The notes under the pieces: generated by a model | Database searches by the model: none | What the model was told of the DNA's origin: nothing | Seen by the model: the letters and a program-made list of their open reading frames with translations, nothing else | Program-made: the position numbers and the translations under genes | In this document: positions 1 through 64,000 of the stretch, in pieces | How the letters are laid out: the number at the start of each line of letters is the position of its first letter | Position numbering within the stretch: position 1 is the stretch's first letter | DNA from: Escherichia coli | Lineage (GTDB): Bacteria > Pseudomonadota > Gammaproteobacteria > Enterobacterales > Enterobacteriaceae | NCBI RefSeq assembly: GCF_044647545.1 | Contig: NZ_CP172818.1 | Strand: one strand, 5' to 3' | DNA: 64,000 nucleotides

Positions 1-154
1 GGAGGATCATACTATGAATGCATTTTTGCGTTTTCTGGATGCAGATATCCAGAACAACCCGCAAAAAACTCGTCCATTCAACATTCAACAAGGAAAGAAA
101 CTTGTCGCTGGCATGGACGTCAACATTGATGATGAGATTGGCGACGACGAATAA
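1..154 (+). CDS. prlF: PrlF (SohA) antitoxin, 3' portion only (5' end lies outside the window)
   Basis: In-frame translation ends ...MNAFLRFLDADIQNNPQKTRPFNIQQGKKLVAGMDVNIDDEIGDDE, stop TAA at 152-154 overlapping the yhaV ATG by 1 nt; recognised as the PrlF C-terminus. Confidence 0.8.
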   Translation, partial: EDHTMNAFLRFLDADIQNNPQKTRPFNIQQGKKLVAGMDVNIDDEIGDDE

Positions 155-618
155 TGGATTTTCCACAAAGGGTTAATGGTTGGGCGCTATATGCTCATCC
201 CTGTTTTCAGGAAACCTACGACGCTTTAGTTGCCGAAGTCGAGACATTAAAGGGAAAAGATCCTGAAAATTATCAGAGAAAAGCCGCCACAAAGTTATTG
301 GCGGTAGTCCATAAAGTGATTGAGGAGCATATCACGGTCAATCCATCATCACCGGCATTCCGTCATGGCAAGTCGTTAGGCTCTGGGAAAAATAAAGACT
401 GGTCACGGGTAAAATTTGGTGCTGGTCGTTATCGTCTCTTCTTTCGTTACAGCGAAAAAGAGAAAGTCATCATTCTGGGATGGATGAACGATGAAAACAC
501 GCTGCGCACCTACGGTAAAAAAACAGATGCCTATACCGTATTCAGCAAAATGTTAAAAAGAGGACATCCTCCTGCCGACTGGGAAACCCTCACCCGAGAG
601 ACAGAAGAAACCCATTGA
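154..618 (+). CDS. yhaV: YhaV ribosome-dependent mRNA interferase toxin (PrlF-YhaV TA system)
   Basis: 154-aa ORF in track; sequence recognised as YhaV; immediately downstream of and overlapping prlF. Confidence 0.9.
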   Translation: MDFPQRVNGWALYAHPCFQETYDALVAEVETLKGKDPENYQRKAATKLLAVVHKVIEEHITVNPSSPAFRHGKSLGSGKNKDWSRVKFGAGRYRLFFRYSEKEKVIILGWMNDENTLRTYGKKTDAYTVFSKMLKRGHPPADWETLTRETEETH

Positions 619-672
619 TGGTATTCACAATGCCCGCCGAACGCATTCGTGTTGACCAGCGGGCACCCTTTC

Positions 673-1482
673 TCACTCCCCGACCAGAATCACTTCAACC
701 CCAGCCTTTCGCAGTCCTTCCAGACTATCCGCAGGAATGCCTTCATCAACAATGATCATGTCGATACGTTGAGTATCAATGATCTTATGTAAACTGGAAC
801 GGTTGAACTTACTGGAATCGGTGACCACGATGATCCGTTCCGCAACTTCGCACATCCGACGGTTTAAACGGGCTTCATCTTCATTATGCGTGCTGACGCC
901 GCGCTCCAGATCGATCGCATCTACACCAAGAAACAGCATATCGAAGTGGTAATTTTGCAGCGATTGCTCAGCCTGATCACCGTAAAAAGATTGCGACTGA
1001 CGGCGCAAATGCCCCCCGGTCATCAGCAGCTCAACGCCTTCCGCTTCCAGCAACGCATTAGCCACGTTCATACCGTTGGTCATCGCAATTACGTCGGTGT
1101 GCTTGCGCATCAGACGAGCAATCTCAAAAGTGGTGGTCCCGGAGTCGAGGATCACCCGATGACCAGGCTGAATCAACTCAACGGCAGCTTTCGCAACGCT
1201 GCGTTTCATTGCGGTGTTCAGCGCGCTTTTATCTTCCACTGATGGCTCGACTGACGGCGTCGTGCTATCGCAGATCAACGCGCCGCCATAGGCACGCACA
1301 GCGATCCCCTGCTTTTCCAGAAACGCCAGATCGTTGCGGATCGTCACAGTAGATACACCATACAACGCCGATAGATCATTAACTTGCACACTCCCTTGCT
1401 GGCGCAGGCGTTGAATGATCTGCTCTCGTCGCTCACTGGTGCCTGTCACTCGCTTCTCGCCTGAAGCGTCGGTATTACTCAT
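673..1482 (-). CDS. agaR: AgaR, DeoR-family transcriptional repressor of the aga cluster
   Basis: 269-aa ORF; N-terminal HTH plus DeoR sugar-binding domain; divergent from kbaZ. Confidence 0.92.
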
Positions 1483-1487
1483 AGTAA

Positions 1488-1700
1488 GTCCTTTCGTAAA
1501 ACTTTCGTTTCATTTCGTTTTGCCTATTAACGCCTTTCTATTAAGCAAATGCAAGCCCACCTTACCCATTGGCGCAAGCTACTCTCGTTTCAGTGGCTTT
1601 CATTATGTTTCTTTTGTGAATCAGATCAGAAAACTATTATCTTTCGTTTTATTTTTATCTCACCATGGCGCAGTATCAACTGAAACAAAACGAAAGATTA
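1488..1700. promoter_or_regulatory. agaR-kbaZ divergent promoter region with repeated TTTCRTTT/CTTTC motifs (putative AgaR operators)
   Basis: Multiple direct and inverted copies of ctttcgttt, tttcatttcgtttt, gaaacaaaacgaaag in a 250-bp AT-rich intergenic region; AgaR operators are known to be CTTTC-rich. Confidence 0.5.
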
Positions 1701-1730
1701 ATATCGCAGTAATCTGAACTGGAGAGGAAA

Positions 1731-3011
1731 GTGAAACATCTGACAGAAATGGTGAGACAGCACAAAGAGGGCAAAACAAATGGGATTTATGCCGTTTGTT
1801 CCGCACATCCGCTGGTGCTGGAAGCTGCAATCCGCTACGCCAGTGCAAACCAAACGCCGTTACTGATTGAAGCAACCTCCAATCAGGTGGACCAGTTCGG
1901 CGGTTATACCGGAATGACGCCCGCCGATTTTCGCGGCTTTGTTTGTCAGCTCGCCGACTCGTTGAATTTCCCACAGGATGCGTTGATTCTGGGTGGCGAC
2001 CATCTGGGGCCAAACCGCTGGCAAAACCTGCCTGCCGCTCAGGCAATGGCCAATGCCGATGATTTGATTAAAAGCTACGTGGCGGCAGGATTCAAAAAAA
2101 TTCACCTTGATTGCAGCATGTCCTGTCAGGACGATCCGATTCCCTTAACTGATGACATCGTGGCCGAACGCGCCGCTCGTCTGGCGAAAGTGGCGGAAGA
2201 AACCTGCCGTGAACATTTTGGCGCGGCCGATCTGGAGTATGTCATTGGTACCGAAGTACCGGTACCTGGCGGCGCGCATGAAACCTTAAGCGAGCTGGCG
2301 GTCACCACGCCGGATGCCGCCCGCGCCACACTGGAAGCCCATCGCCACGCCTTTGAAAAGCAGGGCCTGAATGCCATCTGGCCACGCATTATTGCCCTGG
2401 TGGTTCAACCCGGCGTCGAATTCGATCACACCAACGTTATTGATTATCAGCCAGCTAAAGCGACCGCATTAAGCCAGATGGTCGAAAACTACGAAACGCT
2501 GATTTTCGAAGCGCACTCTACCGATTACCAAACGCCGCAATCGTTGCGCCAGCTGGTGATTGACCACTTTGCCATTCTGAAAGTTGGCCCGGCGCTGACC
2601 TTCGCCCTGCGTGAAGCTCTGTTCTCTCTGGCGGCGATTGAAGAAGAACTGGTGCCAGCAAAAGCCTGTTCTGGTCTGCGTCAGGTGCTGGAAAACGTGA
2701 TGCTCGACCGCCCGGAATACTGGCAAAGCCACTACCACGGTGACGGCAACGCGCGTCGTCTGGCGCGTGGTTATAGCTACTCGGATCGCGTGCGCTATTA
2801 CTGGCCGGACAGCCAGATTGATGACGCTTTCGCTCATCTGGTTCGTAATCTGGCGGATTCACCAATTCCGCTACCGCTCATCAGCCAGTATTTGCCGCTG
2901 CAATACGTGAAAGTTCGCTCCGGCGAGCTGCAGCCAACACCACGGGAACTCATTATCAACCATATTCAGGACATCCTGGCGCAGTACCACACAGCCTGTG
3001 AAGGCCAATAA
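1731..3011 (+). CDS. kbaZ: KbaZ (AgaZ) tagatose-bisphosphate aldolase non-catalytic subunit
   Basis: 426-aa ORF beginning GTG at 1731; recognised sequence. Confidence 0.9.
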
Positions 3012-3033
3012 GCAAAACAAAGAGGAACACGCT

Positions 3034-3507
3034 ATGCCAAATATTGTTTTAAGCCGGATTGATGAGCGTTTGATTCACGGTCAGGTCGGCGTTCAGTGGG
3101 TCGGATTTGCGGGGGCAAATCTGGTGCTGGTAGCCAACGATGAGGTTGCCGAAGATCCGGTACAACAAAACCTGATGGAAATGGTACTGGCAGAAGGGAT
3201 CGCCGTACGTTTCTGGACGCTGCAAAAAGTCATCGACAACATTCATCGCGCCGCCGATCGACAGAAAATCCTGCTGGTTTGTAAAACACCTGCCGATTTC
3301 CTGACGCTGGTGAAAGGTGGCGTTCCGGTGAATCGCATTAACGTTGGCAATATGCACTACGCCAATGGCAAGCAACAAATCGCCAAAACGGTTTCTGTGG
3401 ATGCGGGTGATATCGCAGCATTTAACGACCTGAAAGCCGCTGGGGTGGAATGCTTCGTTCAGGGCGTCCCGACAGAGCCTGCTGTGGACCTCTTTAAATT
3501 ACTTTGA
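3034..3507 (+). CDS. agaV: AgaV, PTS N-acetylgalactosamine-specific EIIB component
   Basis: ATG at 3034 (MPNIVLSRIDERLIHGQVG...), 157 aa; the track ORF begins 12 codons upstream. Confidence 0.9.
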   Translation: MPNIVLSRIDERLIHGQVGVQWVGFAGANLVLVANDEVAEDPVQQNLMEMVLAEGIAVRFWTLQKVIDNIHRAADRQKILLVCKTPADFLTLVKGGVPVNRINVGNMHYANGKQQIAKTVSVDAGDIAAFNDLKAAGVECFVQGVPTEPAVDLFKLL

Positions 3508-3517
3508 GGGATTCATC

Positions 3518-3919
3518 ATGGAAATCAGTCTGTTGCAGGCATTCGCGTTGGGCATTATCGCCTTTATCGCTGGCCTGGATATGTTTAACGGCCTAACCCA
3601 TATGCACCGCCCGGTGGTCCTCGGCCCGTTGGTCGGGCTGGTACTTGGCGATCTGCATACCGGTATTTTAACCGGCGGTACGCTGGAACTGGTGTGGATG
3701 GGGCTGGCCCCGCTGGCGGGCGCACAGCCGCCTAACGTGATTATCGGTACTATCGTCGGCACGGCGTTTGCCATTACTACTGGCGTGAAACCCGATGTCG
3801 CGGTCGGTGTCGCCGTACCTTTCGCTGTCGCAGTACAGATGGGGATTACCTTCCTGTTCTCGGTGATGTCCGGCGTGATGTCCCGCGGCGACCTGGCAAC
3901 AAACCCGTGCCGCGTTTGA
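3518..3919 (+). pseudogene. agaW: agaW' fragment of PTS EIIC component (N-terminal part only)
   Basis: 133-aa ORF with IIC-like transmembrane N-terminus that terminates prematurely; matches the truncated agaW of K-12, where agaE/agaF are missing. Confidence 0.8.
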
Positions 3920-3938
3920 CGCTGGTGCCGACGGCCTG

Positions 3939-4442
3939 GTGCATTGCTATAACGGGATGACAGGTTTACATCACCGCGAACCGGGAATGGTTGGCGCGGG
4001 ATTAACGGACAAGCGCGCCTGGCTGGAACTGATAGCCGATGGTCATCATGTACATCCGGCGGCGATGTCGCTGTGTTGTTGCTGTGCGAAAGAGAGAATC
4101 GTGCTGATCACCGACGCGATGCAGGCAGCCGGGATGCCGGATGGTCGCTATACGTTATGTGGTGAAGAAGTGCAGATGCACGATGGCGTTGTCCGTACCG
4201 CGTCCGGTGGGCTGGCGGGCAGTACGCTGTCTGTCGATGCGGCAGTGCGCAACATGGTCGAGTTGACGGGCGTAACGCCTGCGGAAGCCATCCATATGGC
4301 ATCGCTGCATCCGGCGCGTATGCTGGGTGTTGATGGTGTTCTGGGATCGCTTAAACCGGGCAAACGCGCCAGCGTCGTTGCGCTGGATAGCGGGCTGCAT
4401 GTGCAACAAATCTGGATTCAGGGTCAATTAGCTTCGTTTTGA
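3939..4442 (+). pseudogene. agaA: agaA' fragment of N-acetylgalactosamine-6-phosphate deacetylase (C-terminal part only)
   Basis: 167-aa ORF corresponding to the C-terminal region of a NagA-like amidohydrolase; no N-terminal metal-binding region. Confidence 0.8.
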
Positions 4443-4518
4443 TGGTTTGCTCCTTTATTGGGCCTTCACTTCCCCCGTAAGGCCTTTCTTTTTCTTTCTT
4501 TTTGATCTGTGCAGCGGT

Positions 4519-4575
4519 GTCGGATGCGACGCTGACGCGTCTTCTTCGACCTACGGTACGCCGCATCCGGCAATC
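4519..4575. repeat. REP-like palindromic element
   Basis: gtcggatgcgacgctgacgcgtcttcttcgacctacggtacgccgcatccggca; reverse complement begins GCCGGATGCGGCGTA, typical of REP. Confidence 0.5.
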
Positions 4576-4599
4576 GGTGAACATAGCGACGTTATCACG

Positions 4600-4755
4600 C
4601 AATCCTTTAATCTTCCCTTGTCTTTTCTTTCAATGATCACAAATTTCGTTTTATTTCTTTTTTCTCCATTGAACTTTCAGTTTCTTTTCTATAGATTTTA
4701 ATCAACGAAAGACATCACCAAGTGAAATGAAACGAAAGGTAAGCGAAAGCGACAA
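4600..4755. promoter_or_regulatory. agaS promoter region with CTTTC/TTTCRTTT repeats (putative AgaR operators)
   Basis: Clustered motifs cttttctttc, tttcgttttatttc, tttcagtttcttttc, gaaatgaaacgaaag directly upstream of agaS. Confidence 0.5.
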
Positions 4756-4792
4756 CGCCCGACGCCAAGTTCATCAGACTAAGGATTGAGTT

Positions 4793-5947
4793 ATGCCAGA
4801 AAATTACACCCCTGCTGCCGCTGCAACCGGTACATGGACTGAAGAAGAGATCCGCCATCAGCCTCGCGCATGGATCCGTTCACTCACCAACATCGACGCG
4901 CTACGTTCCGCGCTCAATAACTTCCTTGAACCGTTACTGCGCAAAGAGAATCTGCGGGTAATCCTGACCGGAGCCGGAACCTCGGCATTTATCGGTGATA
5001 TCATCGCGCCGTGGCTCGCCAGCCATACCGGTAAAAACTTCAGCGCCGTACCGACCACCGATCTGGTCACTAATCCGATGGACTACCTGAATCCAGCTCA
5101 TCCGCTACTGTTGATCTCCTTCGGTCGATCCGGCAACAGCCCGGAAAGCGTCGCCGCCGTGGAACTGGCGAATCAGTTTGTACCGGAATGCTATCACCTG
5201 CCGATCACCTGCAACGAAGCGGGCGCTCTTTACCAAAACGCGATCAACAGCGACAACGCGTTTGCCCTGCTGATGCCCGCAGAAACGCACGATCGCGGCT
5301 TTGCGATGACCAGCAGCATTACCACCATGATGGCCAGCTGCCTCGCGGTTTTCGCACCTGAGACGATCAACAGCCAAACCTTCCGCGATGTGGCAGATCG
5401 TTGCCAGGAAATCCTGACCTCACTGGGCGATTTCAGCGAAGGTGTGTTTGGTTACGCACCGTGGAAACGGATCGTTTATCTCGGCAGCGGTGGCTTACAG
5501 GGCGCAGCACGCGAGTCGGCGCTGAAAGTACTGGAACTGACAGCGGGTAAACTGGCGGCCTTTTATGATTCCCCGACCGGATTCCGTCATGGCCCGAAAT
5601 CGCTGGTCGATAACGAAACGCTGGTGGTGGTGTTTGTCTCCAGCCACCCTTACACCCGTCAGTATGATCTTGATCTGCTGGCAGAACTCCGCCGCGATAA
5701 CCAGGCATTGCGCGTAATCGCCATCGCCGCGGAAAGCAACGACGTTATTACCGCCGGTCCACATATCATCCTGCCGCCGTCCCGTCACTTTATCGACGTT
5801 GAGCAGGCATTTTGCTTCCTGATGTACGCCCAGACGTTTGCACTGATGCAGTCGCTGCACATGGGTAATACGCCGGATACCCCATCAGCCAGTGGCACCG
5901 TTAACCGCGTGGTGCAAGGCGTAATCATTCATCCGTGGCAGGCATAA
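4793..5947 (+). CDS. agaS: AgaS, SIS-domain sugar isomerase/deaminase (putative galactosamine-6-phosphate deaminase)
   Basis: 384-aa ORF; recognised sequence. Confidence 0.92.
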   Translation: MPENYTPAAAATGTWTEEEIRHQPRAWIRSLTNIDALRSALNNFLEPLLRKENLRVILTGAGTSAFIGDIIAPWLASHTGKNFSAVPTTDLVTNPMDYLNPAHPLLLISFGRSGNSPESVAAVELANQFVPECYHLPITCNEAGALYQNAINSDNAFALLMPAETHDRGFAMTSSITTMMASCLAVFAPETINSQTFRDVADRCQEILTSLGDFSEGVFGYAPWKRIVYLGSGGLQGAARESALKVLELTAGKLAAFYDSPTGFRHGPKSLVDNETLVVVFVSSHPYTRQYDLDLLAELRRDNQALRVIAIAAESNDVITAGPHIILPPSRHFIDVEQAFCFLMYAQTFALMQSLHMGNTPDTPSASGTVNRVVQGVIIHPWQA

Positions 5948-6820
<873 letters not shown>

Positions 6821-6986
6821 TCATTAGTTTTTTATGATTTATCCCAATGTACTTCCCGATTAATATCGGGGAGTGCCTTAATGGAAAAGGAGATGACTAA
6901 ACCTTAATAAATACATAAGTACAATATCGCAACAATAATATATTTAAAAAAATTATATTATTCAACTTTATGGTGAGGATTACACA

Positions 6987-7463
6987 ATGAGCAGTCCAAA
7001 TATTCTCTTAACCCGTATTGATAACCGTCTGGTTCACGGTCAGGTTGGCGTGACCTGGACATCCACCATCGGTGCGAATCTGTTGGTAGTCGTGGATGAT
7101 GTTGTCGCTAACGATGATATTCAACAGAAATTAATGGGTATTACCGCAGAAACCTACGGCTTTGGCATTCGTTTCTTTACTATCGAAAAAACCATTAACG
7201 TCATCGGCAAAGCTGCACCGCATCAGAAGATCTTCCTGATTTGCCGTACGCCACAAACGGTACGTAAATTGGTAGAAGGTGGTATTGACCTGAAAGATGT
7301 CAACGTCGGCAATATGCATTTCTCGGAAGGGAAAAAGCAAATCAGCAGTAAAGTTTATGTCGATGACCAGGATCTCACGGACTTACATTTTATTAAACAA
7401 CGTGGCGTGAATGTTTTCATTCAGGACGTCCCTGGCGATCAAAAAGAACAAATCCCTGACTAA
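6987..7463 (+). CDS. agaB: AgaB, PTS galactosamine-specific EIIB component
   Basis: 158-aa ORF; paralogous to AgaV (RIDNRLVHGQVG motif). Confidence 0.92.
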   Translation: MSSPNILLTRIDNRLVHGQVGVTWTSTIGANLLVVVDDVVANDDIQQKLMGITAETYGFGIRFFTIEKTINVIGKAAPHQKIFLICRTPQTVRKLVEGGIDLKDVNVGNMHFSEGKKQISSKVYVDDQDLTDLHFIKQRGVNVFIQDVPGDQKEQIPD

Positions 7464-7501
7464 ATCTAAAATCGCCTTAATATTGGTTTGAGGTAATAAA
7501 A

Positions 7502-8305
7502 ATGCATGAAATAACCCTACTCCAGGGATTATCCCTGGCGGCGTTAGTTTTCTTTCTGGGGATTGATTTTTGGCTGGAAGCCTTATTTTTATTCCGCCCG
7601 ATAATCGTTTGTACCCTTACAGGTGCTATTCTCGGTGATATTCAGACTGGCTTAATTACCGGTGGCCTGACAGAGTTGGCTTTCGCCGGATTAACCCCTG
7701 CAGGTGGTGTTCAGCCGCCCAACCCTATTATGGCGGGTCTGATGACCACTGTCATTGCATGGTCTACGGGCGTTGATGCCAAAACGGCAATTGGTCTTGG
7801 CCTGCCGTTTAGTTTGTTAATGCAGTACGTCATTCTGTTCTTCTATTCCGCTTTCTCATTATTTATGACCAAAGCCGATAAATGCGCAAAAGAGGCGGAT
7901 ACGGCAGCATTTTCCCGACTTAACTGGACAACGATGCTCATCGTCGCTTCAGCGTATGCGGTGATTGCTTTCCTCTGTACTTACCTGGCACAAGGGGCGA
8001 TGCAGGCGCTGGTGAAAGCGATGCCCGCTTGGCTGACCCACGGCTTTGAAGTGGCTGGCGGTATTCTGCCTGCCGTTGGTTTTGGCTTGCTGCTGCGCGT
8101 GATGTTCAAAGCGCAATATATCCCTTACCTGATCGCCGGTTTCCTGTTCGTTTGCTACATCCAGGTCAGCAACCTGTTGCCGGTTGCCGTGCTGGGTGCA
8201 GGCTTTGCGGTGTATGAGTTTTTCAATGCGAAATCCCGGCAGCAAGCGCAACCGCAGTCCGTTGTCAGTAATAATGAAGAAGAGGACTACAGCAATGGGA
8301 TCTGA
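7502..8305 (+). CDS. agaC: AgaC, PTS galactosamine-specific EIIC component
   Basis: 267-aa hydrophobic ORF. Confidence 0.92.
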   Translation: MHEITLLQGLSLAALVFFLGIDFWLEALFLFRPIIVCTLTGAILGDIQTGLITGGLTELAFAGLTPAGGVQPPNPIMAGLMTTVIAWSTGVDAKTAIGLGLPFSLLMQYVILFFYSAFSLFMTKADKCAKEADTAAFSRLNWTTMLIVASAYAVIAFLCTYLAQGAMQALVKAMPAWLTHGFEVAGGILPAVGFGLLLRVMFKAQYIPYLIAGFLFVCYIQVSNLLPVAVLGAGFAVYEFFNAKSRQQAQPQSVVSNNEEEDYSNGI

Positions 8306-9086
8306 AATCAGTAAAAAAGATATCACCCGTCTGGGCTTTCGTTCGTCACTGCTGCAAGCGAGCTTTAACTACGAAAGGATGCAGGCGGGCGGTTTTACCT
8401 GGGCGATGTTGCCGATCCTGAAAAAGATTTATAAGGACGACAAACCGGGCCTAAGCGCGGCGATGAAAGATAACCTCGAATTTATTAATACCCACCCGAA
8501 TCTGGTCGGATTCCTGATGGGGTTATTAATTTCGATGGAAGAAAAAGGAGAAAACCGCGACACCATTAAAGGCCTCAAAGTGGCACTGTTTGGCCCAATC
8601 GCCGGGATTGGCGATGCGATTTTCTGGTTTACCTTATTGCCGATTATGGCGGGAATTTGCTCATCATTTGCCAGCCAGGGAAACTTGCTGGGGCCGATTC
8701 TATTTTTCGCCGTTTACCTGCTTATCTTCTTCCTGCGCGTCGGCTGGACCCACGTCGGTTATTCAGTCGGCGTGAAGGCTATTGATAAAGTGCGAGAGAA
8801 CTCGCAGATGATTGCTCGTTCGGCAACCATCCTCGGGATCACGGTAATCGGCGGGCTGATCGCTTCGTATGTGCATATTAACGTGGTGACATCGTTTGCC
8901 ATCGACAGTACCCACAGCGTCGCACTGCAGCAGGATTTCTTCGATAAAGTCTTCCCGAACATTTTACCGATGGCCTACACCCTGCTGATGTATTACTTCC
9001 TGCGGGTGAAAAAAGCGCATCCGGTGCTGTTAATCGGCGTGACTTTTGTGCTCTCTATTGTTTGTTCCGCATTCGGCATTTTGTAA
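8295..9086 (+). CDS. agaD: AgaD, PTS galactosamine-specific EIID component
   Basis: ATG at 8295 (MGSEISKKDITRLGF...), 263 aa, overlapping the agaC 3' end by 11 nt; the track ORF begins 37 codons upstream. Confidence 0.9.
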   Translation: MGSEISKKDITRLGFRSSLLQASFNYERMQAGGFTWAMLPILKKIYKDDKPGLSAAMKDNLEFINTHPNLVGFLMGLLISMEEKGENRDTIKGLKVALFGPIAGIGDAIFWFTLLPIMAGICSSFASQGNLLGPILFFAVYLLIFFLRVGWTHVGYSVGVKAIDKVRENSQMIARSATILGITVIGGLIASYVHINVVTSFAIDSTHSVALQQDFFDKVFPNILPMAYTLLMYYFLRVKKAHPVLLIGVTFVLSIVCSAFGIL

Positions 9087-9953
9087 ATGGAACGAGGCAC
9101 TGCGTCTGGCGGTGCCTCTTTACTTAAGGAATTTCATCCTGTGCAAACCCTTCAACAAGTTGAAAACTATACGGCGTTAAGTGAACGTGCCAGCGAATAT
9201 TTATTGGCCGTGATCCGTAGTAAACCGGATGCCGTGATTTGCCTGGCGACCGGAGCCACGCCATTACTGACGTATCATTATCTGGTAGAAAAAATCCACC
9301 AGCAGCAGGTTGATGTCAGCCAGCTCACCTTCGTGAAGCTCGACGAATGGGTGGATCTGCCATTAACAATGCCTGGCACCTGCGAAACTTTCCTACAACA
9401 GCATATCGTGCAGCCGCTGGGGCTGCGTGAAGACCAGCTCATCAGCTTTCGCTCTGAAGAGATAAATGAGACAGAGTGCGAACGGGTAACGAACCTGATT
9501 GCGCGCAAAGGCGGTCTGGATTTATGCGTTCTCGGATTGGGGAAAAACGGTCATCTTGGGCTGAACGAACCGGGAGAAAGCCTGCAACCGGCCTGCCATA
9601 TCAGTCAACTTGATGCCAGAACACAGCAACATGAGATGTTAAAAACCGCGGGCCGTCCCGTGACTCGTGGGATCACCTTAGGCCTGAAGGATATTCTCAA
9701 TACCCGCGAAGTTTTGCTACTGGTGACTGGCGAAGGAAAGCAGGATGCGACAGAACGTTTTCTCACGGCTAAAGTCTCTACCGCTATCCCGGCTTCTTGG
9801 GGCAACGCCCACACTCTCCCCCTGCTGCTCCAGTGCATACTTATACAGCGCATTTTTCTTCACGCCGTGAATTTCTGCTGCCAGCGCCGCCGCTTTTTTC
9901 AGTGGCAGTTCTGCCTGCAACAGCGCCAGCGTGCGCAGGGCATCGGCGGGTAA
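9087..9953 (+). CDS. agaI: AgaI-like galactosamine-6-phosphate isomerase/deaminase (NagB family) with altered 3' end: after about codon 238 the ORF is translation of antisense rsmI
   Basis: NagB-family ORF, ATG at 9087. Reference AgaI is recalled as 251 aa; here the frame stays open to 9953 (288 aa) and the tail ...[36 protein letters not shown]... is not NagB-like. Confidence 0.7.
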
Positions 9954-10676
9954 GTCTTCTTCCTGTGCTTTATGGCCTTCGACAATCAGTACCATTTCGC
10001 CTTTGCGACGGTTTTCATCTTCTTTGACCCACGCCAGCAGCTCGCCAACGGGCGCGCCGTGAATGGTTTCCCAGGTTTTGGTCAGCTCACGCGCCAGAAC
10101 GACGTAGCGGGATTCGCCTAATACCGCAACGATATCTTCCAGGCTATCTAACAGACGGTGGGTAGATTCATAAAAAATCAGCGTGCGCGGCTCCGCTTCA
10201 ATGGCTTTTAGCGCATCACGGCGGCCTTTTGATTTGGCAGGTAAAAAGCCTTCATAACAAAAACGATCGGATGGTAAACCCGCGGCGCTTAACGCAGTGA
10301 TAGCAGCACACGGCCCGGGTAGCGGCACCACGCGAATCCCCGCTTCACGGCAGGTACGCACCAGATGGTAGCCAGGATCGTTAATTAGCGGCGTTCCGGC
10401 ATCGGAAACCAGCGCAATGTTTTGCCCCTCTTGCAGCTTCGCCAGCAGCGTTTCGGCTTTTTGTTGTTCGTTATGGTCGTGCAGCGCAAACAACCGAGCA
10501 TTAATCCCAAAATGTTGCAGCAATAAACCGGTGTGACGCGTATCCTCGGCGGCAATCAGATCAACGGCCTGTAATACCTCCAACGCACGCTGGGTGATAT
10601 CCGCCAGATTGCCGATTGGCGTCGGTACAATGTAAAGCTGGCCCTGAGAATTATCCGCCGATTGGTGTTGTTTCAT
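9717..10676 (-). CDS. rsmI: RsmI 16S rRNA 2'-O-ribose C1402 methyltransferase, with a C-terminal read-through tail into antisense agaI
   Basis: 319-aa ORF versus a recalled 286 aa for RsmI; N-terminus [35 protein letters not shown]... recognised; the tail after ...KYALEQQGE is antisense of agaI. Confidence 0.8.
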
Positions 10677-10740
10677 TGTGTCGTCCGTATTGCCGATTTA
10701 ATATTGAGCATTGCGTAAAAAAAATATCACTGGATACATT

Positions 10741-12777
10741 ATGGTACCCTCAACATTTTCTCGTTTGAAAGCCGCGCGTTGTCTGCCTGTTGTTCTGGCA
10801 GCCCTGATTTTCGCCGGTTGTGGCACCCATACTCCCGATCAGTCCACTGCTTATATGCAGGGCACGGCGCAGGCTGATTCTGCCTTTTACCTGCAACAGA
10901 TGCAGCAAAGTTCTGATGATACCAGGATCAACTGGCAATTACTCGCCATTCGTGCACTGGTGAAAGAAGGTAAAACCGGACAGGCGGTGGAGTTGTTTAA
11001 CCAACTACCGCAAGAACTGAACGATTCTCAGCGTCGCGAGAAAACACTGCTGGCGGCAGAGATTAAACTGGCGCAGAAAGATTTTGCTGGCGCGCAAAAC
11101 TTGCTGGCGAAAATCACACCTGCAGATTTAGAACAAAACCAGCAAGCGCGTTACTGGCAGGCAAAAATCGATGCCAGCCAGGGGCGTCCTTCCATTGATT
11201 TACTGCGCGCGTTAATTGCTCAGGAACCGCTGCTCGGCGCGAAAGAAAAGCAGCAGAATATTGACGTCACCTGGCAGGCGCTCTCCTCCATGACTCAGGA
11301 ACAGGCGAATACGCTGGTGATCAATGCCGACGAAAATATTCTGCAAGGCTGGTTGGATCTGCAGCGCATCTGGTTTGATAACCGTAACGATCCCGACATG
11401 ATGAAAGCCGGGATCGCCGACTGGCAGAAACGTTATCCGAACAACCCGGGCGCGAAAATGCTGCCAACGCAGTTGGTTAACGTAAAAGCGTTTAAACCAG
11501 CATCGACCAACAAAATCGCCCTGCTGTTGCCACTGAATGGCCAGGCAGCGGTATTTGGTCGCACTATTCAGCAAGGCTTTGAAGCGGCGAAAAATATCGG
11601 CACTCAGCCAGTGGCGGCCCAGGTAGCTGCCGCACCTGCCGCAGACGTAGCAGAACAACCTCAGCCGCAAACCGTGGATGGCGTTGCCAGCCCGGCACAA
11701 GCCTCGGTTAGCGATCTGACCGGTGAACAACCTGCGGCCCAGCCGGTGCCTGTAAGCGCCCCGGTGGCAACCACCGCAGCGGTAAGCGCACCCGCGAATC
11801 CATCCGCAGAGCTGAAAATCTACGATACATCATCACAACCACTTAGCCAGATCCTCAACCAGGTTCAACAGGATGGTGCGAGTATTGTGGTCGGTCCGTT
11901 GCTGAAAAATAACGTTGAAGAGTTGCTGAAGAGCAACACTCCGCTGAACGTGCTGGCACTGAACCAGCCGGAGAATATCGAAAACCGCGTCAATATTTGT
12001 TACTTCGCGCTTTCACCGGAAGACGAAGCGCGCGATGCAGCGCGTCATATTCGTGACCAGGGTAAACAAGCGCCGCTGGTGCTGATCCCACGCAGTTCAT
12101 TGGGCGATCGCGTAGCCAATGCGTTTGCGCAAGAGTGGCAGAAACTGGGTGGCAGCACCGTTCTGCAACAAAAATTTGGTTCCACCAGCGAATTACGCGC
12201 GGGTGTTAACGGCGGTTCTGGTATTGCTTTAACGGGTAGCCCGATTACTCCCAGAGCGACAACCGACTCCGGCATGACGACCAACAATCCAACGCTGCAA
12301 ACCACGCCAACCGATGACCAGTTCACCAATAATGGCGGTCGTGTCGATGCGGTGTACATTGTGGCAACGCCGGGTGAAATCGCTTTTATCAAACCAATGA
12401 TCGCCATGCGTAACGGTAGCCAGAGCGGTGCAACGCTGTACGCCAGCTCCCGCAGTGCGCAAGGGACCGCGGGCCCGGATTTCCGCCTGGAGATGGAAGG
12501 CTTGCAGTACAGCGAAATCCCGATGCTGGCAGGCGGTAATCTGCCGTTAATGCAGCAGGCGCTCAGCGCGGTGAACAACGATTATTCGCTGGCTCGCATG
12601 TATGCGATGGGCGTCGATGCCTGGTCGTTGGCAAATCATTTCTCACAAATGCGCCAGGTTCAGGGTTTTGAAATCAACGGTAATACCGGAAGTCTGACGG
12701 CTAACCCGGATTGCGTAATTAACAGGAAGTTATCATGGCTACAGTACCAACAAGGTCAGGTAGTCCCCGCCAGTTAA
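10741..12777 (+). CDS. lpoA: LpoA outer-membrane lipoprotein activator of PBP1A
   Basis: ATG at 10741 ([27 protein letters not shown] lipoprotein signal), 678 aa; the track ORF begins 10 codons upstream. Confidence 0.9.
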
Positions 12778-13130
12778 CCACTAAACAGACCGGCGATGCG
12801 TGGGAAGCACAAGCGCGTCGCTGGCTGGAGAGCAAAGGACTGCGGTTTGTCGCCGCTAACGTGAACGAGCGTGGCGGCGAGATCGATCTGATAATGCGTG
12901 AAGGCCGGACCACCGTTTTTGTCGAGGTGCGTTACCGCCGCTCTGCGCTTTATGGCGGCGCGGCAGCCAGTGTGACCCGCAGCAAACAACACAAATTATT
13001 ACAGACTGCCCGCTTGTGGCTCGCGCGTCATAATGGGAGTTTTGATACTGTGGATTGCCGGTTCGATGTGGTAGCCTTCACCGGGAATGAGGTTGAGTGG
13101 ATTAAGGATGCCTTTAATGACCACTCATAA
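12735..13130 (+). CDS. yraN: YraN, UPF0102 family protein (putative endonuclease-like)
   Basis: 131-aa ORF overlapping the lpoA 3' end. Confidence 0.85.
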
Positions 13131-13149
13131 TTAAGGTTTAAGGATTAGC

Positions 13150-13740
13150 GTGCAAGAAAGAATTAAAGCTTGCTTCACTGAAAGCATTCAAACTCAAATT
13201 GCGGCGGCAGAGGCGCTTCCGGATGCCATCTCGCGTGCAGCTATGACGCTGGTTCAGTCTCTGCTCAATGGCAACAAAATCCTCTGTTGTGGTAATGGAA
13301 CTTCCGCTGCCAATGCACAGCATTTTGCTGCCAGCATGATCAACCGTTTCGAAACGGAGCGGCCCAGCTTACCTGCCATTGCACTAAATACTGATAATGT
13401 TGTCTTAACGGCAATTGCCAACGATCGCTTACATGATGAAGTGTATGCAAAACAGGTGCGGGCGCTGGGTCATGCGGGAGATGTATTGTTAGCCATTTCC
13501 ACCCGTGGCAACAGCCGCGATATTGTAAAAGCGGTAGAAGCTGCCGTTACGCGTGATATGACCATTGTGGCATTAACCGGCTATGACGGCGGTGAACTTG
13601 CAGGTTTGTTAGGGCCACAGGATGTGGAGATCCGCATTCCTTCGCATCGTAGTGCTCGCATTCAGGAGATGCATATGCTGACGGTAAATTGCCTGTGCGA
13701 TCTGATCGATAACACGCTTTTCCCTCACCAGGATGTTTAA
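13150..13740 (+). CDS. diaA: DiaA DnaA initiator-associating protein (SIS domain)
   Basis: 196-aa ORF, GTG start. Confidence 0.9.
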
Positions 13741-13749
13741 GGAGAATAC

Positions 13750-14325
13750 ATGAAGGCATTATCGCCAATCGCAGTCCTTATTTCCGCGCTGCTGTTGCAA
13801 GGTTGTGTTGCCGCTGCCGTAGTGGGTACTGCTGCTGTGGGTACCAAAGCCGCAACTGACCCACGCAGTGTCGGCACCCAGGTGGACGATGGTACCCTGG
13901 AAGTGCGCGTGAACAGCGCATTGTCGAAAGACGAACAAATTAAGAAAGAAGCGCGCATTAATGTAACGGCCTATCAGGGCAAAGTGCTGCTAGTTGGGCA
14001 GTCACCAAACGCTGAACTTTCGGCTCGCGCTAAACAAATTGCGATGGGCGTAGACGGTGCCAACGAAGTGTATAACGAGATTCGTCAGGGCCAGCCGATT
14101 GGTCTGGGCGAAGCGTCTAACGATACGTGGATCACCACCAAAGTGCGTTCGCAGCTCTTAACCAGCGATCTGGTGAAATCGTCCAACGTGAAAGTGACCA
14201 CCGAAAACGGTGAAGTGTTCCTGATGGGGCTGGTGACTGAACGTGAAGCGAAAGCGGCGGCAGATATTGCCAGCCGGGTAAGCGGCGTGAAGCGGGTAAC
14301 CACGGCGTTTACGTTTATTAAATAA
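13750..14325 (+). CDS. dolP: DolP (YraP) dual-BON-domain outer-membrane lipoprotein
   Basis: 191-aa ORF with lipoprotein signal LLLQGC. Confidence 0.9.
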   Translation: MKALSPIAVLISALLLQGCVAAAVVGTAAVGTKAATDPRSVGTQVDDGTLEVRVNSALSKDEQIKKEARINVTAYQGKVLLVGQSPNAELSARAKQIAMGVDGANEVYNEIRQGQPIGLGEASNDTWITTKVRSQLLTSDLVKSSNVKVTTENGEVFLMGLVTEREAKAAADIASRVSGVKRVTTAFTFIK

Positions 14326-14440
14326 GCCATTGATCGGTCGTTGAAGTAAATATTCACACCTTAGCCGACCTGTTCCCCTCACCCTAACCCTCCCCAAACC
14401 GAAAGGGGACAGATCAGGCTGTATTCAGGAGCATCCAACA

Positions 14441-15481
14441 TCAGGCCAACAGCGCCAACCCGCCGACAATCACACCAGACACTGCCACCATCGCCCCTGT
14501 CAGCCATAAGGCTTTCGCCGGGAACGCTTTGCGCAGCATAATCAGTGACGGCAAACTCACCGCCGGGAGCGTCATCAACAATGCCAGCGCCGGAGCGGTT
14601 CCCATGCCTGCCAGCATCATCGTTTGTACAATCGGAATTTCTGCTGCCGTGGGAATGACAAACAAGCATCCTGCCACCGCCATCGCCACCACCCACATCA
14701 GGCTGTTATCGACAGCACCATCGGCATGGGGGAATAACCAGACGCGAGCGGCACCCAACACCAGTACTGCAAGGATGTAAACCGGGATCGTACTCCAGAA
14801 AAGCGTCCATAGCGCCCTGCCCCAGCGGCTAAAAAATCCTCCCTGTGCTTCCGGTATGTCAATTTCGACCGGTGCCTGCGTTTGCGGTGTTTCACGCACC
14901 CATTTTTGCACCAGCGTCGCAATCAGCAACACCATCACCAGCCCCGCCACCAGACGAATCGCGGCAAAGCCCCAGCCAAGGACAAATCCCATGAATACCA
15001 GCGTCGCCGGGTTTAACAACGGATTCCCCATCCAGAATGCCAGCGCGCCCCCCATCGATACCTGTTGACGCCGCATTCCCGCCGCGACCGGAGCCGCACA
15101 GCAGGTACACATCATGCCCGGCAGCGAAAACAGCGTTCCCAGCAGCGTGCCGCGAAAGCGCGATTGCCCAAGCGTACGCAATAACCAGTCACGCGGGATC
15201 AGCACCTGAATCAACGACCCGAGCAGTACGCCCAGCACCGCCGCTTTCCATACCGCGAGGAAATAGATCATCGCGTAATCCAACGCCGCCTGCCACGGAT
15301 TAGCATCCGCCTGCGCAAGGATAGATTTACCGATACTGTGGGTTTCGGCAGCAGTAAACGCTTTGCCGTAGTAAGGTTGCCATTTCACATACCAGAGACC
15401 AGCAATGACAACGAGAAAGAAAAGCGCGGGTTTCCACCACTGAATGGGCGTTGCCGCCTGAGATGAAGACTGACCAGTCAT
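14441..15481 (-). CDS. yraQ: YraQ putative permease
   Basis: 346-aa hydrophobic ORF. Confidence 0.88.
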   Translation of the reverse strand: MTGQSSSQAATPIQWWKPALFFLVVIAGLWYVKWQPYYGKAFTAAETHSIGKSILAQADANPWQAALDYAMIYFLAVWKAAVLGVLLGSLIQVLIPRDWLLRTLGQSRFRGTLLGTLFSLPGMMCTCCAAPVAAGMRRQQVSMGGALAFWMGNPLLNPATLVFMGFVLGWGFAAIRLVAGLVMVLLIATLVQKWVRETPQTQAPVEIDIPEAQGGFFSRWGRALWTLFWSTIPVYILAVLVLGAARVWLFPHADGAVDNSLMWVVAMAVAGCLFVIPTAAEIPIVQTMMLAGMGTAPALALLMTLPAVSLPSLIMLRKAFPAKALWLTGAMVAVSGVIVGGLALLA

Positions 15482-15553
15482 AGCATTCCCCAGGAATAAG
15501 ATATGATAATTGAGCGCGTGAATATTACGCTCACTATCATTTCTTGGGAATAA

Positions 15554-16199
<646 letters not shown>

Positions 16200-16226
16200 T
16201 TACAGAATTGTCTGCCTTGCGCTCCC

Positions 16227-16303
<77 letters not shown>

Positions 16304-16304
16304 T

Positions 16305-16814
<510 letters not shown>

Positions 16815-16835
<21 letters not shown>

Positions 16836-17258
16836 GTTACGTAGCCAGATCATTTTTTTACCAAAGCCCAGCGTGTTGTCGGTGAATTTGATTTCATCAA
16901 GCCGGATTTCCCACACCGGTGCCGACAGCATTCTGGCAACCGGAAAGCGACGATTGTACGCCTGGCGCGCAAGGTCGCTTTCCTCACCTTCAAGCCTGCG
17001 GATCTCGCCTTTAAATTGCACGCCGCGAATTAACGCTACCGTTTTCGGCTGACCGTTTACCGTTCCGGCAACTGCCGCCTGCGGCCCACTCATCTGCGCG
17101 TGGCGCGTTTTTTCTTCCGTCAAAATGTAGAAGGCGACTTTCTGTGTATCAAAAAGATAAAAGGCATTAGCGCACCAGAGTTCCCCTTCCTGCTGTACAC
17201 ACCAGGTGACAACATGTTGTTTTTCCAGCCAACGGCTGATGGCGGTGAGTGTTTCCAT
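16815..17258 (-). CDS. yhbP: YhbP, UPF0306 family protein
   Basis: 147-aa ORF; convergent with yhbO, 3' ends overlap by 21 nt. Confidence 0.88.
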
Positions 17259-17308
17259 TGCTGTTCTCTTTTATACTGTGGGCCTGACCTTAACATGCGA
17301 CGCAGACG

Positions 17309-17611
17309 ATGACACCCTGGTTTCTTTACTTGATCCGTACCGCCGACAATAAGCTTTATACCGGGATCACCACAGATGTCGAACGCCGCTATCAGCAGCA
17401 CCAAAGCGGCAAAGGGGCGAAAGCACTGCGCGGGAAAGGAGAACTAACGCTGGCGTTTTCCGCGCCAGTAGGCGATCGTTCGCTGGCACTACGGGCGGAA
17501 TATCGCGTTAAGCAACTGACCAAACGGCAAAAAGAGCGTCTGGTAGCGGAAGGCACAGGGTTTGCAGAACTGTTGAGCAGCCTGCAAACCCCAAAGATTA
17601 AAAGCGATTGA
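17309..17611 (+). CDS. yhbQ: YhbQ, GIY-YIG domain protein
   Basis: 100-aa ORF. Confidence 0.88.
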
Positions 17612-18101
17612 AGTGCTCGTGATACTCAACCAGACCAGTTACACCGTTCAGCGCGTCATCCGCTAAACGATGTACCTGGAAGGCACTTTCAGTGCCCGGC
17701 CAGCGGCAACGCAGATCGTGATGTGCCGCCAGTTCAAAGCCGAAACGGCTGTACAGCGCCGGATCGCCCAGCGTCACCACTGCGGCATAGCCGAACTCAT
17801 TAAGCGAATCGAGTCCTTCATAGACCAGTTGGCGTGCCAGCCCCTGTCCACGGTATTTTTCATCTACCGCCAGCGGTGCCATGCCGACCCATTGCAGGTC
17901 TTCGCCCTGCACATCAACCGGACTAAATGCCACATAGCCAATGACCTGACCTTCGTCATCTGTCGCCACCAGCCCCAGCGTCAGAAAGCCATCTTCACGC
18001 AGATCGTGAACCAGCTTCGCTTCCGCATCACTTTCGAATGAACGACGCAGCAGGGCATCAATACCCGGCGCATCAATGGGAATTTCTACTCGAATTAGCA
18101 T
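17598..18101 (-). CDS. yhbS: YhbS, GNAT-family N-acetyltransferase
   Basis: 167-aa ORF. Confidence 0.88.
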
Positions 18102-18619
18102 GGTTCACCTACCGATGTCTGTTTGGTTTCAGGCGCGGTTTTCATTCCCGCCTCAACAAAATCCGCCAGTTGCAGCAGCATCATGCGTAAGGCTTTCGGC
18201 ATTTGCTCCAGTTCAATGGCGTCCATCAGGTTTTTCACATACAGCCCCAGCTCCGTATCGCCTTCAATTACCAGCCGACGCTGGAAGAAGAGCGTATCCG
18301 GATCTTGTTTACGCGCCGCAATCATCAGCAGATCGCTGGCGTCGGCACTAAAACTCACATCAGCTTGCGCGTTCTGGCTAACGACCAGTTTGCCATTCAC
18401 CACCGAGGTAAACCATTGCAGGTCAATATCACGCACATGAATACTTAACCAGCGGCCTTCAAGAAACTCCAGCTCGCCATCATCCAACGCCTGGCGGAAT
18501 TGCCAGCTTAAGACCTGCTCAAGAACCTGGCGTTTTAGCGCAAATGGCGTCAGTTTTACCGGTACACTCAACAGAGATGGCCCCAAATGCACAATACGGG
18601 AACGCAGTTTATCCAACAC
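18095..18619 (-). CDS. ubiT: UbiT (YhbT), SCP2-domain protein of O2-independent ubiquinone biosynthesis
   Basis: 174 aa from GTG at 18619; the track ORF begins 8 codons upstream. Confidence 0.85.
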   Translation of the reverse strand: MLDKLRSRIVHLGPSLLSVPVKLTPFALKRQVLEQVLSWQFRQALDDGELEFLEGRWLSIHVRDIDLQWFTSVVNGKLVVSQNAQADVSFSADASDLLMIAARKQDPDTLFFQRRLVIEGDTELGLYVKNLMDAIELEQMPKALRMMLLQLADFVEAGMKTAPETKQTSVGEPC

Positions 18620-18827
18620 GAGTTTTACTCCCTGTTTCAACAATCATCCTATTTTGCCATATCAGAAAAATAACATAGCGGTATAAATCAACAATTCCAT
18701 ATGAAATTGCTGCTACCACCAATACAACTTTAACTGCCTTAAATCAAAAATTGTCGCAGCAAGGTTAACTAAAATCCCAGTTCGTTAACATTTTTGCGCT
18801 TTGATAGCGCAACCTTCAGGAAAAATT

Positions 18828-19823
18828 ATGGAGCTGCTCTGCCCTGCCGGAAATCTCCCGGCGCTTAAGGCGGCCATCGAAAACGGCGCAGATGCTGTTT
18901 ATATCGGGCTAAAAGATGATACCAATGCCCGTCACTTCGCCGGCCTTAACTTTACCGAGAAAAAATTGCAGGAAGCGGTGAGTTTTGTCCATCAACATCG
19001 CCGCAAACTTCACATCGCGATTAACACTTTTGCGCATCCGGACGGTTACGCCCGCTGGCAGCGCGCCGTGGATATGGCGGCGCAGCTGGGTGCCGACGCG
19101 CTGATCCTCGCCGACCTCGCCATGCTGGAGTACGCCGCCGAGCGTTACCCGCATATTGAGCGTCATGTGTCAGTGCAGGCTTCGGCGACCAATGAAGAGG
19201 CGATTAACTTTTATCATCGCCATTTTGACGTTGCCCGCGTGGTGCTGCCGCGCGTGTTGTCGATTCATCAGGTGAAACAACTGGCACGGGTCACACCTAT
19301 CCCGCTGGAAGTGTTTGCTTTCGGCAGCCTGTGCATTATGTCGGAAGGCCGTTGCTATCTGTCGTCGTATCTGACGGGTGAGTCGCCCAACACTGTGGGT
19401 GCGTGTTCTCCGGCCCGTTTCGTGCGCTGGCAACAAACGCCGCAGGGGCTGGAATCCCGCCTGAACGAAGTGCTGATCGACCGTTATCAGGACGGCGAAA
19501 ACGCAGGTTATCCGACGCTGTGTAAAGGGCGTTATCTGGTGGACGGCGAGCGCTATCACGCGCTGGAAGAACCCACCAGTCTCAATACCCTGGAACTGCT
19601 GCCGGAGTTAATGGCAGCGAATATTGCTTCGGTGAAAATTGAAGGCCGCCAGCGTAGCCCGGCGTATGTCAGCCAGGTGGCGAAAGTCTGGCGTCAGGCT
19701 ATCGACCGTTGTAAGGCCGATCCGCAAAACTTCGTACCGCAAAGCGCGTGGATGGAGACGCTCGGGTCGATGTCCGAAGGCACGCAGACCACCCTTGGCG
19801 CGTATCACCGTAAATGGCAGTGA
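18828..19823 (+). CDS. ubiU: UbiU (YhbU), U32 peptidase-family protein of anaerobic ubiquinone biosynthesis
   Basis: ATG at 18828 (MELLCPAGNLPALKAAIENGADAVYIGL), 331 aa. Confidence 0.9.
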   Translation: MELLCPAGNLPALKAAIENGADAVYIGLKDDTNARHFAGLNFTEKKLQEAVSFVHQHRRKLHIAINTFAHPDGYARWQRAVDMAAQLGADALILADLAMLEYAAERYPHIERHVSVQASATNEEAINFYHRHFDVARVVLPRVLSIHQVKQLARVTPIPLEVFAFGSLCIMSEGRCYLSSYLTGESPNTVGACSPARFVRWQQTPQGLESRLNEVLIDRYQDGENAGYPTLCKGRYLVDGERYHALEEPTSLNTLELLPELMAANIASVKIEGRQRSPAYVSQVAKVWRQAIDRCKADPQNFVPQSAWMETLGSMSEGTQTTLGAYHRKWQ

Positions 19824-19831
19824 GAAGAGCA

Positions 19832-20710
19832 ATGAAATATTCCTTAGGGCCAGTGCTGTGGTACTGGCCAAAAGAGACGCTGGAAGAATTTTATCAGCAG
19901 GCCGCCGCCAGCAGCGCCGACGTGATTTATCTTGGTGAAGCGGTCTGTAGCAAACGCCGGGCAACCAAAGTTGGCGACTGGCTGGAGATGGCAAAATCGC
20001 TCGCCGGAAGTGGCAAGCAGATTGTGCTCTCCACGCTGGCACTGGTGCAGGCATCCTCCGAACTGGGCGAACTGAAACGCTATGTTGAGAACGGTGAGTT
20101 TCTGATTGAAGCCAGCGATCTCGGCGTGGTGAATATGTGCGCTGAACGCAAACTGCCGTTCGTCGCCGGGCACGCGCTGAACTGCTACAACGCGGTGACG
20201 CTGAAAATATTGCTCAAACAGGGCATGATGCGCTGGTGTATGCCGGTGGAGCTTTCCCGCGACTGGTTGGTGAATCTGCTTAATCAGTGCGATGAGCTGG
20301 GCATTCGCAACCAGTTTGAAGTGGAAGTCCTGAGCTACGGTCATCTGCCGCTGGCCTACTCCGCCCGCTGCTTTACCGCGCGTTCGGAAGACCGCCCAAA
20401 AGATGAGTGTGAAACCTGCTGCATTAAGTATCCGAACGGGCGCAACGTGCTGTCGCAGGAAAACCAACAAGTGTTTGTACTCAATGGCATTCAGACCATG
20501 AGCGGCTACGTTTACAACCTCGGTAACGAGCTGGCATCCATGCAGGGGCTGGTCGATGTGGTCCGCCTGTCACCGCAGGGTACTGACACTTTCGCAATGC
20601 TCGACGCCTTCCGCGCTAATGAAAATGGCGCTGCGCCACTACCGCTGACGGCAAACAGCGACTGTAACGGCTACTGGCGGCGGCTGGCAGGACTGGAGCT
20701 GCAAGCCTAA
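19832..20710 (+). CDS. ubiV: UbiV (YhbV), U32 peptidase-family protein of anaerobic ubiquinone biosynthesis
   Basis: ATG at 19832 (MKYSLGPVLWYW), 292 aa, overlapping the ubiU 3' end. Confidence 0.9.
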   Translation: MKYSLGPVLWYWPKETLEEFYQQAAASSADVIYLGEAVCSKRRATKVGDWLEMAKSLAGSGKQIVLSTLALVQASSELGELKRYVENGEFLIEASDLGVVNMCAERKLPFVAGHALNCYNAVTLKILLKQGMMRWCMPVELSRDWLVNLLNQCDELGIRNQFEVEVLSYGHLPLAYSARCFTARSEDRPKDECETCCIKYPNGRNVLSQENQQVFVLNGIQTMSGYVYNLGNELASMQGLVDVVRLSPQGTDTFAMLDAFRANENGAAPLPLTANSDCNGYWRRLAGLELQA

Positions 20711-20790
20711 GCAAATAGCTCACTTTGTTAACAACTTTAACTACTCTTTAATGCAGTATTAAAGATTAATCGGTAACAAAGTGAGCTGTT

Positions 20791-21798
20791 ATGACTGATA
20801 AAACCATTCCGTTTTCGCTACTCGATCTGGCCCCTATTCCCGAAGGTTCTTCAGCGCGAGAAGCGTTCTCCCACTCTCTCGACCTCGCCCGTCTGGCTGA
20901 AAAGCGCGGCTATCATCGCTACTGGCTGGCTGAACACCACAATATGACCGGTATTGCCAGTGCTGCAACATCAGTTTTGATTGGCTATCTGGCGGCGAAT
21001 ACCACTACGCTGCATCTGGGGTCTGGCGGTGTGATGTTGCCTAATCACTCACCATTGGTGATCGCCGAACAGTTCGGCACGCTTAATACGTTCTATCCGG
21101 GGCGAATCGATTTGGGGCTGGGTCGCGCGCCGGGTAGTGACCAGCGAACCATGATGGCTCTACGTCGTCATATGAGCGGCGATATTGATAATTTTCCCCG
21201 CGATGTCGCGGAGCTGGTGGACTGGTTTGACGCCCGCGATCCCAATCCGCATGTGCGCCCGGTACCAGGCTATGGCGAGAAAATCCCCGTGTGGTTGTTA
21301 GGCTCCAGCCTTTACAGCGCGCAACTGGCGGCGCAGCTTGGTCTGCCGTTTGCGTTTGCCTCACACTTCGCGCCGGATATGTTGTTCCAGGCGCTGCATC
21401 TTTATCGCAGCAACTTCAAACCGTCGGCACGGTTGGAGAAACCGTATGCGATGGTGTGCATCAATATTATCGCCGCCGACAGCAACCGCGACGCTGAATT
21501 TCTGTTTACCTCGATGCAGCAAGCCTTTGTGAAGCTGCGCCGTGGCGAAACCGGGCAACTGCCGCCGCCGATTCAAAATATGGATCAGTTCTGGTCACCG
21601 TCCGAGCAGTATGGCGTGCAGCAGGCGCTGAGTATGTCGCTGGTGGGTGATAAAGCGAAAGTGCGTCATGGTTTGCAGTCGATCCTGCGCGAAACCGACG
21701 CCGATGAGATTATGGTTAACGGGCAGATTTTCGACCACCAGGCGCGCCTGCATTCGTTTGAGCTGGTGATGGATGTGAAGGAAGAATTATTGGGGTAG
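20791..21798 (+). CDS. yhbW: YhbW, luciferase-like monooxygenase family protein
   Basis: 335-aa ORF. Confidence 0.88.
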
Positions 21799-21811
21799 TG
21801 TGTTTTAACGT

Positions 21812-21912
21812 AGGAAGCCTTATCCGAGATGGTAACGCTGTCCTACACAATGCCTGATAAGCGAAGCGCATCAGGCATTGTGTAGGCAGCAGAAATGTCG
21901 GATAAGGCACCG
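21812..21912. repeat. REP element cluster
   Basis: cctacacaatgcctgataagcgaagcgcatcaggcattgtgtagg palindrome plus flanking gccttatccg and cggataaggc units. Confidence 0.7.
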
Positions 21913-21916
21913 CTGA

Positions 21917-23161
21917 TTACTGATACACCGGCAGCAAATTAAAGCTCGATAAGATATGGACCAGTGCGTTGCCAACGCCAAATACCAGAATCAGCATAAT
22001 CATCGGCTTGCCGCCCCAGACGCGGAATTTCGGGCTACCAAAGCGTTTACGCGATGCGCGGGCCAACAGCGCCGGAACAATTGCCGCCCAGATGGTAGCC
22101 GCTAAGCCAGCATAACCAATGGCGTACAGGAATCCGTTAGGAAACAGCAGGCCACCCACAACAGGCGGGGCAAAGGTCAGCAACGCTGTTTTCAAACGGC
22201 CCATAGCCGAGTCGTCGAAACCAAACAGATCTGCCAGATAGTCAAACAAACCCAGCGTTACGCCAAGGAACGAACTCGCTACCGCAAAGTTTGAGAATAC
22301 GACCAGCAGAAGATCCAGGCTACGGCTGTTCAGCACGCCGCTTAACGCCTGTACCAGCACATCAATATTACCGCCCTTCTCGGCGATGCCGATAAACTCC
22401 GGACGAGGGATGTTGCCCATCGTCGCCAGCAACCAGATGGTATACAGCGCCAGCGCCATCAGCGTACCGTACACCAGGCATTTCACGATGGTTTTCGGAT
22501 CTTTGCCGTAATACTTCATCAGGCTCGGCACGTTACCGTGATAACCAAACGATGCCAGACAGAATGGCAGTGTCATCAGCAGATACGGCGCATAAGACGC
22601 ATTGCTTTCGGCGACGTTGAACAATGTCGCAGGCTGTACATGCCCCAGTAGGCTACCGAAGGTGAGGAAGAAGGTAATGACTTTCGCACCCAGCACAATC
22701 GCCGTCATCCGGCTGACCGCTTTGGTGCTCAACCACACCACAAACGCCACCAGCAGTGCAAAACCAAAACCCGCTGCCCGTGCCGGGACGTTCAATGACA
22801 TCTCTGCGAAGGTATGATGCAGAATCGAACCGCTGGCAGAAATATAGGCATAGGTCAGGATATAGAGCACAAAGGCAATGGAAATGCCGTTGACCACGTT
22901 CCAGCCTTTGCCCAGCAAATCTTTGGTGATGGTGTCAAAGCTAGAACCGATTCGGTAATTCAGGTTAGCTTCCAGAATCATCAAGCCGGAATGCAGCATA
23001 CAGAACCAGGTAAAGATCAGCGCCGCCATTGACCAGAAGAACCACGCCCCGGACATGACCACAGGCAGAGAAAACATCCCTGCGCCAATAATGGTGCCGC
23101 CGATAATCACCACGCCGCCAAGCAGCGACGGTGACGTTTGGGTGGTGGTTAGTGTTGCCAT
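21917..23161 (-). CDS. mtr: Mtr, high-affinity tryptophan permease
   Basis: 414-aa hydrophobic ORF. Confidence 0.92.
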
Positions 23162-23206
23162 GAGGGCTTCTCTCCAGTGAAAAATAGTGCGACTGCGTTG
23201 TTATGC

Positions 23207-23290
23207 ATTGCACTGTACCAGTACATGAGTACAAAAGACAGAAAAAAAGCCCCGATTGTTAAAATCGGGGCTGTATATATTATTTTACAG
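23207..23290 (-). promoter_or_regulatory. mtr promoter/operator region (TrpR-type operator and TyrR-box-like palindrome)
   Basis: Minus strand reads tgtactcatgtactggtacagtg (GTACT repeats typical of TrpR operators); palindrome ctgtatatattattttacag resembles TGTAAA-N6-TTTACA. Confidence 0.45.
23242..23271 (-). terminator. Rho-independent terminator downstream of deaD
   Basis: Minus strand agccccgattttaacaatcggggc hairpin followed by a T7 run. Confidence 0.6.
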
Positions 23291-23314
23291 ACTGTATTCG
23301 CTGTTCAGCGATGA

Positions 23315-25204
23315 TTACGCATCGCCACCGAAACGACGACGACCGGTAGAGTCATCACGACGCGGTGCGCGGCCTTCACGACGTTCGCCGCTAAAACGAC
23401 GACCATCACCACGGCCACCTTCACGGCGTTCACCGCTGAAGTTACGACCGCCTTCACGACGTTCGCCACCGAAACCACGACCACCGCCACGACGCTCACC
23501 GCCAGTATGCGGCTGTGCATCGCCCAGTAACTGCATATTCATCGGCTTGTTGAGAATGCGAGTACGCGTAAAGTGTTGCAGCACTTCACCCGGCATACCT
23601 TTCGGCAGTTCGATGGTGGAGTGAGAAGCAAACAGCTTGATGTTACCGATGTAACGGCTGCTGATGTCGCCTTCGTTAGCAATCGCACCAACGATATGAC
23701 GAACTTCAACACCATCATCGCGGCCCACTTCAATGCGGTACAGCTGCATATCGCCAACATCACGACGTTCACGACGCGGACGATCTTCACGGTCACCACG
23801 CGGGCCACGGTCGTTACGATCGCGCGGACCACGGTCATCACGGTCACGGAATTCACGTTTCGGACGCATCGGCGCATCTGGCGGAACAATCAGAGTACGT
23901 TCACCCTGTGCCATTTTCAGCAGTGCGGCGGCCAGAGTTTCGAGATCCAGCTCTTCACCTTCTGCCGTCGGCTGAATTTTGCTCAGCAGTGCACGGTATT
24001 GATCCAGATCGCTGCTTTCCAGCTGCTGCTGTACTTTAGCGGCGAATTTTTCCAGACGACGTTTGCCCAGCAGTTCTGCGTTCGGCAGTTCAACTTCCGG
24101 AATGGTCAGCTTCATGGTGCGTTCAATGTTACGCAGCAGACGACGCTCACGGTTCTCAACGAACAGCAGCGCACGGCCAGCACGGCCCGCACGACCAGTA
24201 CGACCGATACGGTGAACGTAAGACTCAGAATCCATCGGGATATCGTAGTTAACTACCAGGCTGATACGCTCAACGTCCAGGCCACGGGCCGCAACGTCGG
24301 TCGCAATCAGGATGTCCAGACGACCATCTTTCAGTCGTTCCAGTGTCTGCTCACGCAGCGCCTGGTTCATGTCACCGTTCAGCGCGGCGCTGTTGTAGCC
24401 GTTACGCTCAAGGGCTTCTGCCACTTCCAGAGTCGCGTTTTTGGTACGAACGAAGATAATCGCCGCATCAAAATCTTCCGCTTCCAGGAAACGTACCAGT
24501 GCTTCGTTTTTACGCATACCCCAGACAGTCCAGTAGCTCTGGCTGATGTCAGGACGGGTAGTCACGCTGGACTGAATGCGCACTTCCTGCGGCTCTTTCA
24601 TAAAGCGGCGGGTAATGCGACGAATCGCTTCCGGCATGGTTGCAGAGAACAGAGCGGTCTGATGACCTTCCGGGATCTGCGCCATAATAGTTTCAACGTC
24701 TTCGATGAAGCCCATGCGCAGCATTTCGTCAGCTTCATCCAGAACCAGACCGCTCAGTTTAGAGAGGTCCAGAGTGCCACGTTTCAGGTGGTCCAGCAGA
24801 CGGCCCGGAGTACCGACAACGATCTGCGGCCCCTGACGCAGGGCGCGTAATTGCACGTCATAACGCTGGCCGCCGTACAGGGCAACCACATTTACGCCGC
24901 GCATGTGTTTAGAGAAATCCGTCATTGCCTCAGCAACCTGTACCGCCAGTTCGCGGGTCGGTGCCAACACCAGAATCTGTGGTGCTTTCAGCTCAGGATC
25001 AAGATTCTGCAGCAGAGGTAAAGAGAATGCTGCAGTTTTTCCGCTCCCCGTCTGGGCCATACCCAGGACGTCGCGGCCATTCAGCAGATGTGGAATACAC
25101 TCTGCCTGAATTGGAGATGGTTTTTCGTAACCCAGATCGTTAAGGGCTTCAAGGATAGGAGCCTTCAGGCCCAGATCTGCAAAAGTGGTTTCGAATTCAG
25201 CCAT
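23315..25204 (-). CDS. deaD: DeaD (CsdA) cold-shock DEAD-box RNA helicase
   Basis: ATG at 25204 ([33 protein letters not shown]), 629 aa, DEAD box present; the track ORF begins 22 codons upstream. Confidence 0.92.
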
Positions 25205-25277
25205 GTAGTACGTGTGCCTCAAAATTAATGGCGGCCAGTCTACATAACTCATCATGAAATTGATCAGCAATTTTCAT
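25197..25277 (-). CDS. yrbN: YrbN, 26-aa small protein encoded in the deaD leader
   Basis: ATG at 25277, translation [26 protein letters not shown], stop overlapping the deaD start codon; matches the recalled 26-aa size of yrbN. Confidence 0.65.
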
Positions 25278-25383
25278 TGAAAAGTGTGAACCGGCTCAAA
25301 GTAGGTGTATTAACGAACAACAACGCCCTCACCCGTTAAGGTGATGGCAATCAAAAAAGATTACGGGCTGATGTGTACGTCAG

Positions 25384-26268
25384 CTATTGCTGGTCCGATT
25401 CTGCCAGGTCATCTTGGTCCTGGCCCAGGAGCGATAATTCCAACAATGCGTATCGGTGCTCAACAAAGTTATGAACGTTGTTGGCAACCGCCAGTTTGAA
25501 CAGTGCCGTGGCGCTGTCCAAATCCCCCAGACTTAGGTAGTACTTACCTAAATAGAAGTTGGTTTCACTGAGATGCTCAGCGAGCGAGGTGTTATCCGTT
25601 GCGTCCGCCTTGAGCCTTTCCATTAACGTTTGTTCGCTAATGTTGCCCAGGTAGAACTCGACAATGTTCCATCCCCACTGTTCCTTATCCGATTTTTCGA
25701 AGTGCTGTTTCAACACTTCTTTAGCCTGCTTCTCATCGAGCTTCTGCTCGGCGAGATAAAGCCACAGACTACGGAAAGGATCATTAGGATCGTCTTGATA
25801 AAACGCCAGCAGATCATCTTGCGCTAACTTGTCACGACCGCCGTAATATAATGCGATCCCGCGATTCAAGTGCGCGTAGTTGTAAGTTGGATCAAGCTCA
25901 AGTACAGAATCAAACGCTTCATAGGCAGCATCAAAATTGCCTGCCTGCGTTAAATATATGCCTAAGTAATTGAATACTTCAGGCATATCCGGTCGGATTG
26001 CCAGCGCTTGCGAAAAATCGTTACGCGCTAATGCCCTCAGACCGAGACTATCATACAACACTCCGCGCTCATATAAAAGCTGTGCGCGTTCGTCATCGGT
26101 TAAAGCCCGACTGGCAAGGATTTGTTCCATACGTGCCAGAATCACTTCCTGCTGTAAAGTCGGTTGCAATGGTACCGCGAGGACTTCACTTTTACGCCAG
26201 GAAGTATTACTGCATCCTGCAAGCGTAAGTGCTGTCGCAACGAAACACCAGCGCAAAAAAGGCTTCAT
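25384..26268 (-). CDS. nlpI: NlpI, TPR-repeat outer-membrane lipoprotein
   Basis: 294-aa ORF with lipoprotein signal LTLAGC. Confidence 0.92.
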
Positions 26269-26339
26269 TTCCCACTCCCGAAGACCACGGTTGAATGAAC
26301 GTCCTGTTCCCGGTTGCTAACAAGGCGTCCTGCCCGGTT

Positions 26340-26370
26340 AAAAGCCCCCCGCCGCAGCGGAGGGCAAATG
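26340..26370 (-). terminator. GC-rich hairpin downstream of pnp (pnp terminator / nlpI promoter region)
   Basis: ccccccgccgcagcggaggg region with a T-run on the minus strand. Confidence 0.35.
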
Positions 26371-26376
26371 GCAACC

Positions 26377-28512
26377 TTACTCGCCCTGTTCAGCAGCCGG
26401 AGCTTCCGGTGCTGCAGCAGGTTGAGACTGCTCAGTCGCTTCTTTAATGCTCAGACGGATACGGCCCTGGCGATCAACTTCCAGAACTTTCACCGGTACT
26501 TCCTGACCCATCTGCAGGTAATCGGTCACTTTCTCAACGCGTTTGTCAGCGATCTGAGAGATGTGTACCAGACCTTCTTTACCGCCGCCGATGGCAACAA
26601 ATGCGCCAAAGTCAACGATACGGGTCACTTTACCATTGTAGACGCGGCCCACTTCGATTTCTGCAGTGATCTCTTCGATACGACGAATAGCATGTTTCGC
26701 TTTCTCGCCGTCGGTCGCTGCGATTTTCACAGTACCGTCATCTTCGATTTCGATGGTGGTGCCAGTTTCTTCGGTCAGAGCACGGATAACAGAACCGCCT
26801 TTACCGATAACGTCTTTGATCTTGTCCGGGTTGATCTTGATGGTATGGATACGCGGAGCGAACTCAGAGATATCGCCGCGCGGCGCGTTGATCGCCTGTT
26901 CCATTACGCCCAGGATATGCAGACGCGCACCTTTAGCCTGGTTCAGTGCAACCTGCATGATCTCTTTGGTGATACCTTCAATTTTGATATCCATCTGCAA
27001 TGCAGAGATACCGTCGCGGGAACCCGCAACTTTGAAGTCCATATCGCCCAGGTGATCTTCGTCGCCCAAAATGTCAGACAGTACAACGTAGTTGTCGCCT
27101 TCTTTCACCAGACCCATTGCGATACCCGCAACAGCAGCTTTGATCGGCACACCTGCGTCCATCAGCGCCAGAGACGCGCCGCACACGGAAGCCATAGAAG
27201 AAGAACCGTTGGATTCGGTGATTTCAGACACCACACGTACGGTGTACGGGAATTTGTCCATATCCGGCATGACTGCCAGCACGCCGCGCTTCGCCAGACG
27301 ACCGTGACCAATTTCACGACGCTTCGGAGAACCGACCATGCCGGTTTCGCCTACGGAGTACGGAGGGAAGTTGTAGTGGAACAGGAAGGTGTCAGTACGT
27401 TCGCCCATCAGTTCATCAAGAACTTGCGCGTCACGTGCAGTACCCAGCGTTGCGGTAACCAGCGCCTGAGTTTCACCACGGGTGAAAAGCGCAGAACCGT
27501 GAGTACGCGGCAGCACGCCAGTACGCACATCCAGACCACGAATCATATCTTTTTCACGACCGTCGATACGCGGTTCGCCTGCCAGTACGCGGCTACGAAC
27601 AACGTTTTTCTCGATAGCGTGCAGAATTTCACCCAGTTCGTTTTCGTCCAGGGTTTCATCTTCAGCAAGCAGCGTCGCGATGGTTTCAGATTTGATGACA
27701 TCAACCTGCGCATAACGCTCTTGTTTGTCGGTGATGCGGTAAGCATCGCTCAGACGAGCTTCAGCCAGTGCAGCAACGCGCGCGTTCAGCGCTTCGTTTA
27801 CCGGCTCCGGCTGCCAGTCCCAACGCGGTTTACCGGCTTCTTTCACCAGTTCATTGATGTTCTGAATAACAACCTGCTGTTGTTCATGACCGAACACTAC
27901 TGCGCCCAGCATCTGGTCTTCGCTCAGCAGTTCAGCTTCAGATTCAACCATCAGTACAGCTGCTTCAGTACCCGCAACAACCAGATCCAGTTTGCTCTCT
28001 TTCAGCTCGTCCTGAGTCGGGTTCAGTACGTACTGGTCATTGATGTAACCTACGCGGGCAGCACCAATCGGACCATTGAACGGAATACCAGACAGAGACA
28101 GTGCTGCGGAAGCACCAATCATCGCGACGATATCCGGGTTAACTTGCGGGTTAACAGAAACCACGGTGGCGATAACCTGAACTTCGTTGACGAAGCCTTC
28201 CGGGAACAGCGGGCGAATCGGGCGGTCAATCAGACGCGCGATCAGGGTTTCGCCTTCGCTTGGGCGGCCTTCACGACGGAAGAAGCTACCCGGGATACGA
28301 CCAGCAGCGTAGGTACGCTCCTGATAGTTAACGGTCAGTGGGAAGAAGTCCTGACCTGGTTTGGCTTTTTTCTGGCCAACAACGGTAACGAATACCGCGG
28401 TGTCATCCATGCTAACCATAACAGCGGCAGTAGCCTGACGAGCCATCATGCCGGTTTCCAGAGTCACGGTGTGTTGGCCGTACTGGAATTTACGAACGAT
28501 CGGATTAAGCAA
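26377..28512 (-). CDS. pnp: Polynucleotide phosphorylase (PNPase)
   Basis: 711 aa from the UUG start (ttgcttaatccg = M-L-N-P); the track ORF begins 29 codons upstream. Confidence 0.92.
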
Positions 28513-28559
28513 TGTAATATCCTTTCTCTTTCTTAGACAGTACCTTACGGCACTGGTGT

Positions 28560-28745
28560 TAATACCCGATCTTCTGCGCATCCTCGCGACTAATGACAAC
28601 CCTAACCCAGCCCAATGTGGGTAAAGCCTCTCATTAGCCGCGCGAACCTCTGCAACGGAAGATCATTCATAGCAACAATACATTAGTTTCCAGTGAATTG
28701 CTGCCGTCAGCTTGAAAAAAGGGGCCACTCAGGCCCCCTTTTCTG
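28560..28745 (+). ncRNA. psrO: PsrO (SraG) small RNA, approximate boundaries
   Basis: Recalled position of SraG in the rpsO-pnp intergenic region, opposite strand to both genes; no independent sequence signature verified. Confidence 0.35.
28713..28745 (-). terminator. rpsO Rho-independent terminator
   Basis: gaaaaaaggggccactcaggccccctttt hairpin 14 nt downstream of the rpsO stop. Confidence 0.7.
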
Positions 28746-28758
28746 AAACTCGCAAGAA

Positions 28759-29124
<366 letters not shown>

Positions 29125-29176
29125 TTAAGCGGCAGTATTCTACTCGTAGCGACCTGTTATCGCAAGACGGTTAACA

Positions 29177-30121
29177 TTACGCCGGGTATTCAACCACCAG
29201 GCGACGAGGCGCGACGCGGCCTTCATCGTCAATTTCGCCCATACCGATAAACTTGCCGTTCTCACCCTCTGTAACGCGAACCAGTCCTTCCAGCGGCGCA
29301 CCGGATGTACGAACCGGGTTACCATTTTTGAAGTAAACAGAAGACGTTAACGGAAGATTCACCACCGGGTAGTCCGAAGCTGGACTGTCCATTGGCATCA
29401 GTAATGGATCAAGTAACTCCGCAGCCGGAATATCCTGCTGTTCGGCTTGCTCAACCAGTTCACGCAGATGTTCCAGGGTCACCATCCGTTCAACCGGATA
29501 TTTACTTACCGCCAGACGACGCAAGTAAATAACATGCGCGCCACAACCGAGTTTTTCGCCGAGATCGTCAATGATAGTGCGGATATAAGTGCCTTTTGAG
29601 CAGTGAATTTCCAGCTCCAGCTCATTGCCTTCATGGCGAATAAACAGCAATTCATAAACGGTAATCGGGCGCGCTTCACGTGGAACTTCAATGCCCTGAC
29701 GCGCGTATTCGTACAGTTTTTTGCCCTGATATTTCAGTGCTGAATACATCGAAGGGATCTGTTCGATATCGCCACGGAAGGTATCCAGCGCCGCCGCCAG
29801 TTGCTCTGCACTAAAGGTTACCGGACGTTCTTCAACGATTTGTCCGTCGGCATCAGAAGTATCGGTACGCTGCCCAAGACGCGCAATGACCCGATAGCGT
29901 TTGTCGGAGTCCAGCAGATACTGGGAAAACTTCGTCGCTTCCCCGAGGCAAATTGGCAACATGCCGGTCGCCAGCGGGTCCAGCGCACCGGTATGCCCGG
30001 CACGGTTGGCGTTATAAATCCGTTTCACTTTTTGCAGCGCATCGTTGCTGGACATCCCCTGCGGTTTATCCAGCAACAAAACGCCGTTAATGTCGCGACC
30101 GCGACGACGAGGACGACTCAT
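29177..30121 (-). CDS. truB: TruB tRNA pseudouridine-55 synthase
   Basis: 314-aa ORF. Confidence 0.93.
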
Positions 30122-30522
30122 TAGTCCTCCTTGCTGTCGTCCGGGTTAACACGACGTTCTTCGTCATGTTTGACCACGCTGGTCACCAGGTTTGACATGC
30201 GCATCCCTTCAACCAGAGAGTTGTCGTAGAAGAAGGTCAGTTCCGGCACGATACGCAGGCGCATCGCTTTCCCCAGCAGGCTGCGGATGAAACCAGAAGC
30301 TTCCTGCAACGCTTTGATGCCCGCTTTAACCGCGTCTTCATCTTTGTCGTTGAGGAACGTCACATATACTTTGGCATACGCCAGGTCGCGAGACATTTCG
30401 ACACCGGAAACGGTGGTCATCATGCCCAGACGAGGATCTTTAATTTCACGCTGCAGGATGAGAGCGATCTCTTTTTGCATTTCCTGCGCTACGCGCTGCG
30501 GGCGACCAAATTCTTTCGCCAT
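30121..30522 (-). CDS. rbfA: RbfA ribosome-binding factor A
   Basis: ATG at 30522 ([20 protein letters not shown]), 133 aa; stop overlaps the truB start by 1 nt. Confidence 0.93.
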
Positions 30523-30597
30523 AATAAATTCTCCTGACAAAAAAGGGGCTGTTAGCCCCTTTTTAAAATTAATTTCAGGTGGAAGGGCTGTTCACGT

Positions 30598-30672
30598 TGG
30601 CCTGATAAGACGCGCCAGCGTCGCATCAGGCAATCCATGCCGGATGCGGCGTAAACGCCTTATCCCGCATGG
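30598..30672. repeat. REP elements in the infB-rbfA spacer
   Basis: gcctgataagacgcgccagcgtcgcatcaggc and gccggatgcggcgtaaacgccttatcccgcatgg. Confidence 0.7.
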
Positions 30673-30685
30673 AACCCTAAAAACC

Positions 30686-33358
30686 TTAAGCGATGGTACG
30701 TTGGATTTCGATGATTTCGAATACTTCGATCACATCGCCAGTGCGGACATCGTTGTAGTTCTTAACGCCGATACCACATTCCATACCGTTACGGACTTCG
30801 TTAACGTCATCTTTGAAGCGGCGCAGGGACTCCAGCTCGCCTTCGTAGATAACCACGTTGTCGCGCAGAACGCGGATCGGGTTGTGACGTTTAACCACAC
30901 CTTCGGTAACCATACAACCTGCGATGGCACCAAATTTCGGTGATTTGAATACGTCACGAACTTCCGCCAGACCGATAATCTGTTGTTTCAGTTCCGGAGA
31001 CAGCATACCGCTCATTGCCGCTTTCACTTCGTCGATCAGGTTATAGATGACGGAGTAGTAACGCAGATCCAGGCTTTCCGCTTCAATTACTTTACGTGCA
31101 GAGGCATCAGCACGTACGTTGAAGCCAACCAGGATGGCGTTGGACGCCGCAGCCAGGGTAGCGTCGGTTTCGGTGATACCACCTACGCCAGAACCGATGA
31201 TCTTCACTTTAACTTCGTCAGTAGACAGTTTCAGCAAGGAGTCGGAGATAGCTTCCACAGAACCCTGTACGTCTGCCTTCAGGACGATATTCACTTCGTG
31301 AACTTCGCCTTCGGTCATGTTGGCGAACATGTTCTCGAGTTTAGATTTCTGCTGACGCGCCAGTTTAACTTCGCGGAATTTACCCTGACGATAGAGTGCA
31401 ACTTCACGCGCTTTCTTCTCGTCACGTACAACGGTAACTTCATCACCCGCAGCCGGAACGCCGGACAGGCCGAGGATTTCCACCGGAATGGACGGACCCG
31501 CTTCCAGCACTTCCTGACCCAGTTCGTTACGCATCGCACGAACACGACCGTATTCGAAGCCACACAGAACGATATCGCCCTTGTGCAGAGTACCTTCACG
31601 TACCAGAACGGTAGCAACCGGACCACGACCTTTATCGAGGAAGGATTCGATAACCGCACCGCTCGCCATGCCTTTACGTACCGCTTTCAGTTCCAGAACT
31701 TCCGCCTGCAGCAGGATAGCGTCCAGCAGCTCATCGATACCAGTACCCGCTTTCGCAGACACATGTACGAACTGGCTTTCACCGCCCCACTCTTCCGGCA
31801 GGATGCCGTACTGGGAGAGTTCGTTCTTAACGCGATCCGGATCGGCTTCTGGTTTATCGATCTTGTTCACTGCAACGACCACCGGAACCTGCGCCGCTTT
31901 CGCGTGCTGGATTGCTTCGATGGTCTGCGGCATTACGCCGTCGTCGGCAGCAACAACCAGGACTACGATGTCCGTTGCCTGCGCACCACGAGCACGCATT
32001 GAAGTAAACGCGGCGTGCCCCGGGGTGTCCAGGAAGGTGATCATGCCGTTTTCAGTTTCAACGTGGTATGCACCAATGTGCTGGGTAATGCCGCCCGCTT
32101 CGCCAGAGGCCACTTTCGTTGAACGAATGTAGTCCAGCAGAGAGGTTTTACCGTGGTCAACGTGACCCATGATGGTCACAACCGGCGCGCGCGGTTCAGC
32201 CGCTGCACCCGTGTCACGGTCGCTCATTACCGCTTCTTCCAGCTCGTTTTCACGACGCAGAATAACTTTGTGGCCCATCTCTTCAGCAACCAGCTGTGCG
32301 GTTTCCTGATCGATAACCTGGTTGATGGTTGCCATTGCGCCCAGTTTCATCATCGCTTTGATGACCTGAGAGCCTTTAACCGCCATCTTGTTCGCCAGTT
32401 CGCCAACGGTGATGGTTTCACCGATCACAACGTCACGGTTAACGGCCTGAGCAGGCTTCTGGAAGCCTTGCTGCAGCGAAGAACCTTTACGTTTTCCGCC
32501 TTTACCGCCACGTACTGCTGCGCGTGCTTCTTCACGATCAGCTTTTGATTCAGCGTGTTTGTTGCCTTTCTTCGGACGCGCAGCTTTCGCGTTACGACCA
32601 CGGCCACGGCCGCCTTCGACTTCACGATCGCTTTCGTCTTCTGCCTGGCGAGCATGTTGAGAAGTAGTGACGTGATAATCGCTGGAATCTTCAGTCGGTT
32701 CCGCGTTATCAGTCCATTTGTTTTCTTCCGCCATACGACGTGCTTCTTCAGCAACGCGACGTGCTTCTTCTTCGAGTTTACGACGCGCTTCTTCTTCGGC
32801 TTTACGCTTGAGCTCTGCAGCTTCCTGCTCACGGCGGGCTTTTTCAGCCTGGGCGTTTTTAGTCATATCGTCTTGTTGATTGCTCACTTTGTCTTTTTCC
32901 GCAGCTTCACGTTTCGCTTGTTCAGCAGCTTCGCGCTTAGCTTGTTCTGCGGCCTCACGTTCAGCTTTTTGTTGCGCCTCACATTTGGCCGATTCTTCTG
33001 CCTCACGACGGGCTTGCTCTTCCGCTTCACGCTGCGCTTGCTCTTCCGCAGCAAGGCGTTCAGCCTCTTGCGGATCGCGTTTCACAAAGGTGCGTTTCTT
33101 GCGGACTTCGATTTGTACCGATTTGCTTTTTCCACCGGTACCAGGAATGTTAAGGGTGCTGCGTGTTTTACGTTGCAGCGTCAATTTGTCCGGGCCTGAA
33201 TTTTTCTGATTCAGGTGGTCAATCAAAGTCTGTTTCTCTTGTGCAGACACAGAGTCGTCAGCAGACTTCCGGATACCTGCATCAGCAAATTGCTGTACCA
33301 GGCGTTCCACGGAGGTCTGTCGCTCTGCGGCCAGCGTTTTAATCGTTACATCTGTCAT
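30686..33358 (-). CDS. infB: Translation initiation factor IF-2
   Basis: 890-aa ORF with GTPase motifs. Confidence 0.95.
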
Positions 33359-33382
33359 GCTGTTCCTTCCTGCTACAGTTTA

Positions 33383-34870
<1,488 letters not shown>

Positions 34871-34897
34871 CGCGGGCTTTTCACCTCATCCAGACTA

Positions 34898-35350
34898 TTA
34901 AAAGTGGGGAACCAGGTTCGCCTTCTGGATATTACTCAGCGCGAACACTTCATCTTTACCTTCGACGGTAACTGTGATCATTTCACCGTCTACCGCTTTG
35001 ATAACGCCCTGCCATTTACGACGGTTTTGTACCGCCATGCGGAGAACCAGAGTCACCTCTTCTCCGACGAAACGGGCGTAGTGTTCAGCCGTGAACAGTG
35101 GGCGATCGAGACCCGGTGAGGAGACTTCCAGGTTATAAGCAACGGTGATGGGATCTTCAACATCCAGCACAGCACTTACCTGGTGGCTCACATCAGCACA
35201 ATCATCAACATTGATGCCATCTTCACTATCAATATAGATGCGCAGTGTGGATGTGCGACCGCGAATAAATTCGATGCCAACCAGTTCAAAACCCAGGGCC
35301 TCAACTGGCGCAGTAATCATCTCTGTTAATTTTTGCTCTAATGTGGACAA
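34898..35350 (-). CDS. rimP: RimP ribosome maturation factor
   Basis: 150 aa from the TTG start ([28 protein letters not shown]); the track ORF begins 4 codons upstream. Confidence 0.85.
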
Positions 35351-35410
35351 GCCCACCCCCAAGACATAAAAAAAGGGCCTAAAGCCCAGTTATTCTGTAG
35401 TCAGATAACA

Positions 35411-35434
35411 AAAAACCCCGATAAATCGGGGCTT
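35411..35434 (-). terminator. Hairpin with T-run between metY and rimP (attenuator/terminator)
   Basis: Minus strand agccccgatttatcggggtttttt. Confidence 0.55.
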
Positions 35435-35556
35435 TATATAACTGAACCCTATAACCGCAACTGCGGTCTGGAGCACTTTCCAGAAGGATTTTTTCAAATC
35501 CCACTACGAAGGCCGAAGTCTTCACAGTATATTTGAAAAAGGACTCTAAGGGAAAG

Positions 35557-35633
<77 letters not shown>

Positions 35634-35965
35634 CCTGAAACGTGGCAAATTCTACTCGTTTTGGGTAAAAAATGCAAATACTGCTGGGATTTGGTGTACC
35701 GAGACGGGACGTAAAATCTGCAGGCATTATAGTGATCCATGCCACATTTTGTCAACGTTTATTGCTAATCACGTGAATGAATATCCAGTTCACTTTCATT
35801 TGTTGAATACTTTTGCCTTCTCCTGCTCTCCCTTAAGCGCATTATTTTACAAAAAACACACTAAACTCTTCCTGTCTCCGATAAAAGATGATTAAATGAA
35901 AACTCATTTATTTTGCATAAAAATTCAGTGAGAGCGGAAATCTAGGCTCATCATCAGTTAATTAA

Positions 35966-37324
<1,359 letters not shown>

Positions 37325-37331
37325 TTCGACA

Positions 37332-38957
37332 TCAACCCTGCCCTTCAGGGGTGGGGTTACCTTGCTTATCCTCAGTAAACTCCTTTCTTAGCATCACAAA
37401 ATCGAAAACATCATGGTTTGCATCTACAACCCGTGAGTCTCCTTTATAGTGTGCAATCACTTCCTCAAGCGTTTGCGGCTGTTCCGGCTTTGTTACCCCC
37501 ATCCACGCATTAATAAGGTAATTATTGTACGCAGTGGAAAAGATATCGTTTTCCGTTGTGCGATCCACGCCATCCCCAAGAACGGGGCTATACCAGATAA
37601 ACATCGGGACATGATATGCCTGCTGGCTGGCCTCCCTGCCTCCATGAAAATAGACGTTCTTCTTCGTAGGGTCGCGTTCCAGGCCGTGGTCGGCAAAATA
37701 CATGACCGAGGCGCGGCGATCTTTTAATAATTCAAAAACCTGACCTAGCAAACTATCTGTGTAATGAATGGAGTTGTCATAGCAGGCATCCTGATCGTCC
37801 TGCGGTTGAAACACGGCGCTGGATTGCGGATAGGCGCTACAAGCCGGTTCATGGCTTCCATTTAAATGAAGAACAATCAGTTTCTTTTGCTGCGTCTTTT
37901 GCTGTAACGCTTGCGATAAATGCGGCAACAACAATTCATCAAATCCTCTGACATAGACTGTTTCCATGGCGCGCATGGCGATACTGGTAACTGCTGTACC
38001 ATTCTGCCGAAAAGCGGATTGCGAGCTTAGCCAGAAAGTCTGAAATCCTGCTTGATTAGCCATATTAATAATGTTGTCCGGGTAATTATGAATGTCATGA
38101 CTCAAAACAGAATCAGCAGTTAAAGAAAGGGGAACCGACAGCGCAGTGTAAGGTGCACCGCTTATTGCTTGATTAAACAGTTTGATCTGTTTTCTTTGTG
38201 CTTCGACTTGCGGTGTCGTAGAGCGTGTGTATCCATACAAAGACATATTGTCGACACGTACAGACTCCCCCACAATCAACACGTAGGTATCAATACCTGT
38301 ATCCCTGACTGATAATTGAAAATACGGCACCGTGTTTGCAATTGAGAGTAATCTTTGATGCTCTTTCGCTGCTAAAGCAAAATAATTGAGATTGAAAAAC
38401 GGTGTATAGGTAGCAAATCGCGACGCTAGTATATATGGACTGAACGCTTTTTTATTTTTTGCATCTTTATAAGCAAATTGACAAGCGGAAAATAAACTGC
38501 CCGAAATGACAATCAGCAATAATATTCCTGTCACTTTTTTTGTCGGCAAGGAAACATCATATTTTATTATTACTGCCAAAAAAAGAAGGGATAAAAAAGC
38601 AAAAGCACATAGATAAGGGATATACATCCCCAGCATTTTCACAACTTCATCCGGATCACTCTGCAGCACACTAATCGCAAATCCATCATTGAAAGTTGTA
38701 CCAAAGGTACACCATGAATAGAGGCTAATACTCATGTCTGCCGCAGTCAGTAACACAAATGGTGCGGCAACAAGCAGGCGAAGCGGAAGGGATGATATAC
38801 GTTTAACAACCAGGATGGTCAGAACGAAAAACAGCAATCGCTGAACCATATGCGCTCCGGAAGAGGCGACTAAGTTCGTAATACCAAAAACAATAACACA
38901 AAGATACAACAACCAATGAGATTTAAAACTTCTAACAAATTTGTTGAATACTGTCAT
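37332..38957 (-). CDS. yhbX: YhbX, putative phosphoethanolamine transferase-like inner-membrane protein
   Basis: ATG at 38957, about 541 aa, sulfatase-like domain; the track ORF begins 11 codons upstream. Confidence 0.85.
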   Translation of the reverse strand: MTVFNKFVRSFKSHWLLYLCVIVFGITNLVASSGAHMVQRLLFFVLTILVVKRISSLPLRLLVAAPFVLLTAADMSISLYSWCTFGTTFNDGFAISVLQSDPDEVVKMLGMYIPYLCAFAFLSLLFLAVIIKYDVSLPTKKVTGILLLIVISGSLFSACQFAYKDAKNKKAFSPYILASRFATYTPFFNLNYFALAAKEHQRLLSIANTVPYFQLSVRDTGIDTYVLIVGESVRVDNMSLYGYTRSTTPQVEAQRKQIKLFNQAISGAPYTALSVPLSLTADSVLSHDIHNYPDNIINMANQAGFQTFWLSSQSAFRQNGTAVTSIAMRAMETVYVRGFDELLLPHLSQALQQKTQQKKLIVLHLNGSHEPACSAYPQSSAVFQPQDDQDACYDNSIHYTDSLLGQVFELLKDRRASVMYFADHGLERDPTKKNVYFHGGREASQQAYHVPMFIWYSPVLGDGVDRTTENDIFSTAYNNYLINAWMGVTKPEQPQTLEEVIAHYKGDSRVVDANHDVFDFVMLRKEFTEDKQGNPTPEGQG

Positions 38958-39376
38958 CCAGAAATCCAAGTTCACAACCAATATAAACAATTATCAACAA
39001 TGTTCAATTTTATATCAGACATGTTTTTCAACTCTGATCCATATCAGACCGAAACACTGTTAGTTTTTTCTTTTTAAATGATGCGGCCATTGTTCTCAGT
39101 AATTAAATAACATTATCAATGCGTCTCTAAACATTACGCAGAACGTAGCCATCAGTAGTTATACTGACAGGAGCAGGATGGTTTATCGAGAAGTAAACAT
39201 ATCCGTATTCGTACCGGAACTGGAGTTGACACAATAAAGTGCCAATTATGTCAGCAGAAGGGAAAAGTTTATAACTAAGGCGTACCGGCACCATCGTTTC
39301 AAGGTACCAGCTACGAGTAAAGCAACTGGACGAGATACAGATACCTGACAACCATTCCTCAGACCAGGACCAAAAC

Positions 39377-39405
39377 GAAAAGAGACGCTTTTCAGCGTCT
39401 CTTTT
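39377..39405 (-). terminator. Rho-independent terminator downstream of leuU
   Basis: aaaagagacgcttttcagcgtctctttt perfect hairpin with flanking T-run. Confidence 0.7.
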
Positions 39406-39413
39406 CTGGAATT

Positions 39414-39500
39414 TGGTACCGAGGACGGGACTTGAACCCGTAAGCCCTATTGGGCACTACCACCTCAAGGTAGCGTGTCTACCAATTCCACCACCTCGGC
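39414..39500 (-). tRNA. leuU: tRNA-Leu (anticodon GAG)
   Basis: Minus-strand 87-nt sequence gccgaggtggtggaattggtagacacgctaccttgaggtggtagtgcccaatagggcttacgggttcaagtcccgtcctcggtacca. Confidence 0.95.
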
Positions 39501-39514
39501 ACGGATACTACTTT

Positions 39515-39847
39515 TTAGTTCGGGATATCGCTGGTCGGCTTAGCCGGAGCAGCTGGCTGAGTTTGTTCGGTTTTCGCCGGCGCACTCAGGTTTTCCCATT
39601 CGCTACCTTTATTGGTTTTATTGCTATTGATGTTACCCAGCACCAGACTGATGATGAAGAATAACGTTGCCAGCAGCGCCGTCATGCGGGTCATGAAGTT
39701 ACCAGAACCACTTGAACCAAACAGCGTAGCGGAAGCGCCTGCTCCGAAGGAGGCTCCCATATCAGCGCCTTTACCTTGCTGCAGCATGATCAGACCAACA
39801 AGGCCAATTGCCACAATAAGGAAAACTACTAAAAGAGCTTCGTACAT
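39515..39847 (-). CDS. secG: SecG preprotein translocase subunit
   Basis: ATG at 39847 (MYEALLVVFLIVAIGLVGLIMLQQGKG), 110 aa; the track ORF begins 16 codons upstream. Confidence 0.93.
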   Translation of the reverse strand: MYEALLVVFLIVAIGLVGLIMLQQGKGADMGASFGAGASATLFGSSGSGNFMTRMTALLATLFFIISLVLGNINSNKTNKGSEWENLSAPAKTEQTQPAAPAKPTSDIPN

Positions 39848-40029
39848 AATCAACCTGTTCCTTGCGGAGTTGCCGCGTACCAATGCTTCAACCAATAAAG
39901 CGGGAGTTTTTAATCTTTCCCACTGAAGCGGGTGTGAATACTAACCAAAGCGAATGACCTTCGCAAGGGCAATTTTATCGCATTGTATCAACTGCGGAAA
40001 AAAACAGCAAAACCGATGTATTCGCCGAG

Positions 40030-40056
40030 AAAAAAGGCGACAATCGCCGCCTTTTT
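40030..40056 (-). terminator. Rho-independent terminator downstream of glmM
   Basis: aaaaaaggcgacaatcgccgccttttt hairpin. Confidence 0.6.
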
Positions 40057-40074
40057 AGCCAGTTATCTAACGCT

Positions 40075-41412
40075 TTAAACGGCTTTTACTGCATCGGCGA
40101 TGCGGTGTGCAAATTCAGTCACCTGCGCTTCGTCTTCGCCTTCCACCATCACGCGAATTAACGGTTCGGTGCCGGATTTACGCAACAGCACACGTCCACG
40201 GCTACCCAGCGCCGCTTCAACTTCTGCAGTCACAGCTTTGACTGATTCATGCTCCAGCGGATCGCCGCTACCTGCGGTGTAACGCACGTTTACCAGGATT
40301 TGCGGGAACATTTTCATGCCGCTGCAAAGGTCGTGCAGGCTCATATGGTTACGCGCCATCGCCGCCAGCACCTGCAAACCAGCAACGATGCCGTCACCGG
40401 TAGTGGTTTTATCCAGCAGGATCACATGACCGGAGTTCTCTGCACCGATACGCCAGCCTTTCTCCTGCATTTTTTCCAGTACGTAGCGGTCACCCACTTT
40501 CGCGCGCGCAAATGGAATACCTAACTGTTTCAGCGCCAGTTCAAGCCCCATGTTGCTCATCAATGTACCCACAGCACCTCCACGCAGCTGGCCCTGACGA
40601 AGACCCTCACGCGCGATGATATACATGATCTGATCGCCATCGACTTTATTGCCTTCATGGTCAACCATAATCACGCGATCGCCGTCGCCGTCGAAGGCAA
40701 TACCGAGATCCGCTTTTTCAGCCAGCACACGAGCCTGGAGCGCGCGAACGTCGGTAGCCCCCACTTCGGCATTGATGTTTACACCGTTTGGCTCACAACC
40801 GATAGCGATAACGTTCGCCCCCAGTTCACGCAGCACGTTCGGCGCGATGTGGTAAGTCGCACCGTTTGCACAATCCACCACAATCTTCAGTTCACTGAGG
40901 CTAAGTTCGTTCGGGAACGTGGCTTTGCAAAACTCGATATAGCGACCCGCAGCATCAACGATACGGCTGGCTTTACCCAGTTCTGCCGAATCAACACAGC
41001 TGATCTCTTTTTCCATTTCCGCTTCGATGGCCTCTTCTACTGCATCCGGTAGTTTGGTGCCGTCGATAGAGAAAAATTTAATGCCATTATCGTAGAACGG
41101 GTTATGCGATGCAGATATCACAATTCCGGCCTCTGCGCGGAAGGTACGCGTCAGATAAGCCACGGCCGGTGTTGGCATCGGACCAGTGAAGAGTGCGGAA
41201 AGGCCCGCAGCCGCCAGACCCGCTTCCAGTGCTGACTCCAGCATATAGCCAGAAATACGCGTGTCTTTACCAATAATGATCTTACGGGAGCCGTGGCGCG
41301 CCAGCACTTTACCCGCGGCCCAACCCAGCTTAAGCACAAAATCAGGTGTGATCGGCGCATCCCCTACACGACCACGAATCCCATCGGTACCGAAATATTT
41401 ACGATTACTCAT
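40075..41412 (-). CDS. glmM: Phosphoglucosamine mutase
   Basis: 445-aa ORF. Confidence 0.95.
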
Positions 41413-42253
41413 AGCGTTTGTTTTCCTTTGCAGACAGAGTGGCTTCCACCACCCGCATCGCTTCTACGGTTTCTTTGACGTCATGAACACGAATGATGTG
41501 CGCGCCTTGCATTGCGGCAATGACCGCACAGGCCAGACTACCGCTCAGGCGCTCGGACGGCCCCACGTTCAGCAGCTGCCCAATCATCGATTTTCGTGAC
41601 ATACCCACCAACAGCGGCAGGTTGAAATGGTGAAATTCAGCCAGGCGCGCCAGTAATGAATAGTTATGGGAGAGATTTTTACCGAAACCGAATCCGGGGT
41701 CGAGCAACAATTTCTCTTTTGCGATACCCGCCTGCTCGCAACGTGCTATTTGCTCAATAAAGTAGCGATTCACTTCTGCAAAGACATCGTCATACTTCGG
41801 CGCTTCCTGCATGGTTTTTGGATTTCCCTGCATATGCATCAGACAAACCGGTAAACCGGTTTCTGCAGCCGCCTCCAGAGCGCCAGGTTCGGAAAGGGAG
41901 CGGATATCGTTAATAATGTGAGCGCCAACTTTCGCTGACTCACGGATGACTTCTGGTTTGGATGTATCTACCGAGATCCAGACTTCGAAGCGTTGAGCAA
42001 TTGCCTCAACCACAGGAATAACACGTTGCAACTCTTCTTCAACGCTAACTTCCGCCGCTCCTGGGCGCGTGGACTCGCCACCAACGTCAATGATCGTCGC
42101 GCCAGCGTTGATCATCAGATTCGCATGTTTCACCGCATCTATCAGCGAGTTATGCGTGCCGCCATCCGAAAAGGAATCAGGCGTGACGTTGAGGATCCCC
42201 ATTACGTGAGGATGGCTAAGGTCCAGTGAAGTGCCCTGGGCAAAGAGTTTCAT
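41405..42253 (-). CDS. folP: Dihydropteroate synthase
   Basis: ATG at 42253 ([32 protein letters not shown]), 282 aa; overlaps the glmM start by 8 nt. Confidence 0.93.
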
Positions 42254-42342
42254 GGTGTTATCCCTGGTATGAATTGATAAGAAAAAACCCCGGAGCACGC
42301 CCCGGGGTTTTCGGTACAAATACAGTCATCTGATGCGGGAAC

Positions 42343-44277
42343 TTACTTGTCGCCTAACTGCTCTGACATGGTGTTACCCGGGTTCGGCGTACGCGGTTCA
42401 TCAACCGGACGTGGAGCCTTTGGACTACCATTGTCGCCAGAATTGTTAGAAGCGCCTGGTTCTTCCCAGCCCGCTGGCGGACGTACATCGCGACGTGCCA
42501 TCAGGTCATCAATCTGCGGTGCGTCGATAGTCTCATATTTCATGAGAGCATCTTTCATCGCATGCAGAATATCCATATTGTCGGTCAGAAGCTGACGCGC
42601 ACGATTATAGTTACGCTCAATCAGTGCTTTCACTTCCTGGTCGATGATACGTGCAGTTTCATCGGACATATGTTTCGCTTTCGCTACGCTACGGCCGAGG
42701 AACACTTCACCTTCTTCTTCCGCGTACAGCAGTGGACCCAATTTCTCAGAGAAGCCCCACTGAGTCACCATGTTACGTGCCAGGTTGGTCGCAACTTTAA
42801 TATCGTTGGACGCACCGGTAGAAACATGTTCCGGCCCGTAGATGATCTCTTCTGCCAGACGACCACCGTACAGCGTAGAAATCTGGCTTTCCAGTTTCTG
42901 ACGGCTGGCGCTGATTGCGTCGCCCTCAGGCAAGAAGAAAGTCACACCCAGCGCACGACCGCGTGGGATAATCGTCACTTTGTGCACCGGATCGTGTTCC
43001 GGCACCAGGCGACCGATAATCGCGTGACCCGCTTCGTGGTAAGCCGTCGATTCTTTCTGCGCTTCCGTCATCACCATGGAGCGACGTTCCGCACCCATCA
43101 TGATTTTGTCTTTCGCTTTCTCGAACTCAACCATCGACACAACGCGTTTGTTGCCACGAGCAGCGAACAGTGCCGCTTCGTTTACCAGGTTCGCCAGGTC
43201 AGCACCGGAGAAACCAGGAGTACCACGGGCAATGATTGCCGCGTCGATATCGGGTGCCAAAGGTACGCGACGCATGTGAACTTTCAGGATCTGCTCACGA
43301 CCACGAACATCTGGCAAGCCAACCACAACCTGACGGTCGAAACGGCCTGGACGCAGCAGGGCCGGGTCAAGAACGTCCGGACGGTTAGTCGCGGCGATAA
43401 CGATGATACCTTCGTTACCTTCGAAGCCATCCATCTCAACCAGCATCTGGTTCAAAGTCTGTTCACGTTCATCGTGACCACCGCCCAGACCTGCGCCACG
43501 CTGGCGGCCTACGGCGTCGATTTCATCGATAAAGATGATGCACGGTGCCGCTTTCTTCGCCTGTTCGAACATATCACGAACACGGGATGCACCCACACCG
43601 ACGAACATTTCTACGAAGTCAGAACCGGAGATAGTAAAGAACGGAACTTTTGCTTCGCCTGCAATCGCTTTCGCCAGCAGCGTTTTACCGGTACCCGGAG
43701 GACCGACCATCAGGACGCCTTTCGGGATCTTACCGCCGAGTTTCTGGAAGCGGCTCGGCTCGCGCAGATACTCAACCAGTTCAGCAACTTCTTCTTTTGC
43801 TTCGTCGCAGCCCGCAACGTCAGCAAAGGTCGTTTTGATCTGATCTTCCGTCAGCATGCGCGCTTTGCTCTTACCAAACGACATGGCACCTTTGCCACCG
43901 CCGCCCTGCATTTGACGCATGAAGAAGATCCAGACACCAATCAGCAACAGCATCGGGAACCAGGAGATGAAGATAGAAGCCAGCAGACTTGGTTCTTCAG
44001 GCGGTTCACCGACAACCTTGACGTTCTTGGTCAACAGGTTATCCAGTAATTTCGGATCCTGAACCGGAATGTAAGTGGTATAACGGTTACTATCTTTCTT
44101 GGTAACGTTGATTTCACGTCCGTTGATACGCGCTTCACGAACCTGGTCGTTATTGACCTCTTGTAGGAAGGTAGAGTAATCCACCTTACGGCCATTAGAC
44201 TCGCTGGGCCCAAAGCTCTGGAATACTGACATCAGCACAACGGCAATGACCAGCCAGAGTATTAGGTTTTTCGCCAT
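42343..44277 (-). CDS. ftsH: FtsH ATP-dependent zinc metalloprotease
   Basis: ATG at 44277 ([16 protein letters not shown]), 644 aa. Confidence 0.95.
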
Positions 44278-44376
44278 GTCACTCAAGGGATTAACCTCTT
44301 ATTACAACTGTGTTAAAAACAGCGTCAGGATACTCTATATCCAGCATCTTTCAAACTTTCGTCTGAAATCTCCCGG

Positions 44377-45006
44377 TTAGGGTTTACGCCCGGTCGCTAC
44401 AATATACACTTCCCGCGAACGTGCACGAGAAGAGTCCGGCTTACGAACTTTGACCTTCGTAAACAGGGAGCGAATTTCCCTTAGATACTCATCGAAACCT
44501 TCGCCCTGGAACACCTTCACAACAAAACTGCCACCTGGAGCTAATACATCACGACACATTTCTAGCGCCAGTTCCACCAGATACATGGCACGGGGGATAT
44601 CCACCGCCGGTGTTCCGCTCATGTTTGGTGCCATATCGGACATGACAACCTGGACTTTGCTGTCGCCAACGCGCTCCAGCAGTGCTTTCATCACCAGTTC
44701 ATCACGAAAATCGCCCTGAAGAAAGTCCACACCAACGATAGGATCCATAGGTAAAAGATCGCAAGCGATGATGCGGCCTTTGCCGCCAATTTGGGTGACC
44801 ACATATTGTGACCAACCACCCGGAGCAGCACCAAGGTCGACAACCGTCATTCCCGGTTTAAAGAGTTTGTCACTTTGCTGTATTTCATCAAGTTTAAACC
44901 AGGCACGGGAACGTAACCCCTTTTTCTGTGCCTGTTGAACATATTTATCGCTAAAGTGTTCCTGAAGCCAGCGGCTGGAGCTGGCAGAACGCTTCTTACC
45001 TGTCAT
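44377..45006 (-). CDS. rlmE: RlmE (RrmJ/FtsJ) 23S rRNA U2552 2'-O-methyltransferase
   Basis: 209-aa ORF. Confidence 0.95.
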
Positions 45007-45072
45007 TTAACTTTCCCATTGGGATAACTCATCGTAACCAATTGCGTAAATTTTTACGCGCCTATTTGGTGA

Positions 45073-45108
45073 TATATGGGAGATGGCGGTAGAATGACCC
45101 GTTTTCAA
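45073..45108 (-). promoter_or_regulatory. Putative sigma32 heat-shock promoter of rlmE-ftsH
   Basis: Minus strand ttgaaaacgggtcattctaccgccatctcccatata resembles CTTGAAA-N(13-17)-CCCCATNT. Confidence 0.45.
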
Positions 45109-45131
45109 TCCCAACGTAAGCAAAAAATACG

Positions 45132-45425
45132 ATGAATCTGAGTACTAAACAAAAACAGCACCTGAAAGGTCTGGCACATCCGCTCAAGCCAGTTGTTCTG
45201 CTTGGCAGTAATGGTTTGACCGAAGGGGTGCTGGCCGAGATTGAACAAGCGTTAGAGCACCATGAACTCATCAAGGTGAAAATCGCCACCGAAGATCGCG
45301 AAACTAAAACCTTGATCGTGGAAGCTATCGTGCGCGAAACCGGCGCCTGTAATGTACAGGTCATCGGTAAAACGCTGGTGCTTTATCGCCCAACTAAAGA
45401 ACGTAAAATCTCGCTGCCACGCTAA
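45132..45425 (+). CDS. yhbY: YhbY, CRS1/YhbY-domain RNA-binding protein
   Basis: 97-aa ORF. Confidence 0.92.
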   Translation: MNLSTKQKQHLKGLAHPLKPVVLLGSNGLTEGVLAEIEQALEHHELIKVKIATEDRETKTLIVEAIVRETGACNVQVIGKTLVLYRPTKERKISLPR

Positions 45426-45503
45426 GATTATCCTAAAGTTACACACATTTGCTGTGTAAAACGAGGGGTTTTCCGCAGGCAGGAGAGCAAAATGCCACGC
45501 TCT

Positions 45504-45527
45504 GTTCGTTGATAAAAGGCCGCATAG
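45504..45527. terminator. Bidirectional terminator hairpin between convergent yhbY and greA
   Basis: aaaaggccgcatagcggcctttttcc. Confidence 0.6.
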
Positions 45528-45580
45528 CGGCCTTTTTCCTTTCTTTACAATACATCAACATCTTGAGTATTGGGTAATTC

Positions 45581-46057
<477 letters not shown>

Positions 46058-46305
46058 TTGTTATACCTCTTGAATATTCCTGATGGGGCAAGTCTTCACC
46101 CACCCCGGCTGTTCGGCCTGCCCGGCATAACTCCTCACCGGGACCAGAAGCAAAAAAAATACCGACCCGGGTACAGGTCCCAGGTCAGCTACAATTCACA
46201 TTTTGATAGTCATTTTACCCTGAAGTTCCCGAAGGGTCATCGTTTACTTTATAGGGCGTTGCGCCGTAGTATGACGGCTCGATTCCAGGTTGTTAGCGCG
46301 AGATT

Positions 46306-47739
46306 ATGCGATTTTCCAGATTTATCATCGGATTGACCAGCTGTATAGCGTTCAGTGTTCAGGCCGCAAATGTTGATGAGTACATTACTCAACTCCCCGC
46401 TGGTGCCAACCTTGCCCTGATGGTGCAAAAAGTCGGCGCGTCGGCCCCCGCTATTGATTACCACAGTCAGCAGATGGCGCTGCCCGCCAGTACGCAGAAA
46501 GTGATTACTGCGCTGGCGGCGTTGATTCAACTCGGCCCCGATTTTCGTTTTACCACGACGCTTGAAACCAAAGGTAATGTGGAAAACGGTGTACTTAAGG
46601 GTGACTTAGTAGCGCGATTTGGTGCCGATCCGACGTTAAAACGTCAGGATATTCGCAATATGGTCGCGACTTTGAAAAAATCTGGCGTCAACCAAATCGA
46701 TGGCAATGTGTTGATAGATACCTCCATTTTCGCCAGCCACGATAAAGCCCCCGGCTGGCCATGGAATGACATGACACAATGCTTTAGCGCTCCGCCTGCC
46801 GCCGCCATAGTTGACCGCAACTGTTTCTCCGTCTCGCTCTATAGTGCCCCAAAACCTGGTGATATGGCTTTTATACGCGTGGCATCTTATTACCCCGTTA
46901 CGATGTTCAGCCAGGTACGCACCCTCCCCCGTGGTTCTGCCGAAGCGCAATACTGCGAGCTGGATGTGGTGCCAGGCGACCTGAACCGCTTTACGCTGAC
47001 CGGATGCCTGCCACAACGTTCTGAGCCGCTCCCGTTGGCTTTTGCCGTGCAGGATGGTGCCAGCTATGCTGGGGCAATTCTGAAAGATGAGTTAAAACAG
47101 GCAGGTATCACCTGGAGCGGAACACTGCTACGCCAGACTCAGGTTAACGAACCTGGAACGGTAGTTGCCAGTAAACAGTCGGCCCCGCTGCACGATCTGC
47201 TTAAGATTATGCTGAAAAAGTCGGACAACATGATTGCCGATACGGTTTTCCGCATGATCGGCCATGCGCGCTTCAATGTGCCTGGAACATGGCGGGCCGG
47301 GTCGGACGCCGTGCGTCAGATCCTGCGCCAGCAAGCCGGTGTCGATATTGGTAACACCATTATTGCCGATGGTTCAGGGCTTTCGCGGCATAACCTGATT
47401 GCCCCCGCCACCATGATGCAGGTGCTGCAATACATTGCCCAACACGACAATGAACTTAACTTTATCTCTATGCTGCCGCTGGCGGGCTATGACGGCTCTT
47501 TGCAGTACCGTGCAGGTCTGCATCAGGCGGGCGTGGATGGCAAAGTCTCAGCGAAAACCGGCTCGTTGCAGGGGGTATATAACCTGGCGGGATTCATTAC
47601 CACGGCGAGCGGGCAACGAATGGCGTTTGTGCAATATCTTTCTGGCTATGCAGTAGAACCGGCGGATCAGCGTAATCGCCGTATTCCGTTAGTGCGTTTT
47701 GAAAGCCGTTTGTATAAAGATATTTATCAGAACAATTAG
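46306..47739 (+). CDS. dacB: DacB D-alanyl-D-alanine carboxypeptidase/endopeptidase (PBP4)
   Basis: 477-aa ORF with signal peptide. Confidence 0.93.
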   Translation: MRFSRFIIGLTSCIAFSVQAANVDEYITQLPAGANLALMVQKVGASAPAIDYHSQQMALPASTQKVITALAALIQLGPDFRFTTTLETKGNVENGVLKGDLVARFGADPTLKRQDIRNMVATLKKSGVNQIDGNVLIDTSIFASHDKAPGWPWNDMTQCFSAPPAAAIVDRNCFSVSLYSAPKPGDMAFIRVASYYPVTMFSQVRTLPRGSAEAQYCELDVVPGDLNRFTLTGCLPQRSEPLPLAFAVQDGASYAGAILKDELKQAGITWSGTLLRQTQVNEPGTVVASKQSAPLHDLLKIMLKKSDNMIADTVFRMIGHARFNVPGTWRAGSDAVRQILRQQAGVDIGNTIIADGSGLSRHNLIAPATMMQVLQYIAQHDNELNFISMLPLAGYDGSLQYRAGLHQAGVDGKVSAKTGSLQGVYNLAGFITTASGQRMAFVQYLSGYAVEPADQRNRRIPLVRFESRLYKDIYQNN

Positions 47740-47749
47740 TCAAAAAGAA

Positions 47750-47770
47750 ACCCCGGCACATGGCCGGGGT
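47750..47770. terminator. Bidirectional terminator hairpin between convergent dacB and obgE
   Basis: aaaccccggcacatggccggggtg. Confidence 0.55.
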
Positions 47771-47772
47771 GA

Positions 47773-48960
<1,188 letters not shown>

Positions 48961-49926
48961 TCATTCGCCTGCGCGGGGTTGCGATACCACCGTTGTATGC
49001 TTACGTAATCCGCCCCAAATACGATGACCAATGGCGGAATACATCGCGCCCGCAACCACGACAAACGCACCGAGATAACCTAAAAGGTTTAACATCGGTC
49101 TGGCGAAGAAATCGGGCCAGGCCAGTGACAAAAGATCTGAAAAAAACAGCGTAAACAGTGGGGTGAGCGTGATGATCGCGCTCACCTGCGCTGCCTGCCA
49201 GCGAGCCATCGCTTCCGCCAGGGCGCCATATCCTACCAAGGTATTCAGTCCGCAAAAAATTAAACATGCGAGCTGCCAGTGGCTAAGCTGCGCTATCACT
49301 CCAGGCTTTGCCAGAGGGAAGAGCGCAATTGTACATAAAGTGTACAGTAAAAACAGGATCTGCGGTGAGGCCAGCCGACGCAATAAAACCTTTTGCGCCA
49401 CGCCATAACTCACCCACACCGTCGCCGCACCGACCCCAAAGATTACTCCCCAGGTGTAATCGGTGAGCTTTGTAAATATCTCGACCAGACTGGTGTTAAA
49501 AAACATCACCAGGCCGCTCAGGAGCATCAATGCCCCTACAACCTGAGTGCTGCGCATTTTCTCTTTCAGGATAAATACGCTGGCAACCATCATGCCAACT
49601 GGCGAGAGTTGCCCAATCACCTGCGAAGCGGTCGGACTCAGGTATTGCAAGGATGAGCTGAACAGGATGAAGTTCCCAAACAGCCCGGCGGTCGCCACTG
49701 CCAACAAAATCAACCAGCGTGGCTTACGAAACACGCGTAATGGCGGCAACCTCTTCTTCACCGCAAGAATGGCACCAAGGCCAATACTCGCCATCAAGAA
49801 ACGGTAAAACACGATTGTCGGAGGTTCCATCACCTCCAGCACCTGCTTCATTGCGATTGGCAACGCCCCCCAGCAAATTGCTGTGGTGAGCGCCAAAAGA
49901 ATGCCAATGCCTGCCTGCTGCTTCAT
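48961..49926 (-). CDS. yhbE: YhbE, EamA/DMT-family inner-membrane transporter
   Basis: 321-aa hydrophobic ORF. Confidence 0.9.
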   Translation of the reverse strand: MKQQAGIGILLALTTAICWGALPIAMKQVLEVMEPPTIVFYRFLMASIGLGAILAVKKRLPPLRVFRKPRWLILLAVATAGLFGNFILFSSSLQYLSPTASQVIGQLSPVGMMVASVFILKEKMRSTQVVGALMLLSGLVMFFNTSLVEIFTKLTDYTWGVIFGVGAATVWVSYGVAQKVLLRRLASPQILFLLYTLCTIALFPLAKPGVIAQLSHWQLACLIFCGLNTLVGYGALAEAMARWQAAQVSAIITLTPLFTLFFSDLLSLAWPDFFARPMLNLLGYLGAFVVVAGAMYSAIGHRIWGGLRKHTTVVSQPRAGE

Positions 49927-49997
49927 ACCGTATTCCCTGCAAAGCGCATTTGCGGATTAACGTCGCACCATGCGCATTTTTACCGGTTATCGAATGT

Positions 49998-50027
49998 AAA
50001 AAGCCCCGCAACGTGTTGCGGGGCTTT
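49998..50027 (-). terminator. Rho-independent terminator downstream of rpmA
   Basis: Minus strand gaaagccccgcaacacgttgcggggcttttt. Confidence 0.6.
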
Positions 50028-50052
50028 CATCCGTTACCGGGACGCGAAAAAC

Positions 50053-50678
<626 letters not shown>

Positions 50679-50900
50679 TCAGAGTGCGCTATAAATATTC
50701 ACAATAGGGCGCGAATATTACGCAAAACGCACGCCTTTGACAAGTGCTACAGTCAATACACGAAGAAAAAAAACACAACTTGTACGGTAACGTTTATCTG
50801 TGCCATTTTTTCAGTACAATCACCCTATATTCCTAACCATAAACCCTAAGTTGCCTTTGTTCACAGTAAGGTAATCGGGGCGAAAAGCCCGGCTTTTGCG

Positions 50901-51872
50901 ATGAATTTAGAAAAAATCAATGAGTTAACCGCGCAAGATATGGCGGGTGTTAATGCGGCAATCCTTGAGCAGCTTAATTCCGACGTCCAACTGATCAATC
51001 AGTTAGGCTATTACATCGTCAGCGGCGGCGGTAAACGTATTCGTCCGATGATTGCTGTACTGGCTGCACGAGCTGTTGGCTATGAGGGAAATGCGCATGT
51101 CACCATTGCTGCCCTGATCGAGTTTATCCACACGGCGACTCTGCTGCACGACGACGTTGTGGATGAATCAGATATGCGCAGGGGTAAAGCTACCGCCAAC
51201 GCCGCATTTGGCAATGCCGCCAGCGTGCTGGTAGGCGATTTTATTTATACCCGCGCGTTCCAGATGATGACCAGCCTCGGCTCGCTCAAAGTGCTGGAAG
51301 TCATGTCAGAAGCCGTAAACGTCATCGCAGAAGGTGAAGTTCTGCAACTGATGAACGTTAACGATCCGGACATCACTGAAGAAAACTACATGCGCGTTAT
51401 CTATAGCAAAACCGCGCGTCTGTTTGAGGCTGCCGCGCAGTGTTCCGGGATTCTGGCTGGCTGTACGCCGGAGGAGGAGAAAGGCCTGCAGGATTATGGG
51501 CGCTATCTCGGCACTGCTTTCCAGTTGATCGACGATTTACTCGATTACAATGCCGATGGCGAACAGTTAGGTAAAAACGTCGGCGACGATCTGAACGAAG
51601 GTAAACCGACGCTGCCGCTGCTGCATGCAATGCATCATGGCACACCAGAACAGGCACAGATGATTCGTACCGCCATCGAACAGGGTAACGGTCGCCATCT
51701 TCTGGAACCGGTTCTGGAAGCAATGAACGCTTGTGGATCTCTTGAATGGACGCGTCAGCGTGCCGAGGAAGAAGCAGACAAAGCCATCGCAGCGTTACAG
51801 GTGCTCCCGGACACCCCTTGGCGAGAAGCACTCATCGGCCTCGCGCACATCGCTGTTCAACGCGATCGTTAA
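50901..51872 (+). CDS. ispB: Octaprenyl diphosphate synthase
   Basis: 323-aa ORF with DDxxD motifs. Confidence 0.93.
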   Translation: MNLEKINELTAQDMAGVNAAILEQLNSDVQLINQLGYYIVSGGGKRIRPMIAVLAARAVGYEGNAHVTIAALIEFIHTATLLHDDVVDESDMRRGKATANAAFGNAASVLVGDFIYTRAFQMMTSLGSLKVLEVMSEAVNVIAEGEVLQLMNVNDPDITEENYMRVIYSKTARLFEAAAQCSGILAGCTPEEEKGLQDYGRYLGTAFQLIDDLLDYNADGEQLGKNVGDDLNEGKPTLPLLHAMHHGTPEQAQMIRTAIEQGNGRHLLEPVLEAMNACGSLEWTRQRAEEEADKAIAALQVLPDTPWREALIGLAHIAVQRDR

Positions 51873-52100
51873 TCCCCTCCCCCTCATCCCGCGCAGCGCG
51901 CGGGATGATTCCAGTAAATTCCATAAAAACACTTATTCAGCTCTATAAAACCTGAAAAATAGGGCTGTACATCTTTATATATTCTGAATATTCACACTCT
52001 TTACAGGAACTTTTTAGAGCAATAGGCCATCAGGAGTATAGTGATGCTCGACAGAAGAAGTGTTCTGAATGAAAGCGACTAACTTAAGGAGTGAGGAAAG

Positions 52101-52379
52101 ATGGAAAGTAATTTCATTGACTGGCATCCCGCTGACATCATTGCGGGTTTGCGCAAGAAGGGAACGTCAATGGCGGCGGAATCTCGCAGAAATGGTTTGA
52201 GTTCCTCAACGCTGGCGAACGCATTATCGCGCCCCTGGCCGAAAGGAGAGATGATTATTGCGAAAGCCCTGGGAACTGACCCCTGGATTATCTGGCCATC
52301 TCGCTACCATGATCCGCAGACCCATGAGTTTATCGACAGAACGCAGTTGATGCGTAGCTACACTAAACCGAAAAAATGA
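52101..52379 (+). CDS. sfsB: SfsB (Nlp) sugar fermentation stimulation protein B, Ner-like DNA-binding protein
   Basis: 92-aa ORF. Confidence 0.9.
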   Translation: MESNFIDWHPADIIAGLRKKGTSMAAESRRNGLSSSTLANALSRPWPKGEMIIAKALGTDPWIIWPSRYHDPQTHEFIDRTQLMRSYTKPKK

Positions 52380-52393
52380 GTGGTCTGGCGGTA

Positions 52394-52410
52394 GCCCCGC
52401 GAACGGGGCT
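52394..52410. terminator. Bidirectional terminator hairpin between convergent sfsB and murA
   Basis: gccccgcgaacggggc. Confidence 0.5.
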
Positions 52411-52426
52411 GCCAGCTCTCAGACAA

Positions 52427-53686
<1,260 letters not shown>

Positions 53687-53740
53687 TTAGTTTGTTCTCA
53701 GTTAACAATTCATATCCGCTACCGGCGAATCGCCCATAGC

Positions 53741-53995
53741 TCAAAAGCCGTTCAGTTTGCGATCGCGCGCCCACTCCGCAGGGGTATACGCTTTGATCGA
53801 CACAGCATGAATGCGGTTATCCGCAATATATTCCATCAGCGGGCCATAGACCGTCTGCTGTTTTTTAACCCGACTCATGCCGTCAAACAACTCACCCACG
53901 GCAATAACCTGAAAGTGGCTGCCATCGCCGGAAACGTGGACTTCCTGGAGGGAGAGAGCGTTCATCAACACGCTCTGAATTTCATTATTTTCCAT
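53741..53995 (-). CDS. ibaG: IbaG (YrbA), BolA-family acid-stress protein
   Basis: ATG at 53995 ([28 protein letters not shown]), 84 aa. Confidence 0.9.
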
Positions 53996-54154
53996 GGGAT
54001 CTTCAATCATCAGTTAATAAATCAGCGAAACATCTTAGAGCAAAGTTGCGCTGGCATAAATAAGCAAAAAGCCTCGCTGATAAATCAGACAAGGCTCGAC
54101 TTGCAGGCAGGTTTGCCGGACAGGCGGTTAACGCCATATCCGGCCTGAAAAAAT

Positions 54155-54447
54155 TTAACGAGGCAGAACATCAGCAGGCAAATTATACAATTTCGCCAGG
54201 GTATACACTTTGTCGTTTACCCCCTGAAGCGTCACATTGTTGCCCTGCTTTTTCGCCAGATCGATAAGATGGAGCAGCAGTGCCAGTCCACCCGTATCCA
54301 CGCGAGACACACGGCTAAGATCGATGCTGGTAATCCCCTTCACCGCTTCCTCACGTATTTCCCAAAGCGGTAGCAGAACGTCCTGATCCAGCTCTCCGGA
54401 TAACGCCAGCGTGTCACCCGTCTGCATCCAGCTCAGTGACTCGCTCA

Positions 54448-54448
<1 letters not shown>
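54155..54448 (-). CDS. mlaB: MlaB, STAS-domain component of the Mla phospholipid ABC transporter
   Basis: ATG at 54448 (MSESLSWMQTGDTLALSGELDQDVL), 97 aa; start overlaps the mlaC stop by 1 nt. Confidence 0.9.
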
Positions 54449-55101
<653 letters not shown>

Positions 55102-55653
55102 TTATTTCGTTGTACCCACAGGTTCAGTGGTTTCATTATTACCTGGCGCAGCAGCTGGCGCATCGCCACTATTCTTATTGTCATCGCCTTTACTACCGTA
55201 AAGGAACTGACCAATGAGATCTTCCAGCACCATCGCAGACTTGGTGTCCTGAATTGTATCGCCATCCTTCAGGATAGCAGTCCCCAGTTCCGGGTCTTCA
55301 AAACCGACGTTTAATGCCAGATATTGTTCCCCCAGCAGGCCGGAAGTACGAATGCTCAGCGAACTGGTATCAGGAATGTGGTTATAACGTTGTTCAATTT
55401 CCAGCGTTACGCGCGGCAGATAGGTTTTCGGGTCCAGCGTAATATCCGCCACCCGGCCCACAACAACGCCACCAATGCTGACCGGAGAGCGCGCTTTCAG
55501 GCCGCCAATGTTATCGAACGTCGCATAAAGCGTATAGGTCGGTTCAGTACGTATGGACGTCACGTTCGCCGCCTTCAGGCAAACAAACAGCGCCGCCAGT
55601 AGTGCTGCTAATAAAAAGATACCCACCCAAATTTCATTTTTTTTCGTTTGCAT
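55102..55653 (-). CDS. mlaD: MlaD, MCE-domain substrate-binding protein
   Basis: ATG at 55653 (MQTKKNEIWVGIFLL), 183 aa. Confidence 0.93.
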   Translation of the reverse strand: MQTKKNEIWVGIFLLAALLAALFVCLKAANVTSIRTEPTYTLYATFDNIGGLKARSPVSIGGVVVGRVADITLDPKTYLPRVTLEIEQRYNHIPDTSSLSIRTSGLLGEQYLALNVGFEDPELGTAILKDGDTIQDTKSAMVLEDLIGQFLYGSKGDDNKNSGDAPAAAPGNNETTEPVGTTK

Positions 55654-55657
55654 GAAC

Positions 55658-57257
<1,600 letters not shown>

Positions 57258-57466
57258 AATTCACCCTTCGTCTTGCGTTGATTTTCTAAGCATGGCGCTC
57301 AATTTAACCTTGAACCCAACATATTTACAGAATATTACCCGCCGTGGTTAGCGAAAGCTGGCATTTGTTTTACTTTTTAGCCGCATAAAGTCAAAATTAA
57401 GAATCCGTTACGGCTTTCTGAAAATCTTCAGCGGACCGGCGAGTATACCTGAAGAAAGGACGTTAG

Positions 57467-58444
57467 ATGCTTTTAGCTACGGCACTGTTAATTGTTGGTT
57501 TACTTTTGGTCGTTTACAGTGCCGACCGCCTGGTTTTTGCCGCGTCTATTCTTTGCCGAACCTTTGGCATCCCGCCGCTAATCATCGGCATGACGGTGGT
57601 CAGTATTGGTACATCGTTACCAGAAATCATCGTCTCGCTTGCCGCGTCTTTGCACGAACAACGCGATTTAGCCGTTGGTACAGCCCTCGGCTCAAACATT
57701 ATCAATATATTGCTGATCCTCGGTCTTGCTGCGCTGGTTCGTCCTTTTACCGTCCATTCTGATGTTCTACGCCGTGAATTACCCTTAATGTTGTTGGTCA
57801 GCGTGGTGGCCGGTTCCGTACTCTATGACGGACAACTTAGTCGCAGCGATGGTATCTTTCTCCTCTTTCTGGCTGTGCTATGGCTGCTGTTCATTGTTAA
57901 ACTTGCACGTCAGGCTGAACGTCAGGGGACTGACAGCCTGACCAGAGAGCAGCTTGCAGAGTTGCCGCGTGACGGTGGATTGCCCGTCGCGTTTTTATGG
58001 CTCGGCATTGCGCTTATCATCATGCCAGTGGCCACGCGGATGGTGGTTGATAACGCCACGGTGCTGGCGAATTACTTTGCCATCAGCGAGTTGACGATGG
58101 GTCTGACGGCAATTGCTATCGGAACCAGCCTGCCGGAACTGGCAACCGCAATAGCGGGGGTTCGCAAAGGTGAAAACGACATTGCTGTCGGAAATATCAT
58201 TGGCGCAAACATTTTTAATATTGTCATCGTGTTGGGTTTACCCGCGCTGATAACGCCAGGAAAGATTGATCCACTGGCGTACAGTCGTGACTACAGCGTG
58301 ATGTTGCTGGTGAGCATTATTTTTGCGTTGCTGTGCTGGCGGCGCTCCCCGCAATCGGGCCGTGGTGTAGGGGTATTATTAACTGGCGGATTTATCGTAT
58401 GGCTGGCGATGTTGTACTGGTTATCGCCAATACTCGTTGAATAA
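57467..58444 (+). CDS. yrbG: YrbG, Na+/Ca2+ exchanger-family inner-membrane protein
   Basis: 325-aa hydrophobic ORF. Confidence 0.9.
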   Translation: MLLATALLIVGLLLVVYSADRLVFAASILCRTFGIPPLIIGMTVVSIGTSLPEIIVSLAASLHEQRDLAVGTALGSNIINILLILGLAALVRPFTVHSDVLRRELPLMLLVSVVAGSVLYDGQLSRSDGIFLLFLAVLWLLFIVKLARQAERQGTDSLTREQLAELPRDGGLPVAFLWLGIALIIMPVATRMVVDNATVLANYFAISELTMGLTAIAIGTSLPELATAIAGVRKGENDIAVGNIIGANIFNIVIVLGLPALITPGKIDPLAYSRDYSVMLLVSIIFALLCWRRSPQSGRGVGVLLTGGFIVWLAMLYWLSPILVE

Positions 58445-58457
58445 CTGGAAACGCATT

Positions 58458-59444
58458 ATGTCGCACGTAGAGTTACAACCGGGTTTTGACTTTCAGCAAG
58501 CAGGTAAAGAAGTCCTGGCGATTGAACGTGAATGCCTGGCGGAGCTTGATCAATACATCAATCAGAATTTCACGCTTGCCTGTGAAAAGATGTTCTGGTG
58601 TAAAGGGAAAGTTGTCGTCATGGGGATGGGGAAATCGGGGCACATCGGGCGCAAAATGGCGGCAACGTTTGCCAGCACTGGTACACCTTCATTTTTCGTC
58701 CATCCTGGTGAAGCCGCGCATGGTGATTTAGGCATGGTCACCCCACAGGATGTGGTGATTGCTATCTCTAACTCAGGTGAATCCAGCGAAATCACGGCCT
58801 TAATTCCAGTGCTTAAGCGTCTTCACGTACCGTTAATCTGCATCACCGGTCGCCCGGAGAGCAGCATGGCGCGCGCCGCAGATGTGCATCTGTGTGTTAA
58901 AGTAGCGAAAGAAGCCTGTCCGTTAGGGCTGGCACCGACCAGCAGCACCACCGCCACGCTGGTTATGGGCGATGCCCTCGCTGTCGCGCTGTTAAAAGCA
59001 CGCGGCTTTACTGCTGAAGATTTTGCGCTCTCACACCCAGGCGGCGCACTGGGTCGTAAACTTCTGCTGCGCGTAAACGATATTATGCATACGGGCGATG
59101 AGATCCCGCATGTTAAGAAAACGGCCAGTCTGCGTGACGCATTGCTGGAAGTTACCCGCAAAAATCTTGGTATGACTGTCATTTGCGATGACAATATGAT
59201 GATTGAAGGCATCTTTACCGACGGTGATTTACGCCGTGTCTTCGATATGGGCGTGGATGTTCGTCAGTTAAGTATTGCCGATGTGATGACGCCGGGGGGA
59301 ATACGTGTGCGCCCTGGCATTCTGGCCGTTGAGGCACTGAACTTAATGCAGTCCCGCCATATCACCTCCGTGATGGTTGCCGATGGCGACCATTTACTCG
59401 GTGTGTTACATATGCATGATTTACTGCGTGCAGGCGTAGTGTAA
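58458..59444 (+). CDS. kdsD: KdsD D-arabinose-5-phosphate isomerase
   Basis: ATG at 58458 (MSHVELQPGFDFQQAGKEVLAIEREC), 328 aa, SIS plus CBS domains. Confidence 0.93.
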   Translation: MSHVELQPGFDFQQAGKEVLAIERECLAELDQYINQNFTLACEKMFWCKGKVVVMGMGKSGHIGRKMAATFASTGTPSFFVHPGEAAHGDLGMVTPQDVVIAISNSGESSEITALIPVLKRLHVPLICITGRPESSMARAADVHLCVKVAKEACPLGLAPTSSTTATLVMGDALAVALLKARGFTAEDFALSHPGGALGRKLLLRVNDIMHTGDEIPHVKKTASLRDALLEVTRKNLGMTVICDDNMMIEGIFTDGDLRRVFDMGVDVRQLSIADVMTPGGIRVRPGILAVEALNLMQSRHITSVMVADGDHLLGVLHMHDLLRAGVV

Positions 59445-59464
59445 AGATTCAAGGATAAACAACA

Positions 59465-60031
59465 ATGAGCAAAGCAGGTGCGTCGCTTGCGACCTGTTAC
59501 GGCCCTGTCAGCGCCGACGTTATGGCAAAAGCAGAGAACATTCGTCTGCTGATCCTCGATGTCGATGGCGTACTGTCAGATGGCCTGATTTATATGGGCA
59601 ATAATGGCGAAGAGCTGAAAGCGTTCAATGTTCGTGACGGTTATGGCATTCGTTGTGCGCTCACCTCTGATATTGAAGTCGCTATCATTACCGGGCGAAA
59701 GGCTAAACTGGTAGAAGATCGTTGTGCCACATTGGGGATCACTCACTTGTATCAGGGGCAGTCAAACAAACTGATCGCCTTTAGCGATCTGCTGGAAAAA
59801 CTGGCGATTGCCCCGGAAAATGTGGCTTATGTCGGCGATGATCTCATCGACTGGCCGGTAATGGAAAAAGTGGGGTTAAGCGTCGCCGTGGCCGATGCGC
59901 ATCCATTGTTGATCCCGCGCGCCGATTACGTGACGCGCATTGCTGGCGGTCGTGGCGCAGTGCGAGAAGTTTGCGACTTATTACTCCTGGCGCAGGGCAA
60001 ACTGGATGAAGCCAAAGGGCAATCGATATGA
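59465..60031 (+). CDS. kdsC: KdsC 3-deoxy-D-manno-octulosonate-8-phosphate phosphatase
   Basis: 188-aa ORF. Confidence 0.93.
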   Translation: MSKAGASLATCYGPVSADVMAKAENIRLLILDVDGVLSDGLIYMGNNGEELKAFNVRDGYGIRCALTSDIEVAIITGRKAKLVEDRCATLGITHLYQGQSNKLIAFSDLLEKLAIAPENVAYVGDDLIDWPVMEKVGLSVAVADAHPLLIPRADYVTRIAGGRGAVREVCDLLLLAQGKLDEAKGQSI

Positions 60032-60603
60032 GTAAAGCCAGACGTTGGGTTATCATTGTGCTATCACTGGCGGTTCTGGTGATGATCGGCATTAATATGG
60101 CCGAAAAAGACGATACCGCCCAGGTGGTCGTCAACAACAATGATCCCACCTATAAAAGCGAGCATACGGACACGCTCGTCTATAACCCAGAAGGGGCACT
60201 AAGCTATCGATTGATTGCTCAACATGTTGAATATTATTCCGATCAGGCCGTTTCGTGGTTTACGCAGCCGGTACTTACCACGTTTGATAAGGATAAAATC
60301 CCGACATGGTCAGTAAAAGCAGATAAAGCCAAGCTGACCAATGACCGGATGCTCTATTTATATGGACACGTTGAAGTCAACGCACTTGTGCCGGACTCTC
60401 AACTTCGCAGAATCACGACGGATAACGCGCAGATCAATCTGGTGACGCAGGATGTTACCTCTGAAGACCTCGTCACGTTATACGGAACAACATTTAACTC
60501 CAGCGGTCTGAAAATGCGCGGCAACTTACGCAGCAAGAACGCCGAGCTGATTGAAAAGGTTAGAACATCCTATGAAATTCAAAACAAACAAACTCAGCCT
60601 TAA
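60028..60603 (+). CDS. lptC: LptC lipopolysaccharide export protein
   Basis: 191-aa ORF overlapping the kdsC stop by 4 nt. Confidence 0.93.
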   Translation: MSKARRWVIIVLSLAVLVMIGINMAEKDDTAQVVVNNNDPTYKSEHTDTLVYNPEGALSYRLIAQHVEYYSDQAVSWFTQPVLTTFDKDKIPTWSVKADKAKLTNDRMLYLYGHVEVNALVPDSQLRRITTDNAQINLVTQDVTSEDLVTLYGTTFNSSGLKMRGNLRSKNAELIEKVRTSYEIQNKQTQP

Positions 60604-61129
60604 TCTTGTGCTTGCCAGCTCACTTCTGGCCGCCAGCATTCCGGCATTTGCTGTAACCGGAGACACTGATCAGCCGATCCACATTGAATCGGACCAGCAA
60701 TCTCTTGATATGCAAGGCAACGTGGTTACCTTTACCGGTAATGTCATCGTCACCCAGGGCACCATCAAAATTAATGCCGACAAAGTGGTCGTTACCCGTC
60801 CGGGCGGCGAACAAGGTAAAGAAGTGATTGACGGCTACGGTAAACCGGCAACGTTCTACCAGATGCAGGACAATGGTAAACCCGTTGAAGGTCACGCTTC
60901 CCAGATGCACTACGAACTGGCAAAAGATTTTGTCGTTCTGACGGGTAATGCTTATCTGCAGCAGGTCGATAGCAACATTAAGGGCGATAAGATCACTTAC
61001 CTGGTGAAAGAGCAGAAAATGCAGGCTTTCAGCGACAAAGGTAAGCGCGTAACCACCGTTCTGGTGCCGTCGCAGCTGCAAGACAAAAACAACAAAGGCC
61101 AGACCCCGGCACAGAAGAAGGGTAATTAA
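60572..61129 (+). CDS. lptA: LptA periplasmic lipopolysaccharide transport protein
   Basis: ATG at 60572 (MKFKTNKLSLNLVLASSLLAASIPAFA), 185 aa. Confidence 0.93.
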   Translation: MKFKTNKLSLNLVLASSLLAASIPAFAVTGDTDQPIHIESDQQSLDMQGNVVTFTGNVIVTQGTIKINADKVVVTRPGGEQGKEVIDGYGKPATFYQMQDNGKPVEGHASQMHYELAKDFVVLTGNAYLQQVDSNIKGDKITYLVKEQKMQAFSDKGKRVTTVLVPSQLQDKNNKGQTPAQKKGN

Positions 61130-61135
61130 TTCGTT

Positions 61136-61861
61136 ATGGCAACATTAACTGCAAAGAACCTTGCAAAAGCCTATAAAGGCCGTCGCGTGGTAGAAGACGT
61201 CAGCCTGACCGTCAACTCCGGGGAAATTGTCGGTCTGCTGGGGCCAAACGGTGCCGGTAAGACCACCACTTTCTACATGGTTGTAGGCATTGTGCCGCGC
61301 GATGCGGGCAACATCATTATTGATGATGACGATATCAGTCTGCTGCCTCTGCATGCACGCGCGCGCCGCGGTATCGGCTATCTGCCACAGGAAGCCTCCA
61401 TTTTCCGTCGCCTCAGCGTTTACGATAACCTGATGGCGGTACTGCAAATTCGTGACGACTTGTCTGCTGAACAACGTGAAGACCGCGCGAACGAGCTGAT
61501 GGAAGAGTTTCACATTGAGCACCTGCGTGACAGCATGGGGCAGTCACTCTCCGGGGGTGAACGTCGCCGTGTAGAAATTGCCCGCGCACTGGCTGCGAAT
61601 CCGAAATTTATTCTGCTCGACGAACCGTTTGCCGGGGTTGACCCGATCTCGGTTATCGACATTAAACGCATCATTGAACACCTGCGCGACAGCGGCCTGG
61701 GCGTACTGATCACTGACCACAACGTGCGTGAAACACTGGCGGTTTGTGAACGCGCTTATATCGTCAGTCAGGGGCATTTGATCGCCCACGGCACGCCTAC
61801 AGAAATCTTACAAGACGAACACGTTAAGCGTGTATACCTTGGGGAAGACTTCAGACTCTGA
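61136..61861 (+). CDS. lptB: LptB lipopolysaccharide export ABC transporter ATPase
   Basis: 241-aa ORF with Walker [10 protein letters not shown]. Confidence 0.95.
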
Positions 61862-61908
61862 TAGGGTAGAAGTTTGCGACGTTTTAGCAGGAGAGTACGA
61901 TTCTGAAC

Positions 61909-63342
61909 ATGAAGCAAGGTTTGCAACTCAGGCTTAGCCAACAACTGGCGATGACGCCACAGCTCCAACAGGCAATTCGTCTGTTGCAGTTGTCGACGCT
62001 GGAACTTCAGCAGGAGCTACAGCAGGCGCTGGAGAGTAATCCGCTGCTTGAGCAAATCGACACTCATGAAGAAATCGACACCCGCGAAACGCAAGACAGT
62101 GAAACACTGGACACCGCCGACGCGCTCGAACAAAAAGAGATGCCGGAAGAGCTGCCGCTCGATGCCAGTTGGGACACCATTTACACCGCTGGTACACCAT
62201 CCGGCACCAGCGGTGACTACATTGACGACGAGCTGCCGGTCTATCAGGGCGAAACGACGCAGACCTTGCAGGATTACCTGATGTGGCAGGTCGAGTTGAC
62301 ACCGTTTTCCGACACTGACCGCGCTATTGCTACCTCTATCGTCGATGCCGTTGATGACACTGGTTATCTGACTGTCCCGCTGGAAGATATTCTCGAAAGT
62401 ATGGGCGATGAAGAGATTGACATCGACGAAGTTGAAGCCGTCCTTAAGCGGATCCAACGGTTTGATCCGGTCGGTGTGGCGGCAAAAGATCTGCGTGACT
62501 GCCTGCTGATCCAACTCTCCCAATTCGATAAAACCACGCCGTGGCTGGAAGAGGCCAGACTGATTATTAGCGATCATCTCGATCTGTTAGCCAATCACGA
62601 CTTCCGCACTTTAATGCGCGTCACGCGTCTGAAAGAAGATGTGCTGAAAGAAGCCGTCAATCTGATCCAGTCGCTCGATCCGCGCCCCGGGCAGTCGATC
62701 CAGACTGGCGAACCTGAGTATGTCATTCCAGATGTGCTGGTGCGTAAGCATAACGGTCACTGGACGGTAGAACTCAACAGTGACAGCATTCCGCGTCTGC
62801 AAATCAACCAGCACTACGCCTCGATGTGCAATAACGCGCGCAACGATGGTGACAGCCAGTTTATCCGCAGCAATCTGCAGGATGCCAAATGGTTGATCAA
62901 GAGTCTGGAAAGCCGTAACGATACGCTACTGCGCGTGAGTCGCTGTATCGTTGAACAGCAGCAAGCCTTCTTTGAGCAAGGTGAAGAATATATGAAACCG
63001 ATGGTACTGGCCGATATCGCCCAGGCTGTCGAAATGCATGAATCGACGATATCTCGCGTGACCACGCAAAAATACCTGCATAGTCCACGAGGCATTTTTG
63101 AACTGAAGTATTTCTTTTCCAGTCACGTCAATACCGAGGGCGGCGGCGAAGCTTCCTCCACGGCGATTCGTGCGCTGGTGAAGAAATTAATCGCGGCGGA
63201 AAACCCAGCGAAACCGTTGAGCGACAGCAAGTTAACCTCTTTGCTGTCGGAACAAGGTATCATGGTGGCACGCCGCACTGTTGCGAAGTACCGAGAGTCT
63301 TTATCCATTCCGCCGTCAAACCAGCGTAAACAGCTCGTTTGA
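61909..63342 (+). CDS. rpoN: RNA polymerase sigma-54 factor
   Basis: 477-aa ORF with the RpoN box near the C-terminus. Confidence 0.95.
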
Positions 63343-63364
63343 CCCAACCGATAAGGAAGACACT

Positions 63365-63652
63365 ATGCAGCTCAACATTACCGGAAATAACGTCGAGATC
63401 ACCGAGGCACTGCGCGAATTTGTTACAGCCAAATTTGCCAAACTTGAGCAATATTTTGACCGAATCAACCAGGTCTATGTTGTTCTGAAAGTGGAGAAAG
63501 TCACCCACACCTCAGATGCAACACTGCATGTAAACGGTGGTGAAATTCATGCCAGCGCGGAAGGTCAGGACATGTACGCTGCCATTGATGGCTTAATTGA
63601 TAAGCTGGCACGCCAGTTGACCAAACATAAAGATAAACTGAAACAACACTAA
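63365..63652 (+). CDS. hpf: Hpf ribosome hibernation promoting factor
   Basis: ATG at 63365 (MQLNITGNNVEITEALREFVTAKF), 95 aa; the track ORF begins 28 codons upstream. Confidence 0.93.
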   Translation: MQLNITGNNVEITEALREFVTAKFAKLEQYFDRINQVYVVLKVEKVTHTSDATLHVNGGEIHASAEGQDMYAAIDGLIDKLARQLTKHKDKLKQH

Positions 63653-63769
63653 TTGTCCGGGCAATTAGCATGTGCATGGCGGCCTGTTGTGCGGCACAAC
63701 GGGCCATTTGTACGGTTAATGCTCCGAGCCTGTTCCACTGTTTGAGTGGGCAGGTTCTTAGGTGAAATT

Positions 63770-64000
63770 ATGACAAATAATGATACAACTCTACAGCTTA
63801 GCAGTGTTCTTAACAGGGAATGTACGCGAAGCCGCGTCCACTGTCAGAGCAAAAAACGCGCCCTGGAAATCATCAGCGAGCTGGCGGCGAAACAACTTAG
63901 CCTGCCGCCTCAGGTGGTTTTTGAAGCTATCCTGACGCGGGAAAAAATGGGCAGTACCGGTATCGGCAATGGTATTGCCATTCCGCATGGCAAACTGGAA
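63770..64000 (+). CDS. ptsN: PtsN nitrogen-related PTS EIIA(Ntr), 5' portion (3' end outside the window)
   Basis: ATG at 63770, translation MTNNDTTLQLSSVLNRECTRSRVHCQSKKRALEIISELAAKQLSLPPQVVFEAIL... runs to the window edge. Confidence 0.9.
   Translation, partial: MTNNDTTLQLSSVLNRECTRSRVHCQSKKRALEIISELAAKQLSLPPQVVFEAILTREKMGSTGIGNGIAIPHGKLE

Follow-up and report, generated by a model that had tools for sequence, protein, structure and literature searches.

A candidate conserved RNA stem-loop in the leader of the FNR-activated ubiUV mRNA of Escherichia coli and its relatives

INTRODUCTION

Small stable hairpins in 5' untranslated regions (UTRs), known as ompA-type 5' stem-loops or as obstacles to RNase E scanning, stabilise the mRNAs that carry them, and classical 5'-terminal protector hairpins lie within about 0 to 4 nt of the 5' end. 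A leader stem-loop also governs the ubiUVT operon of Pseudomonas aeruginosa, where, according to Cao et al. 2023 (Nature, PMC10247376), it occludes the ribosome-binding site and is opened by the Anr-induced small RNA (sRNA) SicX. That paper (PMC10247376) presents the mechanism as proven by 37 point mutations together with compensatory changes, and describes a search for sicX orthologues across Pseudomonas and other organisms.

The ubiUV genes encode ubiquinone hydroxylases that work without oxygen and are important in gut colonisation and in the shift from anaerobic to aerobic conditions. Current descriptions make the control of these genes in E. coli purely transcriptional, through FNR bound at a site named F1. 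Anaerobic production of UbiV is lost when F1 is mutated (Arias-Cartin et al. 2023, PMC10470549), and the ubiUV start site lies 36 nt downstream of F1 according to dRNA-seq cited by the same authors (Arias-Cartin et al. 2023, mBio, PMC10470549). The literature found on the regulation of E. coli ubiUV makes no mention of a hairpin. A structurally conserved leader hairpin would point to an extra layer of control, acting on mRNA stability or translation, and Pseudomonas has such a layer in another form (SicX).

Here, a palindrome in the ubiUV leader of an E. coli strain is analysed. It lies in a stretch of 64,000 nt of contig NZ_CP172818.1 (RefSeq assembly GCF_044647545.1), hereafter called the window. 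The window comes from a non-K-12 E. coli, and its positions 18600 to 18900 are 100% identical to strain 7/2 and others. The window keeps the register of MG1655 only from about 14.5 to 21.8 kb, and indels shift the coordinates elsewhere (1 to 14500 and 21800 to 46000).

RESULTS AND DISCUSSION

Position of the palindrome in the ubiUV leader

The original prediction described a perfect inverted repeat, TTGCGC-N7-GCGCAA (TTGCGCTTTGATAGCGCAA), 16 to 34 nt upstream of ubiU in the ubiT-ubiU divergent region and immediately before the ribosome-binding site. Each of these particulars is correct for this E. coli DNA. The repeat occupies exactly 18794 to 18812, with arms at 18794 to 18799 and 18807 to 18812 and a spacer of 7 nt, it lies between ubiT and ubiU, the ATG of ubiU is at 18828, and the AGGA of the ribosome-binding site (18818 to 18821) lies 5 nt downstream of the stem. 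The published ubiUV start, placed on the window, falls at about 18783/18784 and gives a leader of 44 nt. A start site downstream of the palindrome had been named as the observation that would speak against a regulatory role; the mapped start (about 18784) lies upstream of it, so the palindrome is transcribed. In its RNA form a seventh pair, U-A at 18800/18806, is added and the loop shrinks to 5 nt. The features of the region are as follows.

18619, minus strand: ATG of ubiT, divergent from ubiU
18678 to 18691, minus strand: FNR site F2 (TTGATTTATACCGC), which serves ubiTp2 and is separate from the hairpin element
18734 to 18747, minus strand: FNR site F1 (TTGATTTAAGGCAG), the required activator site of ubiUVp
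18770 to 18775, plus strand: putative -10 hexamer TAAAAT of the ubiUV promoter, assigned from its position 7 to 8 nt upstream of the start
18784 to 18793, plus strand: ubiUV transcript start and unpaired 5' tail (GUUAACAUUU), with TAAC invariant in 55 sequences
18794 to 18812, plus strand: stem-loop of the ubiUV leader, about +11 to +29, stem 18794 to 18800 with 18806 to 18812, loop 18801 to 18805 (UUGAU)
18799, plus strand: polymorphic base of the 5' arm, C here (perfect palindrome) and T in K-12 and most E. coli
18818 to 18821, plus strand: Shine-Dalgarno AGGA of ubiU, nearly invariant and predicted to be unpaired
18828 to 19823, plus strand: ubiU coding sequence

Taken alone, the palindrome is unremarkable and is no more than chance would supply. 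Perfect 6-bp inverted repeats with a spacer of 3 to 10 nt occur 179 times in the window, versus about 119 times in shuffles, and the TTGCGC-N7-GCGCAA motif itself is not enriched there (7 matches with at most 2 mismatches, 8 expected). The segment from -45 to -12 of ubiU ranks 8th in foldability among 45 neighbouring MG1655 genes. One explanation is therefore neutral: the palindrome would be a GC-rich inverted repeat, arisen by chance or inherited, in a short leader segment under no constraint, with no function of its own, and thus an ordinary leader palindrome. In favour of this explanation, chance alone should supply such a repeat in an intergenic region of this length, at least one being present in 58% of shuffled 210-nt intergenic regions, and in the sliding-window background 10% of all 34-nt windows are equally stable (-9.7 kcal/mol or better). 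We consider it unlikely on the whole but weighty enough to be carried through the comparisons below. A TTG at 18801, in the hairpin loop and in frame with ubiU, would add MIAQPSGKI to the protein; the loop is not conserved and this is probably chance.

Two alleles of the palindrome in E. coli

The perfect palindrome of the window is the minority form in E. coli, present in 653 of about 5,350 complete genomes. The TTGCGT...GCGCAA allele is found in 4,694 complete genomes (about 87%), K-12 MG1655 included. The substitution responsible, C to T at 18799, replaces a C-G pair of the RNA with a U·G wobble and introduces a mismatch into the symmetry of the DNA. E. albertii and the cryptic Escherichia species have C at this position, so the perfect repeat is probably ancestral. 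The differences within Escherichia are confined to the loop or produce a G·U wobble.

The hairpin of the window allele is predicted to have a folding energy of -9.7 kcal/mol (z = -3.0 against dinucleotide shuffles), and that of the K-12 allele -7.3 kcal/mol (z = -2.5). In a context of 104 nt, the minimum-energy fold of the K-12 allele does not contain the hairpin. K-12, the strain used in the experimental literature, thus carries the weaker U·G allele, and the minority strains carry C-G; together they make a natural allele pair.

FNR sites and the ubiUV promoter

The FNR consensus is TTGAT-N4-ATCAA. The original prediction had called for a scan with FNR, ArcA and NarL matrices; scans of 18620 to 18830 with consensus sequences for these three (7-2-7 for NarL) and for CRP gave nothing at the palindrome, and only F1 and F2 stood out. 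These two are the best FNR consensus matches in 18620 to 18830, at 7 of 10 positions each (3 mismatches), and they lie 47 and 103 bp upstream of the palindrome, respectively. The FNR ChIP peak that Myers et al. 2013 reported (at 3,299,421, version-2 coordinates) falls after conversion on the centre of F1, the offset of about 1,978 between version-2 and version-3 coordinates having been checked against this peak. FNR at F1 fully explains the transcriptional oxygen control of ubiUV, and the leader hairpin is not needed for it.

The TTGAT in the loop had been likened to an FNR half-site with a poor second half, and this description is apt, since TTGATAGCGCAACC (18801 to 18814) matches 5 of 10 positions and is not conserved. 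An FNR site in the palindrome was rejected. It would be centred at about +24 (spanning about +18 to +31), and the ChIP peak falls on F1 instead; in addition, the loop TTGAT occurs only in Escherichia, whereas F1 (CTGCCTYAAATCAA) is kept in nearly all of the Enterobacteriaceae loci shown. A sigma-70-like match of 9 out of 12 positions, with TTGATA of the loop as its -35 element, was likewise dismissed as a probable chance match because the loop is not conserved. A search with Rfam 15 (E <= 10) found no family at 18794 to 18812 and gave two sub-threshold hits elsewhere in the intergenic region.

In the -10 hexamer, T, A, A, A and the last T do not vary among 55 sequences. A direct repeat with its copies 20 bp apart, GGTTAAC (18763 to 18769) and CGTTAAC (18783 to 18789), is also present at the promoter, the first copy abutting the -10 hexamer and the second covering +1 to +6. 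Its GGTT and TAAC do not vary among 55 Enterobacteriaceae, and the conserved stretch continues without a break over the start site. The repeat is not a canonical ArcA box (at least 5 mismatches). From its sequence, it could be a repressor or activator site, or could reflect a constraint on the promoter and the initial transcribed sequence.

Comparison of ubiU leaders among Enterobacterales

The ubiU loci of 80 Enterobacteriaceae species and of 11 more distant Enterobacterales were compared. F1, the -10 hexamer, the start-site bases (CCCAGTTCGTTAACAATTTT) and the Shine-Dalgarno sequence are nearly invariant in Enterobacteriaceae. The first 12 or so transcribed bases are conserved in the 80 species, and the sequence of the palindrome varies. 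In most of the 80 species, and in nearly every genus, a different GC-rich hairpin occupies the same place, with the following arms.

Escherichia: UUGCGC/GCGCAA
Citrobacter: UGCGCC/GGCGCA
Klebsiella: GCGUCCC/GGGCCGC
Enterobacter: CGAUC/GAUCG
Pluralibacter: GCGGCCC/GGGUCGC
Salmonella: UUGCGUC/GACGUAA
Silvania: UUUACCGCCC/GGGCGGUAAA

Across the genera, the loop measures 3 to 7 nt and the distance from GCG to CGC is 7 to 12 bp. In the E. coli palindrome, the two U-A pairs on the outside are lineage specific.

The original prediction left two options for the palindrome, a regulator operator or an RNA hairpin. The hairpin option is supported, at moderate strength as far as the comparative data go, by a transcribed element whose shape is kept in most Enterobacteriaceae, and the operator option fares badly. 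As an operator, the palindrome would bind some dimeric factor at +11 to +29 and so block or modulate transcription from ubiUVp. The dyad symmetry is perfect in this strain, the place just 3' of the start site is typical for repressors, the outermost GCG...CGC is fairly conserved, and a YbcM ChIP-exo signal has been published for the ubiT-ubiUV region. However, the arms vary by genus (GCGC, GCGCC, GCGTCCC, CGATC, GTGCCC, ACCGCCC and others), and the variable loop length and the GCG-to-CGC distance argue against a rigid dimeric operator. The allele of about 87% of E. coli genomes, K-12 too, is asymmetric (TTGCGT), and the changes keep RNA pairing by G·U, which is meaningless in duplex DNA. Furthermore, the palindrome has no FNR, ArcA, NarL or CRP consensus match, its motif is not enriched in the window, and the YbcM peak is about 235 bp off, within ubiT. 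An operator at this place is therefore a very doubtful explanation. As for YbcM, its strongest ChIP-exo peak (Gao et al. 2021; S/N 470; 3299238-3299252 in version-2 coordinates) converts to about 18559 to 18573, which is within the ubiT coding region on the minus strand and not intergenic as the text of Gao et al. 2021 implies.

The hairpin is not universal. It is absent from three Pseudocitrobacter species (L036, L046 and L055), which have leaders of 32 nt, and is half-deleted in Enterobacter chuandaensis and one Lelliottia strain (L035 and L059), which have leaders of 38 nt. Since it is lost or half-deleted there, the hairpin is dispensable in these five, and the losses count in favour of a repeat without function. 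These hairpin-less and half-deleted leaders could serve as natural controls for function.

The leaders of the more distant Enterobacterales are longer and non-homologous, and by eye most of them have a GC hairpin that ends 5 to 9 nt before the Shine-Dalgarno sequence. Such recurrence in non-homologous leaders goes against the neutral explanation, and as judged from the sequences it fits a function linked to the ribosome-binding site. Expanded leaders of 64 to 73 nt are seen in Phytobacter, Kosakonia, Buttiauxella and relatives (L043, L047, L051, L061, L065, L070, L073, L079 and L080), in which two tandem GC-rich hairpins replace the single one.

Folding and covariation of the leader hairpin

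In 16 genera, the hairpin always starts 10 to 14 nt after the start site, with z values from -0.6 to -3.9 against dinucleotide shuffles. For the leader segment of 79 distinct orthologues, the mean z is -1.93, and z is below -1.5 in 73% of them. Four control segments of the same loci gave mean z values from +0.21 to -0.87 and so have no comparable excess of foldability, which a functionless repeat would not explain.

A drift simulation was performed in which each observed sequence was taken as the ancestor and the observed number of differences was placed randomly. The simulated sequences had a mean minimum free energy (MFE) of -4.1 kcal/mol, versus -9.2 kcal/mol in real orthologue pairs with differences at about 14 of some 30 positions. 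The median share of runs that matched the real stability was 5%. Under neutrality, drift should thus have destroyed the hairpin.

The covariation statistics are more divided. On a plain MAFFT alignment, 75% of the cells of a nine-pair structure are paired, versus 68% in shuffled alignments (reached in 0 of 500) and 31 to 51% when the partner is slid, and the covariation score is 0.273 versus 0.184. Two phylogeny-robust covariation measures are not significant on this alignment (358/500 and 272/500), for which RNAalifold gives a weak consensus of -0.49 kcal/mol and 4 pairs. On an alignment refitted with a covariance model, 77% of the cells are paired versus 69%, further pair types number 24 versus 20.6 (14/500), and the phylogeny-robust measures are only marginal (40/500 and 14/500). 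The paired percentage and the covariation score lie above all 500 shuffles and above every slid control.

Different Watson-Crick pairs occupy identical stem positions in several genera, which is hard to reconcile with a segment free of constraint; at stem position 4, the pair is C-G, A-U, U-A, G-C, G·U or U·G depending on the genus. Parsimony on the ubiU tree assigns to the five core pairs 18 pair-keeping events (5 of them double) versus 13 pair-breaking events (9 of them later restored). Over all nine pairs, 35 pair-breaking versus 33 pair-keeping events are inferred. The many pair-breaking events and the weakness of the phylogeny-robust measures remain points for the neutral explanation. Overall, structural selection on the leader hairpin is likely, not proven, as far as comparative sequence analysis goes.

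Predicted accessibility of the ribosome-binding site

In E. coli, the Shine-Dalgarno sequence has a predicted unpaired probability of 0.83, and only 1% of 73 enterobacterial leaders have a value below 0.3. Disruption of either arm in silico changes the predicted accessibility of the Shine-Dalgarno sequence and the AUG only slightly, and this insensitivity to the hairpin is a further point for a repeat without function. When the whole hairpin is deleted in silico, the accessibility of the Shine-Dalgarno sequence drops from 0.70 to 0.26, solely through a new UUUCC/GGAAA pairing. The idea that the hairpin insulates the ribosome-binding site was set aside on these predictions, which are not decisive. 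According to these folding predictions, the hairpin does not sequester the ribosome-binding site.

Proposed role of the hairpin

Since it is the pairing that is kept, not the sequence, and wobble pairs are tolerated, the element most likely functions at the RNA level. The palindrome would be the DNA image of an RNA stem-loop of 6 to 7 bp with a loop of 5 to 7 nt, placed at about +11 to +29 of the 44-nt leader of the FNR-activated ubiUV mRNA, with a conserved unpaired 5' tail (GUUAACAUUU) before it and the Shine-Dalgarno sequence after it. We infer that the hairpin acts on the mRNA and not on the DNA. Its most plausible role would be that of a barrier that slows 5'-end-dependent decay, for example by RNase E scanning from the free 5' tail. 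Alternatively or in addition, the hairpin may set the translation efficiency or the landing-site geometry at the adjacent open ribosome-binding site. That the palindrome is a conserved RNA stem-loop of the ubiUV leader with such a role in mRNA decay or translation is a reading to which we would give about even chances.

Early termination is another way in which a leader hairpin might act. In this case, the hairpin would be an attenuator or pause hairpin at which RNA polymerase terminates or pauses early in the leader, as a GC-rich stem early in the transcript might suggest. AUUUUUC directly after the stem in Klebsiella and Raoultella and a terminator-like hairpin in the Budvicia leader also point in this direction. 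However, the E. coli hairpin is followed by AACCUUCAGG, without a U-tract, and for this reason is not a terminator. Most genera also have no U-tract there, and a terminator scan finds none in 18550 to 18900 and none at the Klebsiella hairpin. An attenuator in E. coli is thus highly improbable. The two lineages deserve a description of their own. The hairpin of Klebsiella and Raoultella (L009-L013, L015, L018, L022, L031, L034 and L039; about 1466 to 1490), GCGUCCC...GGGCCGC with one internal mismatch, is followed by A/GUUUUUC and has a terminator-like look, on which a simple scan made no call; judging by this sequence, it may be a lineage-specific attenuator. The ubiU leader of Budvicia (L091, 647 to 690) has a 15-pair hairpin followed by CUCUUUUG, which the scan scored as terminator-like.

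The leader might also respond to an sRNA or an RNA-binding protein, with the stem-loop and the unpaired U-rich 5' tail forming a docking or pairing module that tunes ubiUV translation or decay. Stem-loop control of ubiUVT is proven in P. aeruginosa (PMC10247376), conservation is far higher in the 5' tail (GUUAACAAUUUU) than in the stem, and HqbA (YhbS), which modulates RNA binding by Hfq, is encoded in the divergent operon. However, the Shine-Dalgarno sequence is already predicted to be open, so no unmasking is needed, and the conservation of the tail extends without interruption across the start site to the promoter, which points to a constraint on the DNA. The pairing of the FNR-induced sRNA FnrS with the leader is not better than its pairing with shuffled leaders, and no literature was found that ties an sRNA to enterobacterial ubiUV. 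A leader responsive in this way is improbable. FnrS was rejected as an analogue of SicX on the basis of its duplex energy against shuffled leaders (p of about 0.11), and it was the sole sRNA compared.

By analogy, the stem-loop and the invariant 5' tail might be the enterobacterial counterpart of the SicX-controlled leader, operating through an sRNA, Hfq/HqbA or an RNase, and this too is a long shot. Were it true, a second, hitherto unrecognised layer would set the amount of UbiUV after FNR has turned transcription on, and the layer would apply to anaerobic ubiquinone synthesis in E. coli and its relatives.

Comparison with known systems

The preferred reading, a conserved stem-loop acting on the ubiUV mRNA, can be compared with three described systems. 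The first is the pair of FNR sites F1 and F2 (PMC10470549), which share the intergenic region with the palindrome, whose loop has the FNR half-site TTGAT. Unlike the palindrome, F1 and F2 match the consensus at 7 of 10 positions, lie about 40 to 43 bp upstream of the starts of their promoters, are conserved and are experimentally required (PMC10470549). The palindrome matches at 5 of 10 positions, lies downstream of the start site, and has a TTGAT that is Escherichia specific.

The second is the group of ompA-type stabilisers. Like them, the ubiUV element would be a small, stable, structurally conserved stem-loop, independent of sequence, that lies near the 5' end and ahead of an accessible ribosome-binding site. 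Unlike them, it is preceded by about 10 unpaired nt, which is too long for classical 5'-end protection, so the leader hairpin is not a classical 5'-terminal protector. From the comparison of sequences, it is probably an example of a conserved 5' UTR stem-loop.

The third is the ubiUVT leader of P. aeruginosa. Both leaders precede genes of one family that serve one pathway, anaerobic ubiquinone synthesis, and both combine an FNR- or Anr-activated promoter with a stem-loop in a short leader. They differ in that the E. coli stem ends 5 nt before a Shine-Dalgarno sequence that is predicted to be open, the E. coli leader is unrelated in sequence and has no known sRNA partner, and the E. coli operon is split, with ubiT divergently transcribed. 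By analogy of gene, promoter and leader, the P. aeruginosa ubiUVT leader is the closest precedent for the E. coli hairpin.

What the first reader, a model, noticed from the sequence alone, without database searches (positions are those of the whole stretch)
23207..23290. mtr control region shares space with the deaD terminator
Upstream of mtr the minus strand carries tgtactcatgtactggtacagtg (repeated GTACT, TrpR-operator-like) and a TyrR-box-like palindrome ctgtatatattattttacag. The deaD terminator hairpin (23242-23271) sits between them, so termination of the preceding gene and repression of mtr use overlapping DNA.
Basis: partly seen in the sequence, partly recalled or inferred. Interest (0 to 1): 0.25.

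Follow-up and report, generated by a model that had tools for sequence, protein, structure and literature searches.

The report
Known mtr promoter with embedded deaD terminator
This is the well-studied control region of the E. coli tryptophan permease gene mtr, whose TyrR and TrpR binding sites flank the transcription terminator of the upstream gene deaD; it is a compact but ordinary, already described arrangement.

Summary
The window is E. coli, and deaD and mtr lie head-to-tail on the minus strand, 153 bp apart. Reading 5'->3' on that strand, the spacer holds:
- a weak TyrR-box-like 18-mer over the deaD stop codon (23319-23302)
- a strong TyrR box, TGTAAAATAATATATACA (23289-23272)
- a 9-10 bp GC-rich hairpin plus T7, the deaD intrinsic terminator (23271-23242)
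- a poor -35 (23241-23236)
- the TrpR operator GTACTCATGTACTGGTAC (23232-23215), overlapping an extended -10 (TGgTACAGT)

In 73 Enterobacteriaceae intergenic regions the operator is invariant. The hairpin keeps pairing through compensatory and G-U changes. The distance from TyrR box to operator stays at 56 +/-1 bp, while the flanking segments vary by about 20-27 bp.

Published work describes TyrR as mainly an activator of mtr (class I, via alpha-CTD) and TrpR as the repressor. The operator does not overlap the terminator; about 9 bp separate them. The terminator instead fills the spacer between the activator site and the core promoter.

These sites were defined experimentally in 1991 and are catalogued in regulon databases. 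Verdict: already known, low interest. One modest untested idea remains: the terminator DNA may be constrained both as an RNA hairpin and as a fixed-length spacer.

The parts
23315..23317 (-). deaD stop codon TAA (deaD CDS 25204-23315)
   Evidence: ORF list. RefSeq annotation of the identical sequence.
23302..23319 (-). Candidate weak (distal) TyrR box CGTAATCATCGCTGAACA, overlapping the deaD stop codon
   Evidence: It matches 8 of 12 consensus positions and keeps G-N14-C. It lies 12 bp from the strong 18-mer, which is 8 bp between 22-bp boxes. That fits the description in PMC4374768 of a distal weak box 8 bp from the strong box. The assignment is inferred. It is found only in some Escherichia sequences.
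23272..23289 (-). Strong (promoter-proximal) TyrR box TGTAAAATAATATATACA
   Evidence: One mismatch to the consensus and unique in the window. Conserved as YGTAAAGTAAAATATACA in 69 of 73 Enterobacteriaceae intergenic regions. Its centre is 42 bp from the centre of CTGTCT, as stated for the mtr -35 in PMC4374768.
23242..23271 (-). deaD intrinsic terminator: stem 23271-23263 / 23257-23249, loop 23262-23258, U-tract 23248-23242
   Evidence: Found by the terminator scan and supported by folding. Across genera 96.6% of cells are paired, 6 of 9 pairs show compensatory changes, and there are 34 G-U wobble cells that would be mismatches on the other strand.
23236..23241 (-). -35-like hexamer CTGTCT (3/6 match), directly abutting the T-tract
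   Evidence: Inferred from 18-bp spacing to the -10 and from the 42-bp statement in PMC4374768. The sequence is not conserved between genera (A1 columns 54-59).
23215..23232 (-). TrpR operator GTACTCATGTACTGGTAC
   Evidence: Pattern match. It is invariant except for 2-3 central bases in 53 distinct sequences. mtr is listed as a TrpR target in PMC5343134 and as one of the five operators in the Jeeves et al. 1999 title cited in PMC12566513.
23212..23220 (-). Extended -10 element TGgTACAGT, inside the right half of the TrpR operator
   Evidence: Read directly from the sequence. It is invariant as TGGTACAGT or TGGTACAAT in all genera. Its function as the -10 is inferred.
23203..23207 (-). Predicted mtr transcription start (about 23205)
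   Evidence: Inferred from the -10 position only.
23159..23175 (-). mtr Shine-Dalgarno GGAGAG (23175-23170) and ATG (23161-23159)
   Evidence: Sequence and annotation.

Best explanation
The 153-bp deaD-mtr spacer is the known mtr regulatory region of E. coli, and the deaD intrinsic terminator is packed inside it.

- Termination: transcripts coming from deaD end at a strong GC-rich hairpin plus U7.
- Promoter: immediately downstream lies a sigma-70 promoter with a poor -35 and an extended -10.
- Repression: Trp-bound TrpR binds the operator that covers the extended -10 region and excludes RNA polymerase.
- Activation: TyrR binds, with phenylalanine or tyrosine, to the strong box just upstream of the hairpin, helped by a weak box over the deaD stop codon. 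It activates transcription as a class I activator through alpha-CTD.
- Spacer: the roughly 30 bp that encode the terminator fill the gap between the activator site and the core promoter, at about -66 to -37 relative to the inferred start.

Shown here: the sequence elements, their cross-genus conservation, the RNA-level covariation of the hairpin, and the fixed spacing. Taken from the literature: the direction of regulation and the alpha-CTD dependence. Inferred: the exact transcription start, the -35 assignment and the weak-box assignment.
For: - Identity and synteny with E. coli deaD and mtr.
- The TyrR box is unique in the window.
- The terminator is predicted and folds stably.
- In 73 intergenic regions from more than 25 Enterobacteriaceae genera, deaD-mtr synteny and a 133-159 bp spacer are kept.
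- The operator and TGGTACA are invariant.
- The hairpin is supported by covariation and by strand-specific G-U pairs.
- The distance from TyrR-box centre to operator is 56 bp in 60 of 70 sequences, 55 in 9 and 57 in 1. In the same sequences, stop-to-box distance ranges over 9-28 bp and operator-to-ATG over 30-57 bp.
- Literature: TyrR strong and weak boxes lie upstream of the -35, the strong box is 42 bp from the -35, and activation goes through alpha-CTD (PMC4374768). mtr is repressed by TrpR and activated by TyrR (PMC5343134). Activation needs an appropriately located strong box upstream of the -35 (PMC7142922). Regulon reconstructions list mtr under both TrpR and TyrR.
Against: - The primary footprinting and mutagenesis papers could not be read. 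Site-to-footprint correspondence therefore rests on a secondary description and on my own recollection.
- No 3'-end or TSS data for this locus could be retrieved. Termination efficiency and the transcription start are not demonstrated here.
- The -35 hexamer is weak and not conserved.
- The weak box is an 8/12 match and is not conserved outside Escherichia.
- PMC4374768 also mentions a TyrR-dependent repression mode with tryptophan, so TyrR may not act purely as an activator.
Confidence: 0.9

Rival explanations
1. The hairpin is a tryptophan-responsive attenuator, or leader terminator, of mtr rather than the deaD terminator. On this reading mtr would be transcribed from a promoter inside the end of deaD and controlled by premature termination.
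For: - Sub-threshold Rfam hits to Trp_leader (22 bits, E = 0.084) and the trpB motif cover the hairpin.
- A promoter-like match, TGAACA-17-AATAAT, lies at 23307-23279 on the minus strand.
Against: - All Rfam hits are far below their gathering scores (22 against 41 bits) and cover only the generic terminator.
- There is no ATG, and so no leader peptide or Trp codons, between the deaD stop and the hairpin.
- No alternative anti-terminator pairing appears in the fold.
- The TGAACA region is not conserved between genera.
- The conserved extended -10 and the TrpR operator lie downstream of the hairpin.
Confidence: 0.02
2. The palindrome acts mainly at the DNA level, for example as a protein-binding site for a nucleoid protein or a second TyrR site, and the terminator resemblance is incidental.
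For: - The stem base (CCCC/GGGG) is invariant in sequence.
- The palindrome sits where alpha-CTD or architectural proteins would bind.
- From my recollection, HU and IHF were reported to affect mtr transcription in vitro (Yang et al. 1996). I could not verify this here.
Against: - Six of 9 stem pairs change by compensatory substitution.
- 34 cells are G-U wobble pairs, which are meaningful only in RNA of the sense strand.
- The loop sequence varies freely.
- The U7 tract is on the sense strand only.
- No TyrR-box match lies in the hairpin.
Confidence: 0.05
3. deaD and mtr are co-transcribed as part of a pnp-nlpI-deaD-mtr operon. On this reading the hairpin is a leaky or processing/stabilising 3' structure, so that much mtr expression comes from read-through.
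For: [quoted passage not shown] The genes are head-to-tail, with conserved synteny.
Against: - A 9-10 bp GC-rich stem (-16 kcal/mol) followed by seven U residues is a canonical strong terminator.
- mtr has its own conserved promoter and operator downstream of it.
- The operon statement in PMC4538292 is unreferenced and was not tested there.
Confidence: 0.1

Closest known systems
E. coli K-12 mtr regulatory region (TrpR operator plus strong and weak TyrR boxes; Heatwole & Somerville 1991; Sarsero, Wookey & Pittard 1991; Sarsero & Pittard 1991, as cited in PMC4374768)
   Same: It is the same locus. The window differs from K-12 at 5 of 165 positions, and neither TyrR box is affected. The layout matches the published description of a proximal strong box, a distal weak box, both upstream of the -35, and 42 bp from the strong box to the -35.
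   Different: The operator centre reads CAT here and CGT in K-12. The top of the hairpin differs: a 9-bp stem with a 5-nt loop here, against an 8-bp stem with a 7-nt loop in K-12. Both changes are within the natural variation seen across genera.
tyrP promoter of E. coli (TyrR class I activation from a strong box upstream of the -35)
   Same: A TyrR dimer on an upstream strong box activates through alpha-CTD, and an adjacent weak box modulates the response (PMC4374768; PMC7142922).
   Different: From my own recollection, the weak box at tyrP overlaps the -35 and mediates tyrosine-dependent repression. At mtr both boxes are upstream, and the spacer between box and promoter encodes another gene's terminator.
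trp operon operator/promoter (TrpR operator overlapping the -10)
   Same: A GTACT-containing pseudo-palindromic operator overlaps the -10 region, so repressor and polymerase compete.
   Different: The mtr operator matches the trpO 18-mer GTACTAGTTAACTAGTAC at 12 of 18 positions (my own comparison) and carries a third GTAC repeat. mtr has no attenuator.
Canonical intrinsic (Rho-independent) terminators in head-to-tail gene pairs
   Same: A GC-rich stem, a short loop and a U7 tract lie 43 nt after the stop codon. Such head-to-tail terminators are thought to insulate the downstream promoter (bioRxiv 10.1101/2024.07.17.603904).
   Different: This one lies inside the downstream gene's activator-to-promoter spacer, abutting the TyrR box on one side and the -35 on the other.

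Membership tests
TyrR box | 18-bp palindrome TGTAAA-N6-TTTACA with invariant G-N14-C | tested here: met
   The strong box at 23289-23272 matches 11 of 12 positions and keeps G-N14-C. It is conserved in 69 of 73 related intergenic regions. The weak-box candidate at 23319-23302 matches 8 of 12 and keeps G-N14-C.
TyrR box | For activation: a strong box upstream of the -35 at a fixed, helix-phase-appropriate distance | tested here: met
   The box centre lies 42 bp from the -35-like hexamer, which agrees with PMC4374768. The box-to-operator distance is 56 +/-1 bp in 70 of 70 box-bearing sequences.
TyrR box | Bound by TyrR protein (footprint, mutational loss of regulation) | not testable with these tools
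   This is reported in the literature cited by PMC4374768. The primary papers are not held.
TrpR operator | Pseudo-palindromic operator with GNACT half-site motifs resembling GTACTAGTTAACTAGTAC | tested here: met
   GTACTCATGTACTGGTAC has the outer GTACT...GGTAC arms, one mismatch to GTACT-N8-AGTAC. It matches trpO at 12 of 18 positions (my own comparison). It is invariant across genera.
TrpR operator | Overlaps core promoter elements of a tryptophan-related gene | tested here: met
   It overlaps the conserved extended -10 TGgTACAGT, 54 nt upstream of the mtr ATG. The promoter assignment is inferred.
TrpR operator | Tryptophan-dependent binding by TrpR | not testable with these tools
   mtr is listed as a TrpR target in PMC5343134 and in Jeeves et al. 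1999, cited in PMC12566513.
Intrinsic terminator | GC-rich stem-loop followed directly by a U-tract on the sense strand, downstream of a stop codon | tested here: met
   The stem has 9-10 pairs (6 of them G-C), the loop is 5 nt and the tract is U7. It starts 43 nt after the deaD stop.
Intrinsic terminator | Structure maintained by selection (covariation) | tested here: met
   96.6% of cells are paired, against 90.3% in shuffles and at most 53% when the partners are slid. Six of 9 pairs show double changes, and 0 of 500 shuffles reach the observed covariation.
Intrinsic terminator | Transcript 3' ends map to the U-tract in vivo | not tested
   The Term-seq supplements searched gave no entry for this site, or the files were not held.
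Amino-acid leader/attenuator (Trp_leader, RF00513) | Leader peptide ORF with regulatory codons, alternative anti-terminator pairing, and a score above the Rfam gathering threshold | tested here: not met
   The score is 22.1 bits against a gathering score of 41. There is no ATG between the deaD stop and the hairpin.

The most novel reading that the evidence does not exclude
The deaD terminator may be an integral architectural part of the mtr promoter. Its DNA would then be under two constraints: it must fold as an RNA hairpin with a U-tract to stop deaD transcripts, and it must keep a fixed length of about 30 bp so that TyrR sits on the correct helical face.

The T-tract, at about -43 to -37, could also serve as an A/T-rich docking surface for alpha-CTD. 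If so, changes in terminator length or T-tract would alter TyrR activation of mtr, and the module 'TyrR box - terminator - promoter' would have been selected as a unit across Enterobacteriaceae.
Probability: 0.3. Interest if true: 0.3.

Novelty: already known. Interest (0 to 1): 0.1.

Why it matters
It matters little beyond annotation. The finding correctly relocates textbook regulatory sites (the TrpR operator and TyrR boxes of mtr) and shows how tightly enterobacterial intergenic DNA can be packed.

The comparative result may be useful to people who engineer mtr or deaD, or who design compact terminator-promoter junctions. That result is the fixed 56-bp spacing across genera, with a covarying terminator in the spacer. 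It suggests a simple test of whether terminator-coding DNA can double as an activator spacer or UP-like element.

Tried and rejected
- Primary papers: I tried to read the 1991-1996 papers on mtr regulation (PMC208063, PMC212541, PMC207980, PMC178520). None is held.
- 3'-end and TSS data: I looked for deaD 3' ends and the mtr start in Term-seq supplements (PMC7815308, PMC9023263, PMC12207403, PMC6061677). They had no entry or no files.
- Rfam: the scan gave only sub-threshold, terminator-driven hits, including Trp_leader. I rejected the attenuator reading because there is no leader ORF.
- Within-window motif statistics are weak. The TyrR box at <=2 mismatches is at chance level, and the TrpR pattern gives 2 matches against 0.7 expected. 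I relied on cross-genus conservation instead.
- The promoter scan did not find the mtr promoter, whose -35 is poor. It returned two other consensus matches, minus 23307-23279 and plus 23256-23283. These are not conserved, so I set them aside.
- I considered a weak TyrR box lying inside the hairpin or between the strong box and the -35. No match keeping G-N14-C exists there.
- A search for literature on terminator T-tracts acting as UP elements gave nothing specific.

Full report
**Identity of the locus**

The window segment 22700-23800 is 100% identical to several complete E. coli genomes and is present in 5425 of 5426 of them. [quoted passage not shown] Both genes are on the minus strand. deaD ends with TAA at 23317-23315, and mtr starts with ATG at 23161-23159. 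The spacer is 153 bp. It differs from K-12 MG1655 at five positions: two between the TyrR boxes, two at the top of the hairpin, and one at the centre of the operator. K-12 coordinate = window coordinate + 3282656.

**Check of the observation**

- The TyrR-box-like palindrome is TGTAAAATAATATATACA (minus strand 23289-23272), one mismatch from TGTAAA-N6-TTTACA. At <=1 mismatch it is the only match in the 64-kb window, against 0.09 expected. At <=2 mismatches the count is at chance level.
- The TrpR-like sequence contains the 18-mer GTACTCATGTACTGGTAC (23232-23215). A simple outer-arm pattern gives 2 matches in the window against 0.7 expected, so it is not significant on its own.
- The hairpin is GCCCCGATT-ttaac-AATCGGGGC (23271-23249) followed by T7 (23248-23242). 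The terminator scan finds it on the minus strand. On the plus strand the same palindrome has no T-run. The hairpin folds at -16.1 kcal/mol, and the surrounding 96 nt fold better than all 200 shuffles (z = -3.7).

**Comparative evidence**

A scan of one genome per species with the Mtr protein returned 80 loci from more than 25 genera of Enterobacteriaceae. Wherever enough upstream DNA was held, deaD lies immediately upstream of mtr, with a spacer of 133-159 bp.

An alignment of 53 distinct sequences, running from the TyrR box to just past the -10, shows the following.
- There are 27 invariant columns. Nineteen of them form the block GTACT..GTACTGGTACA, that is, the operator together with an extended -10 (TGgTACAGT or TGgTACAAT).
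- The strong TyrR box is kept as YGTAAAGTAAAATATACA in 69 of 73 intergenic regions. Three Cedecea-like sequences and Shimwellia lack it.
- The presumed -35 hexamer (CTGTCT in E. coli) is not conserved.

The hairpin is maintained as a structure rather than as a sequence.
- 96.6% of cells pair. Shuffled partners give 90.3%, and sliding the partners gives at most 53%.
- Six of nine pairs carry double (compensatory) changes.
- There are 34 G-U wobble cells, which would be C-A mismatches on the other strand.
- The loop varies freely.

This is the signature of an RNA element on the deaD/mtr sense strand, meaning an intrinsic terminator for deaD.

**Spacing**

The distance from the centre of the strong TyrR box to the operator anchor is 56 bp in 60 sequences, 55 in 9 and 57 in 1. 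In the same sequences the distance from the deaD stop to the box ranges over 9-28 bp, and from the operator to the ATG over 30-57 bp. The hairpin starts immediately after the last base of the TyrR box, and the T-run ends immediately before the -35-like hexamer. Fixed spacing is what a face-of-the-helix-dependent activator would require. The four taxa that lack the TyrR box keep the same hairpin length, however, so some of this constancy may be inheritance rather than selection.

**What the literature says**

The primary papers are not in the held library. Three secondary sources describe the region.
- PMC4374768 says that mtr has a strong, promoter-proximal TyrR box and a weak, distal one, both upstream of the -35 and 8 bp apart. 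The strong box is centred 42 bp upstream of the -35. TyrR activates mtr about 2- to 3-fold with aromatic amino acids through the alpha-CTD of RNA polymerase.
- PMC5343134 states that TrpR represses mtr and TyrR activates it. Its regulon tables list mtr under TrpR in 17 genomes and under TyrR in 5.
- PMC7142922 states that activation needs an appropriately placed strong box upstream of the -35.

The sequence agrees with this description. The centre of the strong box is exactly 42 bp from the centre of CTGTCT (23241-23236), which lies 18 bp upstream of TACAGT. An 8/12 TyrR-box match with G-N14-C, CGTAATCATCGCTGAACA (23319-23302), lies 12 bp from the strong 18-mer, which is 8 bp if boxes are counted as 22-mers. 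It overlaps the deaD stop codon. This weak-box assignment, the -35, and a transcription start near 23205 are my inferences.

**Mechanism**

- deaD transcripts terminate at the hairpin and U7.
- mtr is transcribed from a promoter with a poor -35 and an extended -10.
- Trp-bound TrpR occupies the operator, at roughly -27 to -10, and competes with polymerase.
- TyrR on the strong box, centred near -75, with cooperative help from the weak box, recruits polymerase through alpha-CTD.
- The terminator-coding DNA, at roughly -66 to -37, is the spacer across which this contact is made.

The terminator is nested within the mtr upstream activating region. The repressor's operator is 9 bp away from the terminator. 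The TyrR site only abuts the terminator, and TyrR is mainly an activator here.

**Rivals considered**

- Attenuator or leader reading. It was suggested by sub-threshold Rfam hits to Trp_leader and the trpB motif. It fails because the scores are about half the gathering thresholds and cover only the generic terminator, there is no ATG between the deaD stop and the hairpin, and the conserved promoter and operator lie downstream of the hairpin.
- DNA-level protein-site reading of the palindrome. The compensatory and G-U changes and the free loop argue against it.
- deaD-mtr co-transcription by read-through. One paper asserts it without a test. It cannot be excluded quantitatively, but a 9-10 bp GC stem with U7 is a canonical strong terminator.

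**Novelty and interest**

These are the experimentally defined mtr control elements of E. coli, catalogued in regulon databases, so the finding is already known.

The comparative result may not have been stated explicitly before. It is that a covarying terminator occupies a length-constrained activator-promoter spacer throughout the family. It supports a modest hypothesis: the terminator DNA is constrained both as an RNA hairpin and as a spacer or A/T-rich alpha-CTD surface. I put this at about 0.3 probability. It would be of limited general interest even if true.

**Noticed in passing**

In E. coli strain 1579, IS200C is inserted exactly between the terminator T-run and the -35-like hexamer. 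This moves both TyrR boxes about 710 bp away from the mtr promoter and provides a natural test of TyrR dependence.

Noticed in passing
L083:2290-3010 (E. coli strain 1579, NZ_CP103718.1); the equivalent window position is between 23242 and 23241: An IS200C element (tnpA at L083 2439-2897) is inserted exactly between the deaD terminator T7 run and the mtr -35-like hexamer. It displaces both TyrR boxes about 710 bp from the promoter. In one search, 18 of 5425 genomes cover less than 80% of the spacer, so a few other genomes may carry a similar disruption.
   Followed up: partly
L057, L062, L070 (Cedecea and relatives) and L080 (Shimwellia), directly 5' of the hairpin (A1 columns 10-22): These taxa lack the TyrR strong box but share the motif CAGTGATAAAAG at the same position. 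They keep the hairpin, the T-run and the TrpR operator at the same spacing. The motif is unexplained. It may be an ancestral sequence or a different factor's site.
   Followed up: no
Intergenic regions of L008, L009, L029, L069, L071 and others, about 3 bp upstream of the strong TyrR box: Many non-Escherichia genera carry GCTTTACA-like half-sites just upstream of the strong box. This suggests a second TyrR box in a different position from the E. coli weak box, which overlaps the deaD stop codon and is Escherichia-specific.
   Followed up: no
window 23236-23241 and 23212-23220 (minus strand): The -35 region of the mtr promoter is not conserved between genera, whereas TGgTACAGT or TGgTACAAT is invariant. 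This suggests that mtr uses an extended -10 promoter embedded in the TrpR operator.
   Followed up: partly
window 23279-23307 (minus strand) and 23256-23283 (plus strand): Two sigma-70 consensus matches (9 of 12) overlap the TyrR box and the hairpin. Neither is conserved in other genera, so they are probably chance matches in AT-rich DNA.
   Followed up: partly
window 23215-23232, compared with K-12 (L082): The central bases of the TrpR operator are polymorphic within E. coli and its relatives: CAT here, CGT in K-12, CGC in E. albertii and another E. coli, and CTT or CCT in other genera. The flanking GTACT/GTACTGGTAC is invariant.
   Followed up: partly

Follow-up and report, generated by a model that had tools for sequence, protein, structure and literature searches.

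The 3' end of deaD in Escherichia coli reads as a short and imperfect tandem repeat that is crossed by open frames on both strands, which raises the question of whether the repetition belongs to the DNA, to the encoded protein or to a further gene, and what it might be for. Here, we show for a window of 64,000 nt (the whole stretch of DNA that was analysed), using profile searches, shuffling and codon-resampling controls, structure prediction and comparisons across genomes, that this region corresponds to the 3' end of deaD (csdA), which encodes a tail of about 65 residues after the folded DbpA-type RNA-binding domain. The account that best explains the observations as a whole, and in which we have high confidence, is that this tail is a disordered, arginine-basic repeat, that the repetition arises at the level of the protein and that the tail would work as a tether for RNA.

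The deaD gene and its encoded tail

The minus-strand open frame at this locus runs from 25270 to 23315, and a start at MAEFETTF (25204) yields the 629-aa DeaD/CsdA protein, a cold-shock RNA helicase. Its assignment to DeaD/CsdA follows from a full-length match to the NCBIfam equivalog NF008642 above the curated cut-off (1397.5 bits against 989; residues 1-629 on profile positions 1-628). PF00270, PF00271, PF25399 and PF03880 all score above their own cut-offs, and the Pfam domains occur in the order expected for DeaD: DEAD 30-196, Helicase_C 232-340, DeaD_dimer 374-443, DbpA 489-558 and DeaD_C 568-629. In a K-12 derivative, RefSeq deaD has the same 1890 nt, and deaD is the sole feature annotated under the match in every E. 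coli genome listed. Downstream on the same strand lies mtr (21917-23161), and nlpI and pnp lie upstream. A terminator-like hairpin about 43 nt past the deaD stop codon is probably the deaD terminator. The coordinates of all features are collected in Table 1.

Table 1. Features at the 3' end of deaD, in coordinates of the window.
Feature	Position	Strand	Basis or remark
deaD (csdA) CDS	23315..25204	-	629 codons, stop codon 23315-23317; ORF list, Pfam, NCBIfam
DbpA-type RNA-binding domain (RRM-like)	23531..23740	-	Pfam PF03880, residues 489-558; directly precedes the tail
Arg/Gly/Glu-rich C-terminal tail, residues 565-629 (predicted disordered)	23318..23512	-	PF12343, structures, AlphaFold, composition
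Repeat unit 1, 11 residues (568-578)	23471..23503	-	Repeat finding, translation
Repeat unit 2, 11 residues (579-589)	23438..23470	-	Repeat finding, alignment
Repeat unit 3, 15 residues (590-604)	23393..23437	-	45-nt spacing
Partial unit 4 (SGERREG), then non-repeated 18-residue end	23318..23392	-	Repeat comparison, tail listing
Intrinsic-terminator-like hairpin	23248..23272	-	10 bp, 6 G-C pairs, then TTTTTTT
Phantom antisense ORF, 122 aa, TTG start	23256..23624	+	ORF list; not a gene
Second phantom ORF, 71 aa, Val-rich	23305..23520	-	Out-of-frame reading of the repeat on the deaD strand

The tail is predicted to be intrinsically disordered, as a preliminary description of the locus had proposed, and three lines of evidence agree on this point. 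The Pfam family PF12343 (DeaD_C, "DeaD helicase C-terminal disordered region") is matched over its full profile (positions 1-62 of 62), C-terminal to the DbpA domain, and scores 49 bits when the tail is searched alone and 45.6 bits within the full-length protein (cut-off 23.3). In an AlphaFold run on residues 440-629 with an alignment of 78 sequences, residues 562-629 were modelled with pLDDT values of 43-47 and devoid of secondary structure, and the RNA-binding domain was modelled as a series of elements E-H-E-E-H-E with a pLDDT of about 70. Finally, the solved CsdA structures, deposited in PDB entries named DeaD, comprise residues 6-210 (5gju), 218-445 (5gi4) and 481-564 (5b88, identical to the DeaD segment except for its own first residue); the constructs end at residue 564, and none of the CsdA entries in the PDB covers residues 565-629. 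The tail is thus an ordinary region that is already catalogued as Pfam DeaD_C, and what we describe in E. coli DeaD/CsdA is the same region as PF12343, with no difference of substance.

Repetition at the level of the protein

The tail is made up of three full copies and one partial copy of a unit of 11-15 residues, with the pattern [GS]GERR[GE]GGR..F. With Tandem Repeats Finder, a single array is detected in the tail (23408-23503; period 33 nt, 2.9 copies, 71% matches), and a repeat search places the repeat families at 23369-23499 with start-to-start spacings of 45, 33 and 33 nt. The period of roughly 21-30 nt given in the preliminary description is therefore to be replaced by 33 nt (11 codons), with one unit of 45 nt (15 codons). 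Likewise, a repeat is indeed present within 23315-23520, the extent given there, but the repeat proper occupies only about 23372-23503, and the remainder is made up of the stop codon, the non-repeated terminal segment and a QPHT lead-in. Counted from residue 564 (66 residues after ..GDA), the tail contains 20 G, 19 R, 7 E and 4 D and carries a net charge of +8; arginine (29%) and glycine (30%) dominate the composition, and the basic charge comes from arginine only.

Is this self-similarity more than an effect of biased composition? Measured as identity at the best offset over the whole tail, it is not significant (0.50 against 0.47 +/- 0.02, with 101 of 1000 shuffles reaching the observed value). 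This measure is uninformative because the composition lifts every in-frame offset, while the repeat signal is local, and we used a local diagonal score in its place. The best ungapped diagonal in the DNA scores 27, against 12.9 +/- 2.1 when the 68 tail codons are shuffled, and for the protein the best diagonal stands at 12.5, where residue shuffles give 4.0 +/- 0.8; neither observed score is reached in any of 1000 shuffles. The self-similarity that the preliminary description had expected is thus present in the DNA and in the protein, and its reading of degenerate GERREGG-like repeats encoded in the deaD 3' end, including the translation that it quoted, was correct.

To separate the two levels, the protein was held fixed and each codon was redrawn from the codon usage of deaD outside the tail (500 draws). 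Resampling gives a DNA diagonal of 26.0 +/- 4.5, and 213 of the 500 draws reach the observed 27. As synonymous codons drawn in this way reproduce the DNA score, the DNA repeat is a by-product of the protein repeat, and it is fully explained by that repeat together with the CGT/GGT/GGC/GAA codon bias of deaD. Within the tail, arginine is encoded by 17 CGT and 2 CGC codons, glycine by GGT and GGC only, and glutamate by 6 GAA and 1 GAG; of 43 positions with identical residues in aligned units, 26 also agree in codon, where 23.3 +/- 3.8 would be expected. In addition, the units are old, since orthologous units are closer to each other than paralogous ones: over the 24-nt unit cores, E. coli and Salmonella enterica subsp. 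diarizonae have identities of 1.0, 1.0, 0.92 and 0.79 in the four orthologous units, and units within E. coli have pairwise identities of only 0.58-0.83. Concerted evolution or recent duplication, which we considered as an origin of the array, is rejected on the same grounds and by the lack of any excess of shared codons.

Length alleles in E. coli and alternatives at the DNA level

Of 5,426 complete E. coli genomes searched with a 501-nt query around the tail, 5,425 give a match, and strain FDAARGOS_497 matches at 100% identity. Coverage of the query reaches 80% or more in 5,423 of the 5,425, and tail length is almost uniform within the species. Two in-frame length alleles were seen. Strains Q65, SCU-313 and 7CC share the same 633-aa protein (WP_001306022.1), in which a 12-nt tandem duplication adds REGG to unit 2; the 166 genomes in the 90-95% identity band, two of which were sampled, give an upper estimate of about 3% for the frequency of this allele. 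In FXCREC035, an in-frame deletion of 132 nt between two GCGTCGTG copies removes all repeats and leaves a protein of 585 aa. Either the repeats may be dispensable under some conditions, or this assembly may be in error. The tract is able to slip and is not hypervariable. It was also considered as a contingency (phase-variable) locus, a class in which copy number differs widely between strains and its changes usually shift the frame, and from which the tract departs by its units of 33 and 45 nt, its near-uniform coverage and the presence of only two in-frame alleles.

Could the repeat nevertheless serve a function as DNA or RNA, either as an mRNA structure or regulatory element or as a slippage-prone contingency tract that varies the length of the tail? 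That both E. coli length variants arise at short direct repeats would fit such a function, but we consider it very unlikely. Codon resampling on a fixed protein already yields the observed repeat score, the units are imperfect (71% matches) multiples of three, and length alleles are uncommon among the E. coli genomes searched. A search of 22800-25500 with Rfam for structured RNA in or beside the tail gave four matches; each scored far under the gathering threshold of its family, and they all lie at 23230-23333, where the terminator hairpin and its neighbouring sequence are located.

A protein-coding role for the other frames is even less likely. The proline/arginine-rich antisense frame that the preliminary description had called a phantom is present and is rich in proline, arginine and serine (23 P, 23 R and 20 S; together 54%), and its 122 codons are uninterrupted, as one would expect of a genuine overlapping gene. 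However, the substitutions follow the deaD frame: of the 29 tail substitutions that separate E. coli from Salmonella, 24 fall at deaD third codon positions, and the four differences from a K-12 derivative are all synonymous third-position changes in deaD. In two of the three antisense frames, no stop codon interrupts the tail region in 60 and 51, respectively, of 83 sequences, because arginine, glycine and glutamate codons read backwards hold no stops, and open antisense frames are hence found in most species by composition. The antisense TTG start falls inside the terminator hairpin, neither this frame nor the out-of-frame one on the deaD strand matches Pfam, and no annotation other than deaD is present at the antisense frame in any genome listed. 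Substitution pattern, Pfam and annotation thus all speak against an antisense gene, and we regard the probability that either frame is a real overlapping gene as negligible. The antisense and out-of-frame frames are compositional artefacts, and the earlier judgement that there is no separate gene holds.

The tail across Enterobacterales and its possible role in RNA binding

The comparison of tail lengths suggested in the preliminary description was carried out with one genome per species, which gave 80 Enterobacterales loci ranging from Escherichia albertii to Serratia, Rahnella, Pantoea and Edaphovirga. None of the 80 lacks the tail, which measures 53 to 97 aa after the conserved ..LLGDA, with a median of 72, next to a DbpA-type RNA-binding domain whose alignment columns are nearly invariant. 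Tails contain between one and five GERR motifs, with 11 aa (51 cases) and 15 aa (46 cases) as the most common spacings, and Klebsiella, Raoultella and Kluyvera are among the genera with an extra short repeat, APRRDD(S/A). Arginine, glycine and glutamate make up 28%, 26% and 11% of the tail residues, with 1675 arginines against 2 lysines, and I, L, V, M, W, Y and C together account for 18 of 5,897 tail residues in 79 species. Although the lengths span a nearly two-fold range, the net charge is confined to +7 to +11, since basic and acidic residues increase in parallel (r = 0.97 between positive and negative counts). The tail evolves through the occasional in-frame gain or loss of whole or partial units, and both its use of arginine and its net charge (about +7 to +11) are retained.

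Beyond the order, we sampled 150 representatives of DeaD-like clusters at 50% identity. The RNA-binding domain is present in 134 of them, and in 104 of these 134 it is accompanied by a tail of 20 aa or longer. Only six representatives have more than one ERR motif, and the distant tails, which are rich in Lys, in Arg/Gly or in Arg/Asp, show no relation in sequence. What is conserved is thus the kind of tail, and not its sequence.

What could such a tail contribute to the helicase? From its composition and by analogy with other proteins, we infer that it would be a flexible, sequence-nonspecific electrostatic tether for RNA. Such a tether would raise the local concentration of RNA for the dimeric helicase core and the RNA-binding domain and would favor strand annealing, and the multivalent Arg/Gly/Phe/Glu units could contribute to the RNA-dependent condensates that have been reported for DeaD. 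A flexible, arginine-rich tether and annealer that would add avidity and multivalency to a dimeric helicase is the best-supported model, and, by the same analogies, RNA binding by the tail itself is plausible. CsdA speeds up RNA annealing without ATP, and its basic C-terminal region has been named as the likely seat of this ATP-independent annealing, with reference to tethering by the tails of Mss116p and CYT-19 (PMC3590231). For a 32-mer, PMC11850223, summarising Xu et al. 2017, gives affinities of 0.07 µM for full-length CsdA, about 1 µM for the isolated RNA-binding domain and 28 µM for the dimeric core. In vitro, purified DeaD undergoes a phase separation that depends on protein and salt, and in cells it forms condensates (PMC12758526). 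In the literature searched, the coverage of which was partial, we found no direct test of residues 565-629 alone.

The known systems on which the analogy draws resemble the DeaD tail to different degrees. The basic tails of Mss116p and CYT-19 are likewise disordered, positively charged extensions that follow the core and a C-terminal domain, and they have been proposed to tether the proteins nonspecifically to structured RNA (Mallam et al. 2011, known here through its citation in PMC3590231). Unlike these tails, to which it is not homologous in sequence, the tail of DeaD comes after an RRM-like domain of a dimeric helicase and has GERREGG-type repeats and many acidic residues, and its tethering is suggested by analogy. 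The C-terminal regions of RhlE are similarly fast-evolving, basic and disordered additions to a DEAD-box core; they set functional specificity and tune RNA binding and phase separation (PMC11260450). RhlE is a different paralogue, however, which has neither a dimerisation domain nor a DbpA-type RNA-binding domain, and the sequences are unrelated.

The tail is RG-rich by composition only and does not form a canonical RGG box, which was considered as a candidate class: it contains one RGG and a single di-RG (RGGGRG), and no tri-RGG, di-RGG or tri-RG. Arginine methylation is a hallmark of eukaryotic RGG boxes; it is not expected in E. coli, which is not known to have PRMTs. The classes tri-RGG, di-RGG, tri-RG and di-RG are said to have been defined by Thandapani et al. 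in 2013. Similar to the DeaD tail, eukaryotic GAR/RGG domains, such as that of fibrillarin (Nop1), are Gly/Arg-rich, disordered and more variable between species than folded domains, and they bind RNA nonspecifically and promote phase separation (PMC12862394). The DeaD tail differs from them by its regular spacing of glutamate (ERRE) and phenylalanine. A counterpoint to an RNA tether is the large number of acidic residues in the tail, eleven in 66.

Not every property of the tail is explained by bulk charge. In 78 aligned Enterobacterales sequences, conservation reaches 90% or more in the GERREG core of unit 2 and in the terminal RRR, and the tails of 79 species end in RRRFGGDA in 28 cases and in ..RRRFGDA or ..RRRDA in most others. 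A near-invariant core and an RRRFG(G)DA end are not explained by a tether that acts purely through bulk charge, and this pattern of conservation suggests a sequence-specific constraint, possibly a protein partner. The tail might accordingly be mainly a specific protein-protein or regulatory module, for ribosomal, degradosome or protease docking or as a degron, and not a generic RNA tether. Such a role would fit with the view that DEAD-box proteins contact their partners through C-terminal extensions (PMC1616957) and with the C-terminal degrons described for CrhR-type helicases (PMC9117542). We nonetheless consider it unlikely, as a high content of arginine and glycine with arginine as the only source of basic charge is typical of disordered regions that bind nucleic acids, as the length and the number of units vary freely between genera, and as distant homologues bear unrelated basic low-complexity tails instead.

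A further possibility, put forward here only tentatively, is that selection acts on the bulk properties of the tail and not on its sequence. These properties would be the exclusive use of arginine, nearly compensating gains of acidic and basic residues, and a net charge of +7 to +11 at lengths from 53 to 97 residues, and the number of charge-balanced GERREGG units would tune the RNA-dependent condensation of DeaD or its behaviour in cold adaptation in each genus. If so, the natural E. coli alleles of 633 aa and 585 aa would be ready-made test cases, and the result would refine known ideas on the disordered regions of DEAD-box proteins and go no further.

In conclusion, the region belongs to one of the best-studied bacterial helicases and its value as a discovery is small. 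For genome annotation, a tandem repeat flagged at the deaD 3' end reflects an Arg/Gly/Glu repeat of the protein, written in the biased codons of the gene, and long Pro/Arg/Ser-rich or Val-rich frames over this end should not become gene calls. The natural length alleles could be used to probe the role of the tail in E. coli, and the comparative data neatly illustrate how a disordered tail retains its composition and net charge through changes in length and sequence.

Tail-length alleles within E. coli

A 633-aa allele of the cold-shock RNA helicase DeaD (WP_001306022.1) recurs in the E. coli strains Q65, SCU-313 and 7CC (loci L001, L084 and L085), where a 12-nt tandem duplication, at ~23450–23461 in window coordinates, adds REGG to repeat unit 2 of the disordered, GERREGG-type C-terminal tail. 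The identity band containing this allele comprises up to ~166 of 5,425 genomes, a figure that is an upper estimate of the allele's frequency. A 132-nt in-frame deletion between two copies of GCGTCGTG (~23361–23492 in window coordinates) is found in strain FXCREC035 (L002), the assembly of which provides a candidate allele, annotated as intact, for a 585-aa DeaD without any GERREGG repeat.

Searching E. coli genomes with the window at 23200–23700 revealed 100% identity to one strain. Identity of at least 99% is reached in only 169 of the 5,425 genomes and most of the 5,425 lie at 95–99%; the lineage of the window therefore constitutes a minority of sequenced E. coli. The same segment is 97.8% identical to that of a K-12 derivative; in the tail-coding DNA, four sites differ between the window and K-12, all synonymous.

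Ends of the gene and the interdomain linker

The hairpin detected by the terminator scan is positioned ~43 nt 3′ of the deaD stop codon and is probably the deaD terminator. It looks bidirectional, because on the plus strand it is preceded by an A-run and the same scan makes a terminator-like call there too. Rfam returned weak matches only for 23230–23333 (anti-hemB, Trp_leader and others), every one far under threshold. At the 5′ end, RefSeq gives deaD as the 629-aa form (1890 nt), and the ORF list contains an extended frame that begins with a TTG at 25270 and yields a 651-aa ORF.

The dimerisation domain of DeaD is joined to its RNA-binding domain by a second low-complexity stretch, for which AlphaFold reports a pLDDT of ~50–55, and which includes a 24-nt tandem pair encoding DRGPRDRN and DRGPRGDR (families D5/D6 of the repeat search).

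Features at and around deaD, with positions along the window
Feature	Position	Strand	Basis
10-bp hairpin AGCCCCGATT..AATCGGGGCT with T-run	23248–23272	minus	terminator scan
Arg/Ser-rich phantom ORF arising from the linker	23733–23975	plus	ORF list
Arg/Asp/Glu-rich low-complexity linker, DeaD residues 445–480	23765–23872	minus	sequence
Open deaD frame, 22 codons 5′ of the annotated ATG	25205–25270	minus	ORF list

The tail across Enterobacterales

Close to the end of the tail, a second short repeat, APRRDD(S/A), occurs in 2–4 copies in Klebsiella, Raoultella, Kluyvera, Pseudocitrobacter and others (L009–L026, L038 and further loci), as exemplified by Raoultella terrigena (..APRREGHAPRRDDSAPRREDSAPRRDD..); the E. 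coli tail contains it once only. Among the 80 Enterobacterales deaD loci compared (L004–L083), tail length ranges from 53 to 97 aa, yet net charge is held at +7 to +11. Basic residues in these tails are nearly all arginine (1675 R vs 2 K), and their number follows that of the acidic residues with r = 0.97, a raw value that is uncorrected for phylogeny.

Follow-up and report, generated by a model that had tools for sequence, protein, structure and literature searches.

In Escherichia coli, the gene pairs trpE-trpD, trpB-trpA and galT-galK are translationally coupled by termination-reinitiation. Another arrangement is found in MS2 coat-replicase, secM-secA and ermCL-ermC, where a masked initiation region is opened by a ribosome on the upstream ORF. 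The 5'UTR of the cspA mRNA is a cold-sensing structural switch. The junction studied here, between the small ORF yrbN and deaD, which encodes the main cold-shock RNA helicase of E. coli (DeaD, or CsdA), has something in common with each of these systems. As in the trpE-trpD type, the upstream stop lies a few nucleotides from the downstream start, a weak Shine-Dalgarno (SD) sequence sits inside the upstream ORF and both frames are on one transcript; however, yrbN is not an enzyme gene but an ORF of 26 codons with a near-neutral peptide, and the overlap is 8 or 11 nt instead of 1-4. As in the MS2, secM and ermCL systems, the SD and AUG of deaD have predicted pairing partners in codons of the upstream ORF, but secM and ermCL depend on a ribosome that stalls, and they stop short of the masked site, whereas the yrbN frame spans both hairpin arms and finishes at the deaD start; any ribosome that passes would open the hairpin, and no arrest signal is evident. 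The likeness to cspA consists of a cold-shock gene, a long leader and alternative RNA structures near the start codon, with the differences that no Rfam 15 family, the cspA element included, matched positions 24900-26400 on either strand at E <= 1, that the alternative structures show no consistent temperature dependence, and that the deaD element holds a translated-looking ORF. Systems of the trpL/hisL or arrest-peptide type offer a further comparison: the corresponding codon runs and peptide-specific constraint were looked for in yrbN and not found. Finally, yrbN resembles tnaC, speFL and mgtL in being a short ORF in a long leader subject to Rho-dependent termination (PMC12360218), but no ligand or arrest peptide is known for it and the Rho-sensitive region lies mostly upstream; unlike uORF-controlled attenuators, a construct reduced to the final 100 nt of the deaD leader loses Rho dependence (PMC7430678).

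The window, that is, the whole 64,000-nt stretch of E. coli DNA analysed, carries on its minus strand the gene order pnp, nlpI, yrbN, deaD, mtr according to the ORF map (Table 1). An earlier note had delimited and translated an ATG-to-TGA ORF ahead of deaD and named it yrbN, within the deaD leader. It is real, with the same coordinates and translation, and the name is right: the E. coli records listed, and the one opened, carry a RefSeq annotation 'protein YrbN' on the deaD strand, between nlpI and deaD, and the peptide matches the NCBIfam equivalog NF033440 'small_YrbN' at 76.3 bits (E = 9.4e-22; curated cut-off 33 bits), residues 1-26 aligning with positions 1-26 of the 26-position family HMM. 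The window ORF is therefore the already annotated E. coli gene yrbN, a known feature, and is the same gene, with no difference, as the members of the YrbN family (K-12 yrbN; UniProt C1P618; NF033440). Its annotation dates from 2008 and carries no function. The note had also described the stop as overlapping the deaD ATG; the two ORFs do overlap, by 8 nt (ATGGCTGA), but the ATG triplet itself (25204..25202) stays clear of the TGA, which occupies deaD +6..+8 (codons 2-3). In E. coli, a 401-nt query around the ORF found matches in 5425 of 5426 complete genomes, with at least 99% identity in 5424.

Table 1. Features of the yrbN-deaD region, in window coordinates
Feature	Position	Strand	Sequence and remarks
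deaD promoter inside nlpI	26050..26077	-	TTTATA, 16 nt, TATGAT; sole promoter-like match in scan
nlpI	26268..25384	-	Stop at 25384-25386; ORF map
G+C-rich hairpin followed by T-rich run	25325..25348	-	GCCATCACCTTAACGGGTGAGGGC; between nlpI stop and yrbN
Near-invariant non-coding block	25278..25300	-	TTTGAGCCGGTTCACACTTTTCA; directly 5' of yrbN ATG; 0-1 changes per site, 75 taxa
P1 5' strand (candidate helix)	25285-25295	-	GCCGGTTCACA; RNAalifold
yrbN ORF	25277..25197	-	26 codons + TGA; last 81 nt of the 838-nt deaD leader; 8-nt overlap with deaD
Weak A/U hairpin P1a	25255..25276	-	TGAAAATTG...CAATTTCA; MFE folds; includes UG of yrbN AUG
P2 5' arm	25233..25249	-	AGTTATGTAGACTGGCC; yrbN codons 10-15 (GAG UUA UGU AGA CUG GCC)
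deaD Shine-Dalgarno-like GAGG	25217..25220	-	Alignment columns invariant
P2 3' arm	25199..25218	-	GGCACACGTACTACATGGCT; holds GG of GAGG, deaD ATG and deaD codon 2
deaD (csdA) CDS	23315..25204	-	629 codons + stop; N-terminus MAEFETTF

Taken by itself, the ORF is unremarkable. The chance of 26 stop-free codons is about 0.29 ((61/64)^26), and the ORF list has 78 ORFs of at least 20 amino acids overlapping this 5-kb stretch; it is from comparison between species that yrbN draws its significance. We scanned for the DeaD N-terminus with one genome per species, which gave 80 loci, of which two were incomplete and 78 complete ones were used. They cover Escherichia, Salmonella, Klebsiella, Citrobacter, Kosakonia, Cedecea, Edwardsiella, Hafnia, Serratia, Yersinia, Rahnella, Dickeya, Pectobacterium, Brenneria, the Pantoea group, Sodalis, Budvicia, Photorhabdus and Xenorhabdus. 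Conservation of the small ORF in related genera, a check proposed in the earlier note, turned out to be complete: the reading frame is intact in all 78 Enterobacterales loci of other species. In 71 of them yrbN has 24-26 codons and its stop falls inside deaD, with an overlap of 8 nt, or of 11 nt in loci whose deaD carries one more Thr codon. The other seven (Pantoea group, Dickeya, Sodalis) have an ORF of 18-19 codons whose TAA or TGA abuts the GAGG, as TGAGG or TAAGAGG, 11-16 nt upstream of the deaD ATG. The yrbN stop thus lies within about 20 nt of the deaD start in the window and across the 78 loci. The ATG and the AAA that follows it hardly ever change (a single AAT among 71 sequences), and a peptide motif, F-x-D-E-L-C-R-L-A-A, is nearly invariant in the 78-locus set.

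The limits of this distribution can be followed in loci outside this set. An Enterobacteriaceae metagenome-assembled genome (MAG) has the 19-codon version, and a Plesiomonas MAG retains a recognisable, diverged element whose uORF counts 10 codons and ends 33 nt before deaD. In a 298-kb endosymbiont genome, nlpI and the yrbN ORF are both lost. The ORF is also missing from two Psychromonas-type loci and from three metagenome contigs with pnp-nlpI-deaD synteny (40-43% G+C; DeaD about 70% identical), which we guess to be Pasteurellaceae.

What is conserved in yrbN was then characterized at the level of single sites. In deaD the conservation line of the alignment has a clear period of three bases, which is absent from yrbN, and the 23 nt ahead of the yrbN ATG vary as little as the core of the ORF. 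Fitch parsimony on a tree of 75 taxa assigns 1.9, 0.76 and 12.6 changes per site to deaD codon positions 1, 2 and 3, and about 0.7 changes per site to the third positions of yrbN codons 10-16; codons 3-6, 8-9 and 17-19 of yrbN vary freely at every position. By Nei-Gojobori counting over 13 genera, pN/pS is 0.76 for yrbN (codons 2-16) versus 0.11 for deaD. Within the core, codons 10-16, pS is 0.056 and pN 0.057 (pN/pS 1.0), against a pS of 0.577 in deaD: the synonymous sites of the yrbN core evolve about 10 times more slowly than those of deaD. This substitution pattern indicates that protein-like purifying selection on the peptide is absent and that strong selection acts at the nucleotide level. 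The only conserved stretch of the peptide, DELCRLAA, is equally conserved at synonymous sites, so that the peptide core is inseparable from RNA-level conservation.

Yet the frame is kept. None of 31 haplotypes has an in-frame stop in the fast-evolving codons 3-9, whereas the other two frames of the flanking segment (codons 2-11) contain stops in 19 and 26 of 33 haplotypes. A composition-matched shuffled haplotype stays open with probability 0.59, and the figure for about 10 independent lineages all remaining open is roughly 0.005, the haplotypes themselves not being independent. Indels in the read-through loci are multiples of three, including one of 3 nt between GAGG and ATG; two +1 indels, in Dickeya and Sodalis, make the ORF end at the very next TGA, which abuts the GAGG. 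Such a pattern is what one expects of an ORF for which translation counts and the product does not.

The conserved core of yrbN is also predicted to form the 5' arm of a hairpin, P2, that covers the start of deaD. In E. coli, AGUUAUGUAGACUGGCC (25249-25233) would pair with GGCACACGUACUACAUGGCU (25218-25199). Folding of 58 nt, from yrbN codon 9 to deaD codon 3, gave -19.5 kcal/mol and z = -3.91, with none of 200 dinucleotide shuffles as stable. Equivalent hairpins are the minimum free energy (MFE) structure in every unique sequence of all lineages, at -15 to -21 kcal/mol, and z lies between -2.3 and -4.4 in nine of ten other genera; the hairpin of Edwardsiella is no better than shuffles (z = -0.75). 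Pairs involving deaD -3..+6 persist in 82-100% of the 56 unique sequences. The pair between yrbN U92 and deaD +4 is U-G in 25 sequences, U-A in 27, G-U in one (Sodalis, with both sides changed) and G-G in three. The GAGG precedes the ATG by 12 nt in E. coli and by 9 nt in sequences of the Serratia type. Opening the initiation region of deaD is predicted to cost 7.8-15.9 kcal/mol at 37 C, rising to 11.6-22.9 at 15 C; for the yrbN start the cost is 5.3-8.6 kcal/mol, below that of deaD in all 15 genera. Gammaproteobacterial contigs without the uORF have a deaD opening cost of 3.9-6.8, a comparison confounded by their lower G+C. Modelled in this way, the deaD start is predicted to be masked, in every lineage, by pairing with yrbN codons.

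A competing structure involves the near-invariant block ahead of yrbN. RNAalifold predicts a helix, P1, between GCCGGUUCACA (25295-25285) and UGUAGACUGGC (25244-25234); as this 3' strand lies within the 5' arm of P2, P1 and P2 are mutually exclusive. Changes in P1 are one-sided only (G-U to A-U in 10 sequences, C-G to U-G in 2), and the Plesiomonas MAG keeps the helix and lengthens it to nine contiguous pairs. By equilibrium prediction, P2 is the favoured fold in 12 of the 15 genera and P1 in the other three (Kosakonia, Pantoea and Cedecea). MFE folds also contain P1a, whose apex corresponds to the variable codons 3-6 and whose core pairs come from invariant columns; 90% of its cells are paired, and the extension of its stem varies between lineages. 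The block before the yrbN ATG holds no SD. As a counterpoint to be kept in mind, yrbN thus has an AUG that combines the lack of an SD with a position inside a weak hairpin. Pair counts for P1 and P2 give 96-99% paired cells (99% in P1), no double changes, and shuffles that all equal the observed value; the only pair with a double change in the RNAalifold output falls outside P1, P1a and P2. Since the paired columns hardly vary, covariation neither supports nor contradicts any of the three, and it is thus thermodynamics and conservation that argue for the hairpin. Predicted occupancies of P1 and P2 follow no consistent trend between 10 and 42 C across the 15 genera, and an RNA thermometer was rejected as a candidate.

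We propose that yrbN is a genuine conserved uORF acting in cis, for which being translated matters and the peptide does not, and which is coupled to deaD by unmasking and termination-reinitiation; we give this reading about an even chance. In the free mRNA, yrbN codons 10-15 would pair with the GG of the deaD SD and with the AUG, masking the initiation region. A ribosome would initiate at the SD-less, A/U-rich yrbN AUG, melt P2 while elongating, and terminate on the UGA 5 nt past the deaD AUG; a few genera have instead a UGA or UAA abutting the GAGG. Termination would expose the deaD start and leave the ribosome there, allowing it to reinitiate. Coupling is favoured because the stop is always near the deaD ATG, because the start is predicted to pair with yrbN codons, and because the frame remains open though the peptide is near-neutral. 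These three computed results support the first half of the suggestion in the earlier note, 'translational coupling or leader-peptide control'. The SD of deaD is only a GAGG, and this weak SD sits inside yrbN. An AAA second codon favours initiation. In an RNA-seq table from Erwinia, yrbN and the helicase gene are co-induced. In the searchable ribosome-profiling supplements, including the Salmonella small-protein census, yrbN is not listed. Three parts of this reading are inferred: yrbN would have to be translated at a useful rate, P2 would have to form in vivo, and translation of yrbN would have to be required for that of deaD. The effect may also be of the opposite sign, as a ribosome moving across the deaD start could block it and be inhibitory.

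The other half of the suggestion, control by a leader peptide, has a history of its own. A 2021 preprint traces yrbN to Hemm et al. 2008, who discovered it with models of sequence conservation. The YrbN family carries no assigned function; the preprint itself already suggested a leader-peptide role (10.1101/2021.03.08.434349). In its GFP series, expression is already fully repressed by longer leader fragments without yrbN, so the series cannot isolate an effect of yrbN (10.1101/2021.03.08.434349). A cold-induced band appears as 'yrbN_PAIR_0' in a figure legend of VanOrsdel 2018; we discarded it, as the main text assigns the cold-induced band to YnfR. In our analysis a sensing leader peptide found no support: yrbN has no regulatory codon runs, the terminator scan found no intrinsic terminator 3' of it, and no constraint specific to the peptide was detected.

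Alternatively, yrbN could be a sensing leader ORF: a ribosome whose rate or position on yrbN is altered in the cold would select between P1 and P2 and shield the end of the leader from Rho, setting both read-through into deaD and its translation. A promoter scan gave a -10 TATGAT at 26055-26050, and the G at 26042 lies 838 nt upstream of the deaD ATG, in agreement with the mapped -10 TATGAT and transcription start at -838 (Ojha & Jain 2020, PMC7430678). That study, which makes no mention of yrbN, established that DeaD autoregulates through the deaD 5'UTR, by mRNA stability and Rho-dependent termination, and found Rho products in vitro at 400-900 nt into the leader (PMC7430678); yrbN occupies +766..+846. 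Cold antitermination at deaD is described in a 2025 review as 'exact mechanism undetermined', and the same review provides precedents of uORF-dependent Rho control in tnaC, speFL and mgtL (PMC12360218). Two mutually exclusive pairings sharing the yrbN core would suit such a mechanism. Against it, P1 and P2 show no consistent temperature trend at equilibrium, regulatory codon runs and an evident arrest motif are both missing from yrbN, and most Rho termination would fall upstream of the ORF. Moreover, a deletion of -101..-820 keeps the yrbN module and abolishes both autoregulation and Rho dependence (PMC7430678), from which it follows that the module alone confers neither; the module is unlikely to be the sensor for DeaD autoregulation, and we rejected it in that role. 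On balance we regard the sensing ORF as unlikely.

The same leader contains the conserved G+C-rich hairpin and T-rich run between the nlpI stop and yrbN. It is seen in 15 genera, with two pairs showing compensatory changes (AU<->GC and CG<->UA), and the larger fold around it has z = -3.2. It resembles a terminator or attenuator within the leader of deaD, although an interruption of the T-run keeps a simple terminator scan from calling it in E. coli.

A third reading dispenses with translation: the region would be a pure RNA element, such as a structural switch, a place where a protein or an RNase binds, or a feature for Rho utilisation, with the ORF as a by-product whose translation is without consequence. 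The extension of nucleotide conservation 23 nt beyond the yrbN ATG speaks for it, as do the missing SD, the substitutions unlike those of a protein and the known mediation of autoregulation by the deaD 5'UTR through mRNA stability and Rho (PMC7430678). A by-product, however, would not be expected to behave as yrbN does: its fast codons never gain an in-frame stop while the other frames often do, indels keep the frame or end the ORF exactly at the deaD ribosome-binding site, and the ATG and AAA codons hardly change. No Rfam family matches either, and we consider a pure RNA element quite unlikely.

Lastly, YrbN could be a functional small protein acting in trans, on DeaD, the degradosome or the cold-shock machinery, the overlap serving only to ensure co-expression; a tagged yrbN product has reportedly been detected, which counts for it. 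This we hold to be very unlikely: a nearly invariant motif, a curated NCBIfam equivalog model and the report of yrbN among conserved small-protein genes (Hemm et al. 2008, cited in 10.1101/2021.03.08.434349) are set against residues that are conserved at all three codon positions next to an equally invariant non-coding block, so that RNA-level constraint explains the motif, and against the pN/pS values overall and in the core, residues 3-6 and a C-terminal third that are free to vary, versions of only 18-19 residues in the Pantoea-group, Dickeya and Sodalis loci and the Enterobacteriaceae MAG, and a Pfam search of the peptide that gave no domain match.

Coupling by unmasking and termination-reinitiation is thus the reading we prefer. 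New here are the intact ORF across Enterobacterales, its substitution pattern and the conserved predicted hairpin. They do not reveal a new kind of system; their added value is a defined, conserved structural rationale. The conservation of yrbN is of a 'translated but peptide-indifferent' type, with codons predicted to mask the deaD start, and a vague suggestion of a leader ORF becomes a simple hypothesis open to mutational test. The invariant GCCGGUUCACA could pair instead with the same yrbN codons and free the deaD start without translation, making a two-state switch possible. More far-reaching is the idea that the last ~100 nt of the leader (the block, yrbN and P1/P2) are a switch operated by ribosomes, in which translation of yrbN would control both exposure of the deaD start and shielding of the transcript end from Rho; we advance it as improbable, on a level with the pure RNA element. 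If true, such a switch would supply the mechanism of cold-induced deaD antitermination and translation across Enterobacterales.

Transcription of deaD (csdA), the cold-shock RNA helicase gene, appears to start well inside the gene upstream of it. A scan of 1.3 kb returned a single sigma-70-like match, located within the nlpI coding sequence (see table), and both this site and its start agree with published data, which place the deaD promoter here and the transcription start at -838. Most of the 'untranslated' deaD leader is therefore nlpI coding sequence, namely the last two-thirds (3' part) of that gene's frame.

Downstream of the nlpI stop, and ahead of yrbN, the 26-codon ORF that overlaps the deaD start, the leader contains a G+C-rich hairpin with a T-rich run after it; an outer stem (ACGAACA/UGUUCGU) surrounds the hairpin. 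The hairpin is kept in 15 genera, with compensatory changes at two of its pairs (AU to or from GC, and CG to or from UA); in E. coli, it was not called by a simple terminator scan. Its form suggests an attenuator or a leaky terminator of nlpI, through which deaD transcripts must pass.

Features of the deaD region, in window coordinates
Feature	Position	Strand	Details
Sigma-70-like site (promoter scan)	26050-26077	-	TTTATA, 16 nt, TATGAT; start at 26042
G+C-rich hairpin, then T-rich run	25325-25348, within 25305-25385	-	GCCATCACC-TTAA-CGGGTGAGGGC
Upstream extension of the deaD frame	25205-25270	-	TTG at 25270; 651-aa ORF
Stop-free ORF antisense to deaD	23573-24850	+	425 aa
Stop-free ORF antisense to pnp	26314-28536	+	740 aa

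Further downstream, the deaD frame itself remains open upstream of its start as far as a TTG codon and includes ATG codons at positions -51 and -48, so that the yrbN core is covered by two open frames in E. coli. We take this region to be the one formerly annotated as an N-terminal extension of DeaD/CsdA.

Two loci in other assemblies call for separate comment. The first, L086 (positions 1190-1330 in a Plesiomonas sp. MAG), is a diverged yrbN element in which the distance from the small ORF's ATG to the conserved AUGUARACUGG is 5 nt shorter; this brings a UAA into frame and leaves a 10-codon ORF that stops 33 nt upstream of deaD. P1, the candidate helix between the block upstream of the yrbN ATG and the yrbN core, is present and predicted to extend to 9 contiguous pairs, and the hairpin masking the deaD start is absent from the structure prediction. 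As this element is a single MAG sequence, an assembly error is possible. The second, L021, is an enterobacterial-type junction, with a YrbN-like ORF and a 98% identical DeaD N-terminus, on a 459-nt contig (NZ_RKME01000079.1, coverage 0.73) of the actinobacterial assembly 'Gordonia sp. OPL2', and is almost certainly a contamination.

On the opposite strand, the stop-free ORFs antisense to deaD and pnp probably reflect no more than the codon usage of highly expressed genes. The one opposite pnp equals in length the listed pnp-frame ORF.

Published expression data name yrbN in two instances. The cold-induced band labelled 'yrbN_PAIR_0' in the Figure 2 legend of VanOrsdel et al. 2018 is identified in the main text as YnfR, beside a cold-shock gene (PMC6001520). 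In one RNA-seq comparison in Erwinia amylovora, the top up-regulated genes include yrbN (3.65) and a DEAD/DEAH helicase gene (3.84) (PMC9371280), a joint up-regulation consistent with a single shared transcript.

Follow-up and report, generated by a model that had tools for sequence, protein, structure and literature searches.

The rpsO-pnp intergenic control region of an Escherichia coli chromosome and its antisense RNA SraG

The window analysed here is a stretch of 64,000 nucleotides from contig NZ_CP172818.1 of Escherichia coli. Near its middle, rpsO and pnp lie one after the other on the minus strand, with a spacer at 28513-28758 between them (Table 1). The pnp start codon is TTG (28512-28510) and the rpsO stop codon is at 28759-28761. 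The spacer is therefore 246 bp long, equal to MG1655 3311169-3311414, and not 247 bp as had been claimed at first. It contains a two-way terminator, a pnp leader hairpin cut by RNase III and the antisense RNA SraG, for which PsrO is a published synonym. All of this content is well studied and already known in detail. Upstream of rpsO, outside the spacer, the S15 autoregulatory leader was matched by its Rfam model well above the gathering threshold.

Table 1. Features of the rpsO-pnp region in window coordinates
Feature	Position	Strand	Basis
pnp CDS (polynucleotide phosphorylase, 711 aa)	26377-28512	-	ORF list and MG1655 annotation mapped by offset
SraG promoter region	28490-28520	+	identical to K-12; hexamers placed provisionally from the sequence
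pnp Shine-Dalgarno AGGA, 7 nt upstream of TTG	28520-28523	-	sequence
SraG (PsrO) primary transcript, 216 nt, antisense to pnp leader	28527-28742	+	MG1655 b4449 mapped
Small predicted hairpin between RNase III hairpin and ribosome-binding site	28538-28555	-	minimum-energy fold; poorly conserved between genera
Long imperfect pnp leader hairpin, RNase III site 'R'	28568-28664	-	fold, covariation, literature cleavage
Rfam RF00082-matched part of SraG, older shorter form (published 174 nt)	28571-28742	+	full model 1-177
pnp promoter P2: probable start at about 28667-28671 and conserved -10 region block TAATGTATTGTTG	28667-28686	-	derived in two ways
Bidirectional intrinsic terminator (rpsO T1 and sraG T), core stem-loop 28721-28737	28715-28743	both	terminator scan and fold
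rpsO CDS (ribosomal protein S15, 89 aa)	28759-29028	-	ORF list and annotation
S15 autoregulatory leader, upstream of rpsO	28972-29086	-	Rfam RF00114, 117.6 bits (gathering 39.5)

The region was compared with K-12 MG1655 3308500-3312500. The two are collinear and without indels, and a window coordinate equals the MG1655 coordinate minus 3282656. The present strain is not K-12 itself, since 65 positions differ over these 4 kb, most of them in coding sequence. Within the spacer, 244 of 246 bases are identical to K-12. The only differences, relative to K-12, are at 28612 (T to C) and 28614 (T to A); both sit in the apical loop of the leader hairpin, and they have no predicted effect on the structure. 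No position between 28102 and 28612 differs from K-12, and thus the SraG promoter, its +1 and the 5' 42 nt of the RNA are identical. The region is also very uniform in the species: an 801-bp query around the spacer was found at 99% identity or more in 5411 of 5425 complete E. coli genomes, and at 100% in many of them.

The terminator at the rpsO end of the spacer is symmetric. Its core, GGGGCC-ACTCA-GGCCCC, is preceded by six A's (28715-28720) and followed by CTTTT (28738-28742). Read on the minus strand it is GGGGCC-TGAGT-GGCCCC followed by TTTTTT, and the stem starts 22 nt past the rpsO stop codon. Read on the plus strand it is a 6-bp all-GC stem followed by CTTTT, a T-run shorter than that of the minus strand. 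The minimum-energy fold widens the pairing to 28715-28743. An rpsO terminator hairpin had been predicted at 28713-28745, and this range encloses both the core called by the terminator scan and the full folded pairing. T1 and the SraG terminator have been described as one bidirectional terminator (Fontaine et al. 2016, PMC5029454). Thus, rpsO and SraG both end at one common hairpin.

The symmetric form, A(n)GGGGCC...GGCCCCT(n), is present at most of the Enterobacterales loci that we fetched, a statement meant qualitatively only. The perfect-stem search for T-runs beside the terminator pulled A and T runs into the stem, and therefore counts based on a run of at least five T's understate how widespread the symmetric terminator is. 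Loci from Erwinia, Pantoea and Tatumella (for example L024, L054 and L078) have spacers of about 300-318 bp, and their Rfam SraG match begins about 65 nt further from rpsO. In these three genera a GGGGCC terminator near the rpsO stop codon was not found by simple stem search. The longer spacer, the shifted match and the lack of a nearby GGGGCC terminator together point to an extra segment after rpsO.

On the pnp side, the spacer RNA of the minus strand is strongly structured. The 246-nt RNA folds at -96.1 kcal/mol, while 200 shuffled sequences gave -70.0 ± 4.6 kcal/mol and none of them was as good (z = -5.71). The fold is dominated by the long leader hairpin, which has its apical loop at 28610-28617 and on its own gives -47.6 kcal/mol. 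The expectation of a long structured pnp 5' leader was thus borne out, with the hairpin running from 28664 to 28568. In K-12, RNase III cuts this hairpin on both arms, at +39 and +77 of the P2 transcript (PMC5029454), in agreement with the proposal that the leader is the target of RNase III autoregulation. After RNase III cleavage, the processed 5' end is degraded by PNPase and RNase E attack follows; CsrA represses translation of the processed transcript (PMC5029454). One site for CsrA overlaps with the Shine-Dalgarno of pnp (PMC5029454). The AGGA also contains a GGA motif, of the kind bound by CsrA, and the CsrA site of the literature is probably this motif at 28520-28523. A further hairpin, which overlaps the P2 region, is predicted at 28671-28705 on the minus strand, where it separates the terminator from the RNase III hairpin. 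It could form only in rpsO read-through transcripts, and its 5' arm is only moderately conserved.

The start of the P2 transcript was placed in two ways. The published in vitro RNA, which runs from +1 to nt 79 of the ORF, is 234 nt long (PMC5029454), which gives a 155-nt leader and a start at 28667. When the RNase III cuts at +39 and +77 are set on the predicted fold, opposed on the stem, the start falls at 28670-28671. The two derivations differ by about 4 nt, and the P2 start is thus probably at about 28667-28671. The -10 block of P2 is 70-90% conserved among the Enterobacterales loci.

SraG lies on the other strand. The RefSeq ncRNA sraG (b4449; MG1655 3311183-3311398, plus strand) maps without indels, and 214 of its 216 bases are identical. 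The Rfam model RF00082 gave 162.2 bits on the plus strand (gathering 50, E = 1.5e-29) and 20 bits on the minus strand. Both the annotation and the RF00082 match are on the plus strand, opposite to rpsO and pnp, and the original prediction was therefore right to place PsrO/SraG there; the mapping that it had suggested puts b4449 at 28527-28742 with two substitutions. The primary transcript was defined in K-12 by circular RT-PCR as 216 nt, starting 42 nt upstream of the older 174-nt form (PMC5029454). RF00082 does not include this 5' extension, which is 44 nt in our coordinates (28527-28570) and 42 nt as published. The RNA starts at 28527 (a T), 4 nt from the pnp ribosome-binding site (AGGA, 28523-28520). 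It overlaps about 141-145 nt of P2 transcripts and, over all of its 216 nt, the read-through rpsO-pnp transcripts. Its own fold is less exceptional than that of the minus-strand spacer RNA (z = -3.54 vs -5.71). In K-12 strains N3433 and MG1655 the plus-strand RNA, of about 216 or 190 nt, has been shown by Northern blot and circular RT-PCR (PMC5029454), and SraG is probably expressed in the present strain as well, judging by its near-identity to K-12.

The transcription start of SraG and the effect of a -10 mutation have been shown experimentally in K-12 (PMC5029454). The -10 is likely to be TGTAAT/TAATAT at about 28513-28520, with the pnp start codon on one side and the ribosome-binding site of pnp on the other, and a weak -35-like TTACGA may lie at about 28490-28495, inside pnp codons. 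The SraG promoter overlies the pnp start codon, and therefore the unit reaches slightly to the left of the boundary that was drawn for it originally. A consensus promoter scan over 28050-29200 called neither P2 nor the SraG promoter and reported only one candidate, at 29165-29137 upstream of rpsO. Because it missed both, the scan is uninformative for these weak promoters. P2 and the SraG promoter are below its threshold, and their assignment therefore rests on the K-12 experiments.

The interval is thus very likely (probability about 0.93) the E. coli rpsO-pnp intergenic control region, arranged as in K-12. The three interleaved transcripts that had been predicted here match the arrangement described by Fontaine et al. 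2016 (PMC5029454), RNase III hairpin included. The transcription starts, the cleavages and the regulatory effects come from experiments in K-12; given the sequence identity, they would be expected to hold for the present strain.

The effects of SraG on pnp have been studied in K-12. With full-length SraG, pnp mRNA is less abundant and its half-life shorter, an effect not seen with the form that lacks the first 42 nt (PMC5029454). Similarly, the 30S toe-print on pnp RNA is abolished by full-length SraG and not by the short form (PMC5029454). The 5' end of SraG pairs close to the pnp Shine-Dalgarno and not over it, and the SraG-pnp duplex gains a new RNase III site near the pnp 5' end (PMC5029454). 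SraG itself is cut by RNase III at the mirror positions and is more abundant when RNase III, RNase E or PNPase is missing (PMC5029454). The reported effects are small: overexpression of SraG has an effect of about 2-fold, and a -10 mutation that removes SraG raises pnp mRNA and PNPase 1.3-fold (PMC5029454).

Based on these data, the region probably works as follows. On the minus strand, rpsO transcription would either stop at T1 (28715-28743) or read through into pnp, and pnp would also be transcribed from the second promoter, P2, with a start at about 28667-28671. Whether from read-through or from P2, the pnp RNA would carry the hairpin 28664-28568, which RNase III would cut on both arms. PNPase would then remove the small 5' fragment that is still paired to the processed pnp leader. 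Once this fragment is gone, CsrA could repress and RNase E attack the leader, and PNPase would therefore control its own level. On the plus strand, the weak promoter over the pnp start codon would begin the 216-nt SraG at 28527, and SraG would end at the rpsO terminator hairpin, read in the opposite direction. SraG matches the P2 leader with perfect complementarity over about 141-145 nt, and the read-through RNA over all of its 216 nt; its 5' end would pair 4 nt from the ribosome-binding site. Its pairing would block 30S binding and make an extra RNase III site, and PNPase would be modestly lower. We infer this mechanism for the present strain from its identity to K-12 in the promoter, in the start and in every stem.

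A scan for the S15 protein with one genome per species gave 80 Enterobacterales loci, and in 79 of them rpsO is followed by pnp. These 79 loci and the window made up a set of 80 spacers, 239-366 bp long. All 80 have a TTG start codon for pnp, and the leader hairpin is present in all 80. Conservation is very high in the terminator, in the block around P2 and in both hairpin arms; it is low in the apical part of the hairpin and in the sequence that separates the hairpin from the ribosome-binding site. Of the core arms of the hairpin, the 19-nt one is exact in 65 of the 80 loci and the 20-nt one in 64. In an alignment of 73 distinct sequences, 96.8% of the cells hold standard pairs, and sliding the partners by one to three columns lowers pairing to 36-53%. 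The upper stem has eight pairs with compensatory changes (3.4 expected) and 50 double-change cells (8.1 expected); for neither value was any of 500 shuffles as high.

Several observations were made at the hairpin loop of single loci. In Serratia sp. DD3 (L055), an insertion of about 125 nt lies exactly in the apical loop and folds as a long extension of the stem; it may be akin to a miniature repeat of the ERIC/IRU type, which it resembles. Smaller insertions in the apical loop are present in Dickeya oryzae (L032), Budvicia and one more locus (L060 and L065, respectively). It seems that the loop can accommodate insertions, whereas the core stem does not vary.

The two strands are not equivalent with respect to this hairpin. 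In each of the 80 species the pnp strand forms the more stable version, with a mean difference of 16.7 kcal/mol and with the caveat that the species are related and the counts are not independent. G-U pairs average 5.5 in the pnp-strand hairpin and 0.6 in its SraG-strand counterpart, and several nearly invariant ones of the pnp strand become C-A mismatches in SraG. Because the bias has the same direction in all 80, it is the pnp leader whose structure is under selection, and the hairpin of SraG is a weaker mirror image of it. This strand bias also favours another view of the RNA. In this view, every conserved element of the spacer (terminator, P2, RNase III hairpin, ribosome-binding site) would serve rpsO and pnp in cis, and SraG might be a low-level antisense by-product of the AT-rich stretch by the pnp start and of the symmetric terminator, with little or no selected function; what Rfam calls SraG would then in effect follow the pnp leader in mirror image. 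The promoter data point the same way. The -10 of E. coli SraG is not conserved, TAATAT being present in 26 of the 80 loci and TGTAAT in 6. Of 20 genera that were sampled, 19 gave an Rfam SraG match, in every case on the opposite strand from rpsO; an RNA-seq study of Dickeya nevertheless did not detect PsrO/SraG (PMC6735904). In addition, the K-12 promoter mutant shifts PNPase by only the 1.3-fold mentioned above, and no phenotype was found (PMC5029454).

However, the SraG of K-12 is a real RNA with a defined start and a promoter that can be mutated, and its effects (loss of the toe-print, less pnp mRNA and a shorter half-life) need its 5' 42 nt (PMC5029454). The amount of SraG also changes upon temperature shifts and in the stringent response (PMC5029454). 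Moreover, the complementarity between a cis-antisense RNA and its target stays perfect however the sequence changes, and therefore the low conservation of the 5' part is no argument against a function of SraG. On balance, we regard it as rather unlikely that SraG is a by-product with hardly any function. Among the alternatives this one carries the most weight, and it does not affect the identity of the locus.

The comparison bears on how RF00082 is to be read elsewhere. The model is made up of hairpin and terminator, two elements whose conservation is accounted for by pnp and rpsO; the E. coli -10 is not general, and the RNA was undetected in Dickeya. Thus, a family match in another genus is not in itself evidence that the RNA is made. 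We tentatively suggest that what is selected across the Enterobacterales is the pnp-leader hairpin and the symmetric terminator, and that the Rfam SraG family is largely their mirror image. Functional antisense RNA would then occur only where a usable -10 adjoins the pnp start, as in Escherichia, Salmonella and Citrobacter. We offer this as a possibility, and one that we would sooner doubt than adopt.

SraG might also act mainly in trans on distant mRNAs, with its effect on pnp being secondary. SraG binds Hfq in vitro with a Kd of 0.49 nM and co-precipitates with it (PMC5029454), and it is among the ProQ-associated RNAs of Salmonella (PMC5391140). Deletion of hfq, however, alters neither the level of SraG nor its effect on pnp (PMC5029454). 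In Yersinia pseudotuberculosis, SraG has been reported to repress the YPK_1206-1205 operon, but this operon has no homologues outside Yersinia (PMC5029454). When SraG was overexpressed in E. coli, none of 10 candidates, predicted or derived from arrays, changed, and total protein labelling was unchanged (PMC5029454). A mainly trans-acting SraG is thus quite improbable, and antisense action on the pnp leader is the reading that we keep for E. coli.

We also considered whether RNA from either strand of the spacer encodes a small protein. Short ORFs are present at 28615-28686 on the plus strand (23 aa) and at 28602-28670 (22 aa) and 28663-28728 (21 aa) on the minus strand, and the ATG of the second lies at about the P2 start. 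That ATG, at 28670, is absent in many genera, in which the aligned triplet is AGG, GTG or another. Both loop differences from K-12 would change residues (in one in-frame reading, checked by eye), and the variation in the upper stem tracks base pairing and not codons. As the start codons are not conserved and the variation follows pairing, we rejected small-protein coding in the spacer, which we consider extremely unlikely.

Other Rfam matches were found in the window. They include a greA leader (46154-46275), a rimP leader (35368-35468) and two tRNA genes (35560-35633 and 39417-39500), all on the minus strand, and these are expected content of this region of the E. coli chromosome. Between rbfA and infB, the model naRNA4 (nucleoid-associated RNA 4, derived from REP sequences) matched at 30599-30669 on the minus strand with 77 bits. 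Among the genomes sampled for the comparison, Affinibrenneria salicis has two truB-rpsO-pnp copies (L021 and L022) on one scaffold, NZ_VYKJ01000001.1, at 394245-397511 (reversed) and 677618-680884. The copies are about 283 kb apart, in opposite orientation, and identical over all 3267 bases. Two origins come into question, a large inverted duplication and an assembly artefact.

The locus is a textbook case of layered post-transcriptional control of a major exoribonuclease, and the analysis brings no new biology. Beyond the cited literature, it adds that, in all of the 80 loci sampled, the pnp strand forms a markedly more stable hairpin than the SraG strand, that the core arms of the hairpin are almost invariant and that the SraG promoter of E. 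coli is not conserved. The strand bias and the unconserved promoter bear on how the Rfam SraG family should be interpreted in other genera.

Among known systems, the closest is the sraG locus of E. coli K-12 (b4449, synonym psrO; Argaman et al. 2001; Fontaine et al. 2016, PMC5029454). The locus, the gene order and the strands are all the same, the SraG promoter, start and terminator are identical, and so are the stems of the RNase III hairpin; the two apical-loop substitutions of the present strain (28612 and 28614) set it apart. The Rfam family RF00082 is matched over its full length (1-177) on the correct strand, with the long hairpin and the terminator stem included. However, the model begins at the older 5' end (28571) and lacks the extension that is essential for the regulation of pnp (PMC5029454). 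Small RNAs at or opposite pnpA are also known from other bacteria. RliD of Listeria monocytogenes and ref41 of Enterococcus faecalis lie in the rpsO-pnpA region and are in this respect similar to SraG (PMC5029454). They have no notable sequence similarity to it, and the regulation of pnp was unstudied in those species according to the same paper (PMC5029454).

In mode of action, SraG resembles GadY on gadX-gadW and AsflhD on flhD in E. coli. In these cases too, an antisense transcript of the other strand forms a perfect duplex with an mRNA leader or junction, and a new RNase III substrate arises. SraG would differ from these two in that the pnp leader has an RNase III hairpin of its own and in that SraG also blocks ribosome binding. 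Since the leader already holds such a hairpin, SraG would add a layer to an existing autoregulatory loop.

Follow-up and report, generated by a model that had tools for sequence, protein, structure and literature searches.

The octad-repeat tract in the N-terminal region of Escherichia coli IF-2 is conserved at the protein level and is predicted to form a long helix

The window, which is the whole 64,000-nucleotide stretch of DNA that was analysed, contains the E. coli infB gene on its minus strand at positions 30686-33358. This ORF encodes IF-2, a protein 890 aa long, as the initial annotation had recognized. Five Pfam domains match the predicted protein, all of them above their curated cut-offs: IF-2 (2e-43), GTP_EFTU (2e-39), EF-G_D2 (2e-29), IF2_N (4e-27), and IF2_assoc (2e-17). 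Residues 1-300 match the 890 aa E. coli IF-2 chain in PDB 3jcj_f (E = 3e-171), and PDB 1nd9_A aligns with residues 2-50. At the DNA level, infB in the window is 99.9% identical to annotated infB and differs by a single base from the closest annotated copy, that of strain FDAARGOS_497. The neighbouring ORFs, read together with the annotation of FDAARGOS_497, give the operon context metY-rimP-nusA-infB-rbfA-truB-rpsO. Rfam matches to the rimP leader, a tRNA, and the S15 leader were found around infB. The domain matches, the match to 3jcj_f, and the operon context all support the gene call.

The first 92 residues of the protein (33083-33358, minus strand), where IF2_N and IF2_assoc lie, comprise the N1 subdomain and a β-hairpin and are located upstream of the repeat that is the subject of this study. 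AlphaFold2 predicts helices at residues 6-13, 17-26, and 39-52 and strands at residues 58-72 and 78-92 of this region, with pLDDT values of 75-93. NusA is bound by residues 1-50 and 57-90 of IF-2 domain I, which are followed by a 'flexible linker' (PMC12297416). Beyond this module is a tract that we call block A, comprised of residues 98-157 (32888-33067, minus strand). The initial annotation had singled out a 60-residue peptide from an Ala/Glu/Arg/Gln-rich N-terminal region of IF-2. This peptide corresponds exactly to residues 98-157 of the ORF, which form a segment rich in Ala, Glu, Arg, Gln, and Lys, and a 56-nt string that was cited with it is at 32904-32959. Laursen et al., writing in 2004 (Protein Sci 13:230), reportedly described residues 98-157 of domain I as a helical, repetitive segment that joins IF2N to the conserved domains. 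Compared with domain I of IF-2 from E. coli K-12 (residues 1-157), the window has the same gene, the same residues, and the same seven octads, and it differs only at residue 126, where Cys replaces Arg. The octad tract of infB is thus already known biology, real but ordinary.

Block A contains seven tandem octads with the consensus R-E-A-x-E-Q-A-K. Register alignment placed units 1 to 7 on the minus strand at 33032-33055, 33008-33031, 32984-33007, 32960-32983, 32936-32959, 32912-32935, and 32888-32911, respectively. Nucleotide identity within block A at a lag of 24 was 0.68, compared with 0.38 ± 0.04 in codon-order shuffles (z 7.8), a level reached by 0 of 2,000 shuffles. At a lag of 48 it was 0.61 (z 5.4). 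No such periodicity was observed in two control segments of infB subjected to the same codon-order shuffle test. Tandem Repeats Finder (TRF) reported two arrays with a period of 24, one at 32893-32967 (3.1 copies, 78% matches) and the other at 32994-33049 (2.3 copies, 84%), and a separate repeat search of block A found a 24-nt spacing with 65-84% identity. In the protein, identity at a lag of 8 was 0.62 versus 0.21. These results, together with the flat controls, confirm the internal repetition noted in the initial annotation. The repeat units had been described as 18-24 nt long; however, the period of block A is 24 nt only. There is no signal in block A for an 18-nt period, and a 21-nt lag is confined to the next helical segment (block B, described below).

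We then compared the repeat as DNA with the repeat as protein. The units had been called near-identical, but pairs of octad units match at only 12-19 of 24 nt (50-79%), which is no more than the protein repeat forces. When synonymous codons were resampled, lag-24 identity was 0.651 ± 0.022 compared with the observed 0.679. Similarly, 17 of the 32 same-residue pairs across units share a codon, where 16.4 ± 2.8 are expected. Both measures fall inside the null expectation, and the idea that units were recently duplicated or converted by one another was rejected. With DNA units that agree at no more than 50-79% of positions and synonymous sites that seem random, this is an old repeat held at the protein level. 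In an alignment covering Enterobacterales and Vibrionales, Arg at octad position 1 is kept in 27 of 29 sequences. Among 24 sampled E. coli alleles, the point polymorphisms across codons 40-237 are all synonymous except for the R126C change in the window. The octad repeat is conserved as protein, not as DNA.

This one exception is at codon 126 (32981-32983, minus strand), which is TGT (Cys) and occupies position 1 of octad 4. It is the sole difference from the closest genome across 6,759 nt. A 61-mer carrying the Cys126 codon was found in 0 of 5,420 genomes, codon 126 in E. coli otherwise being CGT or CGC (Arg), and the corresponding alignment column contains R or K in 26 of 28 homologs. Arg126Cys (window position 32983) is private to this sequence and is possibly a sequencing error, which should be ruled out before any interpretation of the change.

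Directly after octad 7 is GTG codon 158 (32885-32887, minus strand; nt 472-474, the site of g474c in PMC3334882), which is the in-frame start of IF2-2 (beta). It is followed by ATG codon 165 (32864-32866, minus strand; nt 493-495, the site of t494c in PMC3334882), the in-frame start of IF2-3. The production of IF2-1 (alpha), IF2-2 (beta), and IF2-3 (gamma or beta-prime) from in-frame internal starts is long established (Plumbridge 1985 and Sacerdot 1992, cited in PMC3334882 and bioRxiv 10.1101/520783), and the internal starts have been detected in vivo in K-12 and BL21 (bioRxiv 10.1101/520783). Brandi et al. 2019 contains nothing on an internal start. The start codons in the window are at nucleotide positions identical to those of the published isoform system and nothing differs. 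Since block A ends before the hinge that holds GTG158 and ATG165, the octad tract is predicted to occur only in the full-length isoform. Several properties have been assigned to this isoform or to the residues specific to it. The alpha-specific extension hastens recruitment to the 30S complex (PMC13345285), growth on MMS needs IF2-1 (PMC3334882), and RNA no longer drives phase separation of the beta isoform, from which the first 158 residues are missing (PMC11838494).

The mRNA around these internal starts has little predicted structure. The 50 nt around GTG158 have an MFE of -2.5 kcal/mol, at the 98.9th percentile of the least structured infB windows, and the local MFE at ATG165 is -2.7 kcal/mol (98.3rd percentile of infB), versus a mean of -10.9 kcal/mol for the infB gene; the primary start has a comparable value (-3.5). 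Eight of the 10 least-structured 50-nt windows of infB begin at nt 445-472. The SD is weak at both GTG158 and ATG165 (-3.5 and -2.3 kcal/mol, respectively), and the short forms are still expressed when only 32 nt are kept upstream of the IF2-2 start (PMC3334882). These observations are consistent with a constraint that is partly at the mRNA level, with the last one to two octads acting as an A-rich, unstructured standby region from which ribosomes can start at GTG158 and ATG165 even though the SD is weak. We consider this quite possible, if short of probable. It explains the last octad or so but not seven units, and E. coli sequences differ freely at the synonymous sites of the tract. Across the alignment, M165 is kept in just 12 of 29 sequences, which also speaks against it, and Val158 in 23 of 29. 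An mRNA-level role would add to the protein-level explanation and does not compete with it.

In the AlphaFold2 model, residues 96-158 are an uninterrupted helix (pLDDT 75-88), which is followed by a break at residues 159-165 (pLDDT < 50) and a second helix at residues 166-218. The predicted break and the minimum of mRNA structure both coincide with GTG158 and ATG165. The pTM of the IF-2 model is just 0.28, so that the relative placement of the domains is undefined. Block A is 53% charged and 30% Ala, with a net charge of -6 and one large hydrophobic residue in 60. It contains 16 opposite-charge i,i+4 pairs compared with 7.8 ± 2.1 expected, a count reached by 2 of 5,000 shuffles, and 0 same-charge i,i+4 pairs compared with 7.9 expected. 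With Arg and Glu four residues apart throughout the tract, the most likely fold for block A is a single extended α-helix that is exposed to solvent, is stabilised by salt bridges, and resembles a charged single α-helix. The second helix, block B (32705-32863, minus strand), is also charged, is present in all isoforms, and has a weaker 7/8-residue repeat, with periodicity at lags of 21 and 24 (z about 3.5) and TRF rows at 32723-32806. It contains 20 opposite-charge i,i+4 pairs compared with 7.9 expected (0 of 5,000 shuffles) and 16 i,i+3 opposite-charge pairs compared with 8.0.

Charged single α-helices (the CSAH or ER/K motif) are exemplified in one account of the motif by myosin VI/X and caldesmon (PMC5812594). 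Block A is like them in its long predicted helix, its excess of opposite-charge i,i+4 pairs, its lack of same-charge i,i+4 pairs, and its near lack of large hydrophobic residues; it differs in being Ala/Gln-rich and only 53% charged, with a period of 8 residues and a net charge of -6. The charge content of classic ER/K helices tends to be higher than that of block A. Block B resembles the textbook case. Our literature search found no paper tying CSAH to IF-2.

This helical prediction has to be weighed against published descriptions of the same segment as a flexible linker (PMC12297416) or as part of an intrinsically disordered region (IDR) spanning residues about 50 to 294 (PMC11838494). In cryo-EM maps, IF-2 is unresolved upstream of Ser294 (PMC13345285). 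These descriptions, as well as the low AlphaFold2 pTM, favor a tract that is mainly a disordered, low-complexity polyampholyte mediating multivalent, RNA-dependent condensation in the cold rather than a helical spacer. We think this somewhat unlikely. The order of charges is non-random and helix-stabilising, with same-charge i,i+4 pairs entirely missing, and a polyampholyte defined by composition alone would need neither this order nor an Arg that hardly ever varies at position 1 of the octad. The continuity of the AlphaFold2 helix at pLDDT 75-88 also argues against disorder, and predicted helical regions of IF-2 have been described as 'in line with spectroscopy studies' (PMC11838494). The two views are compatible because a mobile helix can escape the maps and still promote condensation.

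The length of the tract in other bacteria also bears on this question. Block A sits inside the variable-length N-terminal IDR of bacterial IF-2 (PMC11838494), and genera differ in its length: in our alignment, 58-85 residues separate the conserved anchors. This comparison is less than a full cross-species census, because a homologous-protein search gave mostly N-terminal fragments. A strict multiple-of-eight length rule between genera was rejected, since only close relatives and a handful of +8 cases obey it. Distant taxa deviate by non-octad amounts, partly because the flanks vary too. Within Escherichia, and in the homologs nearest to it in the alignment (84-95% identical), tract length is fixed and octad register is kept. 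This speaks for an ordered element of constrained length over a generic disordered spacer.

A coiled-coil segment for dimerisation or oligomerisation is another reading, suggested by the long predicted helix and the short period of its sequence. This is very improbable because the period is 8 residues rather than the 7 of a heptad, the net charge is -6, and one large hydrophobic residue in 60 leaves no a/d hydrophobic seam.

Comparing repeat number between strains, as the initial annotation had proposed, showed that copy number differs rarely within E. coli. Whole-octad gains or losses were found in at least 23 of 5,425 complete genomes (0.4%), a lower bound from targeted queries. This census excludes the Nissle 1917 copy (CP007799), a divergent six-octad arrangement that is annotated as an incomplete pseudogene and has five matching places in the assembly. 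In a spread sample of the first search, the full-coverage matches were all exactly the 759-nt length of the query. The octad alleles contain 6-9 units, with a mode of 7, and have at least 10 distinct structures including chimeric units. All gains and losses are in frame, upstream of GTG158, and within block A, whereas the length of block B is constant. The longest exact direct repeat in block A is the 14-nt GCGGAAGAGCAAGC (coding strand), which has two copies at 33036-33049 and 33012-33025 (33012-33049 overall, minus strand). This is the recurrent site of gain and loss at octads 1/2, where natural -24 and +24 alleles were found at six loci and one further targeted query added four extra +24 alleles.

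The repeated origin of whole-octad gains and losses, giving 6-9 octads, might be taken as the mark of a hypervariable VNTR or contingency-type locus with a commonly strain-specific copy number that modulates IF-2. Such alleles occur in only about 0.4% of the 5,425 genomes, however, and the units are far from near-identical (50-79%, with no exact repeat longer than 14 nt), so this reading is effectively refuted and we regard it as highly unlikely. Frameshift switching is impossible with units whose length is divisible by three.

On the plus strand, two ORFs lie opposite the tract at exactly the coordinates where the initial annotation reported phantom ORFs generated by the repeat. One (32555-33199) is in the codon-aligned frame and encodes 214 aa rich in Phe, Leu, and Thr; the other (32880-33209), the second-longest open run in its frame, encodes 109 aa that are rich in Ser, Ala, Arg, and Cys and visibly repetitive. 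Neither has a Pfam match and both are artefacts, as had been supposed, but the repeat is not their cause. The infB gene contains 0 TTA, 0 CTA, and 5 TCA codons, and because these codons are rare gene-wide there are few antisense stops, with 5 in 2.67 kb of the codon-aligned antisense frame. A non-repetitive control (aa 450-670) has an antisense open run of 217 codons versus 216. Although both frames are long and open, the chance that either is a real antisense gene is negligible, since this openness is gene-wide, no promoter-like site was found in the region, the richness in Phe, Leu, Thr, Ser, and Cys is the reverse complement of Glu, Ala, Arg, and Lys codons, and the annotated genomes inspected list infB alone at the locus. 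Terminator-like sites in the region are at the shuffle level.

The explanation that best fits these results, and that we consider very probable, is that the octads are kept by selection on the protein and form a helical spacer specific to the full-length isoform, with occasional octad slippage and with antisense ORFs that are non-coding. The octad repeat would be ancient, and the 24-nt DNA period would be a by-product of the protein repeat, synonymous positions having drifted apart. The resulting helix, some 60 residues and about 9 nm in length, would be solvent-exposed and salt-bridged. It may serve as a semi-rigid spacer that separates the N1/β-hairpin module at the N terminus from the rest of IF-2, and would stop at the short hinge with GTG158 and ATG165. 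The last octad would also be inside the weakly structured, weak-SD mRNA stretch used for internal initiation. Exact matches of 8-14 nt between adjacent units would permit slippage or unequal exchange that adds or removes whole octads, giving alleles that are rare. No experiment varying tract length was found in the literature searched.

Synonymous-codon resampling allowed a repeat held at the protein level to be told apart from one held at the DNA level, and the peptide repeat accounts fully for the DNA periodicity. The comparison of strains amounts to a first, approximate census of the octad numbers that occur in nature; the variant alleles are recurrent and in frame, range over 6-9 units, and occur in about 0.4% of complete genomes. 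This census and the recent papers on NusA binding, condensates, and 30S recruitment raise the question of whether the length of the linker is important to the alpha isoform. It is conceivable, although we think it improbable, that octad number is a tuned molecular ruler in which seven octads (about 9 nm) set the reach from the NusA-binding N1 module to the ribosome-bound IF2-alpha core. If so, this would explain the constant length of the tract in > 99% of E. coli despite recurrent 6-, 8-, and 9-octad alleles, and the length alleles and R126C, in which one Arg-Glu rung is lost, would measurably affect transcription-translation coupling, cold adaptation, or DNA-damage tolerance.

The ORF listing contains a reading frame of 890 codons at 30686..33358 on the minus strand that we identify as infB. 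Its product has the complete IF-2 domain set in Pfam (IF2_N, IF2_assoc, GTP_EFTU, EF-G_D2, and IF-2), residues 1-300 match the E. coli IF-2 chain in PDB 3jcj (E = 3e-171), and residues 2-50 match the NMR structure of IF2N (1nd9). Annotated infB was matched by the window DNA in 5,425 of 5,426 complete E. coli genomes, with no match of any kind in the remaining one. The initial annotation had proposed repetitive DNA in the N-terminal region of this gene, and these data confirm both the gene and the location. The peptide of 60 residues that it quoted is exactly IF-2 residues 98-157 (window 32888-33067; block A), and its 56-nt string lies at 32904-32959. The gene is flanked upstream by argG, tRNA-Met, rimP, and nusA and downstream by rbfA and truB. 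Rfam matches above the gathering score were SraG sRNA (28571-28742, plus strand) and, on the minus strand, the S15 (rpsO) leader (28972-29086), the rimP leader (35368-35468), a tRNA in the metY position (35560-35633), a second tRNA (39417-39500), and the greA leader (46154-46275), all expected for this region of E. coli. Rfam also matched naRNA4 (nucleoid-associated ncRNA 4 / CssrE; 77 bits) at 30599-30669 on the minus strand, in the infB-rbfA intergenic region directly past the infB stop codon. Among E. coli genomes, the infB 5' region had one match on a plasmid record, and two records matched it at just 90-95% identity.

The proposed internal repeat is present. At a lag of 24 nt, nucleotide identity across codons 98-157 was 0.68 compared with 0.38 ± 0.04 when codon order was permuted with amino-acid and codon composition preserved (z 7.8; reached in 0 of 2000 shuffles), and at a lag of 48 it was 0.61 (z 5.4). 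Two infB control segments had no in-frame periodicity. Tandem Repeats Finder reported period-24 arrays at 32893-32967 and 32994-33049, and a second repeat search found copies spaced 24 nt apart with 65-84% identity. In register, block A forms seven octads with the consensus R-E-A-x-E-Q-A-K; a weaker second repeat block covers residues 166-215 at lags of 7 and 8 residues. The DNA units had been described as near-identical, which does not hold, since they share 12-19 of 24 nt. Re-encoding the protein with codons drawn at random from infB codon usage gave a lag-24 identity of 0.651 ± 0.022, and 618 of 5000 resamples reached the observed 0.679. The same codon is used in 17 of the 32 residue pairs that are identical at a distance of eight residues (16.4 expected), and protein identity at lag 8 is 0.62 versus 0.21 ± 0.05. 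These sequence comparisons argue that the octad repeat is old and maintained by selection on the peptide, which in turn gives rise to the 24-nt periodicity of the DNA. In agreement with maintenance at the protein level, 27 of the 29 aligned sequences, which range from Enterobacterales to Vibrionales, have Arg at octad position 1, and all point polymorphisms in codons 40-237 of 24 sampled E. coli alleles are synonymous except Cys126 of the window.

This exception is a TGT codon at 32981-32983 (minus strand) with the variant base at 32983. All 5,420 matching complete E. coli genomes have Arg (CGT or CGC) here, and none contains the 61-mer carrying the Cys126 codon. Residue 126 is the first position of octad 4, otherwise a conserved Arg; 26 of 28 homologs carry R or K there. 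The base is the sole mismatch to the closest genome across 6,759 nt; over 24 kb surrounding infB, at least eight genomes give matches whose bit score fits one mismatch, so that it is apparently the only difference there as well. Cys126 is either a very recent private missense mutation or a sequencing error.

Comparison of repeat number among strains, a check proposed in the initial annotation, revealed variation in at least 23 genomes (0.42%). The window has the standard seven octads. Of 40 hits spread across the 5,425 matching genomes, 39 were exactly as long as the query, and the other was a match split over the start of a circular record. Rare alleles were sought with synthetic queries having one octad fewer or one more, from which the top hits were retrieved. 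One REAAEQAK unit is lost in six genomes through three or four types of junction (retaining unit 1, retaining unit 2, or forming a chimera with the crossover in GAACAAGC), and AEEQAQRE is lost at octads 1/2 in four. A REAAEQAK unit is gained in seven genomes (arranged 1-1-2, 1-chimera-2, or 1-2-2), octads 1/2 are duplicated in four, REAQQKAE is duplicated in one, and two units are gained in one (1-2-1-2). Since a query ranks only alleles that resemble its model, the count of 23 is a minimum; it includes three genomes assigned from identical span and score without sequence retrieval. With at least 10 structurally distinct alleles in these genomes, octad gain and loss are thus recurrent. Octads 1/2 are a hot spot for these changes, and the tract's longest exact direct repeat (14 nt) falls at the same place. 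All length changes are multiples of 24 nt and lie upstream of GTG158, and block B, the second charged repeat helix (residues 166-218; 32705-32863, minus strand; mixed 7/8-residue periodicity), does not differ in length among the alleles inspected. In an older assembly of E. coli Nissle 1917, five places match the infB 5' region. One copy (NZ_CP007799.1, 5112486-5113094) is annotated as an incomplete pseudogene and has a divergent six-octad arrangement (REAEEQAK, REAQQKAK x2); it may reflect an assembly error or an infB fragment that is foreign or duplicated.

The initial annotation also attributed repeat-like phantom ORFs on the opposite strand to the repeat. These ORFs (32555-33199 and 32880-33209) exist exactly as given, neither has a Pfam match or promoter-like site, and their composition is that expected from the reverse complement of Glu/Ala/Arg/Lys codons. 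Their repetitive look does come from the repeat, but their openness does not: the antisense frame of a non-repetitive infB control segment is equally open. Because infB contains no TTA or CTA codons and only five TCA codons, stops occur just five times over the 2.67 kb of the antisense frame aligned with its codons. The earlier interpretation is right in substance but overstates how similar the DNA units are and what the repeat contributes to the antisense ORFs. A same-strand, Lys/Val-rich ORF of 135 aa that overlaps infB in another frame (32425-32832, minus strand) is most likely an artefact of biased composition.

AlphaFold2, given residues 1-300 and a 29-sequence alignment, predicted the N1 subdomain and a beta-hairpin at residues 1-92, a continuous helix at 96-158 (pLDDT 75-88), a low-confidence break at 159-165, and a second helix at 166-218. 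In block A, opposite-charge i/i+4 pairs number 16 versus 7.8 ± 2.1 in shuffles (reached by 2 of 5000), same-charge i/i+4 pairs are absent (7.9 expected), and just one of the 60 residues is a large hydrophobic. This pattern is far from random in the direction that stabilizes a helix; it argues against a coiled coil and fits a single helix stabilized by salt bridges. Classic ER/K helices are more charged and less Ala-rich than block A; block B has a more extreme charge pattern that resembles theirs more closely.

The published starts of IF2-2 (GTG158, 32885-32887) and IF2-3 (ATG165, 32864-32866), both on the minus strand and mutated as g474c and t494c in PMC3334882, lie inside the predicted hinge directly after the last octad, within the interval marked by the initial annotation. 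Start-site profiling has recovered both in vivo (bioRxiv 10.1101/520783). Since these starts are past the octads, the octad helix is confined to the alpha isoform (IF2-1). The mRNA around them is in the 98-99th percentile of least structure in infB, similar to the primary start, and anti-SD pairing is weak. Given this weak structure and the report that 32 nt upstream of GTG158 are enough for short-form expression (PMC3334882), the last octad is probably also part of an internal ribosome-landing region.

The underlying biology is already known. NusA binding has been assigned to residues 1-50 and 57-90 of domain I, and the authors describe the part after them as a 'flexible linker' (PMC12297416). 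The N-terminal region of IF-2 supports cold fitness, and RNA-driven phase separation is lost in the beta isoform (PMC11838494). The alpha-specific extension is invisible in cryo-EM, yet accelerates recruitment to the 30S pre-initiation complex (PMC13345285), and growth on MMS requires IF2-1 (PMC3334882). Tract length is not varied in any of these four papers. A disordered polyampholyte is a live alternative to a spacer and partly compatible with it. In our reading, the octad tract would act as a semi-rigid spacer that keeps the NusA-binding module some 9 nm away from the remainder of IF-2.

Follow-up and report, generated by a model that had tools for sequence, protein, structure and literature searches.

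In Escherichia coli K-12, AT-rich DNA contains many weak sigma-70 promoters that are suppressed by H-NS, and the H-NS-repressed start sites mapped in such DNA number in the hundreds (Forrest et al. 2022, PMC8894471). The silenced loci described in that work are AT-rich and lineage-restricted, H-NS lies over the upstream region as well as the 5′ part of the gene, and start sites on both strands are derepressed when H-NS is lost while the gene itself responds modestly. A second well-described element is the terminator of E. coli tRNA operons such as secG-leuU and metT, in which the tRNA CCA is followed by AAUU, then by about 36 nt of hairpin region and finally by a U-tract (Mohanty and Kushner 2008, PMC2241853). 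Islands at tRNA genes, among them leuX, pheV and selC, place a strain-dependent cassette next to the tRNA gene, and alternative occupants exist. The excised trailer of a tRNA precursor is also known in a regulatory role, as 3′ETS-leuZ is a regulatory RNA derived from the 3′ external transcribed spacer of a tRNA.

We compared these systems with the spacer between yhbX and leuU in a 64,000-nucleotide stretch of E. coli DNA (GCF_044647545.1, NZ_CP172818.1), which is called the window throughout. We found that this spacer very probably consists of two parts, the 42-bp trailer and terminator of secG-leuU and a 414-bp H-NS-silenced region upstream of yhbX, and that it hides no gene.

The spacer and the secG-leuU terminator

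In the window argG (35981-37324, plus strand) is followed by yhbX (37332-38957, minus strand), by leuU, which encodes tRNA-Leu(GAG) (39414-39500, minus strand), and by secG (39515-39847, minus strand), after which come glmM and folP. Because the yhbX ATG lies at 38957 and leuU occupies 39414-39500, the spacer comprises positions 38958-39413, or 456 bp. The coordinates given for it in the first-pass annotation were therefore exact, and its description as AT-rich was borne out by a GC content of 38.8%; the window as a whole has 51.8% and yhbX 43.1%. The GC content drops toward yhbX, from 45.2% in 39173-39371 to 35.5% in 39035-39172 and 28.6% in 38958-39034. The spacer was also said to be the largest feature-free interval of the window, and this was the case when gaps were ranked using the RefSeq annotation of a collinear strain (from about 15 kb onward) and the window's own ORF map (first 11 kb), the runners-up being 350 bp between agaA′ and agaS and 347 bp between metY and argG. 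In the aga cluster itself (1-10500) the window has the K-12-like truncated agaW′ and agaA′ (ORFs 3518-3919 and 3939-4442); strain FDAARGOS_497, which is identical to the window at the yhbX locus, carries a fuller cluster, agaW-agaE-agaF-nagA, and an IS1 within a PTS IIB gene at the agaB position.

The K-12 counterpart of the spacer, NC_000913.3 3321614-3322071, is 458 bp long and 98.3% identical to it, and the somewhat larger region 38900-39520 is 100% identical to FDAARGOS_497 and 98.4% identical to K-12 derivatives. The spacer had no annotated feature in K-12 MG1655 or in about 70 other E. coli records listed. When eight strains were aligned, 6.5% of the spacer columns were variable, as were 6.2% in the secG-glmM spacer and 3.6–6.4% in the adjoining genes, and indels of 1, 2 and 6 bp occurred within the spacer among strains. 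As far as these alignments go, the spacer is under no special constraint.

The leuU 3′ trailer makes up the leuU-proximal 42 bp (39372-39413, minus strand). It begins with the AAUU cleavage site for RNase E and RNase G (39410-39413), directly after the tRNA CCA, and continues with a hairpin (39406 to 39377) and a GUUUU tract that extends to 39372; both a terminator scan and an inverted-repeat search recovered it as a Rho-independent terminator of secG-leuU. The stem consists of 13 bp with 100% complementarity and six G-C pairs, is closed by a 4-nt loop and is followed by GUUUUGG. It is the same element as the tRNA operon terminators of Mohanty and Kushner, and compared with the K-12 terminator the stem of this strain has one more G-C pair, position 39382 being G and not A. 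Among other strains compared, most have A at 39382, and TCT at 39400-39402 in the descending arm is missing in one lineage, represented by five of the sequences. The hairpin core is identical in Salmonella enterica subspecies arizonae and diarizonae, and in Citrobacter the stem is preserved by compensatory changes in both arms. Judged from this conservation, the terminator belongs to the ancestral core genome.

In K-12, cloned 3′ ends lay beyond the terminator in 9 of 15 wild-type clones and in 13 of 14 from the rne-1 mutant, and RNase E, or also RNase G, cut within AAUU to remove the hairpin before RNase P freed the tRNA (Mohanty and Kushner 2008, PMC2241853). The trailer thus combines a G+C-rich stem-loop and U-tract with 3′ ends mapped in the K-12 literature and a conserved structure, as an intrinsic terminator does. 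As those published experiments show, polymerase halts past the hairpin and U-tract, RNase E or RNase G cuts the AAUU after the CCA, and RNase P then releases the tRNA. The leuU terminator that the first-pass annotation had placed in the spacer was accordingly found by scanning, has been characterised experimentally (PMC2241853) and is kept across genera. Like 3′ETS-leuZ, the leuU trailer is a short terminator-hairpin fragment freed from a Leu-tRNA precursor by RNase E; unlike 3′ETS-leuZ, it was regarded by Mohanty and Kushner solely as a processing by-product (PMC2241853).

H-NS binding and facing start sites upstream of yhbX

Transcript and H-NS data for the remaining 414 bp were taken from the K-12 supplementary tables of Forrest et al. 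2022 (U00096.3 coordinates, PMC8894471) and were lifted onto the window by way of a K-12 alignment. Two intervals bound by H-NS in ChIP-seq, 3321691-3321768 and 3321776-3321830 (Forrest et al. 2022 Supplementary Data 3, PMC8894471), correspond to 39035-39110 and 39118-39172 of the window. Three further H-NS intervals lie in the 5′ part of yhbX (3320903-3321537, approximately 38247-38881 in the window), and five Cappable-seq start sites of the locus fall in the H-NS-bound group, two in the spacer and three within yhbX (PMC8894471). Those within yhbX map to about 38324 (plus strand), 38549 (minus strand) and 38784 (minus strand), that is K-12 3320980+, 3321205 and 3321440, and rose in the hns mutant by log2 fold changes of 2.2–5.4 (PMC8894471).

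Both start sites of the spacer responded to the loss of H-NS. TSS_3321812, at 39154, was more active when hns was deleted (log2 fold change 2.46; PMC8894471). We read it as a minus-strand site because promoter motifs are found on that strand, namely a −10-like TATAAC (39163-39158) and TGtCAGTAT (39169-39161), and nothing −10-like occurs on the plus strand. So placed, it would point at yhbX and give a 5′ UTR of about 197 nt, which agrees with the earlier suggestion that the spacer holds the yhbX promoter. TSS_3321781_+, a G at 39123 on the plus strand, rose as well (log2 fold change 3.85, −log10 P 9.99; PMC8894471). Its −10 element CATTAT (39111-39116) stands seven bases upstream of the start, and a −35-like TTGTTC lies at 39090-39095. 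Since the two start sites face each other, the 5′-terminal 32 nt of the two RNAs would overlap; the transcript from 39123 heads toward the leuU terminator hairpin. The yhbX mRNA itself was up 3.5-fold in the hns mutant (log2 1.82, P 5.9e-07; PMC8894471). We also found that 65 bp spanning both start sites (39092-39156) were free of polymorphism in 14 haplotypes. As the 414 bp hold about 27 variant events, a gap of this length is, by a rough estimate, not unusual, and we do not claim constraint from it.

The upstream region resembles the loci of Forrest et al. 2022 in being AT-rich and lineage-restricted. In K-12 it is bound by H-NS, which extends over the 5′ part of yhbX as well, and deletion of hns releases intergenic and intragenic start sites on both strands, with a modest rise in yhbX itself. 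It differs from typical H-NS-silenced DNA in being a very small islet of one gene and about 2 kb. Furthermore, yhbX, with 57% AT, is not flagged as horizontally acquired by HGT-DB or DarkHorse (PMC8894471), and the distal 200 bp of the spacer have 45% GC and lie outside the H-NS intervals. Both the binding and the behaviour of the start sites were demonstrated in K-12 and presumably apply to this strain.

These data suggest the following course of events. By coating the 5′ part of yhbX together with the AT-rich half of the region (about 39035-39172), H-NS would restrain transcription; without H-NS, the start sites at 39154 (minus strand) and 39123 (plus strand) would become more active, and the yhbX mRNA with its 5′ UTR of about 197 nt would rise. 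The plus-strand site at 39123 is most likely a spurious promoter for sigma-70 polymerase in AT-rich DNA that H-NS suppresses.

Other promoter-like motifs were present in the 414 bp. Two overlapping sigma-70-like matches predicted on the minus strand, CTGATA-17-GATAAT and TTGAAC-16-TATATT, lie at 38980-39018, 20–60 bp upstream of the yhbX ATG. A consensus scan gave two sites, compared with a mean of 2.0 in shuffled sequence, so these matches are no better than chance. In a genomic SELEX carried out in vitro with RpoH polymerase, peak 100 was assigned to the yhbX/leuU spacer at map position 3319952, and it was weak, with an intensity of 3.2 and a cut-off of 3.0 (Shimada et al. 2017, PMC5493296). 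A sigma-32-like motif is predicted on the minus strand at 39274-39303, in which CTTGAAA (39303-39297) is separated by 14 nt from CGCCTTAGT (39282-39274); the −35 element is perfect, and the −10 element CGCCTTAGT is a poor match to the consensus. If the SELEX map position is a U00096.2 coordinate, as we assume, an offset of +1978 converts it to 3321930 of U00096.3, which is window position 39272. The converted peak thus falls at the sigma-32-like motif.

A chloramphenicol-resistance cassette has been inserted in K-12 at the position corresponding to about 39267-39270, as an ftsH-linked marker, and the marked strain served as the wild-type control (Fivenson et al., bioRxiv 10.1101/2023.02.03.527047), which argues that nothing important for growth was interrupted there. 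The stretch 39173-39371 is probably passenger DNA of the yhbX cassette, possibly with a weak binding site for a sigma-32-type polymerase. Two reports that name yhbX were set aside: a GalR site listed under the gene lies inside the coding sequence (3320107-3320122) and outside the spacer, and in a sigma-54 paper the gene appears merely as a knockout.

The yhbX cassette in the argG-leuU interval

The region upstream of yhbX (38958-39371, minus strand) forms the 414-bp non-coding part of a cassette whose sole gene is yhbX. The 5426 complete E. coli genomes included 5168 that have it at a coverage of at least 80% and 237 that carry a different insert of 1.2 kb in place of yhbX and its upstream region. 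Two forms of the argG-leuU interval occur in E. coli, the yhbX type accounting for about 95% of complete genomes. The alternative insert (NZ_CP031906.1, 6832-8000) encodes a protein of 317 aa with a weak N-terminal match to an XRE-type helix-turn-helix, and this XRE-like protein matched no NCBIfam family. When yhbX-type and XRE-type loci were aligned, the shared sequence stopped at 39372, the last base of the terminator U-tract, and at the opposite junction homology ended within the last codons of argG. Outside E. coli, 16 loci matched the exact leuU sequence, none of them from Escherichia, and Salmonella and Citrobacter were the genera used for comparison. There argG and leuU converge across gaps of 197 bp and 177 bp, respectively, with no gene in either genus. 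On these alignments, the 414 bp is part of an E. coli-restricted, replaceable yhbX cassette, which would have replaced an ancestral argG-leuU spacer of about 180–200 bp in the E. coli lineage.

The cassette contains no integrase, a search at up to three mismatches found no duplicate of the tRNA 3′ end, and flanking repeats were also absent; it is therefore not a classical tRNA-integrated island. By its sequence it looks like a small islet that is swapped by homologous recombination in the flanks. Like the islands at leuX, pheV and selC, it is a strain-dependent cassette that adjoins a tRNA gene and has an alternative occupant. Unlike them, it lacks an integrase, a duplicated tRNA 3′ end and flanking direct repeats, and its junctions lie after the terminator, not inside the tRNA gene, and in the last codons of argG.

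Several features of the locus were noted alongside. In three complete genomes labelled E. coli the spacer was merely 80–90% identical to that of the window, and these may be cryptic-clade strains. On the far side of yhbX, the argG and yhbX stop codons converge at a distance of 7 bp (37325-37331) with no terminator between them; Salmonella and Citrobacter have a terminator hairpin on the downstream side of argG, and the Salmonella argG-leuU spacer also appears to contain REP-type repeats. The argG-yhbX pair is listed by ExcludonFinder as overlapping transcripts (PMC12288877), and the argG-yhbX junction is the EASY-edit insertion site (PMC12421378). The EASY-edit paper was rejected as evidence on the spacer, as its site is on the argG-yhbX side of the gene. 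In strain Z1323CEC0017 (NZ_CP148409.1), copies of IS26 split yhbX and the locus is broken at about 39048, a second IS26 linking the spacer to a rearranged pitB/yghD segment.

The restriction of the cassette to E. coli was also seen in the YhbX protein. A homologue search returned E. coli proteins alone at 99–100% identity, and a scan of genome contigs with YhbX gave 95 pattern matches, none of which was confirmed. In a 50%-identity library, relatives above 50% identity formed one cluster in which every named member inspected is E. coli, and the closest full-length relatives were 42–46% identical. One of these, at 46% identity, comes from a 3.5-kb metagenome contig, where its gene neighbourhood is unrelated. 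YhbX did not reach any of the curated NCBIfam cut-offs for the EptA, CptA and MCR families. The codon score of yhbX, at 0.05, is atypical, and its GC content is 43.1%.

Two sets of apparent matches were rejected. Divergent YhbX fragments with 74–86% identity proved to be artefacts, either from a bisulfite-converted E. coli assembly or from ordinary E. coli sequence. The Logan contig from SRR3359616 is such a public assembly, in which every C outside CpG is read as T; it has been gene-called, and its falsely divergent YhbX, SecG and other proteins (68–83% identity) are a trap for homology searches. Where the cassette matched plasmid records, these were chromosomes wrongly labelled as plasmids, apart from one distant homologue of the coding part only. 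The latter, at 60311-61682 of CP057032.1, a 62-kb E. coli plasmid from cattle faeces, is a phosphoethanolamine transferase gene with 68% DNA identity to yhbX; the match covers positions 74-1445 of the query and stops short of the 5′ coding end of yhbX and of the spacer.

Open reading frame and RNA in the spacer

The first-pass annotation had noted a single long ORF in the spacer, of 74 aa, with no recognisable features and low coding likelihood. It is present at 39127-39351 on the minus strand as the longest complete ORF of the spacer, opens with TTG preceded by GAGG 5 nt upstream, and starts 21 nt past the strong terminator. Were it a real E. coli-specific small protein, perhaps newly arisen and translated through read-through of the leuU terminator, the GAGG would be in keeping with this, as would a frame that is open in 14 of 14 haplotypes, with its sole indel in-frame, and the fact that a few automatic annotations call parts of it. 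The tests of coding all gave the opposite answer. No Pfam family matched, and the homology search that had been proposed found no homologues among 5.8 billion clustered proteins, where the matches were five sporadic gene calls on E. coli DNA only. The codon log-odds of −0.20 equalled the median of 82 out-of-frame shadow ORFs of the same window (mean −0.18), and those of real genes had a mean of +0.39 and a 5th percentile of +0.06. In eight strains the frame contained 4 synonymous and 7 nonsynonymous SNPs, where 23% synonymous is the neutral expectation, and one in-frame deletion of 6 bp; 14 haplotypes added one more nonsynonymous change, Pro to Ser. With so few SNPs, chance alone would be expected to leave the frame intact.

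When the spacer was shuffled 2000 times with its dinucleotides preserved, 11% of the shuffles also gave an ORF of 74 aa or longer, which makes this one unremarkable. Gene callers run on 10 contigs did not call it, and the curated K-12 annotation omits it, yet includes proteins as small as YrbN. The two mapped start sites are located past its start codon, and the strong terminator is directly upstream. The ORF thus showed neither homologues or purifying selection nor coding-like codon usage, and the low coding likelihood first assigned to it held in the homology, codon-usage and selection tests. We give next to no weight to a translated small protein and regard the 74-codon frame as a chance open frame and no gene.

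The same question was asked of RNA. At permissive E-values, Rfam models matched the tRNA alone, the next best hit scoring 24 bits against a gathering score of 55. Folding z-scores were −1.58 for the yhbX leader, −1.3 for the distal minus strand with the terminator left out and −2.65 for the plus-strand RNA from 39123. The last value is reached only because the terminator hairpin is included; the centroid structure keeps that hairpin and a few short stems. On the plus strand the hairpin is a weak terminator, as its stem is followed by only four U, and it fails the terminator scan in that orientation.

The start site at 39123 could nevertheless be taken to give rise to a genuine regulatory RNA, about 285 nt long, which would end at or near the leuU hairpin and act on yhbX by base-pairing with the initial 32 nt of its long 5′ UTR or by transcriptional interference between the facing promoters. 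The RNA has an experimentally mapped start site of its own with CATTAT upstream, its H-NS response is strong (log2 fold change 3.85), its 5′ end overlaps that of the minus-strand transcript by 32 nt, and the hairpin lies downstream of it in a whole RNA with a z-score of −2.65. That score is driven by the terminator hairpin, however, which with its four U is not a terminator by the scan on this strand. The RNA has no Rfam family, its sequence does not exist outside E. coli and shows no significant fold without the terminator. In addition, H-NS-repressed start sites of this kind number hundreds in AT-rich DNA (PMC8894471), and a strain in which a resistance cassette interrupts the RNA was used as a wild-type control (bioRxiv 10.1101/2023.02.03.527047). 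A regulatory RNA of this size is left with a slim chance, and the plus-strand start is no evidence of a stable small RNA, which the first-pass annotation had named as a refuting observation. The narrower proposal that the transcript is a functional antisense regulator of yhbX is highly unlikely. The same can be said of a small switch made of the facing H-NS-gated promoters at 39154 (minus strand) and 39123 (plus strand), in which the plus-strand RNA of about 285 nt, cryptic and specific to E. coli, would counteract yhbX mRNA with the long leader, a proposal to which we attach very little probability. If it were true, the switch would provide an envelope-stress-specific on/off control of an orphan phosphoethanolamine-transferase paralogue, with the weak sigma-32 polymerase site as an additional heat input.

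On the opposite strand, the yhbX 5′ UTR from 39154 might be a dedicated regulatory leader, for instance a riboswitch or RNA thermometer, the target of a small RNA or an attenuator based on an upstream ORF. At about 197 nt it is long for E. coli, contains ATG-initiated ORFs of 12–20 codons (for example MAASFKKKKLTVFRSDMDQS at 39090-39028), and includes the palindrome TCTGATATGGATCAGA and the repeated ATATCAGAC. The weak folding of this UTR and the lack of an Rfam match speak against such a role, as do its variation among strains, with a 2-bp indel, a 1-bp indel and several SNPs, and its lack of orthologues outside E. coli. We consider a dedicated leader quite unlikely. Silencing by H-NS of a promoter region, without any gene, small RNA or leader element, remains the preferred reading of the 414 bp.

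Every test that was run agreed with the first-pass view of the spacer as a yhbX promoter region plus the leuU terminator without a gene. To that view the analysis adds the silencing by H-NS, the plus-strand start site at 39123 and the assignment of 414 of the 456 bp to a replaceable yhbX cassette. Much of the material was already known, as the terminator is a textbook element that has been dissected and the H-NS sites and start sites are in published supplementary tables; what is contributed here is the split of the spacer at 39372, the recognition of an E. coli-specific replaceable cassette, and its connection with published H-NS binding and two opposed silenced start sites. Collectively, these results explain the emptiness of the largest gap of the window and support the use of the spacer as a neutral site for marker insertion. 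They mark the argG-leuU interval as a small replacement hot spot in E. coli, occupied by yhbX or by an XRE-like gene. The yhbX gene, silenced and uncharacterised, is related to the EptA/MCR enzymes, and studies of when it is expressed can take H-NS and the 39154 start site as their starting points.
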